Below, piece after piece: positions 1-64,000 of a DNA stretch of 64,000 nt. Every line of letters starts with the position of its first letter. Position 1 is the stretch's first letter. Source of the stretch: a virus. Taxonomy: Duplodnaviria > Heunggongvirae > Uroviricota > Caudoviricetes. The translations under genes and the position numbers were made by a program. The notes beneath the pieces are model-generated. The model was not told where the DNA came from. It saw nothing but the letters and a program-made list of their open reading frames with translations, and searched no databases. The stretch covers positions 1 to 64,000 of the IMG/VR virus record IMGVR_UViG_3300023314_000004; one strand, 5' to 3'.

Positions 1-525
1 TTCATTAAATATCTCTCTTTCTTCGTACCGTTCCCAATACTCATCTTCTTCATAATTAAATTCTAATCCATAAAGCTCATTCCAAAAATTAGCTAATCGA
101 GGATCTTTCTTATAAATCTGATGTTGCACTGTTAAATCTTCTCCATTTTTTAATCCATGAGGATTATATTTTACTGTTTTTGGAGTGAGATTTTGGAATT
201 CTCTTGAAGTTTTAGAGAATTTTCCTGATAAAATAGTTTCTACATCCTCTTTCCATTTATCCTCATATTGATAGACAAGCATAATCCATCCATCCGGATA
301 ATCATATTCGTCTATTATTCTTGCTTTTCTTGCTCTTTCTTTGGTTAAGAAGTCTGTAAAGTTTTCCATTTTATGTAATGGTGGACGAAATAAAAGATAT
401 ACAGCATTATTATAGTCTATATTCTTTATTTCGTCCTTTACATAGGCATTTTCAAATCCATGCCTGTTAATTTCCTCTCTACTTATTCCCAAAGTGGGCA
501 CTATGAATAAACTAGTTGCCGTCAA
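1..525 (-). CDS. hypothetical protein, N-terminal part only (ORF runs off the window start)
   Basis: Minus-strand frame is stop-free from ~540 down to position 1 (…ISREEINRHGFENAYVKDEIKNIDYNN…HKMENFTDF…YEEREIFNE). Start codon unresolved (TTG 525, GTG 501 or ATG ~368). Lies downstream of and co-oriented with the nuclease gene. Confidence 0.3.
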   Translation of the reverse strand, partial: MTATSLFIVPTLGISREEINRHGFENAYVKDEIKNIDYNNAVYLLFRPPLHKMENFTDFLTKERARKARIIDEYDYPDGWIMLVYQYEDKWKEDVETILSGKFSKTSREFQNLTPKTVKYNPHGLKNGEDLTVQHQIYKKDPRLANFWNELYGLEFNYEEDEYWERYEEREIFNE

Positions 526-538
526 TTTCCTAACTTTT

Positions 539-1603
539 TCATACATCTTCAAATGGTTTAATGATCATTTTTCCTTTATTATGGTACACTTCCCTACTAT
601 TCCTCCACACTTCTTCTTTCCTATGCCATTGAATATCCGATACTAATTCATATAATCCTTTATATTTTACATCATTTCTTGTAGTGAATCCCCAAAGTCC
701 TTCTTGAACATTCTGACTACTAGTTGAATATAATAGAGGATTGGATTTTAAATCAGAGCTTGCTACAATAAATTCAATACTAGGAATGCTATATTCTTTA
801 AGCTCAGGTCTAATTTCTGTACTATAATGAGATAAAGCTAAGAAATAGCTAGCCACCTGTAAATAATATTTCATTTTCCAATATTGATATTGAAATTCTT
901 CTCCAGTATATGTCACTTTAAGATCATACGGAGTGATAGTTTTTAATTTATGATTAATAATCGTTCTATCTAACATTCCTTTGAAAGGAACACCACCTAC
1001 ATCATAAAACACTCCTAATTGATCTATTACTTCTATATCACCTTCACTTTTAGCATTGATAATATCCTTAGTCCATTCACATGTTCTTAATTCTTCCATT
1101 ATCTTATCGGAAGCACTAATAAGGTTCATATCAACAATAGTCTTTCCAAATTGACTTCTACACTCTTTATAATATCCTTCTGCTTCACTACCAATAAAAT
1201 TAGTAACTAACCAAGCAAAATCTTTCTTCTTAAAGGCAACTTCGACTCCTCTCTTATCATACTTCACTTCATTAAAAGCCTCTTCCATCATTTCTGTCAA
1301 ATCCCTACTTACTTTTAAATCTTTATCTAAAGAAGCAATAGTAATTCCACATAACTTTTCAACAAAATCTCCCATTTGCCCTGTTGGAGCAATACAACTA
1401 GCTATAACAAATCTATCGTCAAACTCCTGATTAGAGAATAATTTACAATCTATTAAACTTCCTAGCTTCATAGCTGTACTCATCTCAGTTTCTACTTGTA
1501 TACCTAGTTCATATCTCTTATGGAATTCTATTCTATTTGTATCGAATAGCTTCACCGCTGAATAACTTAACCTATCTGACTTTCTATATTCTTTTTCTGT
1601 CAT
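539..1603 (-). CDS. putative PD-(D/E)XK-family nuclease (RecB/Cas4-like)
   Basis: 354 aa. Candidate catalytic D…D-L-K arrangement (…GMLDRT…PYDLKVT…) followed by a QxxxY-like motif (EEFQYQYW), as in RecB-family nucleases. Motif-level only. Confidence 0.35.
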   Translation of the reverse strand: MTEKEYRKSDRLSYSAVKLFDTNRIEFHKRYELGIQVETEMSTAMKLGSLIDCKLFSNQEFDDRFVIASCIAPTGQMGDFVEKLCGITIASLDKDLKVSRDLTEMMEEAFNEVKYDKRGVEVAFKKKDFAWLVTNFIGSEAEGYYKECRSQFGKTIVDMNLISASDKIMEELRTCEWTKDIINAKSEGDIEVIDQLGVFYDVGGVPFKGMLDRTIINHKLKTITPYDLKVTYTGEEFQYQYWKMKYYLQVASYFLALSHYSTEIRPELKEYSIPSIEFIVASSDLKSNPLLYSTSSQNVQEGLWGFTTRNDVKYKGLYELVSDIQWHRKEEVWRNSREVYHNKGKMIIKPFEDV

Positions 1604-1612
1604 AATAATATT

Positions 1613-1993
1613 TTAAGCACAAAGATAATCATTCTTTTCAATAGCAGAAAGAATTTTTACATTAACTGTTTCATCACCATTTTTAGCTTTCCTGCTAGTA
1701 AGAGAAAGTAACTTACCATCTCCTTTAGTTACAGTGAATTCACTTTCCAATAATATTGTATATTTACTAAGACAATCATCAAAAAAGCTTCTAAAATCAT
1801 TTGTAGAAAGTGAATAAACATTTCCTTCTCCTTCACTATATCTTCTTTTAGCTTCTTTTTTACTAAATATGTCTTTTTTGCTACATGCTAACACTGTTAC
1901 TTCTGTTCCATTTTCCAGTGGATTAGCAAATAAACTTAATCTTCTTCCCCTATCATCATAAAAAACATAGGTATTCCATTTAAATTGTTTCAT
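1613..1993 (-). CDS. hypothetical protein
   Basis: 126-aa ORF, co-oriented and tightly packed in the minus-strand operon. Confidence 0.45.
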   Translation of the reverse strand: MKQFKWNTYVFYDDRGRRLSLFANPLENGTEVTVLACSKKDIFSKKEAKRRYSEGEGNVYSLSTNDFRSFFDDCLSKYTILLESEFTVTKGDGKLLSLTSRKAKNGDETVNVKILSAIEKNDYLCA

Positions 1994-2477
1994 TTTTCTT
2001 TCTTTTTGTTTGTTTAATTAATAATATATCTCCTACTGACTTAACTCCGTGGCATGTGCTACAGAGCACTTGTAACCCTTCTTCTTCACAAAATAATCTA
2101 TTCACTACACCAGCTAAATCGTCACAACATTGCAAGCTTCCTACAGCTTCTATATGATCTACTTGTACCTCAGTAGCAGGAAACCAATTTTTACAGGAAT
2201 TACATTGATATTCAAATTTCTGTCTTTTATTAGGTCCTGTATAGTCTCTCCTAGCTTTATTTTTGACATTTTGAGTAGGTTTCCACCATCTACTTTGTTT
2301 TCTTAAAGCACTCTTAATCATTCCCCAAAAAGCAGCTTCTGTTAAAGAACCTCCTCCTCTTGTTTTAGGAACCTTACTTACTACTTTCTTAACAGCAGCT
2401 TTCTTTTTAACCACTTTCTTTTTTCTACTTACAGTACTGCTCCTAATTCTAGGAGTTGCTTTTTTCTTTTTTCTCAT
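1980..2477 (-). CDS. HNH endonuclease with Lys/Arg-rich N-terminal tail
   Basis: 165 aa. Classic HNH beta-beta-alpha-metal core: CNSC…VQVDHIEAV…CSTCH (Cys4 plus catalytic His). N-terminal 45 aa are K/R-rich. Confidence 0.75.
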   Translation of the reverse strand: MRKKKKATPRIRSSTVSRKKKVVKKKAAVKKVVSKVPKTRGGGSLTEAAFWGMIKSALRKQSRWWKPTQNVKNKARRDYTGPNKRQKFEYQCNSCKNWFPATEVQVDHIEAVGSLQCCDDLAGVVNRLFCEEEGLQVLCSTCHGVKSVGDILLIKQTKRKKNETI

Positions 2478-2680
2478 TTTTCGAGTAATTCTTGTTTTAA
2501 TTCCTCAATTTGATCCTTTAAAGATTCTATTTCATCATCTTTTTCTTCTATAAGTTCCTTTAGTGCCTCAATTTCCTCCTGTTTACCATCAATAACGGCA
2601 TCCATTTCTTGGATTTTATCATTATAATCCTCTTCTATACCTGATAGATAACCTATAATATCTGAAATATCTTTTCCCAT
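2474..2680 (-). CDS. small acidic coiled-coil protein
   Basis: 68 aa, Glu/Lys/Leu heptad-like (…EEIEALKELIEEKDDEIESLKDQIEELKQELLEK). Confidence 0.4.
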   Translation of the reverse strand: MGKDISDIIGYLSGIEEDYNDKIQEMDAVIDGKQEEIEALKELIEEKDDEIESLKDQIEELKQELLEK

Positions 2681-2721
2681 AATAAAATAAAGGTAGGGAA
2701 TTTCACCCTACCTATAAAATT

Positions 2722-4089
2722 TTAAATTGTTACAATTCTTTCTTTTAAAGCATTCTTAATATCAATGATATTAGATATACTTACTACTGGAACATTTTCC
2801 TGACAAGACAGTTTTTCAAATGTTTTGTCTTTTAATTGTTGTTCTAGCTCTTCCACACTAGCATTAAAATATTCCTGAGAATAATCAGCTAAATCTCCAC
2901 TATCTACATGAGAGGAATATTCTCCTAAATCTACAGCTCCTACAATAAACATTTCACTCACCCTCATTTTATTACATTCATGGTTAGGAACACTCCTCAC
3001 TTTAGATGGATTGACGAGTGCTAGTACACCAGTGTCACCAAAACCGTTAAACATAAAGCTCCTTGAACCTACATGTAATCCTGCACTACATGAACGAGAA
3101 TTATCTAAATCAATTTTATCCTCATCTTCTCTATACACTTCTCCAATTTTAATAATCTTTGTCCTTGTATGAGCATCTGTATAAATATTCTCAGCCATAG
3201 TGTTTAAACTAGTATAAAGTTCTGCTAAATTGCCTTCTATTTTTTCAATACCACTTGGACGATCATCTGTACTAAGTAAATAGGAACCATCATCCTTTAA
3301 CCAAACAAAATAATTTTTAGGACTTTTCTTATTCTTTTTTACTTTAAAATACTGTTCTCCTACAAATGTAACTAAAGCTTTATCCGTACTACCTACATTT
3401 ACCACTCTCCTATAAAGCTCTAACATACCATTTAATGTAATGGAAATATCATTATTCTTTACAAAAGACAATAAATCCCTCCTACTACTTTCAATAGGAT
3501 TGAGAGCTGTCCATCTCCAGAACATTTTTAATGCTTCAAATTGCTCTTGTAGCACTACTAGTTTTTGAGTTTCTCCAATGCTATCAATAGAAAATAAAGG
3601 AATAGCAGCCTTCTTCTCTAAAATTTCAATAAAACTAGCTAGGACAATAGGAACCAAAGGAAGAGCTACACCTTTAAGGAAAATATCATCTCCTATTTGT
3701 TCAAAATCCTGATGCTTCTTAATAATAGACAAATTATCTTGTACAAAAGCTATTTCCTCTTGAGTGTATTCTTCTTTTATTGTTTCTTTCACTTCAGGTA
3801 CAGGAATTAGTAAAGTTCTAACTTGATCTTCTGTATAGGCATCCTTCACTTTTTGGAACAATTCTCCATCTCCTACAGCATTAATCACTACACCACCTTC
3901 CATTACCACTGTAATTTTACCATTAGTGTATAATAGTTTCTTATAAGGAGGTTTCCATGTCACTTGAACAGACATTTTATCCAGCCTTTTCTGAAAAATT
4001 CCATTTGTTAATTCTTGTTCTTTTACTTTTAATTTGTCCAGAGCTTCTCTTTCCGGAGATCTAAACCAGCTAAAATTAAACCATTTCAT
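2722..4089 (-). CDS. hypothetical protein (immediate neighbour of the GHKL ATPase gene)
   Basis: 455-aa ORF, no recognisable motifs. Stop lies 24 nt before the start of the GHKL gene. Confidence 0.55.
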   Translation of the reverse strand: MKWFNFSWFRSPEREALDKLKVKEQELTNGIFQKRLDKMSVQVTWKPPYKKLLYTNGKITVVMEGGVVINAVGDGELFQKVKDAYTEDQVRTLLIPVPEVKETIKEEYTQEEIAFVQDNLSIIKKHQDFEQIGDDIFLKGVALPLVPIVLASFIEILEKKAAIPLFSIDSIGETQKLVVLQEQFEALKMFWRWTALNPIESSRRDLLSFVKNNDISITLNGMLELYRRVVNVGSTDKALVTFVGEQYFKVKKNKKSPKNYFVWLKDDGSYLLSTDDRPSGIEKIEGNLAELYTSLNTMAENIYTDAHTRTKIIKIGEVYREDEDKIDLDNSRSCSAGLHVGSRSFMFNGFGDTGVLALVNPSKVRSVPNHECNKMRVSEMFIVGAVDLGEYSSHVDSGDLADYSQEYFNASVEELEQQLKDKTFEKLSCQENVPVVSISNIIDIKNALKERIVTI

Positions 4090-4112
4090 AATTTTTAAAT
4101 TTAAATTTTTAA

Positions 4113-6359
4113 TTAAAACGTTGCTTCTTCTTGTTTTTCTTCTACTTGTGGCTTATATACAAGTTCATAATTTTCCAATTCATTATAATATTTCTTTCTA
4201 AATAATAACATTTGGTTAATCATTTTGTTTATTTCTCCTAATTTATCTGTTTCATAATAGCTAGGAACTTTAATATGCTGAATGAAAGAAAATGTCTCCA
4301 TATTCTTATCCACTCTATTAATTAAAGGTAGCATTTCTTCGTCATATAAATTCATTTCTTTTGCTAAATCTGCAATAGCTTTTCCAGCTTCTTGAGTGAA
4401 GCTTTCTGCATGTTCATTTATATAAGCTCTAACCTTGGTGAGATCTTCTTCTACATTTTTTAAACAAGTTTTAATTATCTCACTACTACTTCTATATATT
4501 GCATTGTATTTCCCTACTACTTTTTCAGCTAATAAAGCTGTCGCTATCCTTCTAAAAGGTTTATTATCACTCATAAATTCATTATAAAGTTTAAATTGTT
4601 GTACATGTTTTATTTTATTCCATTCTCTTACACCTACAATAGCTACTTTTTCTCTTTTTACTAAAGCAGCTAAGGATTTAGCCTCATCACGTTGATCTGG
4701 CATAAATACAATAGTTAGATGAGGAGTTTTATGTATTTCTGACAGCTTATATGTCTTTTTCTCAAATGTCTGACTATAACCAATTTCTGTTTTACGAGAA
4801 TAGGCTATTGTCACTTCATCTTCTTGTTTATTTAAAGCTGTATAATTACTTTCAATCTTTCCTCTATTTTCCTTAAGCCATTCTTTTCTTAGAGCTAACC
4901 AAGATTGAAAAGCACTAGATTTTTCTATTCCTCTATAGTCTAAGCAAAAATCTGTAATTATCTGTTTTTCAACATTTTGCCATTCCACTATACCTTTTCT
5001 CCATTGTTCTTTAGGGAAAAGACCTACAACATTTCTAATATACCAACCTAAATTTATTTTTTGATCTAAACTAACAAATAATACACCCTTCCCCACTCTT
5101 TCTTTAATGTATTCTTTTACATTACCTGCAAGATGAGGATCTACAAGTACCACTTTAGTTTTATTATGGAAAGTCATAGTGAGGCTAGTATATATTCTCT
5201 TAGTCCTCCAAACACCATTATTTCCATATTCAGCTTTGATATCAAACATACCCATAAGGTCATTAGCCTTACCTTTATACCATTGTGCAGGTCTTAATTC
5301 CATATCCTCCACTTGAAAATCCTCTACTTTTATAGAAGAATATTTTGCAAGATATTGAACATCATATCCATTATCACCTATATTTACATATTTATTGGAA
5401 GATCCTATAATGGAATATACATCCATAAATCTTACTTTATCCTTAATACTGTCGTTGTATTGTGTGATAAAATAATCTGCAACTTCTCCTATTCTTTTCT
5501 TAATTAAGTCTAAAGTTTCCCTTGAGTTGAGATAGTTTTCTCTGCTAGGTGTAGGAACAATTCCATCTTTTAATCCAAATCTTAAGGCAATACCTAAAGG
5601 AATAGGAGATATACCTAGCTTATCATAGTCTATTTCATACACTACATCTTTAAGACAAAGATGTATATTGTTATAAGAAGGGTTGGAACTATACTGAAAT
5701 AGTTCATGACGATATATTTTATTTTCCCATAATACACCATCCATAATTAGAACAACAGTGTCATAATAAGCCAGCTTCTGTTTAGCTTTCAGTTTAAACT
5801 CATTATATTCTCTCCAATCATTAATTGGCATTTCAAATAACACACCATTCTCTTCATCTGTGTCTTCTTCATATATAAGGTCGTAGTCAATAAGTTCTTC
5901 TCCCTTATAGCATAAATATTTACATTTCCAACCATCTTTTACTATTGTGAATGTAACACTACGCTTTAAAGAAACCCATGCCTTACTTCCTAAGCCAAAG
6001 TGTCCTATCATATCATCACTATTCTCCTTAGTGGAGGACAGCATAGACATAAAGAATTCCTCAAAGAAATCTTTACTCATACCAGTACCCTTATCCTCAA
6101 TACTTAAAGTGTAAGTATTATTTTCGGAATGTAGTTTAACTACAACTGGATTTTCAATAGGATCTTTACCACTTTCTAAAATACTATCTACACCATTATT
6201 GCTAAGTTCTACAATAGTAGCACTCATAGCATCTTTATATAATCCTTCTGTGAGGATGTATTGTAATTTCTGTATTTTCTGTGTATTAATAGTGGCAGTG
6301 CCAGATTTCTCCTGCCCCACCACTTCCAATACATCACTTCTTTGATTATTAATTATCAT
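4113..6359 (-). CDS. GHKL-superfamily ATPase domain protein (Hsp90/MORC/MutL-like Bergerat fold), 748 aa
   Basis: N-terminal Bergerat-fold motifs in correct order and spacing: N-box IVELSNNGVDS (E…N…D), G1 box IEDKGTGMS (DxGxGM), G2 box IGHFGLGSKA (GxFGxGxxA). About 600 further residues without recognisable motifs. Confidence 0.6.
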   Translation of the reverse strand: MIINNQRSDVLEVVGQEKSGTATINTQKIQKLQYILTEGLYKDAMSATIVELSNNGVDSILESGKDPIENPVVVKLHSENNTYTLSIEDKGTGMSKDFFEEFFMSMLSSTKENSDDMIGHFGLGSKAWVSLKRSVTFTIVKDGWKCKYLCYKGEELIDYDLIYEEDTDEENGVLFEMPINDWREYNEFKLKAKQKLAYYDTVVLIMDGVLWENKIYRHELFQYSSNPSYNNIHLCLKDVVYEIDYDKLGISPIPLGIALRFGLKDGIVPTPSRENYLNSRETLDLIKKRIGEVADYFITQYNDSIKDKVRFMDVYSIIGSSNKYVNIGDNGYDVQYLAKYSSIKVEDFQVEDMELRPAQWYKGKANDLMGMFDIKAEYGNNGVWRTKRIYTSLTMTFHNKTKVVLVDPHLAGNVKEYIKERVGKGVLFVSLDQKINLGWYIRNVVGLFPKEQWRKGIVEWQNVEKQIITDFCLDYRGIEKSSAFQSWLALRKEWLKENRGKIESNYTALNKQEDEVTIAYSRKTEIGYSQTFEKKTYKLSEIHKTPHLTIVFMPDQRDEAKSLAALVKREKVAIVGVREWNKIKHVQQFKLYNEFMSDNKPFRRIATALLAEKVVGKYNAIYRSSSEIIKTCLKNVEEDLTKVRAYINEHAESFTQEAGKAIADLAKEMNLYDEEMLPLINRVDKNMETFSFIQHIKVPSYYETDKLGEINKMINQMLLFRKKYYNELENYELVYKPQVEEKQEEATF

Positions 6360-6721
6360 ATTAAGTCTATTATTTTTATAAATTTACCATCTTTTAATAT
6401 ATGTGTTACATAATGTATTGTTGTACTACTTCCAGACCCATTAGGAATAAATTCTCCTTTTCTCATCCACCCACATATAGCATATACATAATCTCTTACA
6501 TCTACAACTTTTTTAACACCTCTATACCCTTTACATTGTATTATATCTCCAGGTTTTAAATTTTTATCTACCCAATTTGTGATTTTAGGGATCAAACCCT
6601 CAAATTTCTTTTTAGCTCTTTCTCTGGATTCTTGGGCTTTTCTATAATTTTTTATTATTTTTACGTCTTGTTGAGCTTTAGCTAATCTTAACTCTTCTTC
6701 TATTTCTGCTATTGGTCTCAT
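6356..6721 (-). CDS. hypothetical protein
   Basis: ORF track gives 6356..6766. The internal Met at 6721 (MRPIAEIEEE…) removes a 44-nt overlap with the upstream gene. Confidence 0.4.
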   Translation of the reverse strand: MRPIAEIEEELRLAKAQQDVKIIKNYRKAQESRERAKKKFEGLIPKITNWVDKNLKPGDIIQCKGYRGVKKVVDVRDYVYAICGWMRKGEFIPNGSGSSTTIHYVTHILKDGKFIKIIDLI

Positions 6722-6722
6722 A

Positions 6723-7142
6723 TTATTTACTTTGTAAAAATTGTACATTATTAAATTGGAAGACATCTATCAGTTTCATTGTCAAATAACAAAAGGTTTT
6801 AGGACATTTACGAGGCATATCAGAAAGCCCTGTTCCAAGACCCATTTGTGGAAGAGCTATTTTATTGAAATCCATTTCTTCTGCAAATTTTATTATTTTT
6901 TCTATTTCTTCATCTATTATTTGACAATTTTCATCAAATTCTGCATCTGTAAAGAAATCTTCCTTTTGCATAGTAGGTTTTTTCTTAGTAGCTAAACCAA
7001 TACTATTCTTTTGCTCACGAATGACAGCTTGTCCTCCCATTCCTATCCGATCTAGATTGTCACCAAATATGAATAATGTGTCAAAATTGATACGACACTG
7101 TTCTATAGAATAGCGTCTACTCACCACTGTTAAGAATCCCAT
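6723..7142 (-). CDS. hypothetical protein with glycine-rich loop (…FIFGDNLDRIGMGGQAVIR…)
   Basis: 139 aa. Gly-rich motif suggests a nucleotide-binding or Rossmann-like fold; family not recognised. Confidence 0.4.
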   Translation of the reverse strand: MGFLTVVSRRYSIEQCRINFDTLFIFGDNLDRIGMGGQAVIREQKNSIGLATKKKPTMQKEDFFTDAEFDENCQIIDEEIEKIIKFAEEMDFNKIALPQMGLGTGLSDMPRKCPKTFCYLTMKLIDVFQFNNVQFLQSK

Positions 7143-7292
7143 ATATCTAATTGTTTAAATTTAGAAGGTTTTTCTTCTTTAATGTGTTTTTCCAGCTCTT
7201 TTACTAATTCAAAAACAGATATTCTCTTCCTACTACCATTCATTTTCATATCTGGTAATTGTTTCAAACAAAATACAGCTTCTTTAATAATT

Positions 7293-7622
7293 TCATCTTT
7301 TGTCATATTTTTCTTTTAAAGCTTTATACAATTTTTCTTCTGCTTCTTGTTGTTTAATTAATCTATTCTTTTCATCAATTTCAAATTGTTCTTTTCTTTT
7401 AAAGAACTCTTCCATAGTTTCAGTTTTTAATTCATAAACATCATACTCGTCTCCATTATATTCTATGTTAATTTTGGAATTTCCATATGCTAATCTTTTT
7501 TGTTTTAAAAATTCAATAATCTCATCTAAATTTCCTTCTAGATCACTTTTAAGTATATATTCTTTATATATGGATTGTTGTCTTAAAGTGTCGTCAAAAA
7601 CTGGCCTATACATATTTTCCAT
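7293..7622 (-). CDS. hypothetical protein
   Basis: 109-aa K/E-rich ORF. Confidence 0.4.
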   Translation of the reverse strand: MENMYRPVFDDTLRQQSIYKEYILKSDLEGNLDEIIEFLKQKRLAYGNSKINIEYNGDEYDVYELKTETMEEFFKRKEQFEIDEKNRLIKQQEAEEKLYKALKEKYDKR

Positions 7623-7980
7623 TTATTAGTTTTTTATTATAATTATAAGGAATTTGCCCCTTTTTAAATGTTTGGTTATTTGAAAATGTGAGTCCATTCC
7701 CCGCTCTTTTAGAAATAAGGGAAAGTCCTATAGATTTATAATATTCCATATACCAACTTTCCCAAAATTGCCATTTTTCTATCTCCACTTCATCTAATAT
7801 TTCAAGAATGGGTTTTAATTTAGCTCTTTTTAACTTATCAATCCACAAAAGCTTATCTATTGTAATTCCTCTAATATCTTGTAAATGATCTCTAAGTCTC
7901 CTATAAGGATCATTTGCTTTTCCTATATATTTAATTGTTTGTTCTATTGGACATAACAATGCATAAATGTATGTTTTCAT
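7606..7980 (-). CDS. GIY-YIG nuclease domain protein (small, stand-alone)
   Basis: 124 aa. N-terminus YIYALLCPIEQTIKYIGKANDPYRRLRDH matches GIY…YIG…R…H spacing of the GIY-YIG catalytic module. Confidence 0.5.
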   Translation of the reverse strand: MKTYIYALLCPIEQTIKYIGKANDPYRRLRDHLQDIRGITIDKLLWIDKLKRAKLKPILEILDEVEIEKWQFWESWYMEYYKSIGLSLISKRAGNGLTFSNNQTFKKGQIPYNYNKKLINGKYV

Positions 7981-7982
7981 TT

Positions 7983-8717
7983 TTAAAATGGTATATCAAG
8001 GAAATTAATTTCTCTAATTCCTTGTTGTTTTAATGTTTCATTTGTCCATGAAAATAGTTTTTCATGTTTAAATGCTCTTTGCTGATAAGAAGCAGCTACA
8101 GGATGTTCTACACTCATTTTAGGTCCTTTATATAATGTAGCATACATTTGAGCTTGTCTACCAAAGAATATCGTAGGAACCTTTAAGTCTTTTACAACAT
8201 TATTAAAGAAATAGCTCATAAATGGTTTCCAGAGTTCTTTATGTTCTCCACTTTTCCTTTCTGGTACAGTTAAAGCACTATTTAATAATAACACACCTTC
8301 CTGAGCTAGATAAGACAAATCAGTGTTTCTAGGCATCTTTAAATTAAGTCCTTCAGATAAGTCTTCTTCCATAGCATTGTATAAAAGTTTTAAGCTAGGT
8401 TGTTCTTCTTTTGTATAGGAACAACTAAAAGCTAGTCCATCAGCTATAATAGTTCCATATTTAATAGTAGGATATGGGTCCATTCCTAGCCATATTGATT
8501 TTAGAAAAGCTTTGTCACATTTCTCAAAAGCCTTAAATAAGTCTTTCCCCTCAGGGAGTATTTTACTAGTAGCTCCTTCTTCTTTTAATTTCTTATATAT
8601 TTCGTCAAATCCCCCTTGCTCGTAAAATGGTTTGAAATCTTCAGACCAGCTTCCTAGCTTAGGGGAAATTTTTGAATAGTCTATATTCATATTATTTATT
8701 TTAATGCGTTTCCGCAT
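7983..8717 (-). CDS. ung: uracil-DNA glycosylase (family 1 UDG)
   Basis: 244 aa. …SIWLGMDPYPT…GLAFSCS… matches the UDG water-activating loop (LGQDPYH…GLAFSV). …GVLLLNSALTV… matches GVLLLNTVLTV. C-terminal …EHPVAASY… matches the HPSPLS leucine-intercalation loop. Confidence 0.7.
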   Translation of the reverse strand: MRKRIKINNMNIDYSKISPKLGSWSEDFKPFYEQGGFDEIYKKLKEEGATSKILPEGKDLFKAFEKCDKAFLKSIWLGMDPYPTIKYGTIIADGLAFSCSYTKEEQPSLKLLYNAMEEDLSEGLNLKMPRNTDLSYLAQEGVLLLNSALTVPERKSGEHKELWKPFMSYFFNNVVKDLKVPTIFFGRQAQMYATLYKGPKMSVEHPVAASYQQRAFKHEKLFSWTNETLKQQGIREINFLDIPF

Positions 8718-10635
8718 ACGTCATTCCTACATTAATAGAACAACCGATAGGTACATTAAGAGGAAATCTTTCATTTACTATTTCCATTGCTTTATTAATT
8801 TTAGCCCTATCTTCCTCTATTTGATCATTTTTAACATTTAAAAGATCTTCATCATGATATTGAAATGGAATTTTAAGTCCTAAATTCCTTTGTTCCATCA
8901 ACCACATATCAAACATAAAAACAGCACTTCCCTGATTTAATGTAGAAAACTTATCTTTATCGTTCCTAAGAGAATACCAGAATTTAGAAATAGGATTTTG
9001 CAACCATCTTGTACTATCCACTTCCTTAATAAGACATTCCATTTCCACTTTAAGAATGGCATCATTTCTTTCCCAATAGATTTTTAATAGTTTTTTAGCT
9101 ACTGAGAGAGGAATATTAGCATTTCTAGAGAGAGCTTCAGCTCCTACTTTATAAGTGGCTGAGAAATTAGTCACCTTACTTTTATTTCTAATCTCTTTAA
9201 GTCTTTTATATTCACTTTTCTGTTCAGCTGTAGGAATAAATTCTATCTCTTTCTTAGAAGCTAAATCTGTTTGTTGTTCGTACCATTTATACCAATCAGC
9301 TTCTTCTTTAGTTAAAAATCCTGCTAAAATACCTAGTTCCAAATGTGCATCATATCCTGGAGTATTCATATCTTCTACATACTTAGGATCATATTTATAG
9401 ATATAATGTCTCTTAGTACGATCTTCTATATTGGATAAATCGGCCCCCATAAGCACACATCCAGGTTTAGCTATAATACATCCCCTAATTTCCTTACCAT
9501 ATTTTTTATATACAGCAGGAAGGTTTTGTATCACTCTGTGCTTTAGTCTCAAAGTATTAGTAAGTCCTCCAGCTGAAGGATAGATGATTCCATCTTTCTG
9601 GTCTTTTAAAAATCCCTTTAATATGCTTATCCTATGAGCTAAAATACTCAGTCCATTTAATAGTTCTAATCTAGGCTCTTTTTCAAAAAGTTTTTTAATA
9701 CTAATACACACTTCTCCCTGTTCTGTTTTAGAAGCTACTTGAGGGATTTGTTTAGTAGTGTTTTTCTTCTTATCCCTGACATGTTTAATATGTTCCGGAA
9801 CCCAACCTAAACTATACAACCAAGCCTTAATTTGAGCATGACTACCACTATTAGGTTCTTTATAGCCTCTTATAGTTTCAATTTTATGCTTTTCTTTAAA
9901 TTCCCCTCCTCCATGCTTTAAGGCATCCTCATAGAATAAATCTCCTTTTTGTAATATTTGTCCTGCTGGAGTGATAATAACATTTTTATATGTCTTACTA
10001 CCTTTTACAGGAATTTTAGGCATCACTTCTTCTAATTGTTTAGTCTTATCTGCTTTTTCAGTTTCCATCATTTCTAAAGAACTAGCAGCTCCTTCTACAT
10101 CTATTTGCAGTCCTTCAGCTTCTTGTTCTCTAATACAATCCATTTTAAAATGGAGATATTTAAGAAATTCTATCATAGCTTCCTCAGTGTCATAGATTTC
10201 CATTAGAAATTTCCTCTCTCTATTCCATAACATTGTATTTATCTTCACATCCTCTTCACATCTATGAACATATTCTTCCACTGTAAGAGCAGACCAATCC
10301 TTAACAACAGGTTTTTTAACACCAAATTGTTCTCCCCATTCCTCTAATCCATGAACATCTCGTTCTGGATAGAGATACCAAGAAATTGCTAAAGTGTCAA
10401 TTACAAATTTTGGACATTTGACACCTAAACATTGTTCTAAATAAGGAAAATCATATCTAACAATACTATGTCCAGCCCAAATAACATCCTCTTCTTCAAA
10501 CAATTTCTTAATTTCTTTATAATCTGTAACAGATTCAAATGTCTTAGTGTTAAGATCAAAGTATACAAGACAGTGTATATGATTTGTTTCCTTTAGAAAT
10601 CCTTTTGTTTCTATGTCAAATATTCTTACATTCAT
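8701..10635 (-). CDS. DNA polymerase, family A, with 3'-5' exonuclease domain
   Basis: 644 aa. Exo I motif FDIETKG. Pol motif A …GADLSNIEDR… (DYSQIELR-like). Motif B …KVTNFSATYKVGAEAL (K…NFGxxYG). Motif C …QYHDEDLL (HDE). Confidence 0.85.
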   Translation of the reverse strand: MNVRIFDIETKGFLKETNHIHCLVYFDLNTKTFESVTDYKEIKKLFEEEDVIWAGHSIVRYDFPYLEQCLGVKCPKFVIDTLAISWYLYPERDVHGLEEWGEQFGVKKPVVKDWSALTVEEYVHRCEEDVKINTMLWNRERKFLMEIYDTEEAMIEFLKYLHFKMDCIREQEAEGLQIDVEGAASSLEMMETEKADKTKQLEEVMPKIPVKGSKTYKNVIITPAGQILQKGDLFYEDALKHGGGEFKEKHKIETIRGYKEPNSGSHAQIKAWLYSLGWVPEHIKHVRDKKKNTTKQIPQVASKTEQGEVCISIKKLFEKEPRLELLNGLSILAHRISILKGFLKDQKDGIIYPSAGGLTNTLRLKHRVIQNLPAVYKKYGKEIRGCIIAKPGCVLMGADLSNIEDRTKRHYIYKYDPKYVEDMNTPGYDAHLELGILAGFLTKEEADWYKWYEQQTDLASKKEIEFIPTAEQKSEYKRLKEIRNKSKVTNFSATYKVGAEALSRNANIPLSVAKKLLKIYWERNDAILKVEMECLIKEVDSTRWLQNPISKFWYSLRNDKDKFSTLNQGSAVFMFDMWLMEQRNLGLKIPFQYHDEDLLNVKNDQIEEDRAKINKAMEIVNERFPLNVPIGCSINVGMTYAETH

Positions 10636-11063
10636 TTCTTAAATTTAAATATTAAACCATCTTTCGGAAACTTACTTTCTTTATCACATCTGCTATACAA
10701 AGTAGATATATCAATACCTGTTAAACCTGAAGCAACAGATAAGCTTCTAAAATTAGCAATTTTCTTGTCTAATAGATTATATAATTCAACCACCTTGCTA
10801 TTCCTATATTCTTCTAAATAAGGAGCACTAGATAACTTTATTTGTTTTAATAAAGCTTCTCTTCCACCTCTTCCTGCACAAACATAAGTTCCGTCTGGTA
10901 ATAGATGAAATTGTTTATATTCTTTTCCTTTTCTTTGAAAAGTAAGAGGTAGTTTGTTTGAATTATAGTATAAGTCTCTAATTTCTTGTTGACTTTCATA
11001 TGTTCTCAAATATTTTCCTTTAGAAGAATATTGAGTTACTTTTATTTTTGCTCTTCCTGCCAT
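10632..11063 (-). CDS. DNA-binding protein with two NUMOD1-like repeats (homing-endonuclease-associated DNA-binding module, no nuclease domain)
   Basis: 143 aa. Two repeats of the V-x-Q/L-Y-…-G-…-Y-S-…-E-…-G-…-F-K/x-F pattern (KVTQYSSKGKYLRTYESQQEI… and KVVELYNLLDKKIANFRSLSVASGLTGIDISTLY…GLIFKF), typical of DNA-binding modules of GIY-YIG/HNH homing endonucleases. Confidence 0.35.
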   Translation of the reverse strand: MAGRAKIKVTQYSSKGKYLRTYESQQEIRDLYYNSNKLPLTFQRKGKEYKQFHLLPDGTYVCAGRGGREALLKQIKLSSAPYLEEYRNSKVVELYNLLDKKIANFRSLSVASGLTGIDISTLYSRCDKESKFPKDGLIFKFKK

Positions 11064-12070
11064 TATAAATAATTTTTATCTTTTAATAATTGTTTAAAAC
11101 ATTCTTCCCCAAATTCCTCAATATAGCCAGCATTATCATTAACTCCATCACGAAGATAAGACTTCGGACAATTGAACCACGGAAGTTGGAATTCTTTACT
11201 CACGTTAATACTTGCCTGAGTGCCTTGAGGATCACTACCAAAATTTAATACTAAATTAGGACATATTTCTTTAAGATAGGGTATATTTTGAGACAAAATA
11301 ATATCATTCTCACTTTGAGTGGCTATAGAAGCTATTCCTTGTTTCATTGTACATAGAGCATCTTTATTACTTTTTACGATAAATAGTTGCTTAATGTCCT
11401 TATTTAAATACTTGTAAACATACCAAAGCTTAGTATTACTAACATTGGTTCTCCATTTATCTTTCTTATCTACTTCAGGTCCTAGTCTTAATATCTTTCT
11501 GAGTCCTGTGTCTTCCCCATGTTCATTTTTGTAAATATAGCCAAAAACTATTTCATTTAGTCCTATTTCTTGTATCTTTCTGTTAACAGCCCATTTCCGG
11601 ACAGCATAAATATCACCCTCTTTATTAACAAAATCCTCAGATAGTCCTATTTTATTCCAATATTTATGATGTTCCTTAGAAAAAGGCATGTCATTAAATT
11701 CATATATAATAGGTTCTTTTTCTATCTTTACATCATTAAATTCAGTGGTGTATATCCTGTCCTTAGCTGTTATATTAAAATCTTGTTTTATTTTCTCTAT
11801 GGCTTGAGGTAAGCTAAGGCCGTATAATTTCATTAAAAAATCCAATGCTGTTCCACTAGACATATCACCACCATAATCATTATAAACTATCCTACCATTA
11901 ATCTTTTTAAGTCTTACAGAAGGATTACTATCATTTCTCCAAGGAGCTGATATATTATGACTATAGCTAATTTCTCCTATTTCTTTCCTAAATATTTTCT
12001 CTCCTCCATCTGTAAGCTTCCATATATCTTTAATTGTAATATTTTCACTTCTGCTCATTTTTAAGATCAT
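11063..12070 (-). CDS. putative DNA primase (degenerate zinc-ribbon-like N-terminus plus Toprim-like region)
   Basis: 335 aa. …ISAPWRNDSNPSVRL…IVYNDYGGDMSSGTALDFLMKLYGL… parallels the CHC2 primase zinc-finger layout (CPFHxExTPSF…Y.CFGCG..GD.I.F) but with all Cys/His replaced. Sits next to the polymerase. Confidence 0.35.
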   Translation of the reverse strand: MILKMSRSENITIKDIWKLTDGGEKIFRKEIGEISYSHNISAPWRNDSNPSVRLKKINGRIVYNDYGGDMSSGTALDFLMKLYGLSLPQAIEKIKQDFNITAKDRIYTTEFNDVKIEKEPIIYEFNDMPFSKEHHKYWNKIGLSEDFVNKEGDIYAVRKWAVNRKIQEIGLNEIVFGYIYKNEHGEDTGLRKILRLGPEVDKKDKWRTNVSNTKLWYVYKYLNKDIKQLFIVKSNKDALCTMKQGIASIATQSENDIILSQNIPYLKEICPNLVLNFGSDPQGTQASINVSKEFQLPWFNCPKSYLRDGVNDNAGYIEEFGEECFKQLLKDKNYL

Positions 12071-12269
12071 TTAATTTATAATACATAGACCAAAGACCTA
12101 ATCTAAATATTCTAGCTTCATCTTTAGTAAATTTATTTAAATCTTCTGTCTCTTTTTCATATTCTTTAGCCCATTTTCTTAATTCCTCAGAAGGAGCTGA
12201 TATATCTTTTTTCATAAATAAAAAAGCCCTGAAGAAACTAATCTCCAGGGCATGAATTTTTAAATGTTA

Positions 12270-13034
12270 TTAATAATCTGTACTGTATGCTGTTATTTCA
12301 GCTTTTTCTTCTGTTTCTACAGGAGATTTAGCAAAATAATAGTCTAAGAATTCTGTTAACTGACCATCTAATTCATTAAGCTTTTGAGATGTTGCTTCAT
12401 CAATTTCCTCTCCTAAAGAATATACAGGAATAGTGAATTTTGAAGTGCCTTTCTTTTTAGCTTTGAATGTCTTAACTTCTACAAAATTTGAATAAAGTTT
12501 AGATTTGTTATTCTTTGTAAAACTAAACCAACCGTCATTTGCTTCATCAGGATCTTTAGCTTCCATATTAATAGCACCTGTTAATGCAGCACCACTTAAT
12601 TGAATGTTCTGTACTTCCCAATTTCCTTCATTTTCTACAGCAATATATACGGATTTAGTGTATTTACCACCTCTAGCTGTAAGAGTGTCTTTGTTTAGTT
12701 TATATTCAGAAAGTTTAAAAGAAAGAATTTTACCTTCTTTATTTCTAAAATTAACTACATGATTCTGATCTCTTACTTCATTGGACCAAACACCCTGCTT
12801 GTTCTTTTCATCATAACCTTTAAAAGTAGTGAGATCTAAATTTAAAATAGCAAATTTAAAAGGTAATTTTACATCTACTTTTTCCTCTGTTTCTTTGTTG
12901 TACCATTCAAATGCACCACCTTTCATTGTTTCTACTTCTTCACCATCAATAATTGTAGTTTTCTTAATTGTTTTCCATTTTAAAAACTTCTTTGCTGGAT
13001 TTTCTTGAATTTCTGCTGCTGTTGTTCTTGACAT
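12270..13034 (-). CDS. hypothetical protein (possible ssDNA-binding protein by position)
   Basis: 254 aa, mildly acidic C-terminus, located in the replication module. No diagnostic motif. Confidence 0.35.
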   Translation of the reverse strand: MSRTTAAEIQENPAKKFLKWKTIKKTTIIDGEEVETMKGGAFEWYNKETEEKVDVKLPFKFAILNLDLTTFKGYDEKNKQGVWSNEVRDQNHVVNFRNKEGKILSFKLSEYKLNKDTLTARGGKYTKSVYIAVENEGNWEVQNIQLSGAALTGAINMEAKDPDEANDGWFSFTKNNKSKLYSNFVEVKTFKAKKKGTSKFTIPVYSLGEEIDEATSQKLNELDGQLTEFLDYYFAKSPVETEEKAEITAYSTDY

Positions 13035-13112
13035 TTTTCTTTTAATTTAATTGTTTTTTAATGTATGTTTTGAGGTGTAAAGGTAAGTATTTTATTAATA
13101 CAAACCAAATTT

Positions 13113-13565
13113 TTATTCATATACTGTAATAGTTTTTTCTTTAGGAGCTACATTATAGCAACAATCATATCCAGAGAAATCTGTACCATGATATGAAGAA
13201 TAAAATCCTATCACTTTAATATATACGTCATGATCTTTAAAATACTTCACACTATGCCAATGATCTCCTTCCCCTTCTCCACCTACTTGTTCTATTTCTG
13301 TCCACTCAGGAATATTATTAGTCCTCATCCAGTCTCTTCTGGCAATATCCCATTTTGATGGAATATAGTCATAAGCTTTTTGCCATTCTTTGTAGCCAGG
13401 TTGTGCATAACCAGGATTAGGATTGTTTTTAATCCATTCTTCTTTTTCTACTTGAGATTTGTTAGCTTCCTCAGAAAAATCTGCATATGGAATTTCATCA
13501 TATGCAAAATCCTCAATATTAGGAATTTTTTCTTTTAATATTTCAATAATTTCTTCGTATTTCAT
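13113..13565 (-). CDS. hypothetical protein
   Basis: 150-aa ORF. Confidence 0.4.
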   Translation of the reverse strand: MKYEEIIEILKEKIPNIEDFAYDEIPYADFSEEANKSQVEKEEWIKNNPNPGYAQPGYKEWQKAYDYIPSKWDIARRDWMRTNNIPEWTEIEQVGGEGEGDHWHSVKYFKDHDVYIKVIGFYSSYHGTDFSGYDCCYNVAPKEKTITVYE

Positions 13566-13567
13566 AA

Positions 13568-13864
13568 TTAAATTGTTTCAAAATTAGTAACTTTTTGTTC
13601 TTTTGGCTTAACAAACTGAATAGCTGTTAAATTAGGACTTTCTCCATAACTATCTGTGCTATAATCAAATCTAATATAAAGGTCTAGTTCAGCATTAATT
13701 CTATATATTTCGTAATAATCATCACTCTCTCCCTGTACACCATCATTGTAAGAGCTATCACTCACTCCTCTATGTGTATATTGTTTTTCTATAAATGTTA
13801 AATTCCTGTCTCCTTTAGGGTAAGCGACATTCTTCAACAACTCGTTTATTTGCTTTAATTCCAT
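13568..13864 (-). CDS. hypothetical protein
   Basis: 98-aa ORF. 50-nt overlap with the upstream ORF, so the start is uncertain. Confidence 0.35.
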   Translation of the reverse strand: MELKQINELLKNVAYPKGDRNLTFIEKQYTHRGVSDSSYNDGVQGESDDYYEIYRINAELDLYIRFDYSTDSYGESPNLTAIQFVKPKEQKVTNFETI

Positions 13865-14573
13865 TTTCTATTGTTTTGTAGTAATTAAATTTTGGTTTAT
13901 GTAAATGTATGTAATTTTCCAATATAAATACAGCCTCCCATAAAGGAGCATGATTTATAATGAATTTCTTTAACATTCTGTTATAAGCATGTTGAAATCC
14001 TATATTTCTATATCTTTCCCATGCCATCACCATTACTTCTTCTGTAACTAAATTACACTTTTCTTCAAAGCTAAGGCTATTAAATTTATCTTCCCCTACT
14101 TCCACTTCTCCTATTAACACTTTGTTATAAGTGGGAAAAGGATTTAATAAAGTGTGTAACCAATCATGAGAATATCCAGATTTAAGAGCATTGTCAAAGA
14201 AATCTTCAGCTGTCATATCTAGATCACTTCTTTTATTAGGTTTATGTATTGTGTTCCAATAATCATAAAGTTCGTAAAATAGTTCTCTATTTAGCTCACA
14301 GCCTTTCTTTTTAAGGAATTGAATGTCAAATACATGCTTATCCCAATTTATATCCCAACCTATTACATGAGACATCTTAAGTGTATATAAAAGATTAGGG
14401 GAGACATATTTGTCATCCCCTAAATAATTCCATAATACATCATTTTCCAAATATTCTACTCCTTCTTCCTTAGTCCACATAGATTTAATATTAACTAAAT
14501 AATCTAAATCCTTAGGCTCTCTAGGAAAATCTGGATAATGGTGGCGCAAGGCCGTTGAACCTATGATATACAT
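13815..14573 (-). CDS. hypothetical protein, possible minimal nucleotidyltransferase fold
   Basis: 252 aa. N-terminal GSTALRHHYPDFPREPKDLDYLV resembles the GS…(D/E)hDh signature of pol-beta-superfamily nucleotidyltransferases. Weak. Confidence 0.3.
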   Translation of the reverse strand: MYIIGSTALRHHYPDFPREPKDLDYLVNIKSMWTKEEGVEYLENDVLWNYLGDDKYVSPNLLYTLKMSHVIGWDINWDKHVFDIQFLKKKGCELNRELFYELYDYWNTIHKPNKRSDLDMTAEDFFDNALKSGYSHDWLHTLLNPFPTYNKVLIGEVEVGEDKFNSLSFEEKCNLVTEEVMVMAWERYRNIGFQHAYNRMLKKFIINHAPLWEAVFILENYIHLHKPKFNYYKTIENGIKANKRVVEECRLP

Positions 14574-14579
14574 AATTCA

Positions 14580-15125
14580 TTATTTTACTGTGTATTTTAC
14601 TCCTCTAACAATTAACCAAGAAATAGTTCTTGTGTCAATTAACCTTTGAGAAGTGTTATAACTTTTGCTAGGATCTAACGGAATATCTAAATCGTAGACA
14701 TGAAGTCTACCGTATTCGTCTTGGTTGCCATAATGATAGCCTCTAAGTGTCCTAGGTTCTCCTTCCAGTCCTTTTTTAACTGCCTTCTTAAGCTTAGTGG
14801 CAAAATCTTTAGGTGTGCTATTTTCATAAGCATCAATAATTTCACTCACTACATCAGCTTCTTTCACTTGTTTATTGAAATTAACTGTTAATACAACTCC
14901 ACTACTCTTTAATAGTAGGTTAGCTGCATCTGTCTTGCTAATTTTCTCTTCCTTAGTGAATTGATCTCCACTATCTAAAAGTCCTTCAATATATCCTTTA
15001 TCTAACACTACATCAACTCCACTAGATGTCTTTAATTCTGCCTGATCTCCTTTAATTTTACTTACTGTATAAAAGGTTGTTTCACTTAATACATTTCCTA
15101 CTGCTAAATTGCTAAATTTTGTCAT
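14580..15125 (-). CDS. hypothetical protein
   Basis: 181-aa ORF. Confidence 0.45.
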   Translation of the reverse strand: MTKFSNLAVGNVLSETTFYTVSKIKGDQAELKTSSGVDVVLDKGYIEGLLDSGDQFTKEEKISKTDAANLLLKSSGVVLTVNFNKQVKEADVVSEIIDAYENSTPKDFATKLKKAVKKGLEGEPRTLRGYHYGNQDEYGRLHVYDLDIPLDPSKSYNTSQRLIDTRTISWLIVRGVKYTVK

Positions 15126-15150
15126 TTTTTATTTGTTTTTTAATTTTTAA

Positions 15151-15924
15151 TTATGCTAACGTTCCTACTTTTTTATAAAATCCTTTACTTACATCTTTTC
15201 CTTTTACTACACTAGCTGTATACATCATTGTTGCTCCTCTAGATTCAGTGAAAGCTCTAGCAAATCCTTGAGATGTATTATCCACTGCTAATGTATTTGT
15301 TTCTTCTAAAGATAAGTCTGCTTTAATTTTAGGCATATCAGCTTTAGTTGCTACAAATGTTATAGTGAAATTTTCTTTTTCTAATTTATTAATTAAATTT
15401 GCACATAATTTCTCAAATCCTGGAAAACCATTATCTCCCCCATCTGTGTACACTTTAATTAACACTTTACTGTCTTTACCTACAGCAGAATTCATACGAT
15501 TTAAAGTAGTATATACAGTATTATATAAAGGTGTGTCTCTACCATCAGCTCCATTAAAACTTACAGTTTTAGGAACTTCGGAAAGAAAATTAGGAGTAAT
15601 TACCTTATTTTTTTGTACAAACTCAACTAAAGTATAAGTGTAATTTACATCCTTATTTCCTCTTAAATCTTCCAAACTTGATCTAATACCAGCACAAGAA
15701 TTGGTATATTTACCTCCTTGCATACTACCTGAAGCATCTAAAATATCCACTACATGAATAGTAGGTTTAACTTTTGGTTTACTTCTATTTGTTACTACAG
15801 GGGGTTTAATAACTCCATTTAAGCTATTTAAGTAGTCTTGTGCTGTTTTAAATCCTGCTTTCTGTGCCAGCTTAAGTTTATAAGCTTGATTGGCTTTTTT
15901 AAATTGTTCTAATTGTTTTGACAT
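15151..15924 (-). CDS. von Willebrand factor A (VWA) domain protein
   Basis: 257 aa. MIDAS motif …HVVDILDASGSMQG… (DxSGSM), later T…DGGDN, consistent with a VWA fold. Confidence 0.55.
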   Translation of the reverse strand: MSKQLEQFKKANQAYKLKLAQKAGFKTAQDYLNSLNGVIKPPVVTNRSKPKVKPTIHVVDILDASGSMQGGKYTNSCAGIRSSLEDLRGNKDVNYTYTLVEFVQKNKVITPNFLSEVPKTVSFNGADGRDTPLYNTVYTTLNRMNSAVGKDSKVLIKVYTDGGDNGFPGFEKLCANLINKLEKENFTITFVATKADMPKIKADLSLEETNTLAVDNTSQGFARAFTESRGATMMYTASVVKGKDVSKGFYKKVGTLA

Positions 15925-16210
15925 ATTTCTATTAATTTATCTAATAAACGTTTAAAATTATCTTTTGCTAATTGTATAATACCTAATGTATCTTCCACTC
16001 CCTCAAAGGAAATGTCATATCTATCTATAAGATCCTGTCTTAGTTCTTCTGTTAATGTTTTCATTTAATTCTTTTTAAAATATGATTCATTTAATTTTCC
16101 TGTAAATATAGTGTAAAATGAGTTCATATTCATCCATTTTTCTTGTTTTTTATTTTCACAAATAAAATAGAGTTTAGATAACTCATGATACACTATATCT
16201 CCTTTAACTA

Positions 16211-16618
16211 TCATTTTAAGGATTTTTTAAATGCTTCACTACATTCTTTATGAGTGGCATAAGCTGTAAATTCAGGATAAAAATAATGCATATCGTGGGG
16301 CGTACCTTTAATTATATCATCATGGCAATGTTCACAAACTTTATTACTACGTGCTCCTGTTCCCACTCCTCTACATTCATAATAATCTTCTTCTTTTAAA
16401 TATTCATGCTTTCCCTTTAACTTTTCTGAATTTTCAATTGCTTTTTTGTGTATATCTGCTCCTTCAAATGTTTCTACTGATCCAGTACATGACTCTCCCC
16501 AACCTTCGTCCATATCTTCTTGATCTCTCTCAGCATCATCTTCTGTTAAGAACCAAGCAGGGTAGGCTGATCCATCTCCTCCATTTTGAATGGAATACCA
16601 AACTATTACCTTTTTCAT
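16211..16618 (-). CDS. hypothetical Cys/His-rich protein
   Basis: 135 aa with CxxC/H clusters (…CEHCHDD…). Confidence 0.4.
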   Translation of the reverse strand: MKKVIVWYSIQNGGDGSAYPAWFLTEDDAERDQEDMDEGWGESCTGSVETFEGADIHKKAIENSEKLKGKHEYLKEEDYYECRGVGTGARSNKVCEHCHDDIIKGTPHDMHYFYPEFTAYATHKECSEAFKKSLK

Positions 16619-16821
16619 TTTAATTGATTTAATACATTTATCACTTCATCTATAGCTTCTACAGGAATTTGCATTCTTAAATAAGTGGTAGTTGAATTTG
16701 TTCTAGGATTAATTGATTCTACATCAATAACATCTCCTACTTTAGTTAAACTCAAGCCTACCTGATTTGGCCATTTAGACATTGCTACTGATTGTACTTG
16801 TCTATTATATCTTATTTCCAT
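16615..16821 (-). CDS. hypothetical protein
   Basis: 68-aa ORF between two translationally coupled neighbours. Confidence 0.35.
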   Translation of the reverse strand: MEIRYNRQVQSVAMSKWPNQVGLSLTKVGDVIDVESINPRTNSTTTYLRMQIPVEAIDEVINVLNQLK

Positions 16822-18476
16822 AATTTTTCTCTAATTTCTGTTAATGTCTGTTGATTCTCAAATTTACCATCTTCATAAATAGTCTGTAATAGTCCCTGAT
16901 TTTCTTCTTCCACTGTACATTCTTGTTTTACAGACAAATCTTCATTTACACATATGAAGCCTTTTAAAGATTTTTTAGTTCCATCTCCTGTAACAGGATC
17001 TTTATAGATGTTAAAGCCAGTTCTTATACCATCTTCTAAAGTTTCAAACCATGCTCCTTTAGCTGCATATCCGGCTGAATCTCTAGTGAGCATAATATAA
17101 GTATATGAACCTACTCCTAATACAATATTAGTAGAGGCAAATTCCTTAGCTGCTAGTCTTTCATACATTGCTATTTGTCTTTCAAGATTGATACTATCCC
17201 CATAAATAGCCCCGATGTGACTATCTAATCTTTTATAACCTTCTTTACTTTCATCTCCTCCAAATATGTCCCAAAGTAATTCTACTACACCTTTATGCCT
17301 AGGATGTAACACTACTTCACCATTAACAAGTTTTGCGTATGTATTCCCGCAAATTACAAAATCGTCACCTTCTCTAAGATGACTAGCTTTTACATCCATA
17401 GAGAGTTCTCCACAAATAATATCCACTGGATCACCTGTATCTGGACGTAATACTAATTTACCATCTCTAGCTAAAATTTCTTTTTTAAGTCTAGGAACAA
17501 TATATGTACAAGCTTTCCATGTATCAAAAGTATCACACACATAAGATAAGATACCTTTAGGAAATTTAATAAGCCAATCTCTAAGCATTAGCCATTCAGA
17601 AATAGCTAAATAATCAGGATTTTCCCTACTGCCGTCTGCCGGTAAATCAAATGAATAGTATTCTTCGATTTTATCATTTAGTAATCCAGCCTTAAGTTTA
17701 GCTTCATAATAGAAAATATTGGTGCAGCTTACACTATGTTCAGAAGCATTAACAGAATTAATACACACTTCATCCTCTGTTACATCGTAATAGTACCTAG
17801 CAGCGGATATTACATTTAAGCTATCACTACCTCTATTACTTAAAGCATGACCTAGACCTACTGCAATAGAACTAAAAGGATTACCACCTCTGCTATGAAA
17901 ATCATGGTTCATATAATCTGTAAGCCATAAATTTTCACTATCTGTCTTATTCACCCATTCTACACTATTCTTTTTAAATTGGTGTCCAATAGTAGCTGCT
18001 GTAGGCATTTGCCAAGCAAGTTTAGATATTAATGTTTCTAAAAACAACCCTAACCAAGCATATCCATCCACAGTATTAATACCTGTCATGTGAGGAATGT
18101 TAGGAGGAGTTAGTATTCCTTCAGGCAAAGCTTTAATTTTAATAGGGAGATAACCTAATTTATGTAAATCTACAAAATGTTGGGCATCATATTCCATTCC
18201 CAAGTATTTAGCCATATCCTCTCCAAATTTTTCTGCTACTTCTACAGATTGATCAAAAAACTCTTCTTGAAAAGAACTATGTAAATATCTAACAACTAAT
18301 TGTTGTCCTGCACTCATAATTTTAGTAATAGAAGGATGCATGAATTTTAAATTTCTAGGTATCCATGTCCAATATTCTTTTACAGTGGAAGGAGCTAACA
18401 TAGCTTTATGAGCAATTTTGTACCCGTCTACCTCATAAAGAGGATTGATTTTAAATGTTTTATTTAACTTTTCCAT
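16812..18476 (-). CDS. nicotinamide phosphoribosyltransferase-family enzyme (NAMPT/NadV-like; could equally be a NARP1 Namat-type enzyme)
   Basis: 554 aa. …LYEVDGYKIAHKAM… (TDSYKVTHY-like), …LVLRPDTGDPVDII… (RPDSGDP), …HIGAIYGDSI… (IQGDG). Size typical of phage NadV. Confidence 0.75.
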   Translation of the reverse strand: MEKLNKTFKINPLYEVDGYKIAHKAMLAPSTVKEYWTWIPRNLKFMHPSITKIMSAGQQLVVRYLHSSFQEEFFDQSVEVAEKFGEDMAKYLGMEYDAQHFVDLHKLGYLPIKIKALPEGILTPPNIPHMTGINTVDGYAWLGLFLETLISKLAWQMPTAATIGHQFKKNSVEWVNKTDSENLWLTDYMNHDFHSRGGNPFSSIAVGLGHALSNRGSDSLNVISAARYYYDVTEDEVCINSVNASEHSVSCTNIFYYEAKLKAGLLNDKIEEYYSFDLPADGSRENPDYLAISEWLMLRDWLIKFPKGILSYVCDTFDTWKACTYIVPRLKKEILARDGKLVLRPDTGDPVDIICGELSMDVKASHLREGDDFVICGNTYAKLVNGEVVLHPRHKGVVELLWDIFGGDESKEGYKRLDSHIGAIYGDSINLERQIAMYERLAAKEFASTNIVLGVGSYTYIMLTRDSAGYAAKGAWFETLEDGIRTGFNIYKDPVTGDGTKKSLKGFICVNEDLSVKQECTVEEENQGLLQTIYEDGKFENQQTLTEIREKLWK

Positions 18477-18868
18477 TCTTTTTGTTTTACTAATTTAACT
18501 AATAAACTTAATTCTTGGTATGTCTGAATAAGTCCGGAACGATCATCTAAAAGAGCTGAAAAGAAAGGTTTTTTAGTTTCATACCCTAAATCTATTCCTT
18601 TTCCATTAATTTCATCAAAAGGTATTTTATGTTCTACAAGAAAATTATTAACATAATCAAGATTTTTATAAGCTGTCCAACACCCTAATTTACATCCAAT
18701 ACTCTTTAATTCCCTTAAAAGATGTATTACATCTGTATGAATAGCTCCTGTTTTATGAAAATCATGGACAGTACCGTCAAAGTCGTAGCCGATGAATAGG
18801 CTTCCATATTTATTATATTCTTCTAATAGTCTTAGAAGGTTCTTATTTGGTTCTAAAAATTCATCCAT
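18464..18868 (-). CDS. small HAD-superfamily-like protein
   Basis: 134 aa. …FIGYDFDGTVHDF… matches HAD motif I (hhhDxDGT). Confidence 0.35.
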   Translation of the reverse strand: MDEFLEPNKNLLRLLEEYNKYGSLFIGYDFDGTVHDFHKTGAIHTDVIHLLRELKSIGCKLGCWTAYKNLDYVNNFLVEHKIPFDEINGKGIDLGYETKKPFFSALLDDRSGLIQTYQELSLLVKLVKQKEWKS

Positions 18869-19073
18869 TTAATGTTTCTATTATTTGTTTAGCAAATTTT
18901 CTATCTAAATTTTTCATTTCTTGCGAAAGTTCGTTATAAGATTTAAAACATTCTTTTTCCCATCTTTCTTTTCTTTCCGCAGAAATAAGGGGTTCTGATT
19001 CTAATAAAATCTTAGCCCATCCCATCCATAAATCATGGATGATAACCGCAACTAATTCTTCTTTATCTATCAT
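18861..19073 (-). CDS. hypothetical protein
   Basis: 70-aa ORF. Confidence 0.3.
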   Translation of the reverse strand: MIDKEELVAVIIHDLWMGWAKILLESEPLISAERKERWEKECFKSYNELSQEMKNLDRKFAKQIIETLNG

Positions 19074-19873
19074 ATAATTTTATATTGTGTTATAAAAGAA
19101 GACAATACTTCTTCAGGTAAATCTTTAACTGAATTTGTGCAATAAATACGATTTATACATTTATCCAAAGAACTCTCAGGATCTGTAAGTTCTAAGGGAG
19201 TGTTAAACCCTTTAGAGAAATAACCATGACTTATATATAGATTAACTACAGTAGCCCCCTGTTCTTTTAGGGCCTTAGAAAGGAGATAAAATGTATATCC
19301 TCCGTCACAAATGTCATCTATAATAAGACATGTCTTATCTTTAACATCCCCTAAAATATTTAATGATACTTTTCCTTGTAAATCCCTAAATTTATTAGCT
19401 GCTACTAAGGGTAGATCTAAGTCCTCGGCATATTTAAATACTTTCTTATAAGCTCCTGCATCAGGACTGACAAGTACTAAATTTTCCGTTCCTAAATCTT
19501 CAACAACTTGTTTTACATATTCAAAACTACTAATTTTTTCAGAATTGTTAATTAAAGCTAAAGAAACATCAGAATGAGGATCAAATATAGATACTTTTTG
19601 AAAATTCATTCTATTAATAAAATCTGTAATTTGCTTTAAGCCAAAGCTTTCATTATTAGAAAACCTTCTATCACTTCTTTGCCCAAATAAACAAGGTATT
19701 TCTAATGAATAAGCTTCTCTTGACCTATGTTTAATATCTAAAACTTCTTTTAAAGAAGCTATTTTAAATAAATCTTCATAACTATTTATTCTTTGCTTTA
19801 CAAGCCTAGTAGTAATATCTTCTGTTTCCACTTTAACATTTATCTGTCCATCAGGATATTTAATTATTTCCAT
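19070..19873 (-). CDS. ribose-phosphate pyrophosphokinase-family enzyme (Prs-like; could be an ADPR-pyrophosphate synthetase Adps-type enzyme)
   Basis: 267 aa. …LVSPDAGAYK… and PRPP-binding loop …CLIIDDICDGGYT… (hhhDDhhDTGGT-like). Confidence 0.75.
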   Translation of the reverse strand: MEIIKYPDGQINVKVETEDITTRLVKQRINSYEDLFKIASLKEVLDIKHRSREAYSLEIPCLFGQRSDRRFSNNESFGLKQITDFINRMNFQKVSIFDPHSDVSLALINNSEKISSFEYVKQVVEDLGTENLVLVSPDAGAYKKVFKYAEDLDLPLVAANKFRDLQGKVSLNILGDVKDKTCLIIDDICDGGYTFYLLSKALKEQGATVVNLYISHGYFSKGFNTPLELTDPESSLDKCINRIYCTNSVKDLPEEVLSSFITQYKII

Positions 19874-21012
19874 ATTACATATTTTTTATCTATTGTTTCT
19901 AATGCTCTGTCAAGGAAATCTTTATCTTTACTTCCTTTTATATAGAGTACGTATATTTCCGGAGCTATTCCTCTATATCCTCTCCCTGAGGTTTGTAAGA
20001 ATTCCAGTCCTTCATCATTGCCTGTAGAGAGTTGAACTATTACAACTGCTTCTATACCTTCCAGGTTCATTCCCTCTCTGCCCATTTTATAGAAGAAAAT
20101 ATTTTCTATTTCCTTATCATTAAATTGCCTAAGAATTTCTTCTTGTTTCTTCTTAGGTCTTTTACTATGAACGGCATATTCTCCCCCAACTAAATTACAC
20201 TGGTCTATATTACCAGTAAAAATTACTTTTCTCTTACCTTCTAATTCAATTAACAATTCTTTTAATTTACTAGTCTTCAAGGCTGAAAAGAAATTCTTTC
20301 TGGCTATCCCTATAGAATTGAATTTGTTTCTAATCCATAATTGTTTTGGATTATCTTCTAACCTTTTAGACCAATATTTCAAATCTGTAGCAAATTTATC
20401 TACATATGCTCTATCTGTTAATTTCACTTCTTTTTTACCAAATAAAGAAGTATTTCTCTTTATTTTATCATCTAGTTCTAGTCCTATAGCATAAATAGTT
20501 GGAGGAGGTAATATACCTTTCTCAATAGCATTCTTTAAAGAGAGCTTATAATAGTGAAAGTGTCCTAAAAGACTTAATCTTTCTTTAATATCTTCATTAA
20601 TTGTAGCACTGTCAACTAATATCCTACTATATTTAATAGTTTTAGATATATCTGTTCTACATTCACTAAGTCTATGTGTTTCATTACACCAAAGCTTTAA
20701 TTCTCTTCCTTCAAATTTATGTAAGGAAGCATAACATATTACATCTTCTATTTTATCATAGATGTGTTCCATATTATGCTTCCTTACATCATCTTGAAAA
20801 TTAATGATTTGTAAAGATTCAGGCATTAAAACAAGCCATTTTCCAGGTGTACTATCAGCTTCTATGATTTTCATACAGCTAAGTCCTTTCCCTGTCCCTG
20901 TTGCAGCTTCTATAGCTAGAAAAGGATGGAGCAAACTTAGCCTCACCACTTCTTTCTGAAAAAGCTCTCTTTCTATTTGTTGTTTTTCTAAATCCATACT
21001 ACAAATATACAA
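19864..21012 (-). CDS. SF2 helicase-like protein with deviant motifs I and II
   Basis: 382 aa. Motif I AATGTGKG (GKG rather than GKT), motif II-like WCNETHRL (DEAH position), motif III DSAT, motif VI LQTSGRGYRG. Confidence 0.5.
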   Translation of the reverse strand: MYICSMDLEKQQIERELFQKEVVRLSLLHPFLAIEAATGTGKGLSCMKIIEADSTPGKWLVLMPESLQIINFQDDVRKHNMEHIYDKIEDVICYASLHKFEGRELKLWCNETHRLSECRTDISKTIKYSRILVDSATINEDIKERLSLLGHFHYYKLSLKNAIEKGILPPPTIYAIGLELDDKIKRNTSLFGKKEVKLTDRAYVDKFATDLKYWSKRLEDNPKQLWIRNKFNSIGIARKNFFSALKTSKLKELLIELEGKRKVIFTGNIDQCNLVGGEYAVHSKRPKKKQEEILRQFNDKEIENIFFYKMGREGMNLEGIEAVVIVQLSTGNDEGLEFLQTSGRGYRGIAPEIYVLYIKGSKDKDFLDRALETIDKKYVIWK

Positions 21013-21261
21013 CTATTCTCCAAATTTCTTATTGTAATAGTAGTATATTTTCTGTAAAATTCTATCTAATGAAAAATGCTTTATTCCTGTATTAGTAAAT
21101 AATGTCTTTCCTTCAACCTGAAGGCAGAAGTTAGGAAAAGCTTTCTCAAATGTAATTAAAGGAAATGTTCCCCCTTTTTCTATATAGTATTCATAAAAAA
21201 GAGAGAGTGGAACTTCTTCCAACTCTCTCATAGCTATATATTCTTCTTTATTTAGTGGCAT
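21013..21261 (-). CDS. hypothetical protein
   Basis: 82-aa ORF. Confidence 0.3.
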   Translation of the reverse strand: MPLNKEEYIAMRELEEVPLSLFYEYYIEKGGTFPLITFEKAFPNFCLQVEGKTLFTNTGIKHFSLDRILQKIYYYYNKKFGE

Positions 21262-22414
21262 CTAGCACTTTTTTAATTTCATTCAAGCTCACTCTGTTAT
21301 CTTCATCTGCACATCCAATCCGATAGATTCTGGCATTTCCATCTACTAAAGACACACTAAAACCACCTAAAGCAAACATTTCATTAGCTGCCATTACTTT
21401 TTCATAGAATTCTTTAATTAAAGAAATTTTTAATTTTTCACTTTTACCCCTAATAGAGACAATGCCATCTTTAATAGTCAGAGTGGCATTCCTACTACCA
21501 ATATTTTCTAGCACTCTTGTACTAACAGATTCAATTTCAGCTGGTGTGGCAAGCCTAAAATCTGTAATTAAATAGTTAGTTGCATATTTATTGTCTTTTG
21601 GACAATACCTACTTCCATAATTTAATTGAGCTATACTAAAAGAACTATTGTAGCCTTCATCTAATTTAAACACTTTACCAGGAGCTTTATTTCCGAAAAA
21701 TTTTGTATTTTCTGTGTCTAAAACATAAACCCAATCTCCTACTTTAAATTGAGGAGCATAAGTAGGTTCAAACCATTTATCTAGCACATCTGCCCTAACT
21801 AAGGCTTTATGGGCAATACTATCTACTAAAATTTCCACTGTAGAAGTAATAGGCATTCCACCACATAAAACTTCAACTGCATTTTTAAATTCTAATGCAC
21901 TTTCTTTTAATTTATACCCTACAATAGGTTTTTCCTCTTGTTTTGCTTCAAAAACAGCAATTTCCTCAAAATCTTTTTTACTCATGACCCAAGGGTTTGG
22001 ATCGTCCATATCTGTATCAAATTGAACTGAAGATTTATTCACAGCTCTTACAAAATAATCCTTTCCATACATTGTATCTCTATATTTTTCTCTGTCATTT
22101 TTAACCCATAATGTTAGAGGTTCTGTTTCCTTAATTGAAAATTTATCTCCTTTTTTATATGTCATTGTATTTGTTTTTGGTATTAAATTAATTTCTACAT
22201 AAGAAGGAATATGTAGTTTTCCAGTTCCAGAGAAACTCTCAGATAATACATAACTATGTTTATACCCATACGTATTCTCTGCCCTATCAGCTGCTGAATA
22301 CTCATTTTGACACAAAAATACTTCCTTACCAACTATATTAATTTTTCCCTTTATTTTTGTATTACTAATTGCACCTGTAAATTCTTGTCCTTCTGTTATT
22401 TCTGAAATATTCAT
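21248..22414 (-). CDS. paralog-family protein 1 (variable N-terminus plus shared C-terminal domain)
   Basis: 388 aa. C-terminus RLATPAEIESV…IGSRNATLTIK…GGFSV…IGCADEDNRVSLNEIKKVL aligns with five other ORFs in this window. Internal FKVGDWVYV beta-barrel-like motif. Confidence 0.55.
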   Translation of the reverse strand: MNISEITEGQEFTGAISNTKIKGKINIVGKEVFLCQNEYSAADRAENTYGYKHSYVLSESFSGTGKLHIPSYVEINLIPKTNTMTYKKGDKFSIKETEPLTLWVKNDREKYRDTMYGKDYFVRAVNKSSVQFDTDMDDPNPWVMSKKDFEEIAVFEAKQEEKPIVGYKLKESALEFKNAVEVLCGGMPITSTVEILVDSIAHKALVRADVLDKWFEPTYAPQFKVGDWVYVLDTENTKFFGNKAPGKVFKLDEGYNSSFSIAQLNYGSRYCPKDNKYATNYLITDFRLATPAEIESVSTRVLENIGSRNATLTIKDGIVSIRGKSEKLKISLIKEFYEKVMAANEMFALGGFSVSLVDGNARIYRIGCADEDNRVSLNEIKKVLDATK

Positions 22415-22417
22415 TTT

Positions 22418-23239
22418 TTAAAATTTTACTTTTTCTAATACTTTTTGAATTTCGTTTAAGCTAACATAGTTAGATTCATCTGTACATCCTACTAAATATA
22501 CTTTTTCATCCCATTTATTGTTTTTAACACTAAATCCTCCAAGATCATATGCTATAGCAACTGCATTATAAAATTGTTTTAATTTAACAGCATCTAGGGT
22601 TTCTCTTTTACCTTCAATATGAATAGTAGTGCCTTTAATAGTTAAGGTGGCATTTCTAGTACCTATGCTTTTAATAACATCACTAGCTGCTATTTCTTCT
22701 GGTGTTGCTTTTCTATAATTTTTTTCGTCAAAAGTGCATTCGTAATTTTTAAATGATAGTCCTACACCTGAATAATGTGTAAGTTCTGCTATATCTCCTT
22801 CATTCATTCTTCCGAAACGTCCACCTTTATACCTAATTAAGTTGTCACCAACTTTAAATTTATCTGTAACATCTTCAAAATATTCAGGCCATGCAGCTGC
22901 TATTTTAAGGAATTTTGGGTTAATTGTATTATTAATTACATCTCCCACTTTAAGTTCATTCTTTTGTGTAGGGAATAGTTTTACTACTTTATATTCTTTC
23001 ATATCTTTTTGTTTTACATTTGTCTTTTTAAATGCTCCCACTCTATATAATTCTTCTTTTGTTGTAATATAATGATTTGAAAAAGGATACTCTTCTCTTT
23101 CAAAATGTACTTCTTCTCCTTCAATTTTAAATATTTTCTTCTCTCCTTGAAAGCTTGATGTGTTAAAAGGAGCATCTCCCCAAAAAGAACATTTATATTT
23201 TATTACACCTTTTATATTAAATTTATCTCCTACTTTCAT
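22418..23239 (-). CDS. paralog-family protein 2
   Basis: 273 aa. C-terminus RKATPEEIAAS…IGTRNATLTIK…GGFSV…VGCTDESNYVSLNEIQKVL. Three K/VGD motifs (MKVGDKF, LKVGDVI, FKVGDNL). Confidence 0.55.
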   Translation of the reverse strand: MKVGDKFNIKGVIKYKCSFWGDAPFNTSSFQGEKKIFKIEGEEVHFEREEYPFSNHYITTKEELYRVGAFKKTNVKQKDMKEYKVVKLFPTQKNELKVGDVINNTINPKFLKIAAAWPEYFEDVTDKFKVGDNLIRYKGGRFGRMNEGDIAELTHYSGVGLSFKNYECTFDEKNYRKATPEEIAASDVIKSIGTRNATLTIKGTTIHIEGKRETLDAVKLKQFYNAVAIAYDLGGFSVKNNKWDEKVYLVGCTDESNYVSLNEIQKVLEKVKF

Positions 23240-23252
23240 AATTTGTTTGTTT

Positions 23253-24158
23253 TTAAATAATTGTCATTGTTTTAAAAGAAGCTTCCATTTTAATAATTGC
23301 TGTTTCTCCTTCTCTATTTTTAATTATATGGAAATAAAGATTGGAAATATCTGTTGGTAAAGCATCTGGACCATAAGTATCTCCTACAAATTTTAATAAA
23401 TAAGGTCTATGTATGATAATAACATAATCAGAAGCTTGGAAAATACTGCTACTACTTGATAAACAAGATTGGTCTGGATAGTTTAATGGCGATTTAGGAA
23501 TTCTCCTTGAAGCACTTTCTATCTCTCTGTTTAATTGAGTGAGAAGTATATGAGTACACCATCCTTCATTTTTTTGTGCCATTATGTCTTTAGATAAATC
23601 TACTAACATTTCTCTATCTCCATTACCTGAACCTTTAAAAAGTAAGCTATGATCTGATAGGGCTATTATTTTTTTACCTGTTTTTTCATACCATCCTCTA
23701 CATATTTTAATATATTCTTCACTACTTTTAGGTTTTTCTATAAAATATATAGGTTTATCTTTTACACTTTCATAATAGGTATTAATAGCTTTTTCTTGCG
23801 TGATATTAATTGTATTTCCATTAGCAGATAACATTATTTCCCTATATATCTGAGTGTTAGCAATGGCATCTCTAATCATTAATTTAGAAGCTGGCATTTC
23901 AAAACTAAAGAAAAGAATGATAAAATCCTGTGTAGGATTATTTTCATGTAATTCTCTATATAATTGAGAAGCAAAAGCTGTTTTACCCGAACTACTCATA
24001 CCAGCAATAGTTAACATAGTTCCCATTTCTATTCCACCTAAGAGAGTTTTGTTTAACTTAGGCCAGGGAGTGATGAGAGGAGTGATAACACCAGTTTTTC
24101 TATCTTGTATTATTTGTTTAGCTTCCTTAGCTGCTTCTGATATATGTTTTCCTTCCAT
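23253..24158 (-). CDS. DnaB-like replicative helicase, C-terminal RecA-fold domain protein
   Basis: 301 aa. Walker A GMSSSGKTAFASQL, Walker B-like IIALSD. LLTQLNRE and IIIHRP resemble the DnaB motifs H3 (SQLNR) and H4 (LHRDDYY). Confidence 0.6.
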   Translation of the reverse strand: MEGKHISEAAKEAKQIIQDRKTGVITPLITPWPKLNKTLLGGIEMGTMLTIAGMSSSGKTAFASQLYRELHENNPTQDFIILFFSFEMPASKLMIRDAIANTQIYREIMLSANGNTINITQEKAINTYYESVKDKPIYFIEKPKSSEEYIKICRGWYEKTGKKIIALSDHSLLFKGSGNGDREMLVDLSKDIMAQKNEGWCTHILLTQLNREIESASRRIPKSPLNYPDQSCLSSSSSIFQASDYVIIIHRPYLLKFVGDTYGPDALPTDISNLYFHIIKNREGETAIIKMEASFKTMTII

Positions 24159-24160
24159 AA

Positions 24161-24703
24161 TTATTTTTTAGGCTCCATATTTAATCCTTCACCAAGGTAT
24201 GATCCATCTTGAATGATTCTAAAAGTTTTTACTGTAGCAAATGTTGTTATTTTTATAGTTAAATCTTTTAGACCAAAATTTTCTGCTATTATTTTACTAT
24301 TTACAAAATCTTCGATTTGTTTGGGATGAATATTTTCTATTAAATTCTCTCTAATAAATTCCCCAACAAATCCCATAGACATGCTACTAAGCGTCATTTC
24401 TGGATGATATAATGTATTATATAGTATTTGTATATCATTTATAGTGTAACCTATAGCAGATTTAATAGTCACTGTACTTCCGTCTTTTGTAGAAATAGTT
24501 TGCATAGGAATATCTATCATTCTCATTCTGGTTGTTTGTATATATGCTGTATCTATAAAAGGTATTTTTAGGTATAGCCCAGCTCCAAGTAACTTAACAT
24601 GTTTACCATTTCTTATTAATAAGGCTTGTTCCCAAGGCATAACAGTAAACCACCATTGAAATATTTTTACTAAAAAATTAGTTATTACATTAAATAATTC
24701 CAT
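24161..24703 (-). CDS. SPFH/band-7 (stomatin/prohibitin-like) domain protein with N-terminal hydrophobic segment
   Basis: 180 aa. …MPWEQALLIRNGKHVKLLGAGLYLKIPFIDTAYIQTTRMRMIDIPMQTISTKDGSTVTIKSAIGYTINDIQ… follows the SPFH consensus (PEGExAVVxRxGKxxxxLGPGLHFxIPFIDxVxxVDLRxxxLDVPPQxVITKDNVxVxVDAVVYYRVxD). Confidence 0.55.
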   Translation of the reverse strand: MELFNVITNFLVKIFQWWFTVMPWEQALLIRNGKHVKLLGAGLYLKIPFIDTAYIQTTRMRMIDIPMQTISTKDGSTVTIKSAIGYTINDIQILYNTLYHPEMTLSSMSMGFVGEFIRENLIENIHPKQIEDFVNSKIIAENFGLKDLTIKITTFATVKTFRIIQDGSYLGEGLNMEPKK

Positions 24704-25278
24704 TACAATATATTTGATTTAAATTCTATTTCTTCTATTTCGTCTTTACATAATTCAATATAAGGTTCATAAAGTTTTTCTCTTAGATAGATTTCAGAAC
24801 CACTTATATATGTAAGTTGACTTGTTCCTCTTTTCAAAGAAAGCTTTTTAGCCTGTTCTATATGATATTCTGTAGCTTTTATAATTAAATTAGGGTCTAA
24901 TCCCTCACTGATAGCTTTTTTAAATAAAAGTTTACATTTTTCCTTATTTTTTCTTTTACTTTGAACGCCATCAAATTTCCTTCCCTCATAGCTAAAAGCA
25001 TCTGAAGGAGGATAGATTTTCCACCAATCTTCAAACTTGTCTACAATTTTTATTTTAGGTGTTTCTGTGTTATTTTGACAACTTTCATATAAAGATTTTC
25101 CTACATCTGTGACATTTCCTTCAAATAACAGAGATTTTCTCTCCATTAAAGATATTAATGCCTTAGTTTTAGGATGTTCTTCATCTATTACATCACCTTC
25201 TATATAAAATTGAAGGAAGGATATAACATCACTGCTATATCCCTCATCAACTATTTGTTTCCACTTTTCATAATTCAT
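24703..25278 (-). CDS. hypothetical protein
   Basis: 191-aa ORF. Confidence 0.45.
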   Translation of the reverse strand: MNYEKWKQIVDEGYSSDVISFLQFYIEGDVIDEEHPKTKALISLMERKSLLFEGNVTDVGKSLYESCQNNTETPKIKIVDKFEDWWKIYPPSDAFSYEGRKFDGVQSKRKNKEKCKLLFKKAISEGLDPNLIIKATEYHIEQAKKLSLKRGTSQLTYISGSEIYLREKLYEPYIELCKDEIEEIEFKSNIL

Positions 25279-25291
25279 ATATCAAAGATAG

Positions 25292-25642
25292 TTAAATTCC
25301 TGCAATTTTCCTTAATAATACAGGAGATGTGCCGAGAATAATGTTTTCAGCATCACTAAAAACAATAGGTCTTCCTTTTACGTAACCTTTTACAAGTCGT
25401 TCAAGAGCTTTTGTTTTTAATTTTTCGTATTTTAAATATTCAGCTACAATTACTAAATCTTTTTGATTTACTTTAACAGCTCCACAACCAAATAAAACTT
25501 TACCATTTTCTCTTGTAATATCCCAAATTCCACCTCTAAAATTTCTAGGTGTTTGACTAATAACTTTTTTTGGAGCAATTTCTATAGCTCTTTCTTCTAA
25601 ATGTTCTTTAATAAGAATTTGTGCTTGTTCTAATTTGTTCAT
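25292..25642 (-). CDS. hypothetical protein
   Basis: 116-aa ORF. Confidence 0.4.
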   Translation of the reverse strand: MNKLEQAQILIKEHLEERAIEIAPKKVISQTPRNFRGGIWDITRENGKVLFGCGAVKVNQKDLVIVAEYLKYEKLKTKALERLVKGYVKGRPIVFSDAENIILGTSPVLLRKIAGI

Positions 25643-25750
25643 TGTTTATAATTTTATTGTTAATATCTATTCCTATTACCATAGGAACTATTTCATCTTC
25701 TCCTAAATATATAGTGTCTAATAGAGCGCAACGCTCAAAATCTTCCTCTA

Positions 25751-26320
25751 TCATCTTAATGATATTAATCTATTTAATAAATTTAAATCAATTAAAGTGT
25801 TATTAATGGTGATTTTAGCATTTACAGGTTCAGAAATTAACTTAGTTAAGAATTTTAAATCATCTTTTGTAAAAGATTGGCAGCCAAATTGTATTTTTCC
25901 ATTTATAATTTCTGCTTTATAGCCATTAATTTCTGGACGAGCAGTAACTTTTGCTATTTCCTCTTTTGTAGCTGTTCTGGCAACTTCTTTAGAAGTGTCT
26001 ATATCAAAACCATAAAATCCATCTGTCCAATTTTCTTTGTCTACTTTGACGATTTTAACTGTTATAGGGTAGGATAATTGTAAAGGACTATTGTTATTAA
26101 ACCTACTAGACCAATATCTAGGGGCTTTTGTCAATGTAATCCAATTATCTACTTCAAATAAAATTTCATTACATGGAGAAAACCATTCTGGATCAGTTAT
26201 TTGTGTTTGATCAAAATAATATTCTCCTTCTTCGTTCTCATAGCTTTCGCTTTCTTCATCATATATAAATATAGATCCCTTTTTTAGTCCAGGAAGATCC
26301 TTTAATAGCTTGTATTTCAT
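25751..26320 (-). CDS. paralog-family protein 3
   Basis: 189 aa. C-terminus RTATKEEIAKVTARPEINGYKAEIINGKIQFGCQSF…L matches the shared family motif. Confidence 0.5.
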   Translation of the reverse strand: MKYKLLKDLPGLKKGSIFIYDEESESYENEEGEYYFDQTQITDPEWFSPCNEILFEVDNWITLTKAPRYWSSRFNNNSPLQLSYPITVKIVKVDKENWTDGFYGFDIDTSKEVARTATKEEIAKVTARPEINGYKAEIINGKIQFGCQSFTKDDLKFLTKLISEPVNAKITINNTLIDLNLLNRLISLR

Positions 26321-26324
26321 ATTT

Positions 26325-26711
26325 TTAATTTATAAGTTTATAAAGTTCTTCTACTTTACTAAAAGGTATTTTTTGACAACCTACATTTACAATTTTATTA
26401 ACTTTATCTACAACTGCATCATAATCATTGGTTAATGATAGTTTTATAGGTTGTTCTTTCTCATAATTATCGCAATATTCGATAAATTCTTCTATAGAAA
26501 TCCAATCTCTGCCAATATCTAATCTTTTATTATGGCTAGATCCACATAATTCATTTTTTAGAAAAGTGAGATTAGGATAGGCTGAATATCTATCTGGAGT
26601 ATAGTCTGCTTTATTGTATATAGGTATATTCTTATCTGATGCGTAACTAAGTAAAGCTTTCCATATATCATATGTGAGGCATACTACTGTAGATGTGTCT
26701 TTAAATGTCAT
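26325..26711 (-). CDS. hypothetical protein
   Basis: ORF track gives 26325..26789. The internal Met at 26711 (MTFKDTSTVV…) avoids a 73-nt overlap with the upstream gene. Confidence 0.4.
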   Translation of the reverse strand: MTFKDTSTVVCLTYDIWKALLSYASDKNIPIYNKADYTPDRYSAYPNLTFLKNELCGSSHNKRLDIGRDWISIEEFIEYCDNYEKEQPIKLSLTNDYDAVVDKVNKIVNVGCQKIPFSKVEELYKLIN

Positions 26712-26716
26712 AATTT

Positions 26717-27115
26717 TTATTTTTGGATCATTACATGAATTTCTTTTGGATATTCGGCGAAGAATTTTAATGTGGCTGGGCAAAGCCAACCTTCCATACC
26801 TGTTCCTCTCATAACATACCAGCCTGTTTCTTCTAAATTACTATCTCCTGATAAAGCTACTCTATCAAGGACAATATTTTCGCCTGGAATAGGGGAATGA
26901 GAGATAAATGCTGTAAATTCATTGCCTTCTACTACTGTTGCAATAATAGGATTAATATTGGAAACAAAAGGTTCCTCATATAGTCCTACAGCTTCGTCGT
27001 TAAACACCCAAACGTTATTCTTTTTAAATACATTTAAGACATTGATTTGATTGCCAGTTTTATCTTTTAACTGAGCTATAGGTTCAAAAGCTTCTGCATT
27101 TCTTTTAAAGTTCAT
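26717..27115 (-). CDS. hypothetical protein
   Basis: 132-aa ORF. Confidence 0.45.
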   Translation of the reverse strand: MNFKRNAEAFEPIAQLKDKTGNQINVLNVFKKNNVWVFNDEAVGLYEEPFVSNINPIIATVVEGNEFTAFISHSPIPGENIVLDRVALSGDSNLEETGWYVMRGTGMEGWLCPATLKFFAEYPKEIHVMIQK

Positions 27116-27126
27116 CTTGAATATTT

Positions 27127-27894
27127 TTAAAGTGAATTTTGTGTTTGTTTTAATAATAATACATCTTCAGCTGTTAAAGCTACTCCATATTGACATCCGA
27201 TTTGGACTTGCGATACTTTTATATCATATCCTTGTACAACATCCACTCTTTTATAGAGAGACTGAATACCATCTACTTCTTTTTTGGTAAATCTCCTAAC
27301 ACTTCCCTCTCCATCTACCACTTCAATCTTATCTTTATATATTGTAAATTGTCTTTTAGGAGAGCCTAGTTCTAATTTCTTAGACTTAATTTCTTCTTCA
27401 TAAATAGGATCAAACCATAGTTCTAAAGTTTTAAGCTCTCTATATAAACGTTCTGTAATACAATTATTTGTAAAAGCTTCCCCAAAACTATAAGAACCAA
27501 ATTGGTCATTATCTTGTTTACTTAATCGGGCAATCTCTTTCTCTTGGATTTTAAACTCTTCTTTAAGTTTCCATCCAACTATTACTTTTTCTTCTTGATT
27601 TGGCATGTCTGTAAATTTAACTATAAAAAAATTTCCTCCTTTGTAACTATCTTCTTCTAATTCATAATAATCTGAAGTAATTCCTTTTATTACTAGATTT
27701 AAATCAAAACTAATTGTAGAAAAAGGCTTGTTTAAATTTAAATTTTTTGTTGTATTAAAAATAGTTCCTTTAGGTAATGTAACTTTATCTCCTATTTTAT
27801 ATTTCATATTTGTTTGTTTATAATATTTTAATAAATTATCTGTCTTAGTATAACTATCATCTCCTTCTAGTCTCTGGAAGCTTTTAAAATCCAT
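27127..27894 (-). CDS. paralog-family protein 4
   Basis: 255 aa. C-terminus RFTKKEVDGIQ…VQGYDIKVSQVQIGCQYG…L. N-terminal YKIGDKVTLPKG motif. Confidence 0.5.
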   Translation of the reverse strand: MDFKSFQRLEGDDSYTKTDNLLKYYKQTNMKYKIGDKVTLPKGTIFNTTKNLNLNKPFSTISFDLNLVIKGITSDYYELEEDSYKGGNFFIVKFTDMPNQEEKVIVGWKLKEEFKIQEKEIARLSKQDNDQFGSYSFGEAFTNNCITERLYRELKTLELWFDPIYEEEIKSKKLELGSPKRQFTIYKDKIEVVDGEGSVRRFTKKEVDGIQSLYKRVDVVQGYDIKVSQVQIGCQYGVALTAEDVLLLKQTQNSL

Positions 27895-28002
27895 ATAACC
27901 AACTACTTTAAATAATTCTTCTTTTATCTAAGATACGAAAATAAGGATGTTCTCTTATTGTTTCATATTTTACTTCTTCTACATTACTATAAGGTTTTTC
28001 CA

Positions 28003-28719
28003 TTAGTTAAGTTTTTTATATTCTCTAATAATAAGTTTAAGATCTGAAATAGAAAATAGATTGTTCTCTTCTAAACATCCGATACGAATGAATTTAACAT
28101 CTTCATCAGACTTCACTTCCCAATTTTGCCCCACTCTAATGTTATTTTCATTTGTATAGACATTAAGAATTTTCTGTACTCTCTCTATTTCTGCTGTATA
28201 TCCTCTAAAAGCTATTTTACCCACTCCTACAGTAATTTCTACATTATTACTGCCTAATTTAAGAACCTTTTCTTCTTTTTCATAAACAGGTTCCCAATAT
28301 TCACTGTGGCTAAAATAAGCTTTAGTAAAATTGTCTATTCTACCATGACTATAGACATAACTAGCTCCTTCGCCAGAATTAAGAGATAAAGTTTCTCTAC
28401 CTAATTCTCCTATCATGCCAGGATATTCTTTAATTAATTTATAAGCAATAATCTTTTTCATTGTCTTTTCATTTAAATAATGTTCTCTTAATTGTTTCAC
28501 TGTTACTTCTGTATAATTTTTAGGCAAAGTTGAAAGCAAATCCATTCTTAAAATATTATCTTTATTTGACGATAAAATATAATAACCACTAGTTGCATTA
28601 CCTGTAGCATTAATATAATTTTTATATTTAGACTTATAGTCTGTAAAGAAATCTTCTAATTCCTTCCCTCCTTTACAAGCCCATTTTTCTGGAAAATCTT
28701 CAAAATCAATATCTGACAT
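28003..28719 (-). CDS. paralog-family protein 5
   Basis: 238 aa. C-terminus RGYTAEIERVQ…IRIGCLEENNLFSISDLKLII. Confidence 0.45.
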   Translation of the reverse strand: MSDIDFEDFPEKWACKGGKELEDFFTDYKSKYKNYINATGNATSGYYILSSNKDNILRMDLLSTLPKNYTEVTVKQLREHYLNEKTMKKIIAYKLIKEYPGMIGELGRETLSLNSGEGASYVYSHGRIDNFTKAYFSHSEYWEPVYEKEEKVLKLGSNNVEITVGVGKIAFRGYTAEIERVQKILNVYTNENNIRVGQNWEVKSDEDVKFIRIGCLEENNLFSISDLKLIIREYKKLN

Positions 28720-28750
28720 TTCTATTGTAGTGTAATATGGAATATCACTT

Positions 28751-28942
28751 TTACCTCCAGATGAAGCTAAAATAATAAGTATATTTAGACTCGTAAGAAC
28801 TAAGATTAGGGCATATTACTTTTAATTTCAAATATTCTTTTTCTGAAGTAATGTGGACTACTAAATTACCCTCAGAAGGTGTTACATATTTATTTAATTG
28901 TTCTTTTGTATATTTCATAAATTTTTGTTTTAGTTCTTCCAC
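28751..28942 (-). CDS. hypothetical small protein
   Basis: 63-aa ORF. Confidence 0.3.
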   Translation of the reverse strand: MEELKQKFMKYTKEQLNKYVTPSEGNLVVHITSEKEYLKLKVICPNLSSYESKYTYYFSFIWR

Positions 28943-28987
28943 TTAACTATGACGTTTATAGCCCTAAAGACTTGTGGAAGAAGATTT

Positions 28988-29224
28988 TTAATAAGCTTTA
29001 AATGCGATGGGTTTATGTTTTGCTGTGTAAGCTAGATATTCCGGAGATGGAGTGTAGCTATACCTGTTCCCAGGATAAAATCTCACTCTACTTAAATTAG
29101 CTTCCAACATGAATCTGTTGAATTTATTTAATAGTTTCTGACCAGAATTAGGTTTCCATACATTTGTTATGGTTCCTGGTTTATAGCTTCCTACTGGAAT
29201 GCATTGATTTCTTTTACTTAGCAT
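28988..29224 (-). CDS. hypothetical protein
   Basis: 78-aa ORF. Confidence 0.3.
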   Translation of the reverse strand: MLSKRNQCIPVGSYKPGTITNVWKPNSGQKLLNKFNRFMLEANLSRVRFYPGNRYSYTPSPEYLAYTAKHKPIAFKAY

Positions 29225-29364
29225 GAGTGTTAAAATAAAAAGTGAGGAATAATATTATATTTAATACGAATATAACTGCAATAGCTATATCTGAATAGTC
29301 TTTATGAGGCTTAAAATGTGTCATAAAAAGAAAAGGAGAGGAATTTCACCTCTCCTGTAATTAA

Positions 29365-29712
29365 TTAAAAACTGGCTAAAAGTTCCTCAAAATATTTAGC
29401 TGCTTCTACTGTAGCCTCTAAATTAGCTTTAGCTTCATTTACTTTACGTTGAGCTGTAAGAATATTAGAGATATATGTTTCATTTTGAGAAATGATAGTT
29501 ACAGGATATTTAGCTGCTTCGAGGTTTTCTTCAGCTTCTTCAAGGGTGTTTTCTAAATCTACTTTTTTAGAGTTAAGACTAGCTAATTGACCTTCAATAG
29601 CTGATACAGCTTTACGACTGATTTTAGCAGCTAGAGCTTCTGTACCGTCTCCGGTTAAACGTGCAAGTACTTCCTTAATAAATAATTGACCTTTTTTGAT
29701 TTCGTTTGACAT
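29365..29712 (-). CDS. coiled-coil protein
   Basis: 115 aa, Ala/Glu/Leu-rich heptads (…LENTLEEAEENLEAAK…NEAKANLEATVEAAKYFEELL). Confidence 0.45.
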   Translation of the reverse strand: MSNEIKKGQLFIKEVLARLTGDGTEALAAKISRKAVSAIEGQLASLNSKKVDLENTLEEAEENLEAAKYPVTIISQNETYISNILTAQRKVNEAKANLEATVEAAKYFEELLASF

Positions 29713-29715
29713 AAC

Positions 29716-31137
29716 TTAAATTTTTATTTGTTTAATTGAAATAACTCCAAGTTGTTTAGGAGTTTGTTGTGTAAAAATAGTAAAATCCATAGATTCTACT
29801 TTTGGTTTAAAAAATTCTTCTACAATATTATTTTTACCCCATAAAGTTGCTACTAATTCTTCAAATGTAGGTTTTATGGGCTGATCTGGCTCTGTGTACA
29901 TCAACCTCTTACTTACGTTATGATTGTGTACGGATTTCAGGTAAGCATCTCCTATATTTGTTAACATATCTACACTAGGAACATCTACTATTCCTAAATC
30001 TGAAGGGAATATTTCTTTTCGACTATCTCCTGTAAAAAAGTCTCTTCTATCACCATATCCTAAATTTTCGTCTTCAGCTGTGTAAAGTGCTTTATTTTGA
30101 GTGTATTTTACTCCATCTTCAAACCATCTAAATCCTAATTCAAATAGCTTCTCCTGCACTTTTCTACTTAATTCGGGATTATCCCCTATCCAGATTTTTG
30201 TACTTCTAAAGTCTTTTTTAGGTTCTTCTATTATTTCTGCCCATTTTCCTTCATAGTATAAACACCCTCTTCCATCAGCTCCTCTTAAGCATGTTATATT
30301 AATCCCATTTCTAGAACTATTCCATGCAGGATCACATGTTGTTACTGTATGTATAACATTTTTATGTTGTTTTATAGGATTTCTAAATTTAGTACCTATA
30401 GGATATTTAAGTTTAGCTTGGGCTAATAGATCTGGTTTAATTTCAGTAAAGTTTAAACCTATTCCATCTGGTTTCCAATCTTCAGGCATTAACTCATATT
30501 TATGAGGATTTTTAAGAGAGGTACTATAAACGCTGTAATTATCGTGGCTAGGAAAATTAATAATAAAGGTTTCTGAAACTTTTGTTTCTATTTTGCCTAT
30601 TTCACCACTTTTTATAAATCCTCCATCTGGTGAATTTGTGACAGTTTTTACATATCTACCTACTAAACTTACTTCTTTAGGCTTATTTTGAGCTTCATAA
30701 GCTTCTTTTGTAGAAGGTTTGAAAACTGGATTATCGTATTTTAAAACGAAATTTTTAACTCCATTATCATAATTAGGATAACCTGTTTCTTCTACTCTAT
30801 AAACTTTACCTAAAGTAAAATAGGTATAACCTTTTCCTATAAATTCTACATATTCTGGAATGGAAGGTATTTTATCAGGATGTCCTTCAGGAAGATGTTT
30901 TTGTATAATTTCCTCAGAAACATCTAATTCAGAGATATTGTCTATATTATTAAAGCATCCTGAACTTCCACTTAAAGTACCACAATTAATTATCCAAGGA
31001 TCAAAATGAACATAATCTGTACTAAGTTTGCTTACTTTTCCTATTTGTTTCCCTAAATTATTAGGATTAAATTCGTACCATTTATTTATTTCCCATGACA
31101 TAATTTTATTTTTTATTAATGATGATGCTCCATTCAC
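29716..31137 (-). CDS. hypothetical protein
   Basis: 473-aa ORF. Internal basic/Gly beta-strand-like segments (…GRYVKTVTNSPDGGFIKSGEIGKIE…). Confidence 0.5.
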   Translation of the reverse strand: MNGASSLIKNKIMSWEINKWYEFNPNNLGKQIGKVSKLSTDYVHFDPWIINCGTLSGSSGCFNNIDNISELDVSEEIIQKHLPEGHPDKIPSIPEYVEFIGKGYTYFTLGKVYRVEETGYPNYDNGVKNFVLKYDNPVFKPSTKEAYEAQNKPKEVSLVGRYVKTVTNSPDGGFIKSGEIGKIETKVSETFIINFPSHDNYSVYSTSLKNPHKYELMPEDWKPDGIGLNFTEIKPDLLAQAKLKYPIGTKFRNPIKQHKNVIHTVTTCDPAWNSSRNGINITCLRGADGRGCLYYEGKWAEIIEEPKKDFRSTKIWIGDNPELSRKVQEKLFELGFRWFEDGVKYTQNKALYTAEDENLGYGDRRDFFTGDSRKEIFPSDLGIVDVPSVDMLTNIGDAYLKSVHNHNVSKRLMYTEPDQPIKPTFEELVATLWGKNNIVEEFFKPKVESMDFTIFTQQTPKQLGVISIKQIKI

Positions 31138-31257
31138 CTTTTTCCCATGCAGCCATATCTACACCTTTTACAGGCATAGTGGTTGTAAAGGAAGTGGTAT
31201 AGTAAATAGGCTCACCTTTTCTGGGCAAGCCTATTAACAATTTTATTAAAAATTTCC

Positions 31258-32478
31258 TCATAGAGCTAATAATTTATCTATTTCTTCTAAGGTTAATGGA
31301 TGAACACCATTTAAACTAATTCCAAATTTAACTTCAGTACGAGATAATAAGTCTTTTAGAACATTTAAAGTGTTAGTATCAAAAGATTGACATCCAAATT
31401 TAACTCCATTAGAAGTTTTTTCTGCTTTATAGCCTAAGATTTCAATAGTTTGAGCTGCTTTAACCTCTTCTGGAGTAGCTTTTCTGTAATGACCATCATC
31501 AATACCTCCTGTTAAAATGGTATTCAATAACTTAGCTGTAAACATCATCCCTCCACAATACTGTGTTTTATCTTTAGTAAGTTCTAATACAGTACCTAAT
31601 TTAGTCCCACTAAGCCATCCTGTAGGATTTTTAGTTAACACTACGTAATCTCCCACTTTAAAATCAGGAACTACTTCAAACCAAAGATCTAATACACCAG
31701 CTTCTTTTAAACTATTGTATACAGAACTATCCTGATTAAAAGTATTCATTACTGTTGTCCCTGAAATTTTATTTGCTGCTTCTTTAAATTTTAAATAGTT
31801 AAATTCTTTTTTTAATTGATATTGTTTCATATTGTTTTGTTTTATTAATTTTCTAAATTGTTCTATTGTTATTTCTGTATGACCTTCTTGTATATCGTAA
31901 GACGATCTTTTGTGATCTGTATTATTCACTGCATGAGAATGAACATAACCTGAAGGTGATTTATAGCCATCTCTATCATTATTTAAAAGATTATTATTAC
32001 ACCAATCATTAATTTCTCTACAATTGTCTGAATTTCTTCTAATATACCATTTTTCTGGTAGTTCTTCAGGAAGAGTTATAATTTTACATCCTTTAGATAG
32101 AAGATAATTTTCATTATTATAAACAAATTCACCATTTAACATCCCATAAAATCTATGACTAGAACCACGAACTTTTGTGTTATATCCTCTTAAATCTCCA
32201 GTATTTACACCCTGTTCTTTCCACCATTTAATCACTTTAACTCCATGTTCTGCATCTAACACTTCTATAACACAATTGTTATAGTCTTGTTTTTCCTCTA
32301 GTAATTCACATTGAGCATCTGATTGAGTTTCTGCATAAGGTTGAATAATATTTCCATCCTCCATTTGAACAAAATAACTTATTTTGTTTATACTTGTAAT
32401 TACTCCTATTTGACCTTCATAATTAGATCGAAAAGGGTAATCTTTAATTTTTACTTTATCACCAATTTTACCTTTCAT
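31258..32478 (-). CDS. paralog-family protein 6
   Basis: 406 aa. C-terminus RKATPEEVKAAQTIEILGYKAEKTSNGVKFGCQSFDTNTLNVLKDLL. MKGKIGDKVKIKD N-terminus plus internal FKVGDYVVL. Confidence 0.55.
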   Translation of the reverse strand: MKGKIGDKVKIKDYPFRSNYEGQIGVITSINKISYFVQMEDGNIIQPYAETQSDAQCELLEEKQDYNNCVIEVLDAEHGVKVIKWWKEQGVNTGDLRGYNTKVRGSSHRFYGMLNGEFVYNNENYLLSKGCKIITLPEELPEKWYIRRNSDNCREINDWCNNNLLNNDRDGYKSPSGYVHSHAVNNTDHKRSSYDIQEGHTEITIEQFRKLIKQNNMKQYQLKKEFNYLKFKEAANKISGTTVMNTFNQDSSVYNSLKEAGVLDLWFEVVPDFKVGDYVVLTKNPTGWLSGTKLGTVLELTKDKTQYCGGMMFTAKLLNTILTGGIDDGHYRKATPEEVKAAQTIEILGYKAEKTSNGVKFGCQSFDTNTLNVLKDLLSRTEVKFGISLNGVHPLTLEEIDKLLAL

Positions 32479-32482
32479 AATT

Positions 32483-32698
32483 TTAAGTTGTTACAGCTGT
32501 AGAATATTTCCAATGGAAATTATCTACATCAATGTTAATAATAGAAGTACCATCTTCATCCATGATACGTTTAATACCTTTATTTTGAAATCCTTTTCTT
32601 TCAGCATTTAGTTTAGCTTCAATTATAGCATCTTTCCAATCTTCTGCCATAACATTCCATTCAATACCATTTAGATATAATACAAGATATTCGTTCAT
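32483..32698 (-). CDS. hypothetical protein
   Basis: 71-aa ORF. Confidence 0.35.
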   Translation of the reverse strand: MNEYLVLYLNGIEWNVMAEDWKDAIIEAKLNAERKGFQNKGIKRIMDEDGTSIINIDVDNFHWKYSTAVTT

Positions 32699-32709
32699 AG
32701 TGTTAGTTT

Positions 32710-33159
32710 TTAATTTTCTGTGAATTCAATTTTAGGACAATATTTATTCTTTTTAGCTTTAAACCATTCTAATAATAAATTAGGTGTTTTTTCTTTATAT
32801 ACTTTAGGATGTCTAGCACAAAACCAATGAACTATTTTATAAAAAAGACAACAAAATCCTATTACAAGTATTACCGTCCAAAGTACTGTACCAATAATAA
32901 CTGAAGTATTTTCACTTTTTAAATCATGTACATATATTGCGTAACCTAAACAAAAAATTATATATAATATCCAACCTACAAAAAAGAGAGAAAGGATAAT
33001 TGTACCTAACAATTTCCAAAAATATTCGCAAAGATTATTTGGAACATAGGCATGTGTAGCACTATAAAATCTATAATGCCAAGAAGATTTACTGATTTTC
33101 ATAATTAAGTTTTTAGTTGATAAGCATCTTTGTTTGTTAATTGCCCTAATAATAGCCAA
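32710..33159 (-). CDS. integral membrane protein (2 predicted TM helices)
   Basis: 149 aa. Hydrophobic stretches LLGTIILSLFFVGWILYIIFCLGYAIYV and IIGTVLWTVILVIGFCCLFYKIV. Confidence 0.45.
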   Translation of the reverse strand: MAIIRAINKQRCLSTKNLIMKISKSSWHYRFYSATHAYVPNNLCEYFWKLLGTIILSLFFVGWILYIIFCLGYAIYVHDLKSENTSVIIGTVLWTVILVIGFCCLFYKIVHWFCARHPKVYKEKTPNLLLEWFKAKKNKYCPKIEFTEN

Positions 33160-33348
33160 GCCTGTTCTAAAGATTCAGCTATTATAGGTTTAATTTCTAA
33201 TGTTAGTTTGTTTTGGAAGTTATATGTCATAATTTAAGGTTTAAAATATAAAATACCTATCCATGTTTGTTTAGATTCCCATCCAGCCAATGTCATTTCC
33301 ATGTTAGGAGAATAGGCAAATGGTTCAAAATAGTAATTAAAATTAATC

Positions 33349-33711
33349 TTAATCATATTGTTCTTTTAAAGTTTTAACAAATGCTTTTCCTGATGTTGTT
33401 AGTTTATTATTTTTCCAATAGCTTCCTGTATCATGTAACATCTGAATATTTGTCCAGAATTCTGTATTATGACCTGTATACTGTTCTTTTAGATAATCAA
33501 GCATAAAATCATGTATACCATAACCTTCATTTTCTTTGTGAAGTTTCTCTACTGTTTCCTGTTTACAACATCTAGAAAAACCACAATTTTCTCCATTGGG
33601 TCCTAAATACATACAACTAGTTCCATATTGACTTACATCTATAGAACGAGGATTATTCTCATAATATTCTATTGTTTCGTCTATTATTTCAATCTTTGTC
33701 ATTTGTTTCAT
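33349..33711 (-). CDS. hypothetical Cys-containing protein
   Basis: 120-aa ORF. Confidence 0.4.
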   Translation of the reverse strand: MKQMTKIEIIDETIEYYENNPRSIDVSQYGTSCMYLGPNGENCGFSRCCKQETVEKLHKENEGYGIHDFMLDYLKEQYTGHNTEFWTNIQMLHDTGSYWKNNKLTTSGKAFVKTLKEQYD

Positions 33712-33904
33712 TATTTAAGTTAATTAATCCAAATAAAGCCCAAAAAGCATCCCTAACTTGAATATCGTATTCATGAGGAGTCGTTATAATTTTATAACTA
33801 TATATTATTAATATTGAAAGATGTACTAACATCCTAATAATTTTCCATGTCTCTTTATTCATAATCAATTTGATTTTTAACATTAAGAATAGATTCCTTG
33901 TCAA
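33689..33904 (-). CDS. hypothetical small protein
   Basis: 71-aa ORF; overlaps both neighbours. Confidence 0.25.
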   Translation of the reverse strand: MTRNLFLMLKIKLIMNKETWKIIRMLVHLSILIIYSYKIITTPHEYDIQVRDAFWALFGLINLNNETNDKD

Positions 33905-34142
33905 CTTCTGTATCTAAATCATATCCTGAAGGCGGCATTTTATTTCGATATTCGTGCCTAATCTTAGATATATTATCCACAAGCATAGTTTCAGCTTTTT
34001 CAGCACATTTATCTATTACTACTTCTAGTATTTCTTTAAGAGCTGATTTAAAATCATCTTCATCTAGTAAAAATTCAGGAATACCCTCTTCAAATTGATA
34101 TAGATTTGAATATTTTTTAAGATAATCTTGTATATTTATCAT
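33855..34142 (-). CDS. hypothetical protein
   Basis: 95-aa acidic ORF. Confidence 0.35.
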   Translation of the reverse strand: MINIQDYLKKYSNLYQFEEGIPEFLLDEDDFKSALKEILEVVIDKCAEKAETMLVDNISKIRHEYRNKMPPSGYDLDTEVDKESILNVKNQIDYE

Positions 34143-34333
34143 TTCTTTTCTATTTTATATTTATCTAATATAGCAGCTTCTAATTGATCTGCTGACATAA
34201 TTTGTAACCAATATATTAAATCCATCATAAACTCCTGTTCTGTAGTAGGTGGAACAGGAGTGATGTCTTCCTTAGTTTTTATATCTATTACTTTCATAGT
34301 TATTTCGTTTAATGAAAACATCCCCAAGGACAT
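34139..34333 (-). CDS. hypothetical small protein
   Basis: 64-aa ORF. Confidence 0.3.
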   Translation of the reverse strand: MSLGMFSLNEITMKVIDIKTKEDITPVPPTTEQEFMMDLIYWLQIMSADQLEAAILDKYKIEKK

Positions 34334-34842
34334 TTGATTTTTATTCCTCTGTCAAAAGTTCCGTAAAAAGCATCTTTGTCTTCAGTGAATTTTATTTCAT
34401 CACTTAGCTTTCTATCAAATATGTCTGTATCACCAACTGTTCTGACTAATATAGAACGTCTTAAATCATCTTCATCAAACTCATCTCCTTCTTTTATAAA
34501 AGGAACAGCAGCAGGACTAATTTCTCCTATCACTTTGATAATTTCTTCTTGAGAAAGCCATCCAACAGATAAAATTTCAAATAATTTACCTTTAATATTA
34601 CTTACTTGATAGTAGTCATTATATTCTTTAACCCAAACTTTATCACCAACCTGAATATCTCTACTTACCAGAAATAGTTTAGCTTTAGGTCTGCCTTGAA
34701 CTTCGACTTTTAAAGAAAGTTCTGTCCTTCCTACCCAATTAAAAATTGCTTTTCTTAGCTCATTATTTTCATTGAAATACAGATCACCTTCTTTTATTTC
34801 TCCTTCAATAGGAAGCCATTTAGCAAATAATTTCTCTTTCAT
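34309..34842 (-). CDS. hypothetical protein with VGDKVWV beta-barrel-like motif
   Basis: 177 aa. …IQVGDKVWVKEYNDYYQV…. Confidence 0.45.
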   Translation of the reverse strand: MKEKLFAKWLPIEGEIKEGDLYFNENNELRKAIFNWVGRTELSLKVEVQGRPKAKLFLVSRDIQVGDKVWVKEYNDYYQVSNIKGKLFEILSVGWLSQEEIIKVIGEISPAAVPFIKEGDEFDEDDLRRSILVRTVGDTDIFDRKLSDEIKFTEDKDAFYGTFDRGIKIKCPWGCFH

Positions 34843-35333
34843 ATAATTGTATTAATTGTTCATGTTTGTAATAAATAGAAGAATTTCCTTTGTATCTTTT
34901 AGGACTATACCACCTACCATCTTTATGTAAGACAAATCCTTCTTTTTTTATCCATTCTAGTAGCTGTTCCATAATTAATACATTAAAATGAATAAAATAA
35001 ACACTATTATTAGTGCTGTAATAACTTTTTCTCGTGGTTTAGTAAGATTTAGCTTTAAGGCTTTATATATTACTGAAAAAATTATTAGTATGAATATAAT
35101 TAAAAATATTTTATCTTTCATAAATTACGTCATAAAGTTTAATAGAAGAATAATCATCCATATATCCTACCCATTTGATTTTTAATTTCTTTAGTCTACC
35201 TATTACATAATAGTTTTCAAGGTATTTATAACCTCTTTTAGAGGGAGTAAATGACCTATTTATAGACTTTTTCATATATAATAATTTAATGCTTCATCTT
35301 GTTTTTCTAAATATTCTGTCCAGTTCATAAAAT

Positions 35334-35579
35334 TTAATTTTTAAAGTTTTTACCATATACTAATTCGCTTACATAAGCTCCACAATTACCACAATACCAA
35401 TTTGGATTTGTATAAGCTTTAGACATATTTGACATAGTTCCAAATGTAAGATTTTGATTACAACAAAGACATTTTTCTTTTAGCTCTAAAGATTTTTTAA
35501 AATAATCGTCGTAATGTGTCATAAAATTTAATTTAAGTAAAAAATAAACCCTCCATAGACATAGAGGGTTTTTCATCAT
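35334..35579 (-). CDS. zinc-ribbon small protein
   Basis: 81 aa. CLCCN…(x28)…CGNCG four-Cys arrangement. Confidence 0.4.
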   Translation of the reverse strand: MMKNPLCLWRVYFLLKLNFMTHYDDYFKKSLELKEKCLCCNQNLTFGTMSNMSKAYTNPNWYCGNCGAYVSELVYGKNFKN

Positions 35580-35591
35580 CTAAAACAAAAC

Positions 35592-36446
35592 CTAATTCAA
35601 TTGTAATCTTTCTGATTTATATTTTTCAATTAATAATCTACCTTCTTCTTCATTACCTGTAGAACTAGAAGAAGCTATTGTAGGAAGAATGTTTCTTTGG
35701 AAGTTTTCTACATTAGCTGTATAAGTGGAAATAGATGTGTCTATTTGTTTCAAACTTTCATTAAATGTCTTCATTTCAGGGCTATTTTTAAGCCATGCTG
35801 AAGCATTGTCTGAAGCTTTAGACATACTTTCCATCATTTCCAGCTCTTGAGCTTTAGCTTCCAAGGATTGTTTAAGTATTTCTGTATCTGCCACTCTAAT
35901 TTCATAGAGGGAGATAAGATCAGTTTCTTGTTTTTTAATACTTTCAATCCTAGGAGTTATCATATTCACCTGTCCTTGTAACATAGCTACTTTATTTCTA
36001 GCTACTTTTAATACAGTTTCAGGTGCTGCTCTTTCTTCCAGCCTTGCAGCATTAGCTAATTCATTTGATAATGAACGAGACAATTCCTGTAATTTAGATT
36101 GATTACCATGCCTTATGGTAGAAATATTCTTAATATCATTGTTTAAAGCTTCATTCTTATTGACAAGATATTCATATCCTCTCCACATATACCATAGTTT
36201 ATCATTAGATATAAGTTTTTTAGTGAGATTCCAGGAAAGTCTTTTAGATTCTTCCCATATTCTCTCTCTAAATACTACACCTGCAACTAATGGAATAGCA
36301 AGTCCTATGGCTAAGTATAAATTAGTCATAATAGTAATTAGTGGTGGAAGGAGAAACCATAATAGTCCTAGTCCACCCACTACAATAACTCCAGCCAGAG
36401 TTTTCTGGCCAGAGGTAGTTAAATCCGGATTTTTAATTTGTAGCAT
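35592..36446 (-). CDS. membrane-anchored coiled-coil protein
   Basis: 284 aa. Two N-terminal hydrophobic helices (…LAGVIVVGGLGLLWFLLPPLITIMTNLYLAIGLAIPLVAGVVF…) then a long Q/E/L-rich coiled coil. Confidence 0.5.
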   Translation of the reverse strand: MLQIKNPDLTTSGQKTLAGVIVVGGLGLLWFLLPPLITIMTNLYLAIGLAIPLVAGVVFRERIWEESKRLSWNLTKKLISNDKLWYMWRGYEYLVNKNEALNNDIKNISTIRHGNQSKLQELSRSLSNELANAARLEERAAPETVLKVARNKVAMLQGQVNMITPRIESIKKQETDLISLYEIRVADTEILKQSLEAKAQELEMMESMSKASDNASAWLKNSPEMKTFNESLKQIDTSISTYTANVENFQRNILPTIASSSSTGNEEEGRLLIEKYKSERLQLN

Positions 36447-36451
36447 AAGTT

Positions 36452-36646
36452 TTATTTTAAAGTGTCTCCTATGTTGTATTTTCCTGAAGTGTCATAAAAT
36501 GTAGTAGTGACACCATCTGCGTCACTATACCTGTAAATGTCTAAAACTCTAGAATTATTTGAAGGAGTTTTGTCTACAATTACAAATGGCCTCTTTTTAG
36601 GGAAATTACAAGAAAATAAAAGAACACATATTAATAAATATTTCAT
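36452..36646 (-). CDS. small putative lipoprotein
   Basis: 64 aa. Signal peptide MKYLLICVLLFSC with lipobox-like LFSC. Confidence 0.4.
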   Translation of the reverse strand: MKYLLICVLLFSCNFPKKRPFVIVDKTPSNNSRVLDIYRYSDADGVTTTFYDTSGKYNIGDTLK

Positions 36647-36650
36647 AAAT

Positions 36651-37637
36651 TTAGTTTAAAGATAATAAAAATCCGATGGTAAAATTGGCATCCTCATCAA
36701 ATACGAATGTAGATGTTCCTGTTCCATCAACAATAGCTTTATAGATGTTTAATCCAGAGAGCATTTTAACATCATCTCCTGCTGAATATCTATCTGGAGA
36801 TAGGAGAGTGACAAATCTTTCTTCTCCTTGTCTAACTTTTTGAGCTAGTTTAAAAGGAATACCACCAATAATAAAACAATTTTGTCTTTTATCTGAAGGT
36901 ACTTTAGCTGCAAGAGCTTTGATTTGATTATACACATCTCCATCTATTGGTCTAGGATCAAGGGCAAAATATTTAGCTCCATAAGTTTCTAATGTTCTAA
37001 GAGCTGCACCTTCATACCATGAGATTTTAGTGTTTCCACTTCCCATATCTACAACAAAGCTGTTATTTACATAATCTTTAGGAAGAGCTGCTTTAAGAGC
37101 ATATTTACCTTCCTGATCAGCTGTTACAGCATTTACCATAAATCCTTTTTTCCTAATAGCTTGTTCTACTTTATCTATCCCTTTAGCTTTTAGTGCTCCT
37201 GAAGACATAACAAAATGAATATTTCGTCCTGCTACACCCATTTCAGCCATTTCTGCAATGTAGTCTTTGGTTTGAGTGTAAATGTCATCTGTATTAGCAA
37301 AACCTTCCCATGCCAGGGATTTACCAAAATTTTTCTTTGTAGCCTGCCAGTTTTTATCCTTATCAATATCAACAATAAAAGAATTAAAACCAGATGCTCC
37401 CACTTCAATAACACCTTTTAGTGTTCCATTAATAGGAATGTCTGTTTTAATAATAGCACGAGAGGCTGCAATATCACCTGACGGCAATGTTTCCACTGTT
37501 TTAACTCCATCAACAGCTCGTTGTTCTGTTTTTACAGGAGATACTAGAATTTCCGGATGTTTAATTGAATACACTTTAAATCCAATTAATGCTGCGATGA
37601 CTAAAATGATTAGTCCTGTTACGATACCTTTTTTCAT
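36651..37637 (-). CDS. membrane-anchored ASKHA-fold phosphatase-like protein (Ppx/GppA or CD39/apyrase-like)
   Basis: 328 aa. N-terminal TM anchor MKKGIVTGLIILVIAALIGF, then two DxGS-type phosphate-binding motifs (…IEVGASGFNSFIV… and …FVVDMGSGNTKIS…) and …CFIIGGIPF…. Resembles ACR1/ACR4 of apyrases and the Ppx/GppA P-loops. Confidence 0.4.
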   Translation of the reverse strand: MKKGIVTGLIILVIAALIGFKVYSIKHPEILVSPVKTEQRAVDGVKTVETLPSGDIAASRAIIKTDIPINGTLKGVIEVGASGFNSFIVDIDKDKNWQATKKNFGKSLAWEGFANTDDIYTQTKDYIAEMAEMGVAGRNIHFVMSSGALKAKGIDKVEQAIRKKGFMVNAVTADQEGKYALKAALPKDYVNNSFVVDMGSGNTKISWYEGAALRTLETYGAKYFALDPRPIDGDVYNQIKALAAKVPSDKRQNCFIIGGIPFKLAQKVRQGEERFVTLLSPDRYSAGDDVKMLSGLNIYKAIVDGTGTSTFVFDEDANFTIGFLLSLN

Positions 37638-37669
37638 GTTTTTTAGTTTTTGTTTTGTTTATAAAAATT

Positions 37670-38461
37670 TTAATTTTTGGCCTTAAATAATAAATCTACT
37701 ATATTTCTTTCAAGTTGAGAGTACAACATACCATCACCTTTTGTATTTCCATTAATACAAGTATATTTTCTAACATCATGGTCAAATAATAAATCAGCTA
37801 ATGCCTTCAATGCCTCTTCTTTTGTATTTATTCCTACTCTTGTAATAATTATTTCATTACCACGAAGTTTAGGTATTTTTTCATCAATAACATTACCACA
37901 TTCTTCAGGATGAGCACAATGTCTAATTCCCCCACCTAACTTATTACAACCTATACAATAATGAATTTCATCGTACTCAATCATAATGTCCACTATGGGT
38001 TCCGATTTATTATAAGCTGCTATGTATGCTTCAATAAATGCTTTACTTACTGTTGGATATAAAACAGGAGTATTTACTCTTTGCCTATTAGCCTGCATTT
38101 GGGAAAGAATTCCACGATGTAATGAAGTATCTGTAGAAGCTATTATTTTAACTAGATTGCTTAATTTTAAATCTCCACAGCCACTTTGTTTACCTTGTTC
38201 ATCGTAATTTCTACAAAAAGCATAATCTTCTTTTTTTATAATTTTTGTACAATGAATTACACCTTTACCATACTCATTATAAACCCAATCACCTTCTTTT
38301 ATCTCTTCTGTAGAGCATATATAAAGATGTTGTCCAACAGATGTATCGTTTACAATTTGTAGTTCATTTAATTTATATAGTGAATGCCCTAATTTATAAA
38401 AACATGTGCTTGATTTAGTAGGAAGCATTACTACTTTGCAAGGTTCTTTTAAACTACTCAT
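37670..38461 (-). CDS. hypothetical Cys-rich protein
   Basis: 263 aa. Multiple Cys/His (…CIGCNKLGGGIRHCAHPEECG…), suggestive of metal binding. Confidence 0.45.
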   Translation of the reverse strand: MSSLKEPCKVVMLPTKSSTCFYKLGHSLYKLNELQIVNDTSVGQHLYICSTEEIKEGDWVYNEYGKGVIHCTKIIKKEDYAFCRNYDEQGKQSGCGDLKLSNLVKIIASTDTSLHRGILSQMQANRQRVNTPVLYPTVSKAFIEAYIAAYNKSEPIVDIMIEYDEIHYCIGCNKLGGGIRHCAHPEECGNVIDEKIPKLRGNEIIITRVGINTKEEALKALADLLFDHDVRKYTCINGNTKGDGMLYSQLERNIVDLLFKAKN

Positions 38462-38487
38462 CGTATTTGTTTTTAAGAGATTAATAT

Positions 38488-38688
38488 TTAAGCTATTTGT
38501 GTTTGTTGTAATTCATTTAATGGAATGTGTAAATCCATTGTTAAATTAAGAGGAGTGGTGTAATATTGTCCTTGAGATGTAATATACATTAGTGGAACTA
38601 AGCTCCATCCTTTTAGGAAATATTCTCCTTCATTTGATTTAAATATAATGTTGTACATAATTTTACCATTTTCTTCTATGTTTATCAA
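38488..38688 (-). CDS. hypothetical small protein
   Basis: 66-aa ORF. Confidence 0.3.
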   Translation of the reverse strand: MINIEENGKIMYNIIFKSNEGEYFLKGWSLVPLMYITSQGQYYTTPLNLTMDLHIPLNELQQTQIA

Positions 38689-38965
38689 TTGCTGTTCCTA
38701 TCCAATTACCATTTGAGAGTTTGCTACCATCTTTTTTCATATAAACGTGACCGTCTCCAAACATAAATGTTGCCCAAGTATCTTTATATTCTTCAGTTTT
38801 TTCTTTAATGCCCAATAATTTTTGAAACCATGTAGGACTAAAAGTTACTTTAAATATATTTCCATCTTGCTCAATATTTGTAATTGCCATTGAGAATGGA
38901 GAGATTAGTAATATTAAAATAATTAATACTACTAAAATAATAAGAATCCATATTGCTATATTCAT
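38663..38965 (-). CDS. small membrane protein
   Basis: 100 aa. N-terminal TM MNIAIWILIILVVLIILILLISPF. Confidence 0.4.
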   Translation of the reverse strand: MNIAIWILIILVVLIILILLISPFSMAITNIEQDGNIFKVTFSPTWFQKLLGIKEKTEEYKDTWATFMFGDGHVYMKKDGSKLSNGNWIGTAIDKHRRKW

Positions 38966-39173
38966 AAAAATAAGTTTAAGGAGCTAAATTAATAGCTCCT
39001 GTTAATAAATTGTTCAGTCATGGCTTGTGCCTTCGTAAAAGACATTACTATTTAGTATGTCTTGAGATAGAATTGTTTTAATCATTGTTTTAGTTTTTGA
39101 TTAGATTGCTTATAGGGAATGAATAAAAAAGCCCTCAATTAAGAAGGCTGTATTTCTGAATAACCATTTTCTG

Positions 39174-39380
39174 TTATCTGGAACATTTTATTTGTAATTT
39201 TTTAAGTTTAATTAATAAATTAATAGTTTTGTCCATAGTTTTTAAGCTATCTTCAGGATGTTTACGATGATAAACAAGTAATTTACAACTTTGTTCATAT
39301 AATCTTTCTGCTTGTCTTTCACATTTAGTTGTTTTACAACTAATACAGAAAATAACAGCGAATAATAAGAAAATTTTCAT
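39174..39380 (-). CDS. small secreted/lipoprotein-like protein
   Basis: 68 aa. Signal peptide MKIFLLFAVIFCISC. Confidence 0.4.
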   Translation of the reverse strand: MKIFLLFAVIFCISCKTTKCERQAERLYEQSCKLLVYHRKHPEDSLKTMDKTINLLIKLKKLQIKCSR

Positions 39381-39536
39381 GATTTTAATTTTTTAGGTTT
39401 ATATATTTTTATTTTCCTTTTTCTGAATAATTTACAGGTGTGTCTAAATCTCCTTCTTCTAAAGGATCTGCTAAACTCTATAGTCCATAAAGCTTCTAAT
39501 CCTGTAAAAAATAAATAATTAGACTTAATATTCATA

Positions 39537-39905
39537 CTAATCTATTGTGGGTAATTGTTCAATTATTGGTATCACTGATTCAAAATGTCGTTTTTTATCA
39601 TGTTTATAACTGAAATCATTTTTAGTGTATAATATTCCTACAGTAGAAGGCCCTAAAAGATCTTCAAATGGTTCATATGATTTTAATTCCCCTTTAATTA
39701 CGCATTCTTCTCCATTACTAGAAATAGACCATTCAGGATGTATTTCTGCTAATACACCTAAACAACAGTGTTCTTTTTTATCATCTTCTCTCAATACGAC
39801 TTTACCTTGCCTATATTTACCAGATTTTAAGGCAGCTAGCCAATCTTCTTTTAGTTGTTTTGTTAACATAATTTTAATTTTTTGAGTAATAAAAGGTATA
39901 TTCAT
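39537..39905 (-). CDS. hypothetical protein
   Basis: 122-aa ORF. Confidence 0.45.
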   Translation of the reverse strand: MNIPFITQKIKIMLTKQLKEDWLAALKSGKYRQGKVVLREDDKKEHCCLGVLAEIHPEWSISSNGEECVIKGELKSYEPFEDLLGPSTVGILYTKNDFSYKHDKKRHFESVIPIIEQLPTID

Positions 39906-39935
39906 ATACCATGAATGTTGATGTAATCATAATTT

Positions 39936-40151
39936 TTAAAGATTATGTTTTAGTTTATATCTGGTTATAAATTCTTCGGGGAAAGAACTAGTCCAACCAC
40001 AATTAGGACATTTAAATTGTAAATCAGGAATTCTTTCAGCTCTAGGATTATTACATCCTAAAGGAGAATGAGATGGATGAGTGTTACCACAATATGGACG
40101 ATAATTAACATCATCCATTAGATTTTGTCTTACAATAGTTTCTTCAGTCAT
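39936..40151 (-). CDS. zinc-ribbon small protein
   Basis: 71 aa. CGN…C…CPNCG. Confidence 0.4.
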   Translation of the reverse strand: MTEETIVRQNLMDDVNYRPYCGNTHPSHSPLGCNNPRAERIPDLQFKCPNCGWTSSFPEEFITRYKLKHNL

Positions 40152-40336
40152 AAATTAGTATTTAAAGGGTAAAAATAAAATGACCATACTATTGCAATAG
40201 CAAGTGCGTATATTGCTAACCATACATCTAATGGCCTATTACGTATTTTATAGTCTATAAGAAAAGCAAAAAATACAAGCGTCATATAAATACATATAAT
40301 TAATAATATTTGCATATAATTAGTTTTTAACAGCAT
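40148..40336 (-). CDS. small membrane protein
   Basis: 62 aa, two hydrophobic helices. Confidence 0.35.
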   Translation of the reverse strand: MLLKTNYMQILLIICIYMTLVFFAFLIDYKIRNRPLDVWLAIYALAIAIVWSFYFYPLNTNL

Positions 40337-40572
40337 TTAGCTAAGTTGATTAAATCATTGTGTCTAACAAGATGATATTGAAATAAAATAGGTGTTTCTC
40401 CAGGTTTACTAGCTCTTTTAAAGCAGCTAATTGCATCTTGTTTAGTTTTACCTAAATATCTGCATCTTCCTGTTACTACTTCATATTGTAAAATAATATC
40501 ACCTTTTTGGTAATTATCAGTAAAATCTATCATAAATATTGTTTTAAAAATTAAATAAAAAAGAGTGTACAA
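40327..40572 (-). CDS. hypothetical protein
   Basis: 81-aa ORF. Confidence 0.4.
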   Translation of the reverse strand: MYTLFYLIFKTIFMIDFTDNYQKGDIILQYEVVTGRCRYLGKTKQDAISCFKRASKPGETPILFQYHLVRHNDLINLAKCC

Positions 40573-40589
40573 ATTACTTCATACACTCT
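40562..40589 (-). terminator. rho-independent terminator downstream of the tRNA
   Basis: Perfect 8-bp inverted repeat AGAGTGTA…TACACTCT with a 12-nt loop. On the minus strand it is followed directly by TTTTT. Confidence 0.5.
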
Positions 40590-40611
40590 TTACAAAATGA
40601 ACAGTTCTCGG

Positions 40612-40685
40612 TAGGAGTAATAGGATTTGAACCTATGACTTACATGGTATAAGCATGGTGTTCTACCAAGCTGAACTATACTCCC
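40612..40685 (-). tRNA. tRNA, anticodon UAU (tentatively tRNA-Ile reading AUA)
   Basis: Minus-strand sequence GGGAGTA-TA-GTTC-AGCTTGGTA-GAAC-A-CCATG-CTTATAC-CATGT-AAGTC-ATAGG-TTCAAAT-CCTAT-TACTCCT-A folds as a canonical cloverleaf: 7-bp acceptor stem with G1·U72, D stem GTTC/GAAC, T loop TTCAAAT, U33, purine 37. One C27·U43 mismatch. Followed by CC then G, so CCA is not fully encoded. Confidence 0.7.
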
Positions 40686-40692
40686 ATTTTAG

Positions 40693-41373
40693 TTAGATAT
40701 TGAAAATATTGCCTTGAGAAGAAAGTTTACCAAATTTGCCATCAGTTACTACAGATCCATTACTAAACATAGTTTTATAACCTGATAGGTCTAATGTACC
40801 AGCATTAATAATATCTTCACAATTATGTATATGACCAAAACACATAAGTTCAGGTTGTATATCCAACACTCTTCTTTTAAGAGATTGACAACCACACCTT
40901 TCATATACATTACCTTGAGGACTGTAAGAATGGTCTAATATTCCTTTTGGTGGTCCATGAGTTATGATAATATTTACATCCTCAGGTATTGTGGACCAAA
41001 CATTATGAGTTTTATCTCTGGCTTTATTAAAAGCCCATCCTTCCCCAAATGTAGGTGTAATAGGACTTCCCCATATTTTTAGTCCTTCTACGATAACATG
41101 ACTATTTTCTAGGTAAGTAATACCCATACTGGCTAATTCATGTTTAGTTATCATACCTCTCTCAAATGCAATATCGTGATTACCAGCTATTAATACCTTA
41201 TGCTTAATATTTAAGCTTTCTAACCAAGCAATAGCATCTCTACATTCATTATTAGAAATAACAGGAATTTTACTATTCCCTACATCTCCTGAATGTATGA
41301 GCATATCAACATCTTTAGGTATATTTAATAGTCCATGATAACCATGTGTATCTGAAATATGCCAGATTTTCAT
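40693..41373 (-). CDS. calcineurin-like metallophosphoesterase
   Basis: 226 aa. Motifs in order: DTHG (…HISDTHGY…), GD (…HSGDVGN…), GNHD (…IAGNHDI…), …ITHGPP…, …CFGHIHN…. Confidence 0.7.
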   Translation of the reverse strand: MKIWHISDTHGYHGLLNIPKDVDMLIHSGDVGNSKIPVISNNECRDAIAWLESLNIKHKVLIAGNHDIAFERGMITKHELASMGITYLENSHVIVEGLKIWGSPITPTFGEGWAFNKARDKTHNVWSTIPEDVNIIITHGPPKGILDHSYSPQGNVYERCGCQSLKRRVLDIQPELMCFGHIHNCEDIINAGTLDLSGYKTMFSNGSVVTDGKFGKLSSQGNIFNI

Positions 41374-41708
41374 AAGTTATAGTTTAATTTTAAATAATTA
41401 ATAAGGAGAGTGTCATTCTCTAACATTTGTTTATCTAATGGCTTACCTATTAGATGATTACGAATGTCAGTTTTAATAAACAATCTACCATTAAATACAC
41501 CTATTAATGATCCTTGAGGTCCATAGACAGGTTTATCTCCTGTTAATTTAACAGTATTTGGATAACAGATAGTACATTTTAAATTACCACATGTCCATTT
41601 TTTAATTATTAATGGTTTATGAGTGTGACAATTAGGTATAATACAATTTGTGTCTTGACCTATTCCTACTAATGGTAGAAATAGCATAAGAGTTAGTAAA
41701 TATTTCAT
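41370..41708 (-). CDS. small secreted protein
   Basis: 112 aa. Signal peptide MKYLLTLMLFLPLVGIGQ, several Cys. Confidence 0.45.
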   Translation of the reverse strand: MKYLLTLMLFLPLVGIGQDTNCIIPNCHTHKPLIIKKWTCGNLKCTICYPNTVKLTGDKPVYGPQGSLIGVFNGRLFIKTDIRNHLIGKPLDKQMLENDTLLINYLKLNYNL

Positions 41709-41803
41709 AAATGGATTTTTAGTCTAAATAATCTGTTTCATCCCCTCCAAAATACATAGAGAGAACCAATACTGCTATTAATATTATTAATACTGGCATA
41801 GTT

Positions 41804-42034
41804 TTAAGTTTTAGTGTAGTTGTAACAATAGTTTTGTGTATTTATTAGTCTACCTAGTAATTCATCTTCCTGAGCTATTTCGGTAGAAGTATGTTGACAA
41901 TTATAATCATTATTATCCCTCCAAGCATTATTATCTAAATCCTCAACTATCATTTCAGCTTCTTCTTTAGTATTAGCTTCAACAAATATATGTTGAGATG
42001 AGGTTTCTTTTTGTGTTATTTTATAAATGGGCAT
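41804..42034 (-). CDS. hypothetical protein
   Basis: 76-aa acidic ORF. Confidence 0.35.
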   Translation of the reverse strand: MPIYKITQKETSSQHIFVEANTKEEAEMIVEDLDNNAWRDNNDYNCQHTSTEIAQEDELLGRLINTQNYCYNYTKT

Positions 42035-42049
42035 AAAAATAATTTTAAA

Positions 42050-42307
42050 TTATAGATAGTGATTAACCTGATAAGCCTCATATGTATAGATATTAGGACT
42101 ATAATGTGGATAATTTTCATTTACAGCATAACCTACATGTTCTCCTGAAGTAGTTGATTTACAATCCCAACTCCATAACCCTTCTTCATCTCTAATAGGT
42201 AGAGAAGTTACTTCTGATCTAATTCCTAAGCCCATATCATATTCATATATAATATCACCTATTTTTAATTTATTGACTATTACGTCACCTTTTGTTAATA
42301 CATCCAT
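42050..42307 (-). CDS. hypothetical protein
   Basis: 85-aa ORF. Confidence 0.4.
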   Translation of the reverse strand: MDVLTKGDVIVNKLKIGDIIYEYDMGLGIRSEVTSLPIRDEEGLWSWDCKSTTSGEHVGYAVNENYPHYSPNIYTYEAYQVNHYL

Positions 42308-42318
42308 GATTTTAAATT

Positions 42319-42561
42319 TTAAATTCCTTCGTAATAGATTTCTAATAATTCATCTGCTAATACAGCAGCTGGATGAAAATGATTATAAATGGTGTGAATG
42401 ACACTATCTGAAGCTAAAATTAGCCAAATGTGCCATGTTTTCTTTGTATTATCATCAGAAAGAGACAATTGCCATTCTTTAGCCTTAGCTATTTTCTCTA
42501 ATTGGCTTAATTCCCTCCACCAATGTAAAGCATTTTGTCTTGATTGTAAGTTTAGGTCCAT
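42319..42561 (-). CDS. hypothetical protein
   Basis: 80-aa ORF. Confidence 0.4.
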   Translation of the reverse strand: MDLNLQSRQNALHWWRELSQLEKIAKAKEWQLSLSDDNTKKTWHIWLILASDSVIHTIYNHFHPAAVLADELLEIYYEGI

Positions 42562-42566
42562 AATAA

Positions 42567-42749
42567 TTAGTTATTAGGGTTAAAATCATAATTTTCAAAA
42601 ACTTTTTGAGCTATATCCTCATCAAAATCACCCGAGTCTTCATCTTCAGGATTAGCTTTAATAATATTTTCCTTAGAGAGGTTGTATAATACATCTCCCA
42701 AACTATCTTGAGATAGTATATAATTTCGTATTTGTTCTATTGTAAACAT
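42567..42749 (-). CDS. hypothetical small acidic protein
   Basis: 60-aa ORF. Confidence 0.3.
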   Translation of the reverse strand: MFTIEQIRNYILSQDSLGDVLYNLSKENIIKANPEDEDSGDFDEDIAQKVFENYDFNPNN

Positions 42750-42759
42750 GATAATGCTA

Positions 42760-43260
42760 TTAAATGTTAGAAAATTTAAATAATAATGGATTAATTCTAA
42801 TTACAGGAACTTGTTGTTTTTTAATATGAAAGGCATAATCATAGCAATTCTTAGTTCCTCCTGCTGATCCATCCCAAATAGCTAATAGAATATCACAATT
42901 GTCTGACATCCAGACATTACGAGCTTGCATACAACTATTAGTGTATGGTTTCTCACTAACATAATATTTAGTACATAGGGGATGATTAACTATTCTATTA
43001 TACCTATCCTGAGACTTTTTAGGCCACATTTTCTCTTGGTCTTTACAAGGAATGGCAGCTATAAATGGAATGTTATTAATAATAGCCATTTCAGCCCATA
43101 ACATATCCACTCCTAAAGCCATACCTGTAATAATTTGTGTAGGTTTATGGTCTTTAATTACTTCAGCCATTCTATCTCTAATGGCATCAGAATATTTACC
43201 TATTCCATCATATTCATTACCAAGTTTGTTAGGTCTATGACCTGTTACAGCTATTTTCAT
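42760..43260 (-). CDS. YpsA/DUF1273-like SLOG-superfamily (SMF/DprA-LOG) nucleotide-binding protein
   Basis: 166 aa. N-terminus MKIAVTGHRPNKLG… and …IITGMALGVDMLWAEMAI… fit the YpsA-type SLOG Rossmann pattern (AVTGhRP…G…G.D). Confidence 0.45.
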   Translation of the reverse strand: MKIAVTGHRPNKLGNEYDGIGKYSDAIRDRMAEVIKDHKPTQIITGMALGVDMLWAEMAIINNIPFIAAIPCKDQEKMWPKKSQDRYNRIVNHPLCTKYYVSEKPYTNSCMQARNVWMSDNCDILLAIWDGSAGGTKNCYDYAFHIKKQQVPVIRINPLLFKFSNI

Positions 43261-43266
43261 AATTAA

Positions 43267-43443
43267 ATTTTAAACTTCTTTATCAAATAATATTTGTATT
43301 TCTCTACCTGTTAAGGAATTAGGATCTCTATCAGGATAACCAGTGACATCCTCTTTATATTTCACTATCATAAACCACTGATTTTCAAATGATAATTTAT
43401 CCCACCATTCTATAGCAGATTGTCTTTGTTGTTGATAAGTGGT
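43267..43443 (-). CDS. possible small protein (58 aa, below the ORF-track cutoff)
   Basis: ATG at 43443, stop TAA at 43267-43269 (MTTYQQQRQSAIEWWDKLSFENQWFMIVKYKEDVTGYPDRDPNSLTGREIQILFDKEV). Starts 4 nt upstream of the SLOG gene. Confidence 0.25.
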
Positions 43444-43477
43444 CATAATTAATTGATTTAATGTGTTTTATAAAATA

Positions 43478-43660
43478 ATCCATTGTAAATTAGCACAGTT
43501 GCAACCTATTGTCGAACAATCGGTGTAGTGACTTATATACTACTTTAATAATTTACAATGGATTAAAATTTAGCACCCTTAGCATTACCTATTAGGGTCA
43601 CTGTAACTATTGTGGGTCTTTCGGGGTTTCTGTTAATTCCGAAGAACTTATAATGAGCCA
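43478..43660. repeat. repeat-rich noncoding region (inverted and direct repeats), candidate replication origin or regulatory element
   Basis: 13-bp inverted repeat TCCATTGTAAATT (43479-43491) / AATTTACAATGGA (43547-43559). Direct repeats AAATTAGCAC…ACCTATTG (43488-43515) and AAATTTAGCAC…ACCTATTAG (43560-43594). GTAGTGAC/GGTCACTG partial palindromes. No ORF of 60 aa or more that is co-oriented with its neighbours. Confidence 0.4.
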
Positions 43661-43899
43661 AACCCTTAGCTTTATTCATTATTTTACAGCTTCAACCATA
43701 ATTACATTGCTGAGGCTCATTCGTGTTGTGTACATGATATGGCTATATTTCTATAGTAAGTACATTCTATGTTCCACCACATTCCTTTCTCAAGGGAACA
43801 ACACGTTATACATCTCTGTATATATCTTTATGTTCTATTCCAGCTCCTAAGAGAGTATATAGATACAAGGGTAATTCAATGTTTAACCCAAATACAAAG

Positions 43900-44064
43900 T
43901 TACAAATTTATATCAGGATACCAAGATTTAAAACTATCTAAATCTGTAACATCCCAATCACTACCTAATGAAAACATCTTTTCAGTAGCTTCATCACTAT
44001 TCTCAAATATTTCCCATTCTGTAGGTGTATTACAAGTACGGAAATTGTTGTAAATGATAAACAT
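43900..44064 (-). CDS. possible small protein (54 aa, below the ORF-track cutoff)
   Basis: ATG 44064, stop 43900 (MFIIYNNFRTCNTPTEWEIFENSDEATEKMFSLGSDWDVTDLDSFKSWYPDINL). Co-oriented with the downstream minus-strand genes. Confidence 0.25.
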   Translation of the reverse strand: MFIIYNNFRTCNTPTEWEIFENSDEATEKMFSLGSDWDVTDLDSFKSWYPDINL

Positions 44065-44081
44065 GATTATTAATTTAAAGG

Positions 44082-44372
44082 TTACAAATCTAATTCTATT
44101 TCAAAGGAGAAATCTTCAACAGGAATCGAATTGTGAAACATTTGAACTACTTTATCACTTAAATACTTGTAATCCTTATTAAAAAGTGAAGTAAGTCTTT
44201 TATCACTTTCGTTTTGAACTATAGCAGCTCCAGTATCCCTAGCATTTATTCCAACTCTTTGTAAAGCTTTTGTAATAGCACATTTTGCAGGATTAAGATA
44301 GTTTGGTATATCCTCAGCTAGGATGTTTAATGTTATTTTCATGATTTTAAGTTTTAGATGTTTTATATTCAA
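44082..44372 (-). CDS. hypothetical protein
   Basis: 96-aa ORF. Confidence 0.4.
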   Translation of the reverse strand: MNIKHLKLKIMKITLNILAEDIPNYLNPAKCAITKALQRVGINARDTGAAIVQNESDKRLTSLFNKDYKYLSDKVVQMFHNSIPVEDFSFEIELDL

Positions 44373-44589
44373 ATTCTAATATTCCAAGATATAAATAAGC
44401 ACAAATACGATGTATACCATCAGCAATAGTGTAATAACTGTTTTTCGGTGGATATAATTCAATAATAGGCATAATATGTCCATTAGATATATCCTTAATC
44501 ATCTGAAGGGTAATAATATTATTTTGATAATGTAATATTACATCTTTTGTTAATCCTCCTCTATTAAGCTGAAAGAATGATATTTTCAT
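44347..44589 (-). CDS. hypothetical protein
   Basis: 80-aa ORF. Confidence 0.4.
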   Translation of the reverse strand: MKISFFQLNRGGLTKDVILHYQNNIITLQMIKDISNGHIMPIIELYPPKNSYYTIADGIHRICAYLYLGILEFEYKTSKT

Positions 44590-44822
44590 GTTATTGCTAT
44601 TTAAAGGGTGAAAATATTACTATTATATGCACTGTAAGAATAAAAATAGTCTAAGTGTACGACATTTAATCAGGACTCAACATCACTAGTATGAACGCAC
44701 ACTAGCAACTCCTCCCTTTAATATCTATTTATATTATAACCCGAAATATTATAATATTTTCCTGACCACTTAAACTATTTTAATTGATAACTAATTGATA
44801 CTATATGGACAGAAAGGCTAAA

Positions 44823-45008
44823 TTAAGAGCCTTTTCTAAAAGACATTTGTTCTTTTGTATCAGATATTAATTTTTGAATACCCTCAGTGTCATAACTCCA
44901 ACTACTATCTTCTTGTTTAGCTCTATTTAGAGCATCAAGCTTAGTTTCTAATAGATCTAAATAGTCTGATATATCTATTTGTACTCTATCGTTAATGTAA
45001 GTTGTCAT
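44823..45008 (-). CDS. hypothetical small protein (first gene of the minus-strand block)
   Basis: 61-aa acidic ORF. Confidence 0.35.
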   Translation of the reverse strand: MTTYINDRVQIDISDYLDLLETKLDALNRAKQEDSSWSYDTEGIQKLISDTKEQMSFRKGS

Positions 45009-45068
45009 AATATTAAGGTTTTATTGTTTTTAATGTTGTAAGGATAAATAGTTGTATATAATGAAGAA

Positions 45069-45485
45069 ATGAATTATATTTGTAGTATGAATACATTAAG
45101 ATCTATGGAAAGACAGCTTAAAAGAGAAGCTAAATTAGAATATAAAGCTAACACTAGAAATAGTTTCCCTAAAGGGACAAACCCTAAATATAAGCAATAT
45201 TACGTCAGTTCTAAGAAGAATGCACTAATATTTGAATTTGATGAACAAGAGTTTATTAATTATATAGAGGAAGAATGTTATTATTGTGGTAAGAGTAATT
45301 CTCAAGGGATAGATAAGATAGACCCTAAAGGCCATTATAAGAAAGATAATTGTGTACCATGTTGTAAGATGTGTAATACTATGAAGTTTATATACTCTAA
45401 GGAAGAGTTTCTAGCTCATGTAAACAGAATACATACACATAATGCTATGAAAGACAATACAACTATTATTTTGTCACCTCTTTAA
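45069..45485 (+). CDS. HNH-like endonuclease (possibly degenerate)
   Basis: 138 aa. CYYCG…GIDKIDPKGHYKKDNCVPCCKMCNTMK matches the CxxCG…D(H)I.P…N…C..CN..K HNH layout, but the usual His-Asp catalytic position reads Lys-Ile-Asp. Confidence 0.45.
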   Translation: MNYICSMNTLRSMERQLKREAKLEYKANTRNSFPKGTNPKYKQYYVSSKKNALIFEFDEQEFINYIEEECYYCGKSNSQGIDKIDPKGHYKKDNCVPCCKMCNTMKFIYSKEEFLAHVNRIHTHNAMKDNTTIILSPL

Positions 45486-45533
45486 TACATTCATCACACA
45501 TCATCTGTGTACACACCTCTTCTCTCATTTATT

Positions 45534-45585
45534 CGATAAATATTTATCGTTTATCAATAAATCCGTACAATTAATCAATTGATTA
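45534..45585. promoter_or_regulatory. two perfect palindromes in the early/late switch region (candidate operator sites)
   Basis: CGATAAATATTTATCG (45534-45549, 16 bp) and TAATCAATTGATTA (45572-45585, 14 bp), 22 bp apart. Flanking TTTATC direct repeats. Confidence 0.4.
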
Positions 45586-45679
45586 TCAATATATTACGTA
45601 TCTGTAACCAAAACAGAATAAGTTTGTTGGGAAATATATACCCACCCGTACAGAATGCATCTGATTGCCATCCCATATA

Positions 45680-45712
45680 CAAAAAGAAAGAGGAGTGAAC
45701 TTAATCACTCCC
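45680..45712 (-). terminator. rho-independent terminator of the minus-strand gene 45720..46103
   Basis: On the minus strand: stop codon, then GGAGTGA-TTAAGT-TCACTCC hairpin, then TCTTTCTTTTTG. Confidence 0.55.
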
Positions 45713-45719
45713 CAATCAA

Positions 45720-46103
45720 TTAGCCTACTACAGCCTCTGTAGCCATGAAATCAGCAGCTTTCCATTGAATGTTAGCCAATGAAGCAGCTTTAGCTTTGAT
45801 GATTGAACGTTTAAGGTCACGTTCTTCCATGCGATCCATTGCATCTTCACTAACAAAGCTGTCGAATTCAGGTCTAACTAATGGTGTTTCTTTCTTAGTG
45901 CCATCCGCATTTTCATCGTATGTTACTTCTACTAAGCTTACATTACCATCAAGAACATCACCCTCTTTCAACCCTAAGTCCTTGGGAATGAATGTTCTAC
46001 CATGACCTGGTACTCTGGCATAAAGTCCGCCCTGACCTAATGCTGCTACGATAACACCAGCTAATTTAATTACTCCGTCGATTTTTTTTGCACTTTGTGC
46101 CAT
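45720..46103 (-). CDS. hypothetical protein, isolated minus-strand gene within the plus-strand late region (moron-like)
   Basis: 127 aa (MAQSAKKIDGVIKLAGVIVAALGQGGLYARVPGHGRTF…). Visibly GC-richer (~40%+) than surrounding DNA. Own downstream terminator and an upstream hairpin plus G-tract region. Confidence 0.55.
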   Translation of the reverse strand: MAQSAKKIDGVIKLAGVIVAALGQGGLYARVPGHGRTFIPKDLGLKEGDVLDGNVSLVEVTYDENADGTKKETPLVRPEFDSFVSEDAMDRMEERDLKRSIIKAKAASLANIQWKAADFMATEAVVG

Positions 46104-46130
46104 AATTATAGTTTTTAAATGTTTGTAATA

Positions 46131-46200
46131 AGGGGAGTACCATCACTCCCTACCTCTATGTGGGGGTTGTGAGGGGGATGTAGACGTTATGGGGGTGTAT
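46131..46200. other. hairpin plus four G4-5 tracts (G-rich island in an AT-rich genome) upstream of the moron gene
   Basis: GGGAGT-ACCATC-ACTCCC hairpin (46133-46150), then GGGGG at 46162, 46173 and 46191 (TGGGGGTTGTGAGGGGGATGTAGACGTTATGGGGGTG). Confidence 0.35.
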
Positions 46201-46274
46201 GTATAAAATTTTTAGTATTTGAAAAATTTTGGAAAATAATTTTTTTATAATATAATTAGTGTTATCTTTACTCT

Positions 46275-46520
46275 ATGGAGTATGATTTGTCTCTCTTTAA
46301 AGAAATATTTAATAAAGCGTTCGATCAAAAAGCTAGTAGACCATTTAAAATGTATACTGGAGTAGGAGGAATGGATATGTTCGAGGAAGCTGTAGAGGGA
46401 CAAGGAGGAATGAAAAGAGTGTATATAGGGAGGAAAGTTCCTAGGTGGCTGAGAGCTGGTGTTAAGAATATTAAGCTTTCCAGGAGAAATAGATATTATA
46501 AACTTGTAAAAAATGTTTAA
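46275..46520 (+). CDS. hypothetical protein
   Basis: 81-aa basic ORF. Preferred over the antisense ORF 46245..46529 because all downstream genes are plus-strand and its composition is protein-like. Confidence 0.4.
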   Translation: MEYDLSLFKEIFNKAFDQKASRPFKMYTGVGGMDMFEEAVEGQGGMKRVYIGRKVPRWLRAGVKNIKLSRRNRYYKLVKNV

Positions 46521-46758
46521 ATTTAACATAAGAGGATATAAATCTAAGTCTTATCCCTATCCAGAGATAAAGTTTTACACTCAATATAAAGGTATTTATT
46601 ATAGATTTGATGATAATTGTCCTTTAGGCCCTGTATGGCATCTATCTGATAGTTTAGATCTTTTAGGTTATTATGCTTATTATAATGCAGACATATGGAG
46701 AATAGATGAATGTTTTGAAATATTTTTAAAAGAAAAAGAAGAAGATGGCTTATATTAA
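46513..46758 (+). CDS. hypothetical protein
   Basis: 81-aa ORF. Confidence 0.4.
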   Translation: MFKFNIRGYKSKSYPYPEIKFYTQYKGIYYRFDDNCPLGPVWHLSDSLDLLGYYAYYNADIWRIDECFEIFLKEKEEDGLY

Positions 46759-46901
46759 AATGGATAGTATGCCCTATAGAAAGGGAGAGATATTAAATAT
46801 TGGTAGTCAACAGGTTATCATCACTAGAGTGCATAGATCCACTTGGTGGAAAAGATTTATTAAATATCTGGCCTCTAAGGTTAGAATAAACGAATATAAA
46901 A

Positions 46902-47303
46902 TTGAACAATATGGAGTTTAAAGAAGTACAGGAAAATATAGATAAACTACCTAATAAAGGAGATTTATCTGATGGCTATCACAGCTTTAATGAGCTGTAT
47001 GAGTTTAGAAAGATTTATAATGCCGCCTTATTTAATGAATGGATGGAATATTCTAATTACACTTCAGAAGATAAGCCTAAATATAATGTACATAAGTCTT
47101 GGAAGCATTTTGATGGAGAATTATGTTTTGGTGGGGGATGGTTTATAGTTGTAGCTGTCCTACCTACAGGTCAGATTTCTAATCATTATGAAGCTAAAGA
47201 TTGGGATTTATTTAAAATACCAGAAACAGAAAAAGCTCTATTTGAATTTGATGGTCACACATCTGAGGATGTATTAAACAGATTAAAACTTATTTATGGA
47301 TAA
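46902..47303 (+). CDS. hypothetical protein
   Basis: 133-aa ORF. Confidence 0.45.
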   Translation: MNNMEFKEVQENIDKLPNKGDLSDGYHSFNELYEFRKIYNAALFNEWMEYSNYTSEDKPKYNVHKSWKHFDGELCFGGGWFIVVAVLPTGQISNHYEAKDWDLFKIPETEKALFEFDGHTSEDVLNRLKLIYG

Positions 47304-47496
47304 CTTATATGGATGGATTTTTACTTACAACCCTCTTACATCTCATTGGAGGGCTTGTCCTAGAGAGAATTATTTAAGACTATTCTCAGAGCCAGAGACT
47401 AATTTCCTCTGCTCCTCAGATATAAAGTCTTTACAATCTCTTATTATACGTACTAATGGAGACATGGATTTAATTAATAAACTTATAAAACAATAA
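47296..47496 (+). CDS. hypothetical small protein
   Basis: 66-aa ORF. Confidence 0.3.
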   Translation: MDNLYGWIFTYNPLTSHWRACPRENYLRLFSEPETNFLCSSDIKSLQSLIIRTNGDMDLINKLIKQ

Positions 47497-47500
47497 ACAC

Positions 47501-47839
47501 ATGCCAAGCATTTCAGATTACAATTATGGAACAGAACCTCTACAGAAAGCTCATTCTGAGTCTAAAATATATGCAGAGGAAGTTGAAAGGACAACAGCTT
47601 TTAAGGAAGTTTTTCAAAGATTACAATACCTTGTAGGAGACTGTATGGAAATTACTGCTAATATAGATAATAAATTGCAGGATATACATTCTTACAGTGA
47701 GCCAGTCCCTAACCCACAAGAACAAAAGACACCTACTACTAAGACATTTGTAGATGGAGTGGCCTCTTTACTTAATCAAATAGAAACTAATAATTCCAGA
47801 CTTAATAGGATTTACAGACATTTAAAAGAAATTATATAA
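47501..47839 (+). CDS. hypothetical protein
   Basis: 112-aa ORF. Confidence 0.4.
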   Translation: MPSISDYNYGTEPLQKAHSESKIYAEEVERTTAFKEVFQRLQYLVGDCMEITANIDNKLQDIHSYSEPVPNPQEQKTPTTKTFVDGVASLLNQIETNNSRLNRIYRHLKEII

Positions 47840-47909
47840 TGGACAAACTTAGAAATCTCCTAGACAGAGGAATTATTACAATTAAACAATACTTAAACTT
47901 TACTAAATA

Positions 47910-48290
47910 ATGAACTTTACAGACGTATTTTTTGAATTTCCTATTAGGATATATGACAGCTATTCTATGTATAATGCGGAGAAGCAAGAGGATGAATTAG
48001 AAAAAGAGGGAAAAGACTTAGTGGCTGTTCCTGTAGATTATATTGTAGGTGTAAAAGCCTTGAGGCTGTCTCAGATTAAACATTATATGGATGTTTATTC
48101 AAGAGATAGTGTTATAGCTGAGGTTATAGAAAATGGATTTCCATGCACTCTTGTGATTGATACAGACGACAATCCTTATGAATGTAATTGGCCAAGGAAG
48201 GAATTTAAAGCAAGGCTGAATAAATTTGCTAAAGAGCTGGATGATAAAATCACTCAGGAGCAAGAATCTAGAAAAGAACAAAAATCCTAG
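47910..48290 (+). CDS. hypothetical protein
   Basis: 126-aa ORF. Confidence 0.45.
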   Translation: MNFTDVFFEFPIRIYDSYSMYNAEKQEDELEKEGKDLVAVPVDYIVGVKALRLSQIKHYMDVYSRDSVIAEVIENGFPCTLVIDTDDNPYECNWPRKEFKARLNKFAKELDDKITQEQESRKEQKS

Positions 48291-48327
48291 CTTTAATAGC
48301 ATTAAATAATAACAGACTTTCATATGG

Positions 48328-48711
48328 TTGTTTGTTATTGAAAAATATAGCATAATTTTGTATATGCCAACTACATTACGGATAAAGAAAACTTATAAGG
48401 ACAAGATGGAGACAGCTATTAAATACTATTCCATCTTGTCCACCCTTAATGATTTTAAGTGGAGTCCTTTAGAAATTAAGATAATAGCCTTCACTTGCAT
48501 AGAAGGAAATATATCTACAGGAGGTAGAAAGGAGAAGTTTTGTTCACTATTTAAGAGTTCAAAATCTTCTGTTTTCAATTCTATTTCAGATTTAGCTGAG
48601 AAATTCTTCTTAGTAAAGAAAGAGAGAAAGGTGTTATTACATCCTCAGCTCATTCTTGATTTTTCTCAGCCTATTTCTATCACCTTAAATCTTGACTATG
48701 AAGCCAGCTAA
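48328..48711 (+). CDS. hypothetical protein
   Basis: 127-aa ORF. Confidence 0.4.
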   Translation: MFVIEKYSIILYMPTTLRIKKTYKDKMETAIKYYSILSTLNDFKWSPLEIKIIAFTCIEGNISTGGRKEKFCSLFKSSKSSVFNSISDLAEKFFLVKKERKVLLHPQLILDFSQPISITLNLDYEAS

Positions 48712-49030
48712 TATGTCAATAAAAGATTGGCTTATTAAAGGTATGGTGGGAGAACTTAACTATCCTCAGGACCTAATAGAAAAAGTGATAGCTTTTCAGG
48801 GAGAGGATATGCTTAGAGCTGTTAAAATGTATAAGGAGATTGAAATATCAGGATTTGGTTCTATTTTCATAGCTAAAGGTAAATTAAATAGTCATTTAAA
48901 TAGATCTAAGACAAGCATAGAAAAGCTACGTGCTAAATTAGAGACAGCTACGGAAGAGGAAAAGCCTCTACTAGAAACTAAGATTGAAGCACAATTAGAA
49001 AATATTAAATTTTACGAAAGCAAATGTTAG
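48692..49030 (+). CDS. hypothetical protein
   Basis: 112-aa ORF. Confidence 0.4.
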   Translation: MTMKPANMSIKDWLIKGMVGELNYPQDLIEKVIAFQGEDMLRAVKMYKEIEISGFGSIFIAKGKLNSHLNRSKTSIEKLRAKLETATEEEKPLLETKIEAQLENIKFYESKC

Positions 49031-49371
49031 ACTATTTAAAACTCATACCAAAGGTGTTTGAAAATCCTAAGGAAATATGGGAAGGATGGAAGAATGCAGC
49101 AAAGCTAGAATTGGGATCTCTGCCTGAGGATCAGGTGGAAGAAATAGTAAAAAGGAGAATGATATGTGAAGCTTGTCCTTTTATGTCTTCTAACATTCCT
49201 AACTATCAGACATCAAGAGTGGAAAAACACTGCACTCTCTGTAGCTGTCCCATACTTTCTAAAACAGCTTCTCTTTCTTCTATATGTGGAGCTGATTATT
49301 ATAATAAGACTCACCCTGAAAAAGATCCCCTTGAAGTTAGGTGGTTGCCTTATGAAGAACATAAATCTTAA
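49024..49371 (+). CDS. putative zinc-binding protein
   Basis: 115 aa. CEACPF…(x20)…HCTLCSC Cys cluster. Confidence 0.45.
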   Translation: MLDYLKLIPKVFENPKEIWEGWKNAAKLELGSLPEDQVEEIVKRRMICEACPFMSSNIPNYQTSRVEKHCTLCSCPILSKTASLSSICGADYYNKTHPEKDPLEVRWLPYEEHKS

Positions 49372-49482
49372 AGAACTGCTCGATACACTCAATTATTTCT
49401 ATAACCAAGGAGTTGTATTTGTAGATATGAGAGTAGAAAACAATTTACTAATTTTCTCTCCAAGAGAAACTAATATTACAGG

Positions 49483-49668
49483 ATGACAAAAGAATTAGAA
49501 TATAAACTAAACGAACTAACAAGATTTTATGGTAGTATAGTGGGTACACCAGGAATTTCTAAAGATGTTCAGGAACATTGTAACAGCCAATTATTTAAAC
49601 TTGTTAAAGCTTTTGATCCTGTTATGCAGGAAATTACAGCAGAAGTTTCAGGATTAATTTTAGAATAA
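49483..49668 (+). CDS. hypothetical small protein
   Basis: 61-aa ORF. Confidence 0.3.
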   Translation: MTKELEYKLNELTRFYGSIVGTPGISKDVQEHCNSQLFKLVKAFDPVMQEITAEVSGLILE

Positions 49669-49946
49669 TGCCTAGAAAAAACGATTTTAAAAACATAGTG
49701 CAGGTTCTGGAAGAATTGCACAAAAACCATCCTTCCTATTCTTTTGGATCTATCATCTCTTTAGCTTTTGCTGATTATGGGGATACATGGGGAGTGAGTA
49801 ATAAAGAATGTCTTTTTGCTCTGGAGAAATATTCAGCTCAATTAGATATGGATGGAGATGAAATAGCTTCTCCGGAATATATGGATGCTCTCTTAAAGGA
49901 TGTAGAAAATTTTGATAATATATTAAATGAGGATGATTATGAGTGA
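49668..49946 (+). CDS. hypothetical protein
   Basis: 92-aa ORF. Confidence 0.4.
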   Translation: MPRKNDFKNIVQVLEELHKNHPSYSFGSIISLAFADYGDTWGVSNKECLFALEKYSAQLDMDGDEIASPEYMDALLKDVENFDNILNEDDYE

Positions 49947-50421
49947 TACTAGTGAAATATTCCCAAATGAAACAGTAACTCCAGCTGTAGCTCCTCATGA
50001 TTTAGGATTATTAACAAATGATCCTCCTCCTGCAAAAGAAGGTTGTGATGCCACTGTAAAAGCACTTACTTGTGAAATAGCTCATGAATTTGAAGATTTT
50101 TTGGATTCTCCTGAAGTTATAAATTCTAGTAAAGCTAGTGTTTTATCTTTTCAATCATTAGATGTAAGTAATATAACAAAAGACTTTAAAGAAGTTATAA
50201 ACTTAATAAACTCTCGTATACAAAAAGCTACTTCTAACGGGGAATTTTCTATACAAATAAAAAGAGGTGAACTATATCAAGAAAGATTTCTATCTAATAT
50301 AGAGTTACTAATGATTAAAAAATACTTACTTTCTCTTGACTATGAAGTAACTATTTGGAAACCTCATCATAGAGATAAAAACACATATATTGTAATTGAC
50401 TGGATTAATTTATATTTATAA
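49927..50421 (+). CDS. hypothetical protein
   Basis: 164-aa ORF. Confidence 0.45.
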   Translation: MRMIMSDTSEIFPNETVTPAVAPHDLGLLTNDPPPAKEGCDATVKALTCEIAHEFEDFLDSPEVINSSKASVLSFQSLDVSNITKDFKEVINLINSRIQKATSNGEFSIQIKRGELYQERFLSNIELLMIKKYLLSLDYEVTIWKPHHRDKNTYIVIDWINLYL

Positions 50422-50762
50422 TGGCTACGAGTAAGAAGAATATATTTGTAGAGGCAGAACTTGAGTGGTCGGAACAACAGCTAATATCGTGGAAAGCCTA
50501 TGTAGATCAAAATCCTCTACATGAACTAAAAGATAGGATAGAATGGAAACCTACAGCTAAAGGAGGTACTATGCCTATGGTGATAGCTTCTATAGAACAG
50601 CAGGGAAAGTTTATACAGGAAACTATGAAAAACTATTTAGCTCTCCTTAAAGAGGTTGATATTATGAGAGAGAAAGAGCAGGAAAAAGCTGTTAAACGTG
50701 GTAAGGGGGAATTGAATGGACAACAGAATGCTTTACTAAAACAGGCTAATGCAGATAGATAG
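50421..50762 (+). CDS. hypothetical protein; candidate small terminase subunit by position only
   Basis: 113 aa, immediately upstream of and overlapping terL by 14 nt. No motif evidence. Confidence 0.3.
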   Translation: MATSKKNIFVEAELEWSEQQLISWKAYVDQNPLHELKDRIEWKPTAKGGTMPMVIASIEQQGKFIQETMKNYLALLKEVDIMREKEQEKAVKRGKGELNGQQNALLKQANADR

Positions 50763-52776
50763 TATTAAATCTATAGACTACAAAGATTGGTTTTTAAATC
50801 AAAAACGTATTCCCTCTAAGGATAGTGATGAATATCAAGAATTTTATGACTATCACAAAGAGTTATGCCTGGATGGTTTTATAATGAATGGGGTGTATAT
50901 CAATCCATTCTTATATTGGCATTTAAATTTCTGGAACACTGAAGTAGATTTTGTAGATAGCAAAGGTAGAATTTCTCAGAAATATGCCAATCCATATCTA
51001 CGTGATAATGAATGGATTATAACAAATGAAATTACAGAAGCTGAAAGACAAAGAAAAGGACTTGTAATTTTAGGTATTAGACGTTTGGCTAAATCCGTAA
51101 TTGCTTCCTCCTATATGTCTTTAGGAGCAACATTTGATCAAAACTCCCAGAATGTAATATCAGGTCTTAATGCAGCTGATATTAAGCTTATTACAGATAA
51201 AATAGATAAAGGATTAAACTTTCTACCTGAAGCTTGGACATGGGATAGGATTGAAGATAATTGGAAACAACAAGTAACCTTAGGAGTTAAGCTCTCTTCT
51301 GGTAAAAGGGTTCCTTTCTCTCAAATTCTTATCCGTAATCTGGATGAAGGTAATAATGAGGAAGCAATTGCAGGTACTAAACCTCGTAAGCTTATTATAG
51401 ATGAAATAGGAAAAGGCTCTTTTCTTAGGGGACTGCAAGCAGCTGAACCAGGTTTTACCACTCCATACGGATGGGGATGTTCCCCTATTCTTACAGGTAC
51501 GGGTGGAGATATGAAAAAGTTCTTTGATGCTAAGAACTTAATGTTTGATGTAGAACAATTTAACTTTCTTTCTTATAAGAATGTAGATGATAATAAACGT
51601 ATACATGGTTTATTTATTGGGGCTAAATTCAGGATGGAAGCTAAAGAAGAATCTAACCTTGGTACTTATTTAGGGAAAGAAGGTACAGATTTAGATCAAA
51701 TTCCAATGCTAGTCTCTAATGAAGAGAAAGCATTAGAAATGACTACTTCCAAGATTAATGAAAAAAGAAAAGCTGGAGACAAGGTAGCCTATCTTAAAGA
51801 AAAAATGTATTATCCAATTAAAGTGGATGATATATTTCTTAATGAGGATAGTAATATTTATAATATTGAATCTGCTAAAGCTCAACAAATAAGACTTAAG
51901 ACAACTGGATTTAGTGGCTCTCCTGTGGAATTATTCCATGATGGAGAAAAAATAAGTCATAAATTTTCTGATAAGGATGTTATTACAGAGTTCCCTGTAA
52001 AATCCCAGAATAAGGATGCTCCTGTAATAATATATGAATTTCCTGTAGAAAATCCACCATTTGGTCTTTATGTAGCTGGAGTCGATCCTTACAGACAAGG
52101 AAAGGCACAATATTCTGACTCTTTGGGAGCTGTCTACATATTTAAAAGAATGCATGACATATCCTCTGAAAAATTTCAGAATATGTTTGTAGCTAGTTTT
52201 GTAGCTCGTCCTGATAATAAAGATCATTGGGAAGAACAAGCTAGATTGTTAATTAAATATTACAATGCCCGAACCCTATGTGAGAATGATGATATATCTT
52301 TCATAGAGTATATGAAAGCTAAGGGAGACTCTCAATACCTTGAAAGTCAACCTAAATGGCTAAAGGAAATTGTTCCTAATACAACCGTAAGTAGGGATTT
52401 TGGTATACATAGATCTTCTGAAAAGATAAGAGATCACTTACATACTAAACTTAAAGAATATTTAGATGAACAATTAATAGTAGAAAGAGATGAATCTGGA
52501 TCTATTATAAAAGAACATTTAGGTGTTGTAAGAGTCAAAGATAGTATGCTTTTAGAAGAAATTATTAATTTCAATGAAGTGGATAACTTTGATAGAGAGG
52601 TAGCTGCTTCATTAGCTATTGCATTAGCCTTTCATCTAGATCCTATTTTAGGAAGAGTTGGAGAAAAAGATAGTCGTTTAGAATCGTTATTTAACCGTAA
52701 TAAACATGAGGTGAAAACAAGTATGTTTAAACCTCAAAACAACAAATTTACAAAAAGAAAATCCCGTTTGTTCTAA
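50749..52776 (+). CDS. terL: terminase large subunit
   Basis: 675 aa. Deviant Walker A …LGIRRLAKSV…, Walker B …KLIIDEIG…. C-terminal RNaseH-like nuclease signature …LYVAGVDPYRQG…. Sits immediately upstream of the putative portal. Confidence 0.65.
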   Translation: MQIDSIKSIDYKDWFLNQKRIPSKDSDEYQEFYDYHKELCLDGFIMNGVYINPFLYWHLNFWNTEVDFVDSKGRISQKYANPYLRDNEWIITNEITEAERQRKGLVILGIRRLAKSVIASSYMSLGATFDQNSQNVISGLNAADIKLITDKIDKGLNFLPEAWTWDRIEDNWKQQVTLGVKLSSGKRVPFSQILIRNLDEGNNEEAIAGTKPRKLIIDEIGKGSFLRGLQAAEPGFTTPYGWGCSPILTGTGGDMKKFFDAKNLMFDVEQFNFLSYKNVDDNKRIHGLFIGAKFRMEAKEESNLGTYLGKEGTDLDQIPMLVSNEEKALEMTTSKINEKRKAGDKVAYLKEKMYYPIKVDDIFLNEDSNIYNIESAKAQQIRLKTTGFSGSPVELFHDGEKISHKFSDKDVITEFPVKSQNKDAPVIIYEFPVENPPFGLYVAGVDPYRQGKAQYSDSLGAVYIFKRMHDISSEKFQNMFVASFVARPDNKDHWEEQARLLIKYYNARTLCENDDISFIEYMKAKGDSQYLESQPKWLKEIVPNTTVSRDFGIHRSSEKIRDHLHTKLKEYLDEQLIVERDESGSIIKEHLGVVRVKDSMLLEEIINFNEVDNFDREVAASLAIALAFHLDPILGRVGEKDSRLESLFNRNKHEVKTSMFKPQNNKFTKRKSRLF

Positions 52777-55355
52777 TGATAATCACTAGAGTTACTAACG
52801 ATAGTAATATACGTTATGCCTATTTAAACATATTTCCTGATCAATTCAAATTGGAGAAGGAAAAAATTGACAACGAATCCTGGGTGAAAAACACTATGGA
52901 TTACTTTGCCAATATTGCTTTTTCCCAATACAGGAAGAACAAAAGGACTTTTGTAAAGAATTATGACCTAATGAAAGGAATAATTGACTATTCAGATTTC
53001 TATGAGGAAATCCCTGAAGTCAAATCCTTTACAGATAATTTAATGAGAGATACAGAGCTTCCAGCTTATGTAAAACACTACCCTATTCTCAATCCTCCTG
53101 TAAATACAATGCTAGGAGAATTAGCTAAAAGACCTGATATTCATAAAGTTAGAGCTTTTGATGATGACTCCAAAGCAGAAGAATTACAATATAAAACAGC
53201 TATAGTTGAGCAACTAATTATACAGGAAGGAAAACGTATGATGTTAGCTGACATGGCTCTTAAAGGACAAGATGTATCTCAAATTCCTCAGGAAGATTTA
53301 GATGCTATGACACTAGATAAGGTGGGAGAATACCTCACTTCCTACACTTCTTTAGGGGAGAGATGGGGAAATCATGTTCTTACAGCCCTTAAAGTTGGCT
53401 TTAATATAAAAGAAAAAAGTGAGGATTGTTTTAGAGACTTACTTATTTCCTCTCGTGAATATTTCCATATATTTGAAGACAATTCTAAATTAGGATTTAA
53501 CACAGAAACTCTTAATCCAAAAAATCAATGGCAATTAGGAACTCCGGATGCTAAATATAGCTCTGCCATTTCAGGAGATCAGAATGTACCTTATGCTACA
53601 GGTACAGTGCATATAATGGAAATTACAGAAATAATCGAGAAATTTCCAGATCTCACTAAGGCTGAAATAGATCATCTTAGGGAATCTTTAAATGAATATG
53701 GCATCCCTAATGTGAGAGAATCAAATCTCTATTCTGGTAAAACAGGACAGGATAGTATTACTTATGATACTTATTCCCGTCTCCTCCTTGAGGAAAGAAT
53801 GTTGATGGAAGGAGAAATGACAGAAAATAAGGATGAGCTTAATTGGCTTGGACCTAATAATGCCAATTCTTCTTTTGGTCATAAATTTACAGTGGTGAGG
53901 GCTTATTGGCCTTCTAAAAAGAAAACAGGACTCCTTACTTATTGGGACGAAGAAACTCAATCACCAGAAACAATGCTTGTAGATGAAAACTACAAAGCAG
54001 GAAGTCCTGGAGAAATATCTTTACAATGGGGATGGGTTAATCAATGGTATCAGGGAGATAGAATTGGTCCTGATGTGTTCCATGTGAAACCTTTTAAGCT
54101 TCTCAACTACTCTCCTATTATAGGTGTAGTTCATGAAATTAAAAACACCTCTGCTAAATCTTTAGTAGACTTAATGAAACCCTTTCAGGTGTTATACAAT
54201 ATTTGTATGAACCAACTTTTCCAGCTCCTTGAAAAAGAAAAAGGTGTAGTTCAGGCTATTTCTATACGACACATTCCCACTCCTAAAGATGGGGATGCTC
54301 AGGATGCATTAGATATATGGGAAGAAGAAGCTAAGAAAAGTGGTATAATGTTTATTGATGACAGCCCTGAAAATACTAAAGGTGGCTCTACATTCAATGG
54401 TCAATACTCCAGAATAGATCTTTCCCGTACAAATGAAATACAATCTAGGTACACTCTGGCAGCTCAACTTAAAATTGAATGTTGGGAACTTATAGGTATG
54501 AACAGGCAAAGACTAGGTTCATCTCAGGCTTCTGCTACGGCAACAGCTAATCAGAATGACCTTGTTCAAAGCTTTTCCCAGACAGAACCCTATTTTGCTG
54601 CTCATGAATATGTTCTTAATCAATTCTATCAGGCACTGTTAGATGCTGCCCAATATATAGAAGGGGCAAAACCTCTTTCCACAATTTCTTATATTACAGG
54701 TCAGGGAGAACAAGCCTTCCTAGAAGTAGCTGGATCGGATATTAAACTAAAGGATTTAAAAGTATTTGTCACTTCTCGTTCAGAAGATCAACAGCTTCTT
54801 AATCAATTCAGACAATTGTCTCAGGCTATGCTACAGAATGGGGCTAGTGTTTATGATGTTTCAGTGTTATATACTACCAACTCTATTCGTCAGATGCAGA
54901 AAATCTTTAAGGATCTTAGAGATAAGCAAGAGGAAATACAAGCTCAGGCTCAACAGCTCGAACAATCTAAATTACAGCAGGAAGCTGAAATTGCACAAGC
55001 TGAAGCAGAACAATTAGAACAGCATCATCAGGATGAGATGACTTTAAGGAAATACGAAATAGATACAAAAGCTTCCACTGATTTAGCTAAGGCAGAAATA
55101 TCTACATACTTTCAGGCTCCTTCTACAGATGATAATAGTAACGGTGTTCCTGATATAATGGAAATAGCAGATCATTCTCTTAAGATACAACAGTCATTAG
55201 ACAAGAATAACATCGAAAGAGAGAAACTTTCTTTCCAAATGACTAAGCATATGGACGAACAGAAAAATAAAAGGGAAGATCAAAAGCTGGCAAAGGAAAA
55301 ATTAAAGAATGATAAAGCTAAAATAGCAGCAGCAAAAACTAAAAAAGCTAAATGA
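52776..55355 (+). CDS. putative portal protein (859 aa) with long C-terminal coiled-coil and Lys-rich tail
   Basis: Position between terL and the ClpP-like protease. Last ~150 aa are a Q/E/A-rich coiled coil ending in K-rich …KAKIAAAKTKKAK. Confidence 0.5.
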   Translation: MIITRVTNDSNIRYAYLNIFPDQFKLEKEKIDNESWVKNTMDYFANIAFSQYRKNKRTFVKNYDLMKGIIDYSDFYEEIPEVKSFTDNLMRDTELPAYVKHYPILNPPVNTMLGELAKRPDIHKVRAFDDDSKAEELQYKTAIVEQLIIQEGKRMMLADMALKGQDVSQIPQEDLDAMTLDKVGEYLTSYTSLGERWGNHVLTALKVGFNIKEKSEDCFRDLLISSREYFHIFEDNSKLGFNTETLNPKNQWQLGTPDAKYSSAISGDQNVPYATGTVHIMEITEIIEKFPDLTKAEIDHLRESLNEYGIPNVRESNLYSGKTGQDSITYDTYSRLLLEERMLMEGEMTENKDELNWLGPNNANSSFGHKFTVVRAYWPSKKKTGLLTYWDEETQSPETMLVDENYKAGSPGEISLQWGWVNQWYQGDRIGPDVFHVKPFKLLNYSPIIGVVHEIKNTSAKSLVDLMKPFQVLYNICMNQLFQLLEKEKGVVQAISIRHIPTPKDGDAQDALDIWEEEAKKSGIMFIDDSPENTKGGSTFNGQYSRIDLSRTNEIQSRYTLAAQLKIECWELIGMNRQRLGSSQASATATANQNDLVQSFSQTEPYFAAHEYVLNQFYQALLDAAQYIEGAKPLSTISYITGQGEQAFLEVAGSDIKLKDLKVFVTSRSEDQQLLNQFRQLSQAMLQNGASVYDVSVLYTTNSIRQMQKIFKDLRDKQEEIQAQAQQLEQSKLQQEAEIAQAEAEQLEQHHQDEMTLRKYEIDTKASTDLAKAEISTYFQAPSTDDNSNGVPDIMEIADHSLKIQQSLDKNNIEREKLSFQMTKHMDEQKNKREDQKLAKEKLKNDKAKIAAAKTKKAK

Positions 55356-55840
55356 TACTAAATTTATCAGAAGAAGTAAATTATGATATGTTTAATATTC
55401 TTATTAAAGCATATAATAGTCGAAAAGAAGACGAAAGAATATACATCTATTTTTCCTCTACAGGGGGATTTGTAGATGTAGCTGAAGCTATTATTGATTT
55501 CATTAATAAAGATCCAGATGTATTTGATATTATTTTCTACGGAGAAGTATTCTCTTCAGGTATGTACATTCTATTAAAAACCACTTGTCATAAGTCTATC
55601 TTAAATGACACAAGAGGAATGTTTCATTACTCATTTCAGGAGATGAATATTTCCGAAGGAGGTAAACCATCTTCTGATTATGACATCTTCACCTTAAAGG
55701 AAATGAAAGCTAGTAAGCTAGGAAAAATTAACTATTTAAAAACAACTCCTCTCTCAGAGAGAGAAATTGCCTGTATAAAGAGAGGAAAAGATGTGTATTT
55801 TTCTTATCAGAGACTCTCTGAAATCATTAATGCGATATAA
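55352..55840 (+). CDS. ClpP-like (S14) prohead protease
   Basis: 162 aa. …IYFSSTGGFVDVAEAIIDFI…FDIIFYGEVFSSGMYILL… parallels ClpP INSPGG…AIYD…GQAASMGAFLL (Ser in the G.x.SxG context). Confidence 0.55.
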   Translation: MILNLSEEVNYDMFNILIKAYNSRKEDERIYIYFSSTGGFVDVAEAIIDFINKDPDVFDIIFYGEVFSSGMYILLKTTCHKSILNDTRGMFHYSFQEMNISEGGKPSSDYDIFTLKEMKASKLGKINYLKTTPLSEREIACIKRGKDVYFSYQRLSEIINAI

Positions 55841-55922
55841 GAATTCCATTTGATTTTACATACGAAAAAGTCTTGGTAATTCCAAATTAACAATATATTT
55901 TTACACTATAAATAAACTACAT

Positions 55923-57086
55923 ATGGCTGATGAACAAGAATATCCTTCGTTCAACCTCGGAATCATGAATGATGAAGTGTATGGCAACATCAAAGATGCT
56001 GATGCATTTTTAAATGACACTGCTGCTGTACTTACTGAAGCTGAAGAATTAGAGGATAAAAACAAACCTGAAGTTAAACCTAAACAAGAGGTAAAACCTG
56101 TTATTAAAGAAGAAGAAATTGACAAAGAAAAATTGTTAAATTCTTTCTTAGGTGCAGGAGAGGAAGACGATGAAGAGGAAGAAGAAATAGTCGAAACAAA
56201 ACCTAAAGTTGAAGAAACAGAAGAAAATGCTTTTGAATCTTTCTCTAAAGAACTTTACAACTTAGACTTTTTCACTGTTCCTGAAGGAGAAGAACCTGTA
56301 ATACCTAAATCTGGTGAAGAGCTGTTAGACCTTATGAATAAGGAAAAACAACTTGGAGCTACCATCTGGTTACAGAACTATCTTTCAAAACATGGAGATG
56401 ACAGAAAGGAATTATTTGAAGCCATATTTGTAGATGGAGTTGATCCTAAAGATTATCTTCCAGTTTATAATGAAGTGCAAAGCTTTGAAAATCTAGCTTT
56501 GGACAATGAAAAGAATCAAGAACTTGTTCTCAGAACATATTATAAGAGAGCTGGTTGGTCAGATGAAAAGATCGAAGGTAAGATTGATAAATTAAAATCC
56601 TATTCTGATCTTGAAGACGAAGCAGCTACAGTTCATCCCATTCTCGTTGAACAAGACAAACGACAATTAGAAAGTCTTAGGGAAGAAAAAGCAGAACAAA
56701 ACGAAAGAATATTAGCTCAGGAAGAAGAATATAAAGCTTCTATAACTAAGGTGTTGCAGGAAAAAATCAAAGAAAAACAATTTGATGGTATTCCTTTAAC
56801 AGACAAAGATGCTAAAAAAGCCTATGATTTCTTACAAGTGAAGAAATGGAAAACTCCAAGTGGAGAATTACTTACAGATTTTGATAAATTTATTCTGGAA
56901 AGTAAAAGACCTGAAAACATAGCACAAAGAACAAAGATTGCTCTCTTAGCTTTAAATAATTTTGATTTCTCTAAAATAGAGAAAAAAGCTGTAGCTAAAG
57001 AAAGCACTACATTATTTAGCAGTTTAGCTACACAAAAAAGCAAAAAATCTAATACACAGCCAGTACAAAATAATGTTTGGCGATAA
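55923..57086 (+). CDS. putative scaffolding protein (highly acidic)
   Basis: 387 aa. Very Glu/Asp/Lys-rich with poly-E tracts (…GEEDDEEEEEIVE…). Located between protease and capsid genes. Confidence 0.5.
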   Translation: MADEQEYPSFNLGIMNDEVYGNIKDADAFLNDTAAVLTEAEELEDKNKPEVKPKQEVKPVIKEEEIDKEKLLNSFLGAGEEDDEEEEEIVETKPKVEETEENAFESFSKELYNLDFFTVPEGEEPVIPKSGEELLDLMNKEKQLGATIWLQNYLSKHGDDRKELFEAIFVDGVDPKDYLPVYNEVQSFENLALDNEKNQELVLRTYYKRAGWSDEKIEGKIDKLKSYSDLEDEAATVHPILVEQDKRQLESLREEKAEQNERILAQEEEYKASITKVLQEKIKEKQFDGIPLTDKDAKKAYDFLQVKKWKTPSGELLTDFDKFILESKRPENIAQRTKIALLALNNFDFSKIEKKAVAKESTTLFSSLATQKSKKSNTQPVQNNVWR

Positions 57087-57104
57087 AACACAAAAAATAA
57101 TAAG

Positions 57105-58658
57105 ATGCCTTTACAGACAATACCAGGATTTACCGGCTTAACCTATGCAAGAGTTTCTTCTTTTGATAAGAGGGCAATTGGTAAATTGACAGACTCTAAT
57201 CACTTAGAGAGTTTGCAGCACGACAATGAGCCTACTCCTTATGATAAGAGGGTAATTGACATTTATACTCAAAGCTCATTGTACTCCAATGACTTTTTGG
57301 ATATGATCAATAAGTCTAAGCCATACTTCTTGGATGGTATGACCGACACTTGGAAATGGGATATTGAAAAACCATTCCAGTTTCCTAAATTGATTGATGT
57401 TCCAGCATCCACTACTAGTCAATCTCAGGTAGGTATTGACAATAAAGTATTTGAATTGGTAATAGACACTATTGTTTCTAAAAACATGGTGTTTGCTATT
57501 GGTCATCAAATTTATGGTCCACAAGTAGTTGTTGTTAACGATCCTACACCTTACGGTGCTGGTTGGTTGCATCAGGTTACTTTGATGGCTGCTAACACAC
57601 TCACTGAATTCGTAGCTCCACAATATTTACAACAGGGTTTGGATATTTTCATCCTTGATGTTATGTTAGGTGAGTTTGATCAGGATTTAGGTGGTTTGCA
57701 GAAAATGGGTGATCGTATCACAATGTTTGAAACATTAGGTACAGGCTATGGTTATGAGCACACTATCACTGCATGGGCTGATGATAAAATCCTTAAAGAT
57801 GCTAATGGTCGTCCTTTAGACTTGTTAGTATATATGAAAGGTAGACGTAATGAACTTCCTACTTCAACATCTAATGTTAAATGGGAACCCTTCATTGAGT
57901 TCTGGATGCGTAAGACAATGCTTGAAACGAAAGTTAAGCGTATGATCTGGAGCAAACCTGGTATCTCTCGTACTAATGGTGCTAAACAAGAATTGAAAAT
58001 CAAATCTGCTGGTATCTATTACAGAATGCGTAATTCTGGTAACTATGTACCTTACAATCGTGGTGAGTTCTCTGTGAGCTTGTTACGTTCAGTATTTGGT
58101 GATTTGTTCTACCGTAGAGTGGATGTTAAGGATAGGCGTGTTAAAATGTACACGAACGAATCTGGATTTGATGCATTCCAACAGGCTATTAAAGAAGATG
58201 CATTTGATTCTGGTCTTACATTCAATGTAGGAGACAATGATAAGTTTGTTCAAGGTGCAGGTCAGAACTTAGTATTGAATTTTGCCTTCAACTCTGTAAT
58301 TACAAGAGAAACTGGTAAAATTGAATTGGTTCACTTGAAAGAACTCGATTTACCACAAGGTAGCTTGGAGTTTGGTCAGAACAAAAAATCCACTCCTATT
58401 TTCATGGTGTTTGATGTTAGTCCTACTTCTGATGGTAGCTTGATTAACAACATTCGTGAAGTGAGGAGAGCTAATACACCTTCTATGCAATGGGGCTATA
58501 TTGATGGTCGTAGGAGTCACTTAGGTGCTATGGCTTCTCAAGGTCATAATGCAGCTACTAAATTCCCAGGCTATACAGTATGGATGGAAGATAGGTCTGA
58601 TGTTTTCATCGAAGATATGTCTCGTACTGTTCTCATAGAAGAAATTCCACAATTCTAA
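57105..58658 (+). CDS. putative major capsid protein
   Basis: 517 aa. Canonical position after protease and scaffold. Followed by a strong inverted repeat. Confidence 0.5.
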   Translation: MPLQTIPGFTGLTYARVSSFDKRAIGKLTDSNHLESLQHDNEPTPYDKRVIDIYTQSSLYSNDFLDMINKSKPYFLDGMTDTWKWDIEKPFQFPKLIDVPASTTSQSQVGIDNKVFELVIDTIVSKNMVFAIGHQIYGPQVVVVNDPTPYGAGWLHQVTLMAANTLTEFVAPQYLQQGLDIFILDVMLGEFDQDLGGLQKMGDRITMFETLGTGYGYEHTITAWADDKILKDANGRPLDLLVYMKGRRNELPTSTSNVKWEPFIEFWMRKTMLETKVKRMIWSKPGISRTNGAKQELKIKSAGIYYRMRNSGNYVPYNRGEFSVSLLRSVFGDLFYRRVDVKDRRVKMYTNESGFDAFQQAIKEDAFDSGLTFNVGDNDKFVQGAGQNLVLNFAFNSVITRETGKIELVHLKELDLPQGSLEFGQNKKSTPIFMVFDVSPTSDGSLINNIREVRRANTPSMQWGYIDGRRSHLGAMASQGHNAATKFPGYTVWMEDRSDVFIEDMSRTVLIEEIPQF

Positions 58659-58666
58659 TTCCCTCC

Positions 58667-58707
58667 GGAGAGAGGCTTTAAAATCCAAAGTTTTATTCCT
58701 CTCTCCA
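58667..58707 (+). terminator. inverted repeat / terminator-like hairpin downstream of the putative capsid gene
   Basis: GGAGAGAGG (58667-58675) … CCTCTCTCC (58699-58707), a 9-bp perfect stem with a long 23-nt loop. Not followed by a clean T-run. Confidence 0.35.
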
Positions 58708-58815
58708 TTAAATAACTAAGTAACGTCAGCGGAATGAGACTGCTGTTTACTTATCACTTGAACATCACAATAGGTGTAGCTTTCGATAGCAGTGTTCATC
58801 AAAAATAACTACATC

Positions 58816-59793
58816 ATGGCAATAGGTAAAATTTCACCTATAAAAAAGGTATACACCGACTCAATTAACACTCTAGAACAGCAATTGTCTAAGAACGGCT
58901 TTTCAAGAGCACCAGGAACTTCAGAAACCTTTTTCCCTTATAAGGAAAGTTCAGGTAAATATCGTACTGGTTTAGATGTTGATGCTCCCTATTTACAACG
59001 TCTTTCAGAAGAAAGCAGAAAAGTTGAAATAGATAGAATTATAAAAGATAAAGACAGGATGGAAAAGTCTTTAGGTATACCTGGATTATTAGACCCTACT
59101 TCTCCTTTTTATAATTTTGCCTCTTCTCCAGAAGTGTTGAAGAGAAAATTCGGAGCTGATTTAAAAGTTGGTCCTGTTAAATTAGGAAATAGGGAAGAAA
59201 TTTTTGATACCACCGATGTCATGAGAGAGATTGAATGGAATTGGATTAAAGTCCATCCTAGGATTGCTCCTTCAAAGGAAGCTTATGAAAAAGGTCAAGC
59301 TTCTGCTGAAACTAAATACTACTTGGTAGATGAAGAAACAGAGCAGAGAGAAGTTTACACTAAGAAAAGAGAAATTAACAAAGCTATTGTAGCTTTTGAA
59401 GAACTTTCTCCTACTAAGAAAAAACAGATTGCCCGTTTAATGGGACTTCCTGTAACAGAAGATACAAGAGAAGAAACTGTTTATAATCTCTTAGATGGTA
59501 TTTTAAAGAAAACAGAATTTAGTTCAGGTCAGAATAAAGGTTATTCTCCAGTAAGGTTGTTTAATGATCTATTAAAAACCACTGATGCAATGCTAAAGGT
59601 TAAGGATCTTGTAGAACAAGCTTTAACATTTAATATCTACAGATATGGTATTAACAATAGGATTACAGAAGGTGGTGTAACTGTAGCTAACTCTAAAGAA
59701 GAGCTTATAGCTAAACTGGTGGATGATGACGGACAATTAGATTTGATTGCTTTAGAAAAGAAATTAACACATAAAAAAATAGAGCAATCATGA
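58816..59793 (+). CDS. hypothetical structural-module protein
   Basis: ORF track gives 58792 (MFIKNNYIM…). The Met at 58816 (MAIGKISP…) is the more likely start, after a 130-nt gap. Confidence 0.45.
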   Translation: MAIGKISPIKKVYTDSINTLEQQLSKNGFSRAPGTSETFFPYKESSGKYRTGLDVDAPYLQRLSEESRKVEIDRIIKDKDRMEKSLGIPGLLDPTSPFYNFASSPEVLKRKFGADLKVGPVKLGNREEIFDTTDVMREIEWNWIKVHPRIAPSKEAYEKGQASAETKYYLVDEETEQREVYTKKREINKAIVAFEELSPTKKKQIARLMGLPVTEDTREETVYNLLDGILKKTEFSSGQNKGYSPVRLFNDLLKTTDAMLKVKDLVEQALTFNIYRYGINNRITEGGVTVANSKEELIAKLVDDDGQLDLIALEKKLTHKKIEQS

Positions 59794-60515
59794 TAAACGT
59801 AGATAGTTTACTTTATGGGATTGACCTCAAACTCAATAAGTTAGCTACTAACGAACATCAACAAATCCCCTTAGAAAATAAAATTATTGCCCTTAATGAG
59901 GCTCAAATACAGCTCATTCTAAATAAAGTAACAGGTAATAATGTTTTTAAGTTAGGATTGGATAGTTTTAAAAAAAGGTATCAGGACTTACAAAATTTAA
60001 TTGAAAATCCTGAAGATCATAAAACTCTTCCTGTTTTATCAGATAAACATCTTAATAAATACATAGTTAAAACTTCTGTTCTTCCTTCTTACATGTTCTA
60101 TATTGATAGTTATGTAATTGCAGATAAAGAAGAATGTAAAAACAGAGTGGTGTATTCAAATGCAGATTTAGTTAAACATGCAGATATTACACTCTTATTA
60201 AGAGATAGCAACTTTAAACCTTCTTTTGAATATCAGGAAACAATAGTAGATATTTCCGAAAGTGAAATACATGTTTATTCTGATGGTACATTTTCTCCTA
60301 AAGAATTGTATGTATCTTATCTCAGATACCCTAAGAAGATAGACAAAGAAGGATATGTAGATTTTGATGGTCAGGAAAGCATAAATCAAAACAGTGAGCT
60401 TGAAGCCTACCTAGAAAATGAACTTTTAGATATAGCAGTGGGAAAACTTGCTATGTATACAGAAAACAACTCAGCAGTTCAATCAGCTGAAATTAGAAAA
60501 CAAACAAACGAATAA
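59790..60515 (+). CDS. hypothetical structural-module protein
   Basis: 241-aa ORF, overlaps the upstream gene by 4 nt. Confidence 0.45.
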   Translation: MINVDSLLYGIDLKLNKLATNEHQQIPLENKIIALNEAQIQLILNKVTGNNVFKLGLDSFKKRYQDLQNLIENPEDHKTLPVLSDKHLNKYIVKTSVLPSYMFYIDSYVIADKEECKNRVVYSNADLVKHADITLLLRDSNFKPSFEYQETIVDISESEIHVYSDGTFSPKELYVSYLRYPKKIDKEGYVDFDGQESINQNSELEAYLENELLDIAVGKLAMYTENNSAVQSAEIRKQTNE

Positions 60516-60527
60516 AAATAAAAAATT

Positions 60528-61673
60528 ATGGAATTTTCATTAAGCACCGTATTTGTAGTTCCAGTTGGTAATACATTGCCATCTACAGGTAGTACACAAA
60601 ATCTAACTGCTGGACAATTCGGCGTGTTTAAAGATGATGCTCGTACTATAGCCACAAACGGTAATATTTCTACAGCCGCCTTTATCCAGTTCTTTCAGGG
60701 TCATGATGCAACTATTGGTGCAGTGATTGGCTCTAAACCTTCTGATAAAATCAAGGCTTCAAAAGTTAAAAAATGGTATAAAGTAACAGGTAGTGCTACA
60801 GCTGCTAACGAAATTCAAGTAGTTAGTAATTTTAATGCTAAATGTGGAGAAGAATTTAATCTTACTTTAGTGGCTCATTCCAGCTTGATTGACACTATTG
60901 CCTTTAATGGTCTCACTCGTACAGTGACAGTTAAAACTCCGTGTTGTGATTGTGGTGCTGATCCTTGTGATACAGCTGATAATGAAGCTTTAGTAGATTT
61001 AGTTATTGCTGGTATTAATCAACAGAATGTTGGTCAATTTGGTCCTCGTGTTTTGAACATGTCTACCTTCTTCACTTTCACTAAAGTTGGTACAGGTGAA
61101 AATGCTACATTGGTTATCCAATCTAAACCTTTAACAGTTTATGGTCAGCCATGTGATATAGCAGCTAACCCTTACGAATTTGATCGTATTTGGTTTAGAA
61201 CATTTGCTTACACTGGTCCAGATACATCACAGGATTTCTTTGTATCAGATAGATGTGATCAGGCAGCTACAGTTACAATTACACAAAGAAGCTCATTCCC
61301 ACGTTTGACTTCTGCTGAAGTAACTCAGGTTGAAAAAGACTATTACACTTACCAGTCTCCTCAGAAAAGTTTGTATCGTACAGCTGGATATAATCAGTGG
61401 TATGAAAGCTTTGTAGCTGCTAATATTGTTTATGATCAATACACAATTCAGTTTGACGAATTGGCTCAGAACGATAGTTATACAGCTAACTTGCAGGAAG
61501 ATGAAAGAGTGATTATCTTCATACCTCAAGGTGAAACTTCAACTATTGAAACAATGTTGACTACTTATCTTGGTGCTCCAGTAAATGAATCAGGTGTAGC
61601 TATCAGTACAACTACTACTAGCTCAACAAGCTCCACTTCATCTACATCAACTACTACTACGCTTATCCCTTAA
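60528..61673 (+). CDS. hypothetical abundant structural protein (major tail or capsid-associated) with Ser/Thr-rich C-terminal tail
   Basis: 381 aa. Cys-containing core. Ends …TTTSSTSSTSSTSTTTTLIP. Followed by the strongest terminator in the window. Confidence 0.4.
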   Translation: MEFSLSTVFVVPVGNTLPSTGSTQNLTAGQFGVFKDDARTIATNGNISTAAFIQFFQGHDATIGAVIGSKPSDKIKASKVKKWYKVTGSATAANEIQVVSNFNAKCGEEFNLTLVAHSSLIDTIAFNGLTRTVTVKTPCCDCGADPCDTADNEALVDLVIAGINQQNVGQFGPRVLNMSTFFTFTKVGTGENATLVIQSKPLTVYGQPCDIAANPYEFDRIWFRTFAYTGPDTSQDFFVSDRCDQAATVTITQRSSFPRLTSAEVTQVEKDYYTYQSPQKSLYRTAGYNQWYESFVAANIVYDQYTIQFDELAQNDSYTANLQEDERVIIFIPQGETSTIETMLTTYLGAPVNESGVAISTTTTSSTSSTSSTSTTTTLIP

Positions 61674-61697
61674 GATAACAAAACCTATAAAAACCAA

Positions 61698-61739
61698 CCC
61701 AAAGGAACAAGGATATTTTCCTATCCTTTGGGTTTTTTA
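61698..61739 (+). terminator. rho-independent terminator
   Basis: CCCAAAGGA-ACA-AGGATA-TTTTCC-TATCCT-TTGGG nested hairpin followed by TTTTTTAA. Confidence 0.65.
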
Positions 61740-61742
61740 ATT

Positions 61743-62210
61743 ATGGATAGTATATCAGAAAAAAGAATTGCTTTATTACATCCTAAAATTAGGGATGAAG
61801 TGAAGCTTATAGTAGAACTAGCTGATTGTTCCCTTACAGGCAGGGCTAAAGTTAGAATAGTTCAAGGATTAAGAACATTTGCAGAACAGGATGCTTTATA
61901 TAAGCAACGTCCTAAAGTTACAAATGCTAAAGGTGGTCAGTCTTATCATAACTATGGTCTTGCAGTGGACTTTTGTTTACTTATAGATGGAAAAGAAATT
62001 AGTTGGAACACTGTAAAAGATTATGATACAGATGGTATAGCAGATTGGACAGAAGTAGCTAAAATATTTGAAAATCATGGCTACACTTGGGGAAAGGCTT
62101 TTAATGACTTACCTCATTTTGAAAAACGATTTGGCTTAAATTGGAGAGATATGCTGAAGAAGTATAACAATAAAGATTTTATTCCAGGAACAACCTATAT
62201 AAATATATGA
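61743..62210 (+). CDS. peptidase M15 (VanY / L-alanyl-D-glutamate peptidase-like) endolysin
   Basis: ORF track gives 61728. The Met at 61743 (MDSISEKRIALLHP…) clears the terminator hairpin. …GGQSYHNYGLAVDF… (SxHxxGxAxD zinc-ligand motif) and …DLPHFEKR… (second His) are typical of M15 peptidoglycan peptidases. Confidence 0.7.
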   Translation: MDSISEKRIALLHPKIRDEVKLIVELADCSLTGRAKVRIVQGLRTFAEQDALYKQRPKVTNAKGGQSYHNYGLAVDFCLLIDGKEISWNTVKDYDTDGIADWTEVAKIFENHGYTWGKAFNDLPHFEKRFGLNWRDMLKKYNNKDFIPGTTYINI

Positions 62211-62746
62211 CTGAACCAAATTTAAATATAGGTTTATTAGACACTCATTCAATGCAATCTTTTGCATTATTAGATCTAAGTGCCTATCCTACAGGATTTA
62301 CTATAACATCTCCAACAATACAAATTTCTATTCCTGGAAATCCGGATGTTACACTACCATTTGTCCCATCTAATATTAGTGTCTATGATAGTAAAGCATT
62401 AGCTATCACCTGTGATTGGTGTGAGTTAACAAATATACCTGATGGAATATACAAAGTGAAATACAGTGTTTATCCAGCTTATAAATATTATGTAGAGAAA
62501 GTATTTGCAAGAATAGATAATCTACAAAGTAAATTGGATAAAGCTTATTTACATATGGATTTTATGGAATGTGATAACAGAATTAAGAGAGAAGATAGGT
62601 TATTATTAGACACTATCCAAACCTTCATAGAAGGAGCTATTTCAGCAGGTAATAATTGTGCAGAAAAACTCTTTCATTCTTTATATAACAAAGCTTACGT
62701 ATTATTAGATAACTTCATAAATAATAAATCATGTGTAAAGCATTAG
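62207..62746 (+). CDS. hypothetical protein
   Basis: 179-aa ORF, 4-nt overlap with the endolysin gene. Confidence 0.45.
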   Translation: MTEPNLNIGLLDTHSMQSFALLDLSAYPTGFTITSPTIQISIPGNPDVTLPFVPSNISVYDSKALAITCDWCELTNIPDGIYKVKYSVYPAYKYYVEKVFARIDNLQSKLDKAYLHMDFMECDNRIKREDRLLLDTIQTFIEGAISAGNNCAEKLFHSLYNKAYVLLDNFINNKSCVKH

Positions 62747-62760
62747 CAATATACCATTGT

Positions 62761-62841
62761 ATGCCTACTCCATGTAGCAAATGTGGTACTCCTTATAAAG
62801 CTTGTCAATTAGTAAATGGTCTTTGTGTCTCATGCAGATAA
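62761..62841 (+). CDS. possible Cys-rich mini-protein (26 aa)
   Basis: MPTPCSKCGTPYKACQLVNGLCVSCR. Six Cys in 26 aa. N-terminal MPxxC resembles the N-terminus of the partial ORF at 63143 (MPCKDCYNNC…). Confidence 0.2.
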   Translation: MPTPCSKCGTPYKACQLVNGLCVSCR

Positions 62842-63140
62842 AATTAAAAACTTGTGATTGTGATATAGATGCCCTCTTAGCCAAAATAGAGTGTACAATA
62901 TTCTATATAACAAAGCAAAAATATTATAGCTTAGTTTATAATACTAGCTACAAGTTTGACGCTGATTTATTAAAACAACTTGTAAGATATAAAAATATAT
63001 TAAACAAAAGGAAATACAATTGTACATATCCCTGCCCATCTATAAAAACGAGAGATATTATCTCTCATGTTAATACAATAGCTTTTAGAGATGGTAATTG
63101 CAGTCAATGTGAGTCTTGTTTTCCTGAATTAAACCAATAA
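62832..63140 (+). CDS. hypothetical Cys-rich protein
   Basis: ORF track starts at TTG 62802. The first ATG is 62832 (MQIKLKTCDCDIDALLAK…). Start choice uncertain. Confidence 0.35.
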   Translation: MQIKLKTCDCDIDALLAKIECTIFYITKQKYYSLVYNTSYKFDADLLKQLVRYKNILNKRKYNCTYPCPSIKTRDIISHVNTIAFRDGNCSQCESCFPELNQ

Positions 63141-63142
63141 AA

Positions 63143-64000
63143 ATGCCTTGTAAGGACTGTTATAATAATTGTGACCCATTAGTTACGGATAGGTGTGTTA
63201 AATACACAGGACCTGAAATAGAGGTGCTAGGTATTTGTACAGGAGACAATTTATATGAGATAGAGGATATTATATTAAATAAATTAATAGCTCTGGCTAA
63301 TGGAACAGGTATTACATTAGATGTTACATTAGATTGTCTGTTAACACAAACATTAGTAGGAGTAGATAAAACTCTTCCTAATTTAATACAAGCCTTATTA
63401 GATGCTACATGTAGCTTTGATGGAAGAATAAAAACTGTTGAAAATACAGTGAATGCTCCTTATTTATTTGACATATTGTGCTTAGAGAATGATCCATCTA
63501 CCAGAGATGAAGTGATACAATCTATTATAAATCTTGTATGTGATATTAATGCAAGACTAACAATTATAGAAAACACTTATGTAAAACAAGCTGATTTATG
63601 TACACAAGTACAGGCTTGTTTAGCTTCTAGCGCCACTCCTCAGTTTAATAGCAGAATGGTTCCTTATACATATATCCCTTATGCAGGTCCTCTTTCTAAT
63701 TTTGATAATACAGGTAAAGGACTGATAGCTAGTGGGTTTGATAAAATCTATTTAGCTAATGGACTTAATGGAACTCAAGATTGGAGAGGTAGAAGTCCTA
63801 TAGGCGCTATACAAAATGTTCCAGGAACCACTTTAGATTCCGCTGTTGATCCTGCTATTACAACTAATGCTAATTACAACTATTTTGTAGGAACTAAATA
63901 TGGAAGTACAAACACAGTACTTACAAATTTACAAAGTGCTCCTCACACTCATAATATAATAGACAATGGGCACACTCACTTTACAATTTCTAGTTTAAGC
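63143..64000 (+). CDS. hypothetical Cys-rich structural protein (tail fibre-like?), N-terminal 286 aa only; continues past the window end
   Basis: ATG at 63143, frame open to 64000 (MPCKDCYNNCDPLVTDRCVKYTGPEIEVLGICTGDN…SAPHTHNIIDNGHTHFTISSLS). Absent from the ORF track because no stop occurs inside the window. Confidence 0.45.
   Translation, partial: MPCKDCYNNCDPLVTDRCVKYTGPEIEVLGICTGDNLYEIEDIILNKLIALANGTGITLDVTLDCLLTQTLVGVDKTLPNLIQALLDATCSFDGRIKTVENTVNAPYLFDILCLENDPSTRDEVIQSIINLVCDINARLTIIENTYVKQADLCTQVQACLASSATPQFNSRMVPYTYIPYAGPLSNFDNTGKGLIASGFDKIYLANGLNGTQDWRGRSPIGAIQNVPGTTLDSAVDPAITTNANYNYFVGTKYGSTNTVLTNLQSAPHTHNIIDNGHTHFTISSLS

Follow-up and report, generated by a model that had tools for sequence, protein, structure and literature searches.

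The question raised by this locus is whether a small, GC-rich gene that stands out from its AT-rich surroundings has been brought in from elsewhere or belongs to the phage that carries it. The gene is a 127-aa ORF on the minus strand of the 64,000-nt stretch of DNA analysed here, which we call the window. The original prediction described it as a moron: a horizontally acquired gene of foreign composition, inserted between late genes, with a promoter and a terminator of its own, bracketed by related hairpins and accompanied by an island of G-tracts that might form a G-quadruplex. The descriptive part of this claim stands. The ORF is present as described, and its GC content (about 41.4–41.8%, against 30.9% for the window) is the highest among the 97 ORFs. 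A hairpin with a T-run follows on the gene's own strand directly after the stop codon (predicted −17.4 kcal/mol), and the GGGAGT/ACTCCC hairpin lies upstream. The features of the locus are collected in Table 1.

Table 1. Features at and around the 127-aa ORF, in window coordinates.
Feature	Position	Strand	Basis or remark
ORF, 127 aa, ATG start, 13.6 kDa, pI 5.2	45720..46103	-	
HNH homing-endonuclease gene	45069..45485	+	PHROG endonuclease and HNH families, best E 1.4e-12
Intrinsic terminator: GGGGAGTGATTAAGTTCACTCCTC, 9-bp G/C-rich stem, then TTTCTTTTTG	45713-45680	-	
Post-terminator element: TTTTTGTATAT-GGGATGG, small hairpin, GGGTGGG	45636..45690	-	nhmmer
Translation initiation region, A/T-rich, SD-less, CTTATTACAAACATTTAAAAACTATAATT-ATG	46104..46132	-	leader alignments
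Leader hairpin GGGAGT-GATGGT-ACTCCC (gene strand)	46133..46150	-	sequence check; ends ~30 nt before ATG
C-box ACATCCCCCTCACAACCCCCACATAG (gene strand), conserved core CCTCACAACCCCC	46156..46181	-	nhmmer
Three G5 tracts	46162-66, 46173-77, 46191-95	+	3 of the 7 G5+ runs of 64 kb, within 34 nt
Sigma-70-like promoter candidate TTGGAA-N16-TATAAT	46229..46256	+	consensus scan, 10 of 12 positions matched

The window is contained in a metagenomic contig of 122,055 nt (ENA ERZ27228492), which encodes an identical 127-aa protein. The coordinates of two genes wrap around this record, and we therefore infer a circular assembly of ~121.5 kb for the phage. Its portal, terminase and capsid proteins have crAss-like phages as distant kin; the portal is about 25–30% identical to the portals of crAss-like phages and of Leptolyngbya phage Lbo-JY46. 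An SD-like motif precedes only 2 of 69 genes genome-wide, and positions −9 to −13 are A-rich. On these grounds, we judge translation initiation to be of the Bacteroidota style.

All genes from 539 to 45008 lie on the minus strand. They encode an exonuclease, rIIA/rIIB, PolA, a primase, two helicases, NAMPT, PRPP synthetase and a metallophosphoesterase. To the left of the window, the arm goes on with RNR, a UvsX-like recombinase (E 1e-57) and dUTPase before it meets the other arm head-on. The plus strand is used from 46275 onward, first for small genes and then for the terminase, portal and capsid. Because the minus strand is used throughout 539–45008, the true strand divergence is the 170-nt intergenic region at 46104–46274, and the 45-kb leftward early/replication arm begins with the 127-aa ORF. 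It had been called the sole minus-strand gene downstream of the strand switch, which is true only if the plus-strand HNH gene is counted as the switch. This HNH gene is the intruder, and it sits antisense in a normally non-coding stretch downstream of the ORF. The equivalent spot is free of genes in four related loci (L003, L004, L005 and L013) and is occupied in L008 by an unrelated HNH family. The apparent strand anomaly of the ORF thus arises because the HNH gene was inserted on the plus strand. The sigma-70-like site in the intergenic region reads in the opposite direction to the ORF and is a candidate promoter of the rightward small-gene/capsid arm.

We then consider composition. The next GC-richest of the 97 ORFs is the major capsid gene (37.9%). 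By codon position, the ORF ranks first for GC1, fifth for GC2 and seventh for GC3. Its product contains 12.6% Ala, 9.4% Gly and 9.4% Val, compared with 4.9%, 5.6% and 5.5% in the window proteins. When the amino-acid sequence was recoded with the genome's own synonymous usage, the GC content was 38.7%, as against 41.8% observed; therefore, roughly three quarters of the excess is due to the content of Ala, Gly, Val and Asp. The synonymous residual of the ORF (+0.031) is similar in size to those of the capsid (+0.037) and portal (+0.029) genes. We infer that this remaining shift is an expression-linked bias, pointing to high expression. All eight homologues measured, on eight other contigs, are 9–16 GC points above their own flanks. 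High GC is therefore a property of the family and no sign of recent import. The windowed deviation is thus real, and the foreign composition read into it is not, as the deviation is driven by amino acids and is shared family-wide. There is a lesson here for scanning: within an AT-rich phage, a GC-high spot may be no more than a highly expressed core gene rich in Ala and Gly.

The 127-aa protein had been called unrecognisable, and it does belong to an orphan family. Scanned exhaustively with HMMER, 1.84 billion cluster representatives yielded 14 family members with 35–55% identity, none of them annotated. A word-indexed search of 5.8 billion proteins found nothing outside the family, even at E 10. 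The protein had no match in Pfam and PHROGs, and none of the 14 members matched Pfam at E up to 1. With tblastn, 50,697 phage records gave no hit at E 1e-3, and at E 10 there was only noise. Protein and DNA-pattern scans of IMG/VR revealed no relatives of the ORF, and a pattern scan of 185,579 species genomes revealed no homologue. The single IMG/VR match to the C-box pattern (L009) falls within coding sequence of an unrelated phage of high GC content and was rejected as a chance occurrence. A metagenome scan gave one more short locus, L010.

Eight further contigs with homologues were recovered, and all eight carry the gene. Upstream sequence is present in four of the related loci (L003, L004, L010 and L014), and in each of these the homologue likewise comes first after a divergent switch. 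Five of the downstream genes in L003 match minus-arm genes of the window (those at 42319, 34139, 33234, 32483 and 31258). The shared divergent junction and these gene matches identify a conserved head-of-arm gene. The ORF had been placed between late genes; it instead heads the early/replication arm, and the equivalent junction recurs in the relatives. Thus, the orphan family is conserved in related phages at the same junction. On comparison of these sequences, the ORF appears to be a rare, clade-specific conserved gene whose position is fixed, and not an accessory insertion. We regard it as very probable that it is native to the arm that it heads and is not a moron.

The region upstream of the ORF was aligned for six loci, and L013 and L014 agree with this alignment by inspection. 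The common plan is an A/T-rich spacer, a C-rich box, a G/C-rich hairpin, an A/U-rich block AAACATTTAAAA and the ATG. The AAACATTTAAAA block, which lies within the initiation region, is kept in the relatives. Every relative has a G/C-rich hairpin at the position of the leader hairpin, and the consensus fold of six sequences has six pairs, three of them with compensatory changes. The C-box was found by nhmmer once per phage in every locus with upstream sequence, and it is also present in L014 and L013.

The G-tract cluster is as unusual as had been stated. Two instances of the pattern G5-N1-20-G5 exist in the window, both at this locus, against 0.07 expected from shuffles. Two of the three G5 tracts are the antisense of the C-box. 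The third corresponds, on the opposite strand, to a partial upstream repeat, CACCCCCATAACGTC; the equivalent in L008 is CACCTGTAACGTC, which lacks a C5 run. In the relatives, the C-box has the form CATCATCCTCACAACCCCC with a single C5 run; in the window, it reads CATCCCCCTCACAACCCCC. The island is thus the complementary strand of the C-box, probably mutated or duplicated here into three C5 runs. The triple G5 is specific to the genome of the window. As the relatives have only one C5 tract and a hairpin arm, the quadruplex potential is not conserved. The loops between the tracts of the window are 6, 13 and 26 nt long, which does not make a canonical G-quadruplex even here.

These data bear directly on the moron reading, in which the gene is horizontally acquired, foreign in composition and placed among late genes, with the G-quadruplex island as its regulator. 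The window's highest GC content, the gene's own terminator and the clustered G5 tracts are in its favor. However, the GC excess stems from the amino-acid content and is common to all measured homologues, the position and flanks are conserved in related phages with matching downstream genes, and the ORF belongs to the minus-strand arm, in which the HNH gene is the insertion. The quadruplex fails on the single C5 tract of the relatives and on the loop lengths of the window itself. We consider this reading highly improbable.

A consensus scan found no sigma-70-like site on the gene (minus) strand of 46104–46274. By inspection of the window, L003 and L010, TTTG motifs of the Bacteroidota promoter type are lacking on the gene strand and common on the other. 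The missing host-type promoter motifs on the gene strand would fit transcription by a non-host polymerase, which has been demonstrated for phi14:2 early genes. The autonomy proposed for the unit is supported in that it starts in the divergent intergenic region, where its promoter must lie, and ends at its own strong terminator.

Several further structures were sought in the leader. An unusually stable leader structure was rejected, the z-scores against shuffles being −0.9 to +0.8. Inspection of the leader sequences showed no conserved pseudoknot or loop pairing. Pairing of the C-box with the GLKEG-coding segment (inverted repeat I9) was also rejected, as the complementarity is lost by inspection in L003 and L010. 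The covariance models of Rfam 15 matched nothing at E up to 1 in window positions 43000–47000 or in five related loci, and no tRNA was detected in the flanks or the related loci.

Downstream of the ORF, a hairpin and T-run lie right after the stop codon in six loci, the window included, with −17 to −21 kcal/mol and unrelated stem sequences. We read this hairpin as a functional intrinsic terminator. In the window, the leader hairpin and the terminator both start with GGGAGTGAT on the gene strand, and this likeness is confined to the genome of the window; in the relatives, the two stems are unrelated in sequence. The suggestion that related hairpins bracket the ORF is thus correct for this one genome and does not extend to its relatives.

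A further element follows the terminator. In the relatives, it has the form GTATATAGGGTGGG...GGGTGGG, and the consensus is TTTTTGTATATAGGGTGGG, a small variable hairpin and GGGTGGG. It was found by nhmmer in six loci, once per phage, with E values of 1e-12 to 2e-7. The hairpins in its spacer sum to −17.7 kcal/mol, compared with −4.2 ± 2.7 kcal/mol for shuffles. A consensus structure from the automatic alignment had no support, and the spacer hairpin alone gives a signal. The C-box and the post-terminator element each occur once per phage, beside the ORF only, and are therefore not general promoter motifs; a role as a repeated early-promoter motif was rejected for both on the nhmmer results. 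The C-box, hairpin, terminator and post-terminator element are all kept although the proteins are only 32–55% identical, which favors a conserved unit. Farther downstream, there are palindromes at 45534–45549 and 45572–45585.

The structure of the protein was predicted with AlphaFold from the 14-sequence alignment (pLDDT 83.7); the single-sequence model was poor (pLDDT 44.6). The predicted model has an OB-fold barrel at residues 4–85, a long helix at residues 86–110 and a flexible tail of lower confidence. The predicted barrel is five-stranded, as in the SSB family. The C-terminal tail of the family carries a conserved aromatic motif, [W/F]xxx[D/E][F/Y]. This is not the acidic type of tail of classical SSBs, a point against an SSB. 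The top match in a Foldseek search against the PDB is a Streptomyces SSB, and other SSBs were also found; the best matches are of the SSB/RPA type, with weak scores. A structure search of BFVD found nothing significant, and the family profile gave only marginal matches to PDB sequences, none of them significant. The SSB profile (Pfam PF00436 and relatives) is unmatched, and hhalign against E. coli SSB gave a probability of 0.2. That the model comes from 14 sequences and that no sequence-level link to SSB or any other family exists also weigh against an SSB.

From this model, we consider the 127-aa protein to be probably an OB-fold nucleic-acid binder, a view we hold with some reserve. No canonical SSB is recognisable in any scanned ORF of the arm, many of whose ORFs are unannotated and might conceal a divergent SSB. 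Given PolA, primase, helicases and a UvsX-like recombinase, and with no SSB recognisable beside them, an SSB-like role in replication or recombination would be the most likely function, although we put it at somewhat less than an even chance. T4 gp32 and T7 gp2.5 are acidic proteins, like the ORF product.

A different reading of the barrel is that the protein is a sequence-specific regulator of the early/late switch. It would be a small beta-barrel protein, possibly of the AbrB/SpoVT type, that binds the G/C-rich boxes flanking its own gene and controls divergent transcription. The local motif GRTFIPKDLGLKEGD appears to resemble the SpoVT/AbrB sequence GRVVIPKEIR..L.I.EGD. The sole computed support for this likeness is a marginal profile match to AbrB-like 2glw (E 0.23). 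The conserved boxes (C-box and two copies of GGGTGGG) occur only beside the ORF, and the downstream palindromes would suit such a protein. However, the Pfam AbrB/MazE model is unmatched by any family member at E up to 1, and the predicted fold is a monomeric OB barrel and not a dimeric swapped-hairpin barrel. In the SpoVT/AbrB comparison, the looped-hinge helix would also be too short, by 4 residues. Neither the family profile nor the looped-hinge-helix swapped-hairpin fold that define AbrB/MazE/SpoVT proteins was found in the ORF product. We think a switch regulator quite unlikely.

Comparison of the closest loci reveals an exchange within the ORF. Upstream, L010 and L015 are 99.8% identical over 451 nt, through the ATGGCA at the start of the ORF. 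Identity returns to 97.8% over the final ~48 nt of the ORF (…DFNFAKAVGAA), the terminator and the post-terminator element. The ORF body between, ~320 nt, is only about 40–60% identical. The exchanged body occurs as two family subtypes, type A with GRTFIPKEHG and type B with PLIVPSGLG. L013 shows the type B pattern again. The shared flanks of L010, L015 and L013 are 97.7–99.8% identical, except for the upstream sequences of L010 and L013 (84.8%). The breakpoints of the allele swap are the start codon and the C-terminal tail. The body corresponding to the predicted OB domain thus appears to be swapped as a cassette between near-identical phages, and the leader, tail and terminator stay. The C-terminal tail travels with the phage backbone as the OB body changes, as would be expected of a tail that docks onto phage-specific partners. 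The confinement of allele replacement to one domain marks that domain as a likely target of host-defence selection. So sharp an exchange of the OB body would be expected more of an arms-race gene than of a housekeeping replication protein, an observation that counts against the SSB reading.

The ORF had also been taken for a horizontally exchanged host-interaction gene. Of this, the exchange of the ORF body as a cassette in near-identical phages is borne out, and a host-interaction or arms-race role accordingly keeps some probability. The cassette exchange is compatible with an SSB whose DNA-binding domain is sensed by host defences, or with an anti-defence protein. In the latter case, the ORF would encode an early anti-defence or host-takeover OB-fold protein, made first and abundantly, that blocks or decoys a host immune or nucleic-acid-processing factor, and its body would diversify and be swapped. 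The place of the ORF as the first early-arm gene and an autonomous unit, the lack of annotated relatives of its family and the divergent bodies between near-identical flanks in L010, L015 and L013 all agree with this. The fold matches, however, are nucleic-acid-binding OB proteins and not known anti-defence folds, and the position and flanks are fixed across divergent phages, which looks like a core function. Diversification is equally expected for an SSB that is sensed by host defences. Defence systems that sense SSB exist, for example some retrons. An anti-defence protein thus seems to us a rather unlikely explanation, if one to be kept in mind.

The two ideas can be joined. The locus would then be a fixed expression socket with an exchangeable payload: the leader, tail and terminator/post-terminator module would be invariant, and the OB body of an abundant early ssDNA-binding protein would be swapped because it is sensed or attacked by host defences. 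The leader may in that case also serve as an operator for the protein's own synthesis and as a promoter of a non-host RNA polymerase. We regard this combination as unlikely.

The explanation that we prefer for the whole locus, with a probability of roughly 0.45, is that of a native, conserved and autonomous head-of-arm unit that encodes an abundant SSB-like protein. A native, separately transcribed gene would head the early/replication arm of an uncultivated crAss-like phage. The unit would consist of a promoter, the leader, the 127-aa ORF and the strong intrinsic terminator, with the promoter somewhere within the 170-nt divergent intergenic region. The leader would comprise the conserved C-rich box, the G/C hairpin and an unstructured A/U-rich stretch for ribosome loading. 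The abundant SSB-like protein would coat ssDNA for PolA, the primase, the helicase and the UvsX-like recombinase, and its conserved aromatic tail would contact phage partner proteins. The leader could further act as an operator through which the protein limits its own translation, as in T4 gene 32. We consider such gp32-like autoregulation through the leader unlikely. The leaders are no more stable than shuffled sequences, a point against the preferred explanation.

The locus brings together an orphan family with a predicted OB fold, conserved cis-elements and allele exchange at the level of one domain, in a crAss-like lineage that is rare. crAss-like phages count among the most abundant viruses of habitats rich in Bacteroidota, and most of their early genes have no assigned function. 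In a crAss-like lineage that has a UvsX-type recombinase, the ORF is a candidate for the missing SSB. The C-box, the leader hairpin and the double GGGTGGG element mark the exact boundary of the early and late arms, where promoters for the little-understood early transcription of these phages should lie.

Among known systems, the protein is closest to the OB-fold SSBs (E. coli SSB, PriB and RPA subunits and, functionally, T4 gp32, T7 gp2.5 and N4 SSB). It resembles them in its predicted barrel and is likewise small and acidic, with a barrel, a helix and a flexible, conserved C-terminal peptide. Its gene has features of high expression and lies in a replication arm with a UvsX-like recombinase. 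It differs from them in having no detectable sequence homology and in its tail, which is aromatic/hydrophobic (W..DF....) and not acidic.

The gene 32 operator of T4, which gp32 coats to repress its own translation, consists of a structured element followed by unstructured RNA. In the leader of the ORF, a structured element spans about −47 to −30, and the ~29 nt from there to the start codon are unstructured, A/U-rich RNA; like the gene 32 unit, the ORF has its own terminator. Its leader structure is a simple hairpin, whereas that of T4 is a pseudoknot, and the C-box has no T4 counterpart.

In the crAss-like Cellulophaga phage phi14:2, transcription of the replication module and of the capsid module is reported to run in opposite directions; a virion RNA polymerase is reported to read the early genes, which share no common promoter motif, and long, highly transcribed non-coding stretches lie near the start of the early arm (bioRxiv 10.1101/2020.03.07.982082). 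The portal, terminase and capsid proteins of the window are distantly crAss-like, and a homologue of the 127-aa protein is absent from the first 9 kb of phi14:2 and from deposited phage genomes. Finally, the ORF is similar to morons (lambda bor/lom and the HK97 type) in its autonomy, its own terminator and a GC content that departs from that of its surroundings. It differs from them in that it is not accessory: its position at the head of the arm is fixed, and its regulatory flanks are common to divergent relatives.

The body of the OB gene (the 127-aa ORF with a predicted OB fold that heads the leftward early arm) differs sharply among three related contigs. L010, L015 and L013 have 97.7-99.8% identity in the C-terminal tail and in the flanking sequence that they have in common, except that the region upstream is 84.8% identical between L010 and L013. 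The identity of the ORF body is about 40-60%. Judged from these alignments, the pattern is that of an allele replacement, cassette-like in form. The gene call in L015 is 177 aa long, with a start upstream, within the conserved leader; this call is probably over-extended.

The region just 3′ of the OB gene is otherwise non-coding. It extends for 440-590 nt without a gene in four related contigs (L003, L004, L005 and L013). The window and L008 each carry an HNH endonuclease gene here, as an antisense insert, and the two HNH families are unrelated. This stretch appears to be a hot spot at which free-standing homing endonucleases insert. The window holds two further endonuclease genes elsewhere (see the table).

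Features of the OB gene region and the early arm
Feature	Sequence	Position	Strand	Remarks
OB gene, swapped body	L010	632-1003		
OB gene, swapped body	L015	353-886		
OB gene, swapped body	L013	204-647		
HNH endonuclease	window	45069-45485	+	phrog_1035-type
HNH endonuclease	L008	565-1014	-	phrog_59-type
Second HNH endonuclease	window	1980-2477		
GIY-YIG endonuclease	window	7606-7980		
Post-terminator element	window	45636-45690	-	GTATAT(A)GGGTGGG, small hairpin, GGGTGGG
tRNA-Ile	window	40610-40685	-	anticodon TAT; within the early arm

Several non-coding elements are found in the same neighborhood. The conserved element past the OB gene terminator is kept in seven loci, with one copy per phage. 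It may be the next promoter or a site bound by a protein, or it may form an RNA quadruplex that has a hairpin as a loop. Between the OB and HNH genes of the window are two perfect palindromes, CGATAAATATTTATCG (45534-45549) and TAATCAATTGATTA (45572-45585), which may act as operators or as origin-like sites. L005 and L008 retain the TTATCGATAA-type cluster. An imperfect palindrome of about 85 nt, centered on GCCGGG/CCCGGC, sits in the long non-coding region 3′ of the OB gene in L004 (about 1111-1197) and L005 (about 614-700). L003 has a shorter, CCCGGG-centered version, and in the window this palindrome is absent or disrupted. The repeated motif TTTAAATAGCATTAACA lies directly 5′ of the ATG in at least two small early ORFs of L003 (2463-2483 and 2727-2751) and recurs in L005 (about 1005-1020) and L008 (about 1175-1190). 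The window retains a remnant, TTTCATAGCATTA, at 45440-45452; it falls within the 3′ end of the HNH ORF, on the strand opposite to that gene.

In the 122,055-nt ENA record that includes the window, gene coordinates run across the record ends (L012, contig positions 1-20634), which points to a circular assembly of about 121.5 kb. The genome consists of exactly two arms, which diverge at window positions 46104-46274 and converge about 7 kb past the left edge of the window. Within the minus-strand arm, about 450 nt (43447-43899) are without a convincing ORF and have a slightly raised GC content (0.32-0.35). No Rfam match was found for this interval, which could be a non-coding RNA or regulatory DNA. 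Homologues of rIIA/rIIB are also encoded in the crAss-like phage backbone, as are nicotinamide phosphoribosyltransferase and ribose-phosphate pyrophosphokinase, which together make up an NAD-salvage pair (window 2722-6359, 16812-18476 and 19070-19873).
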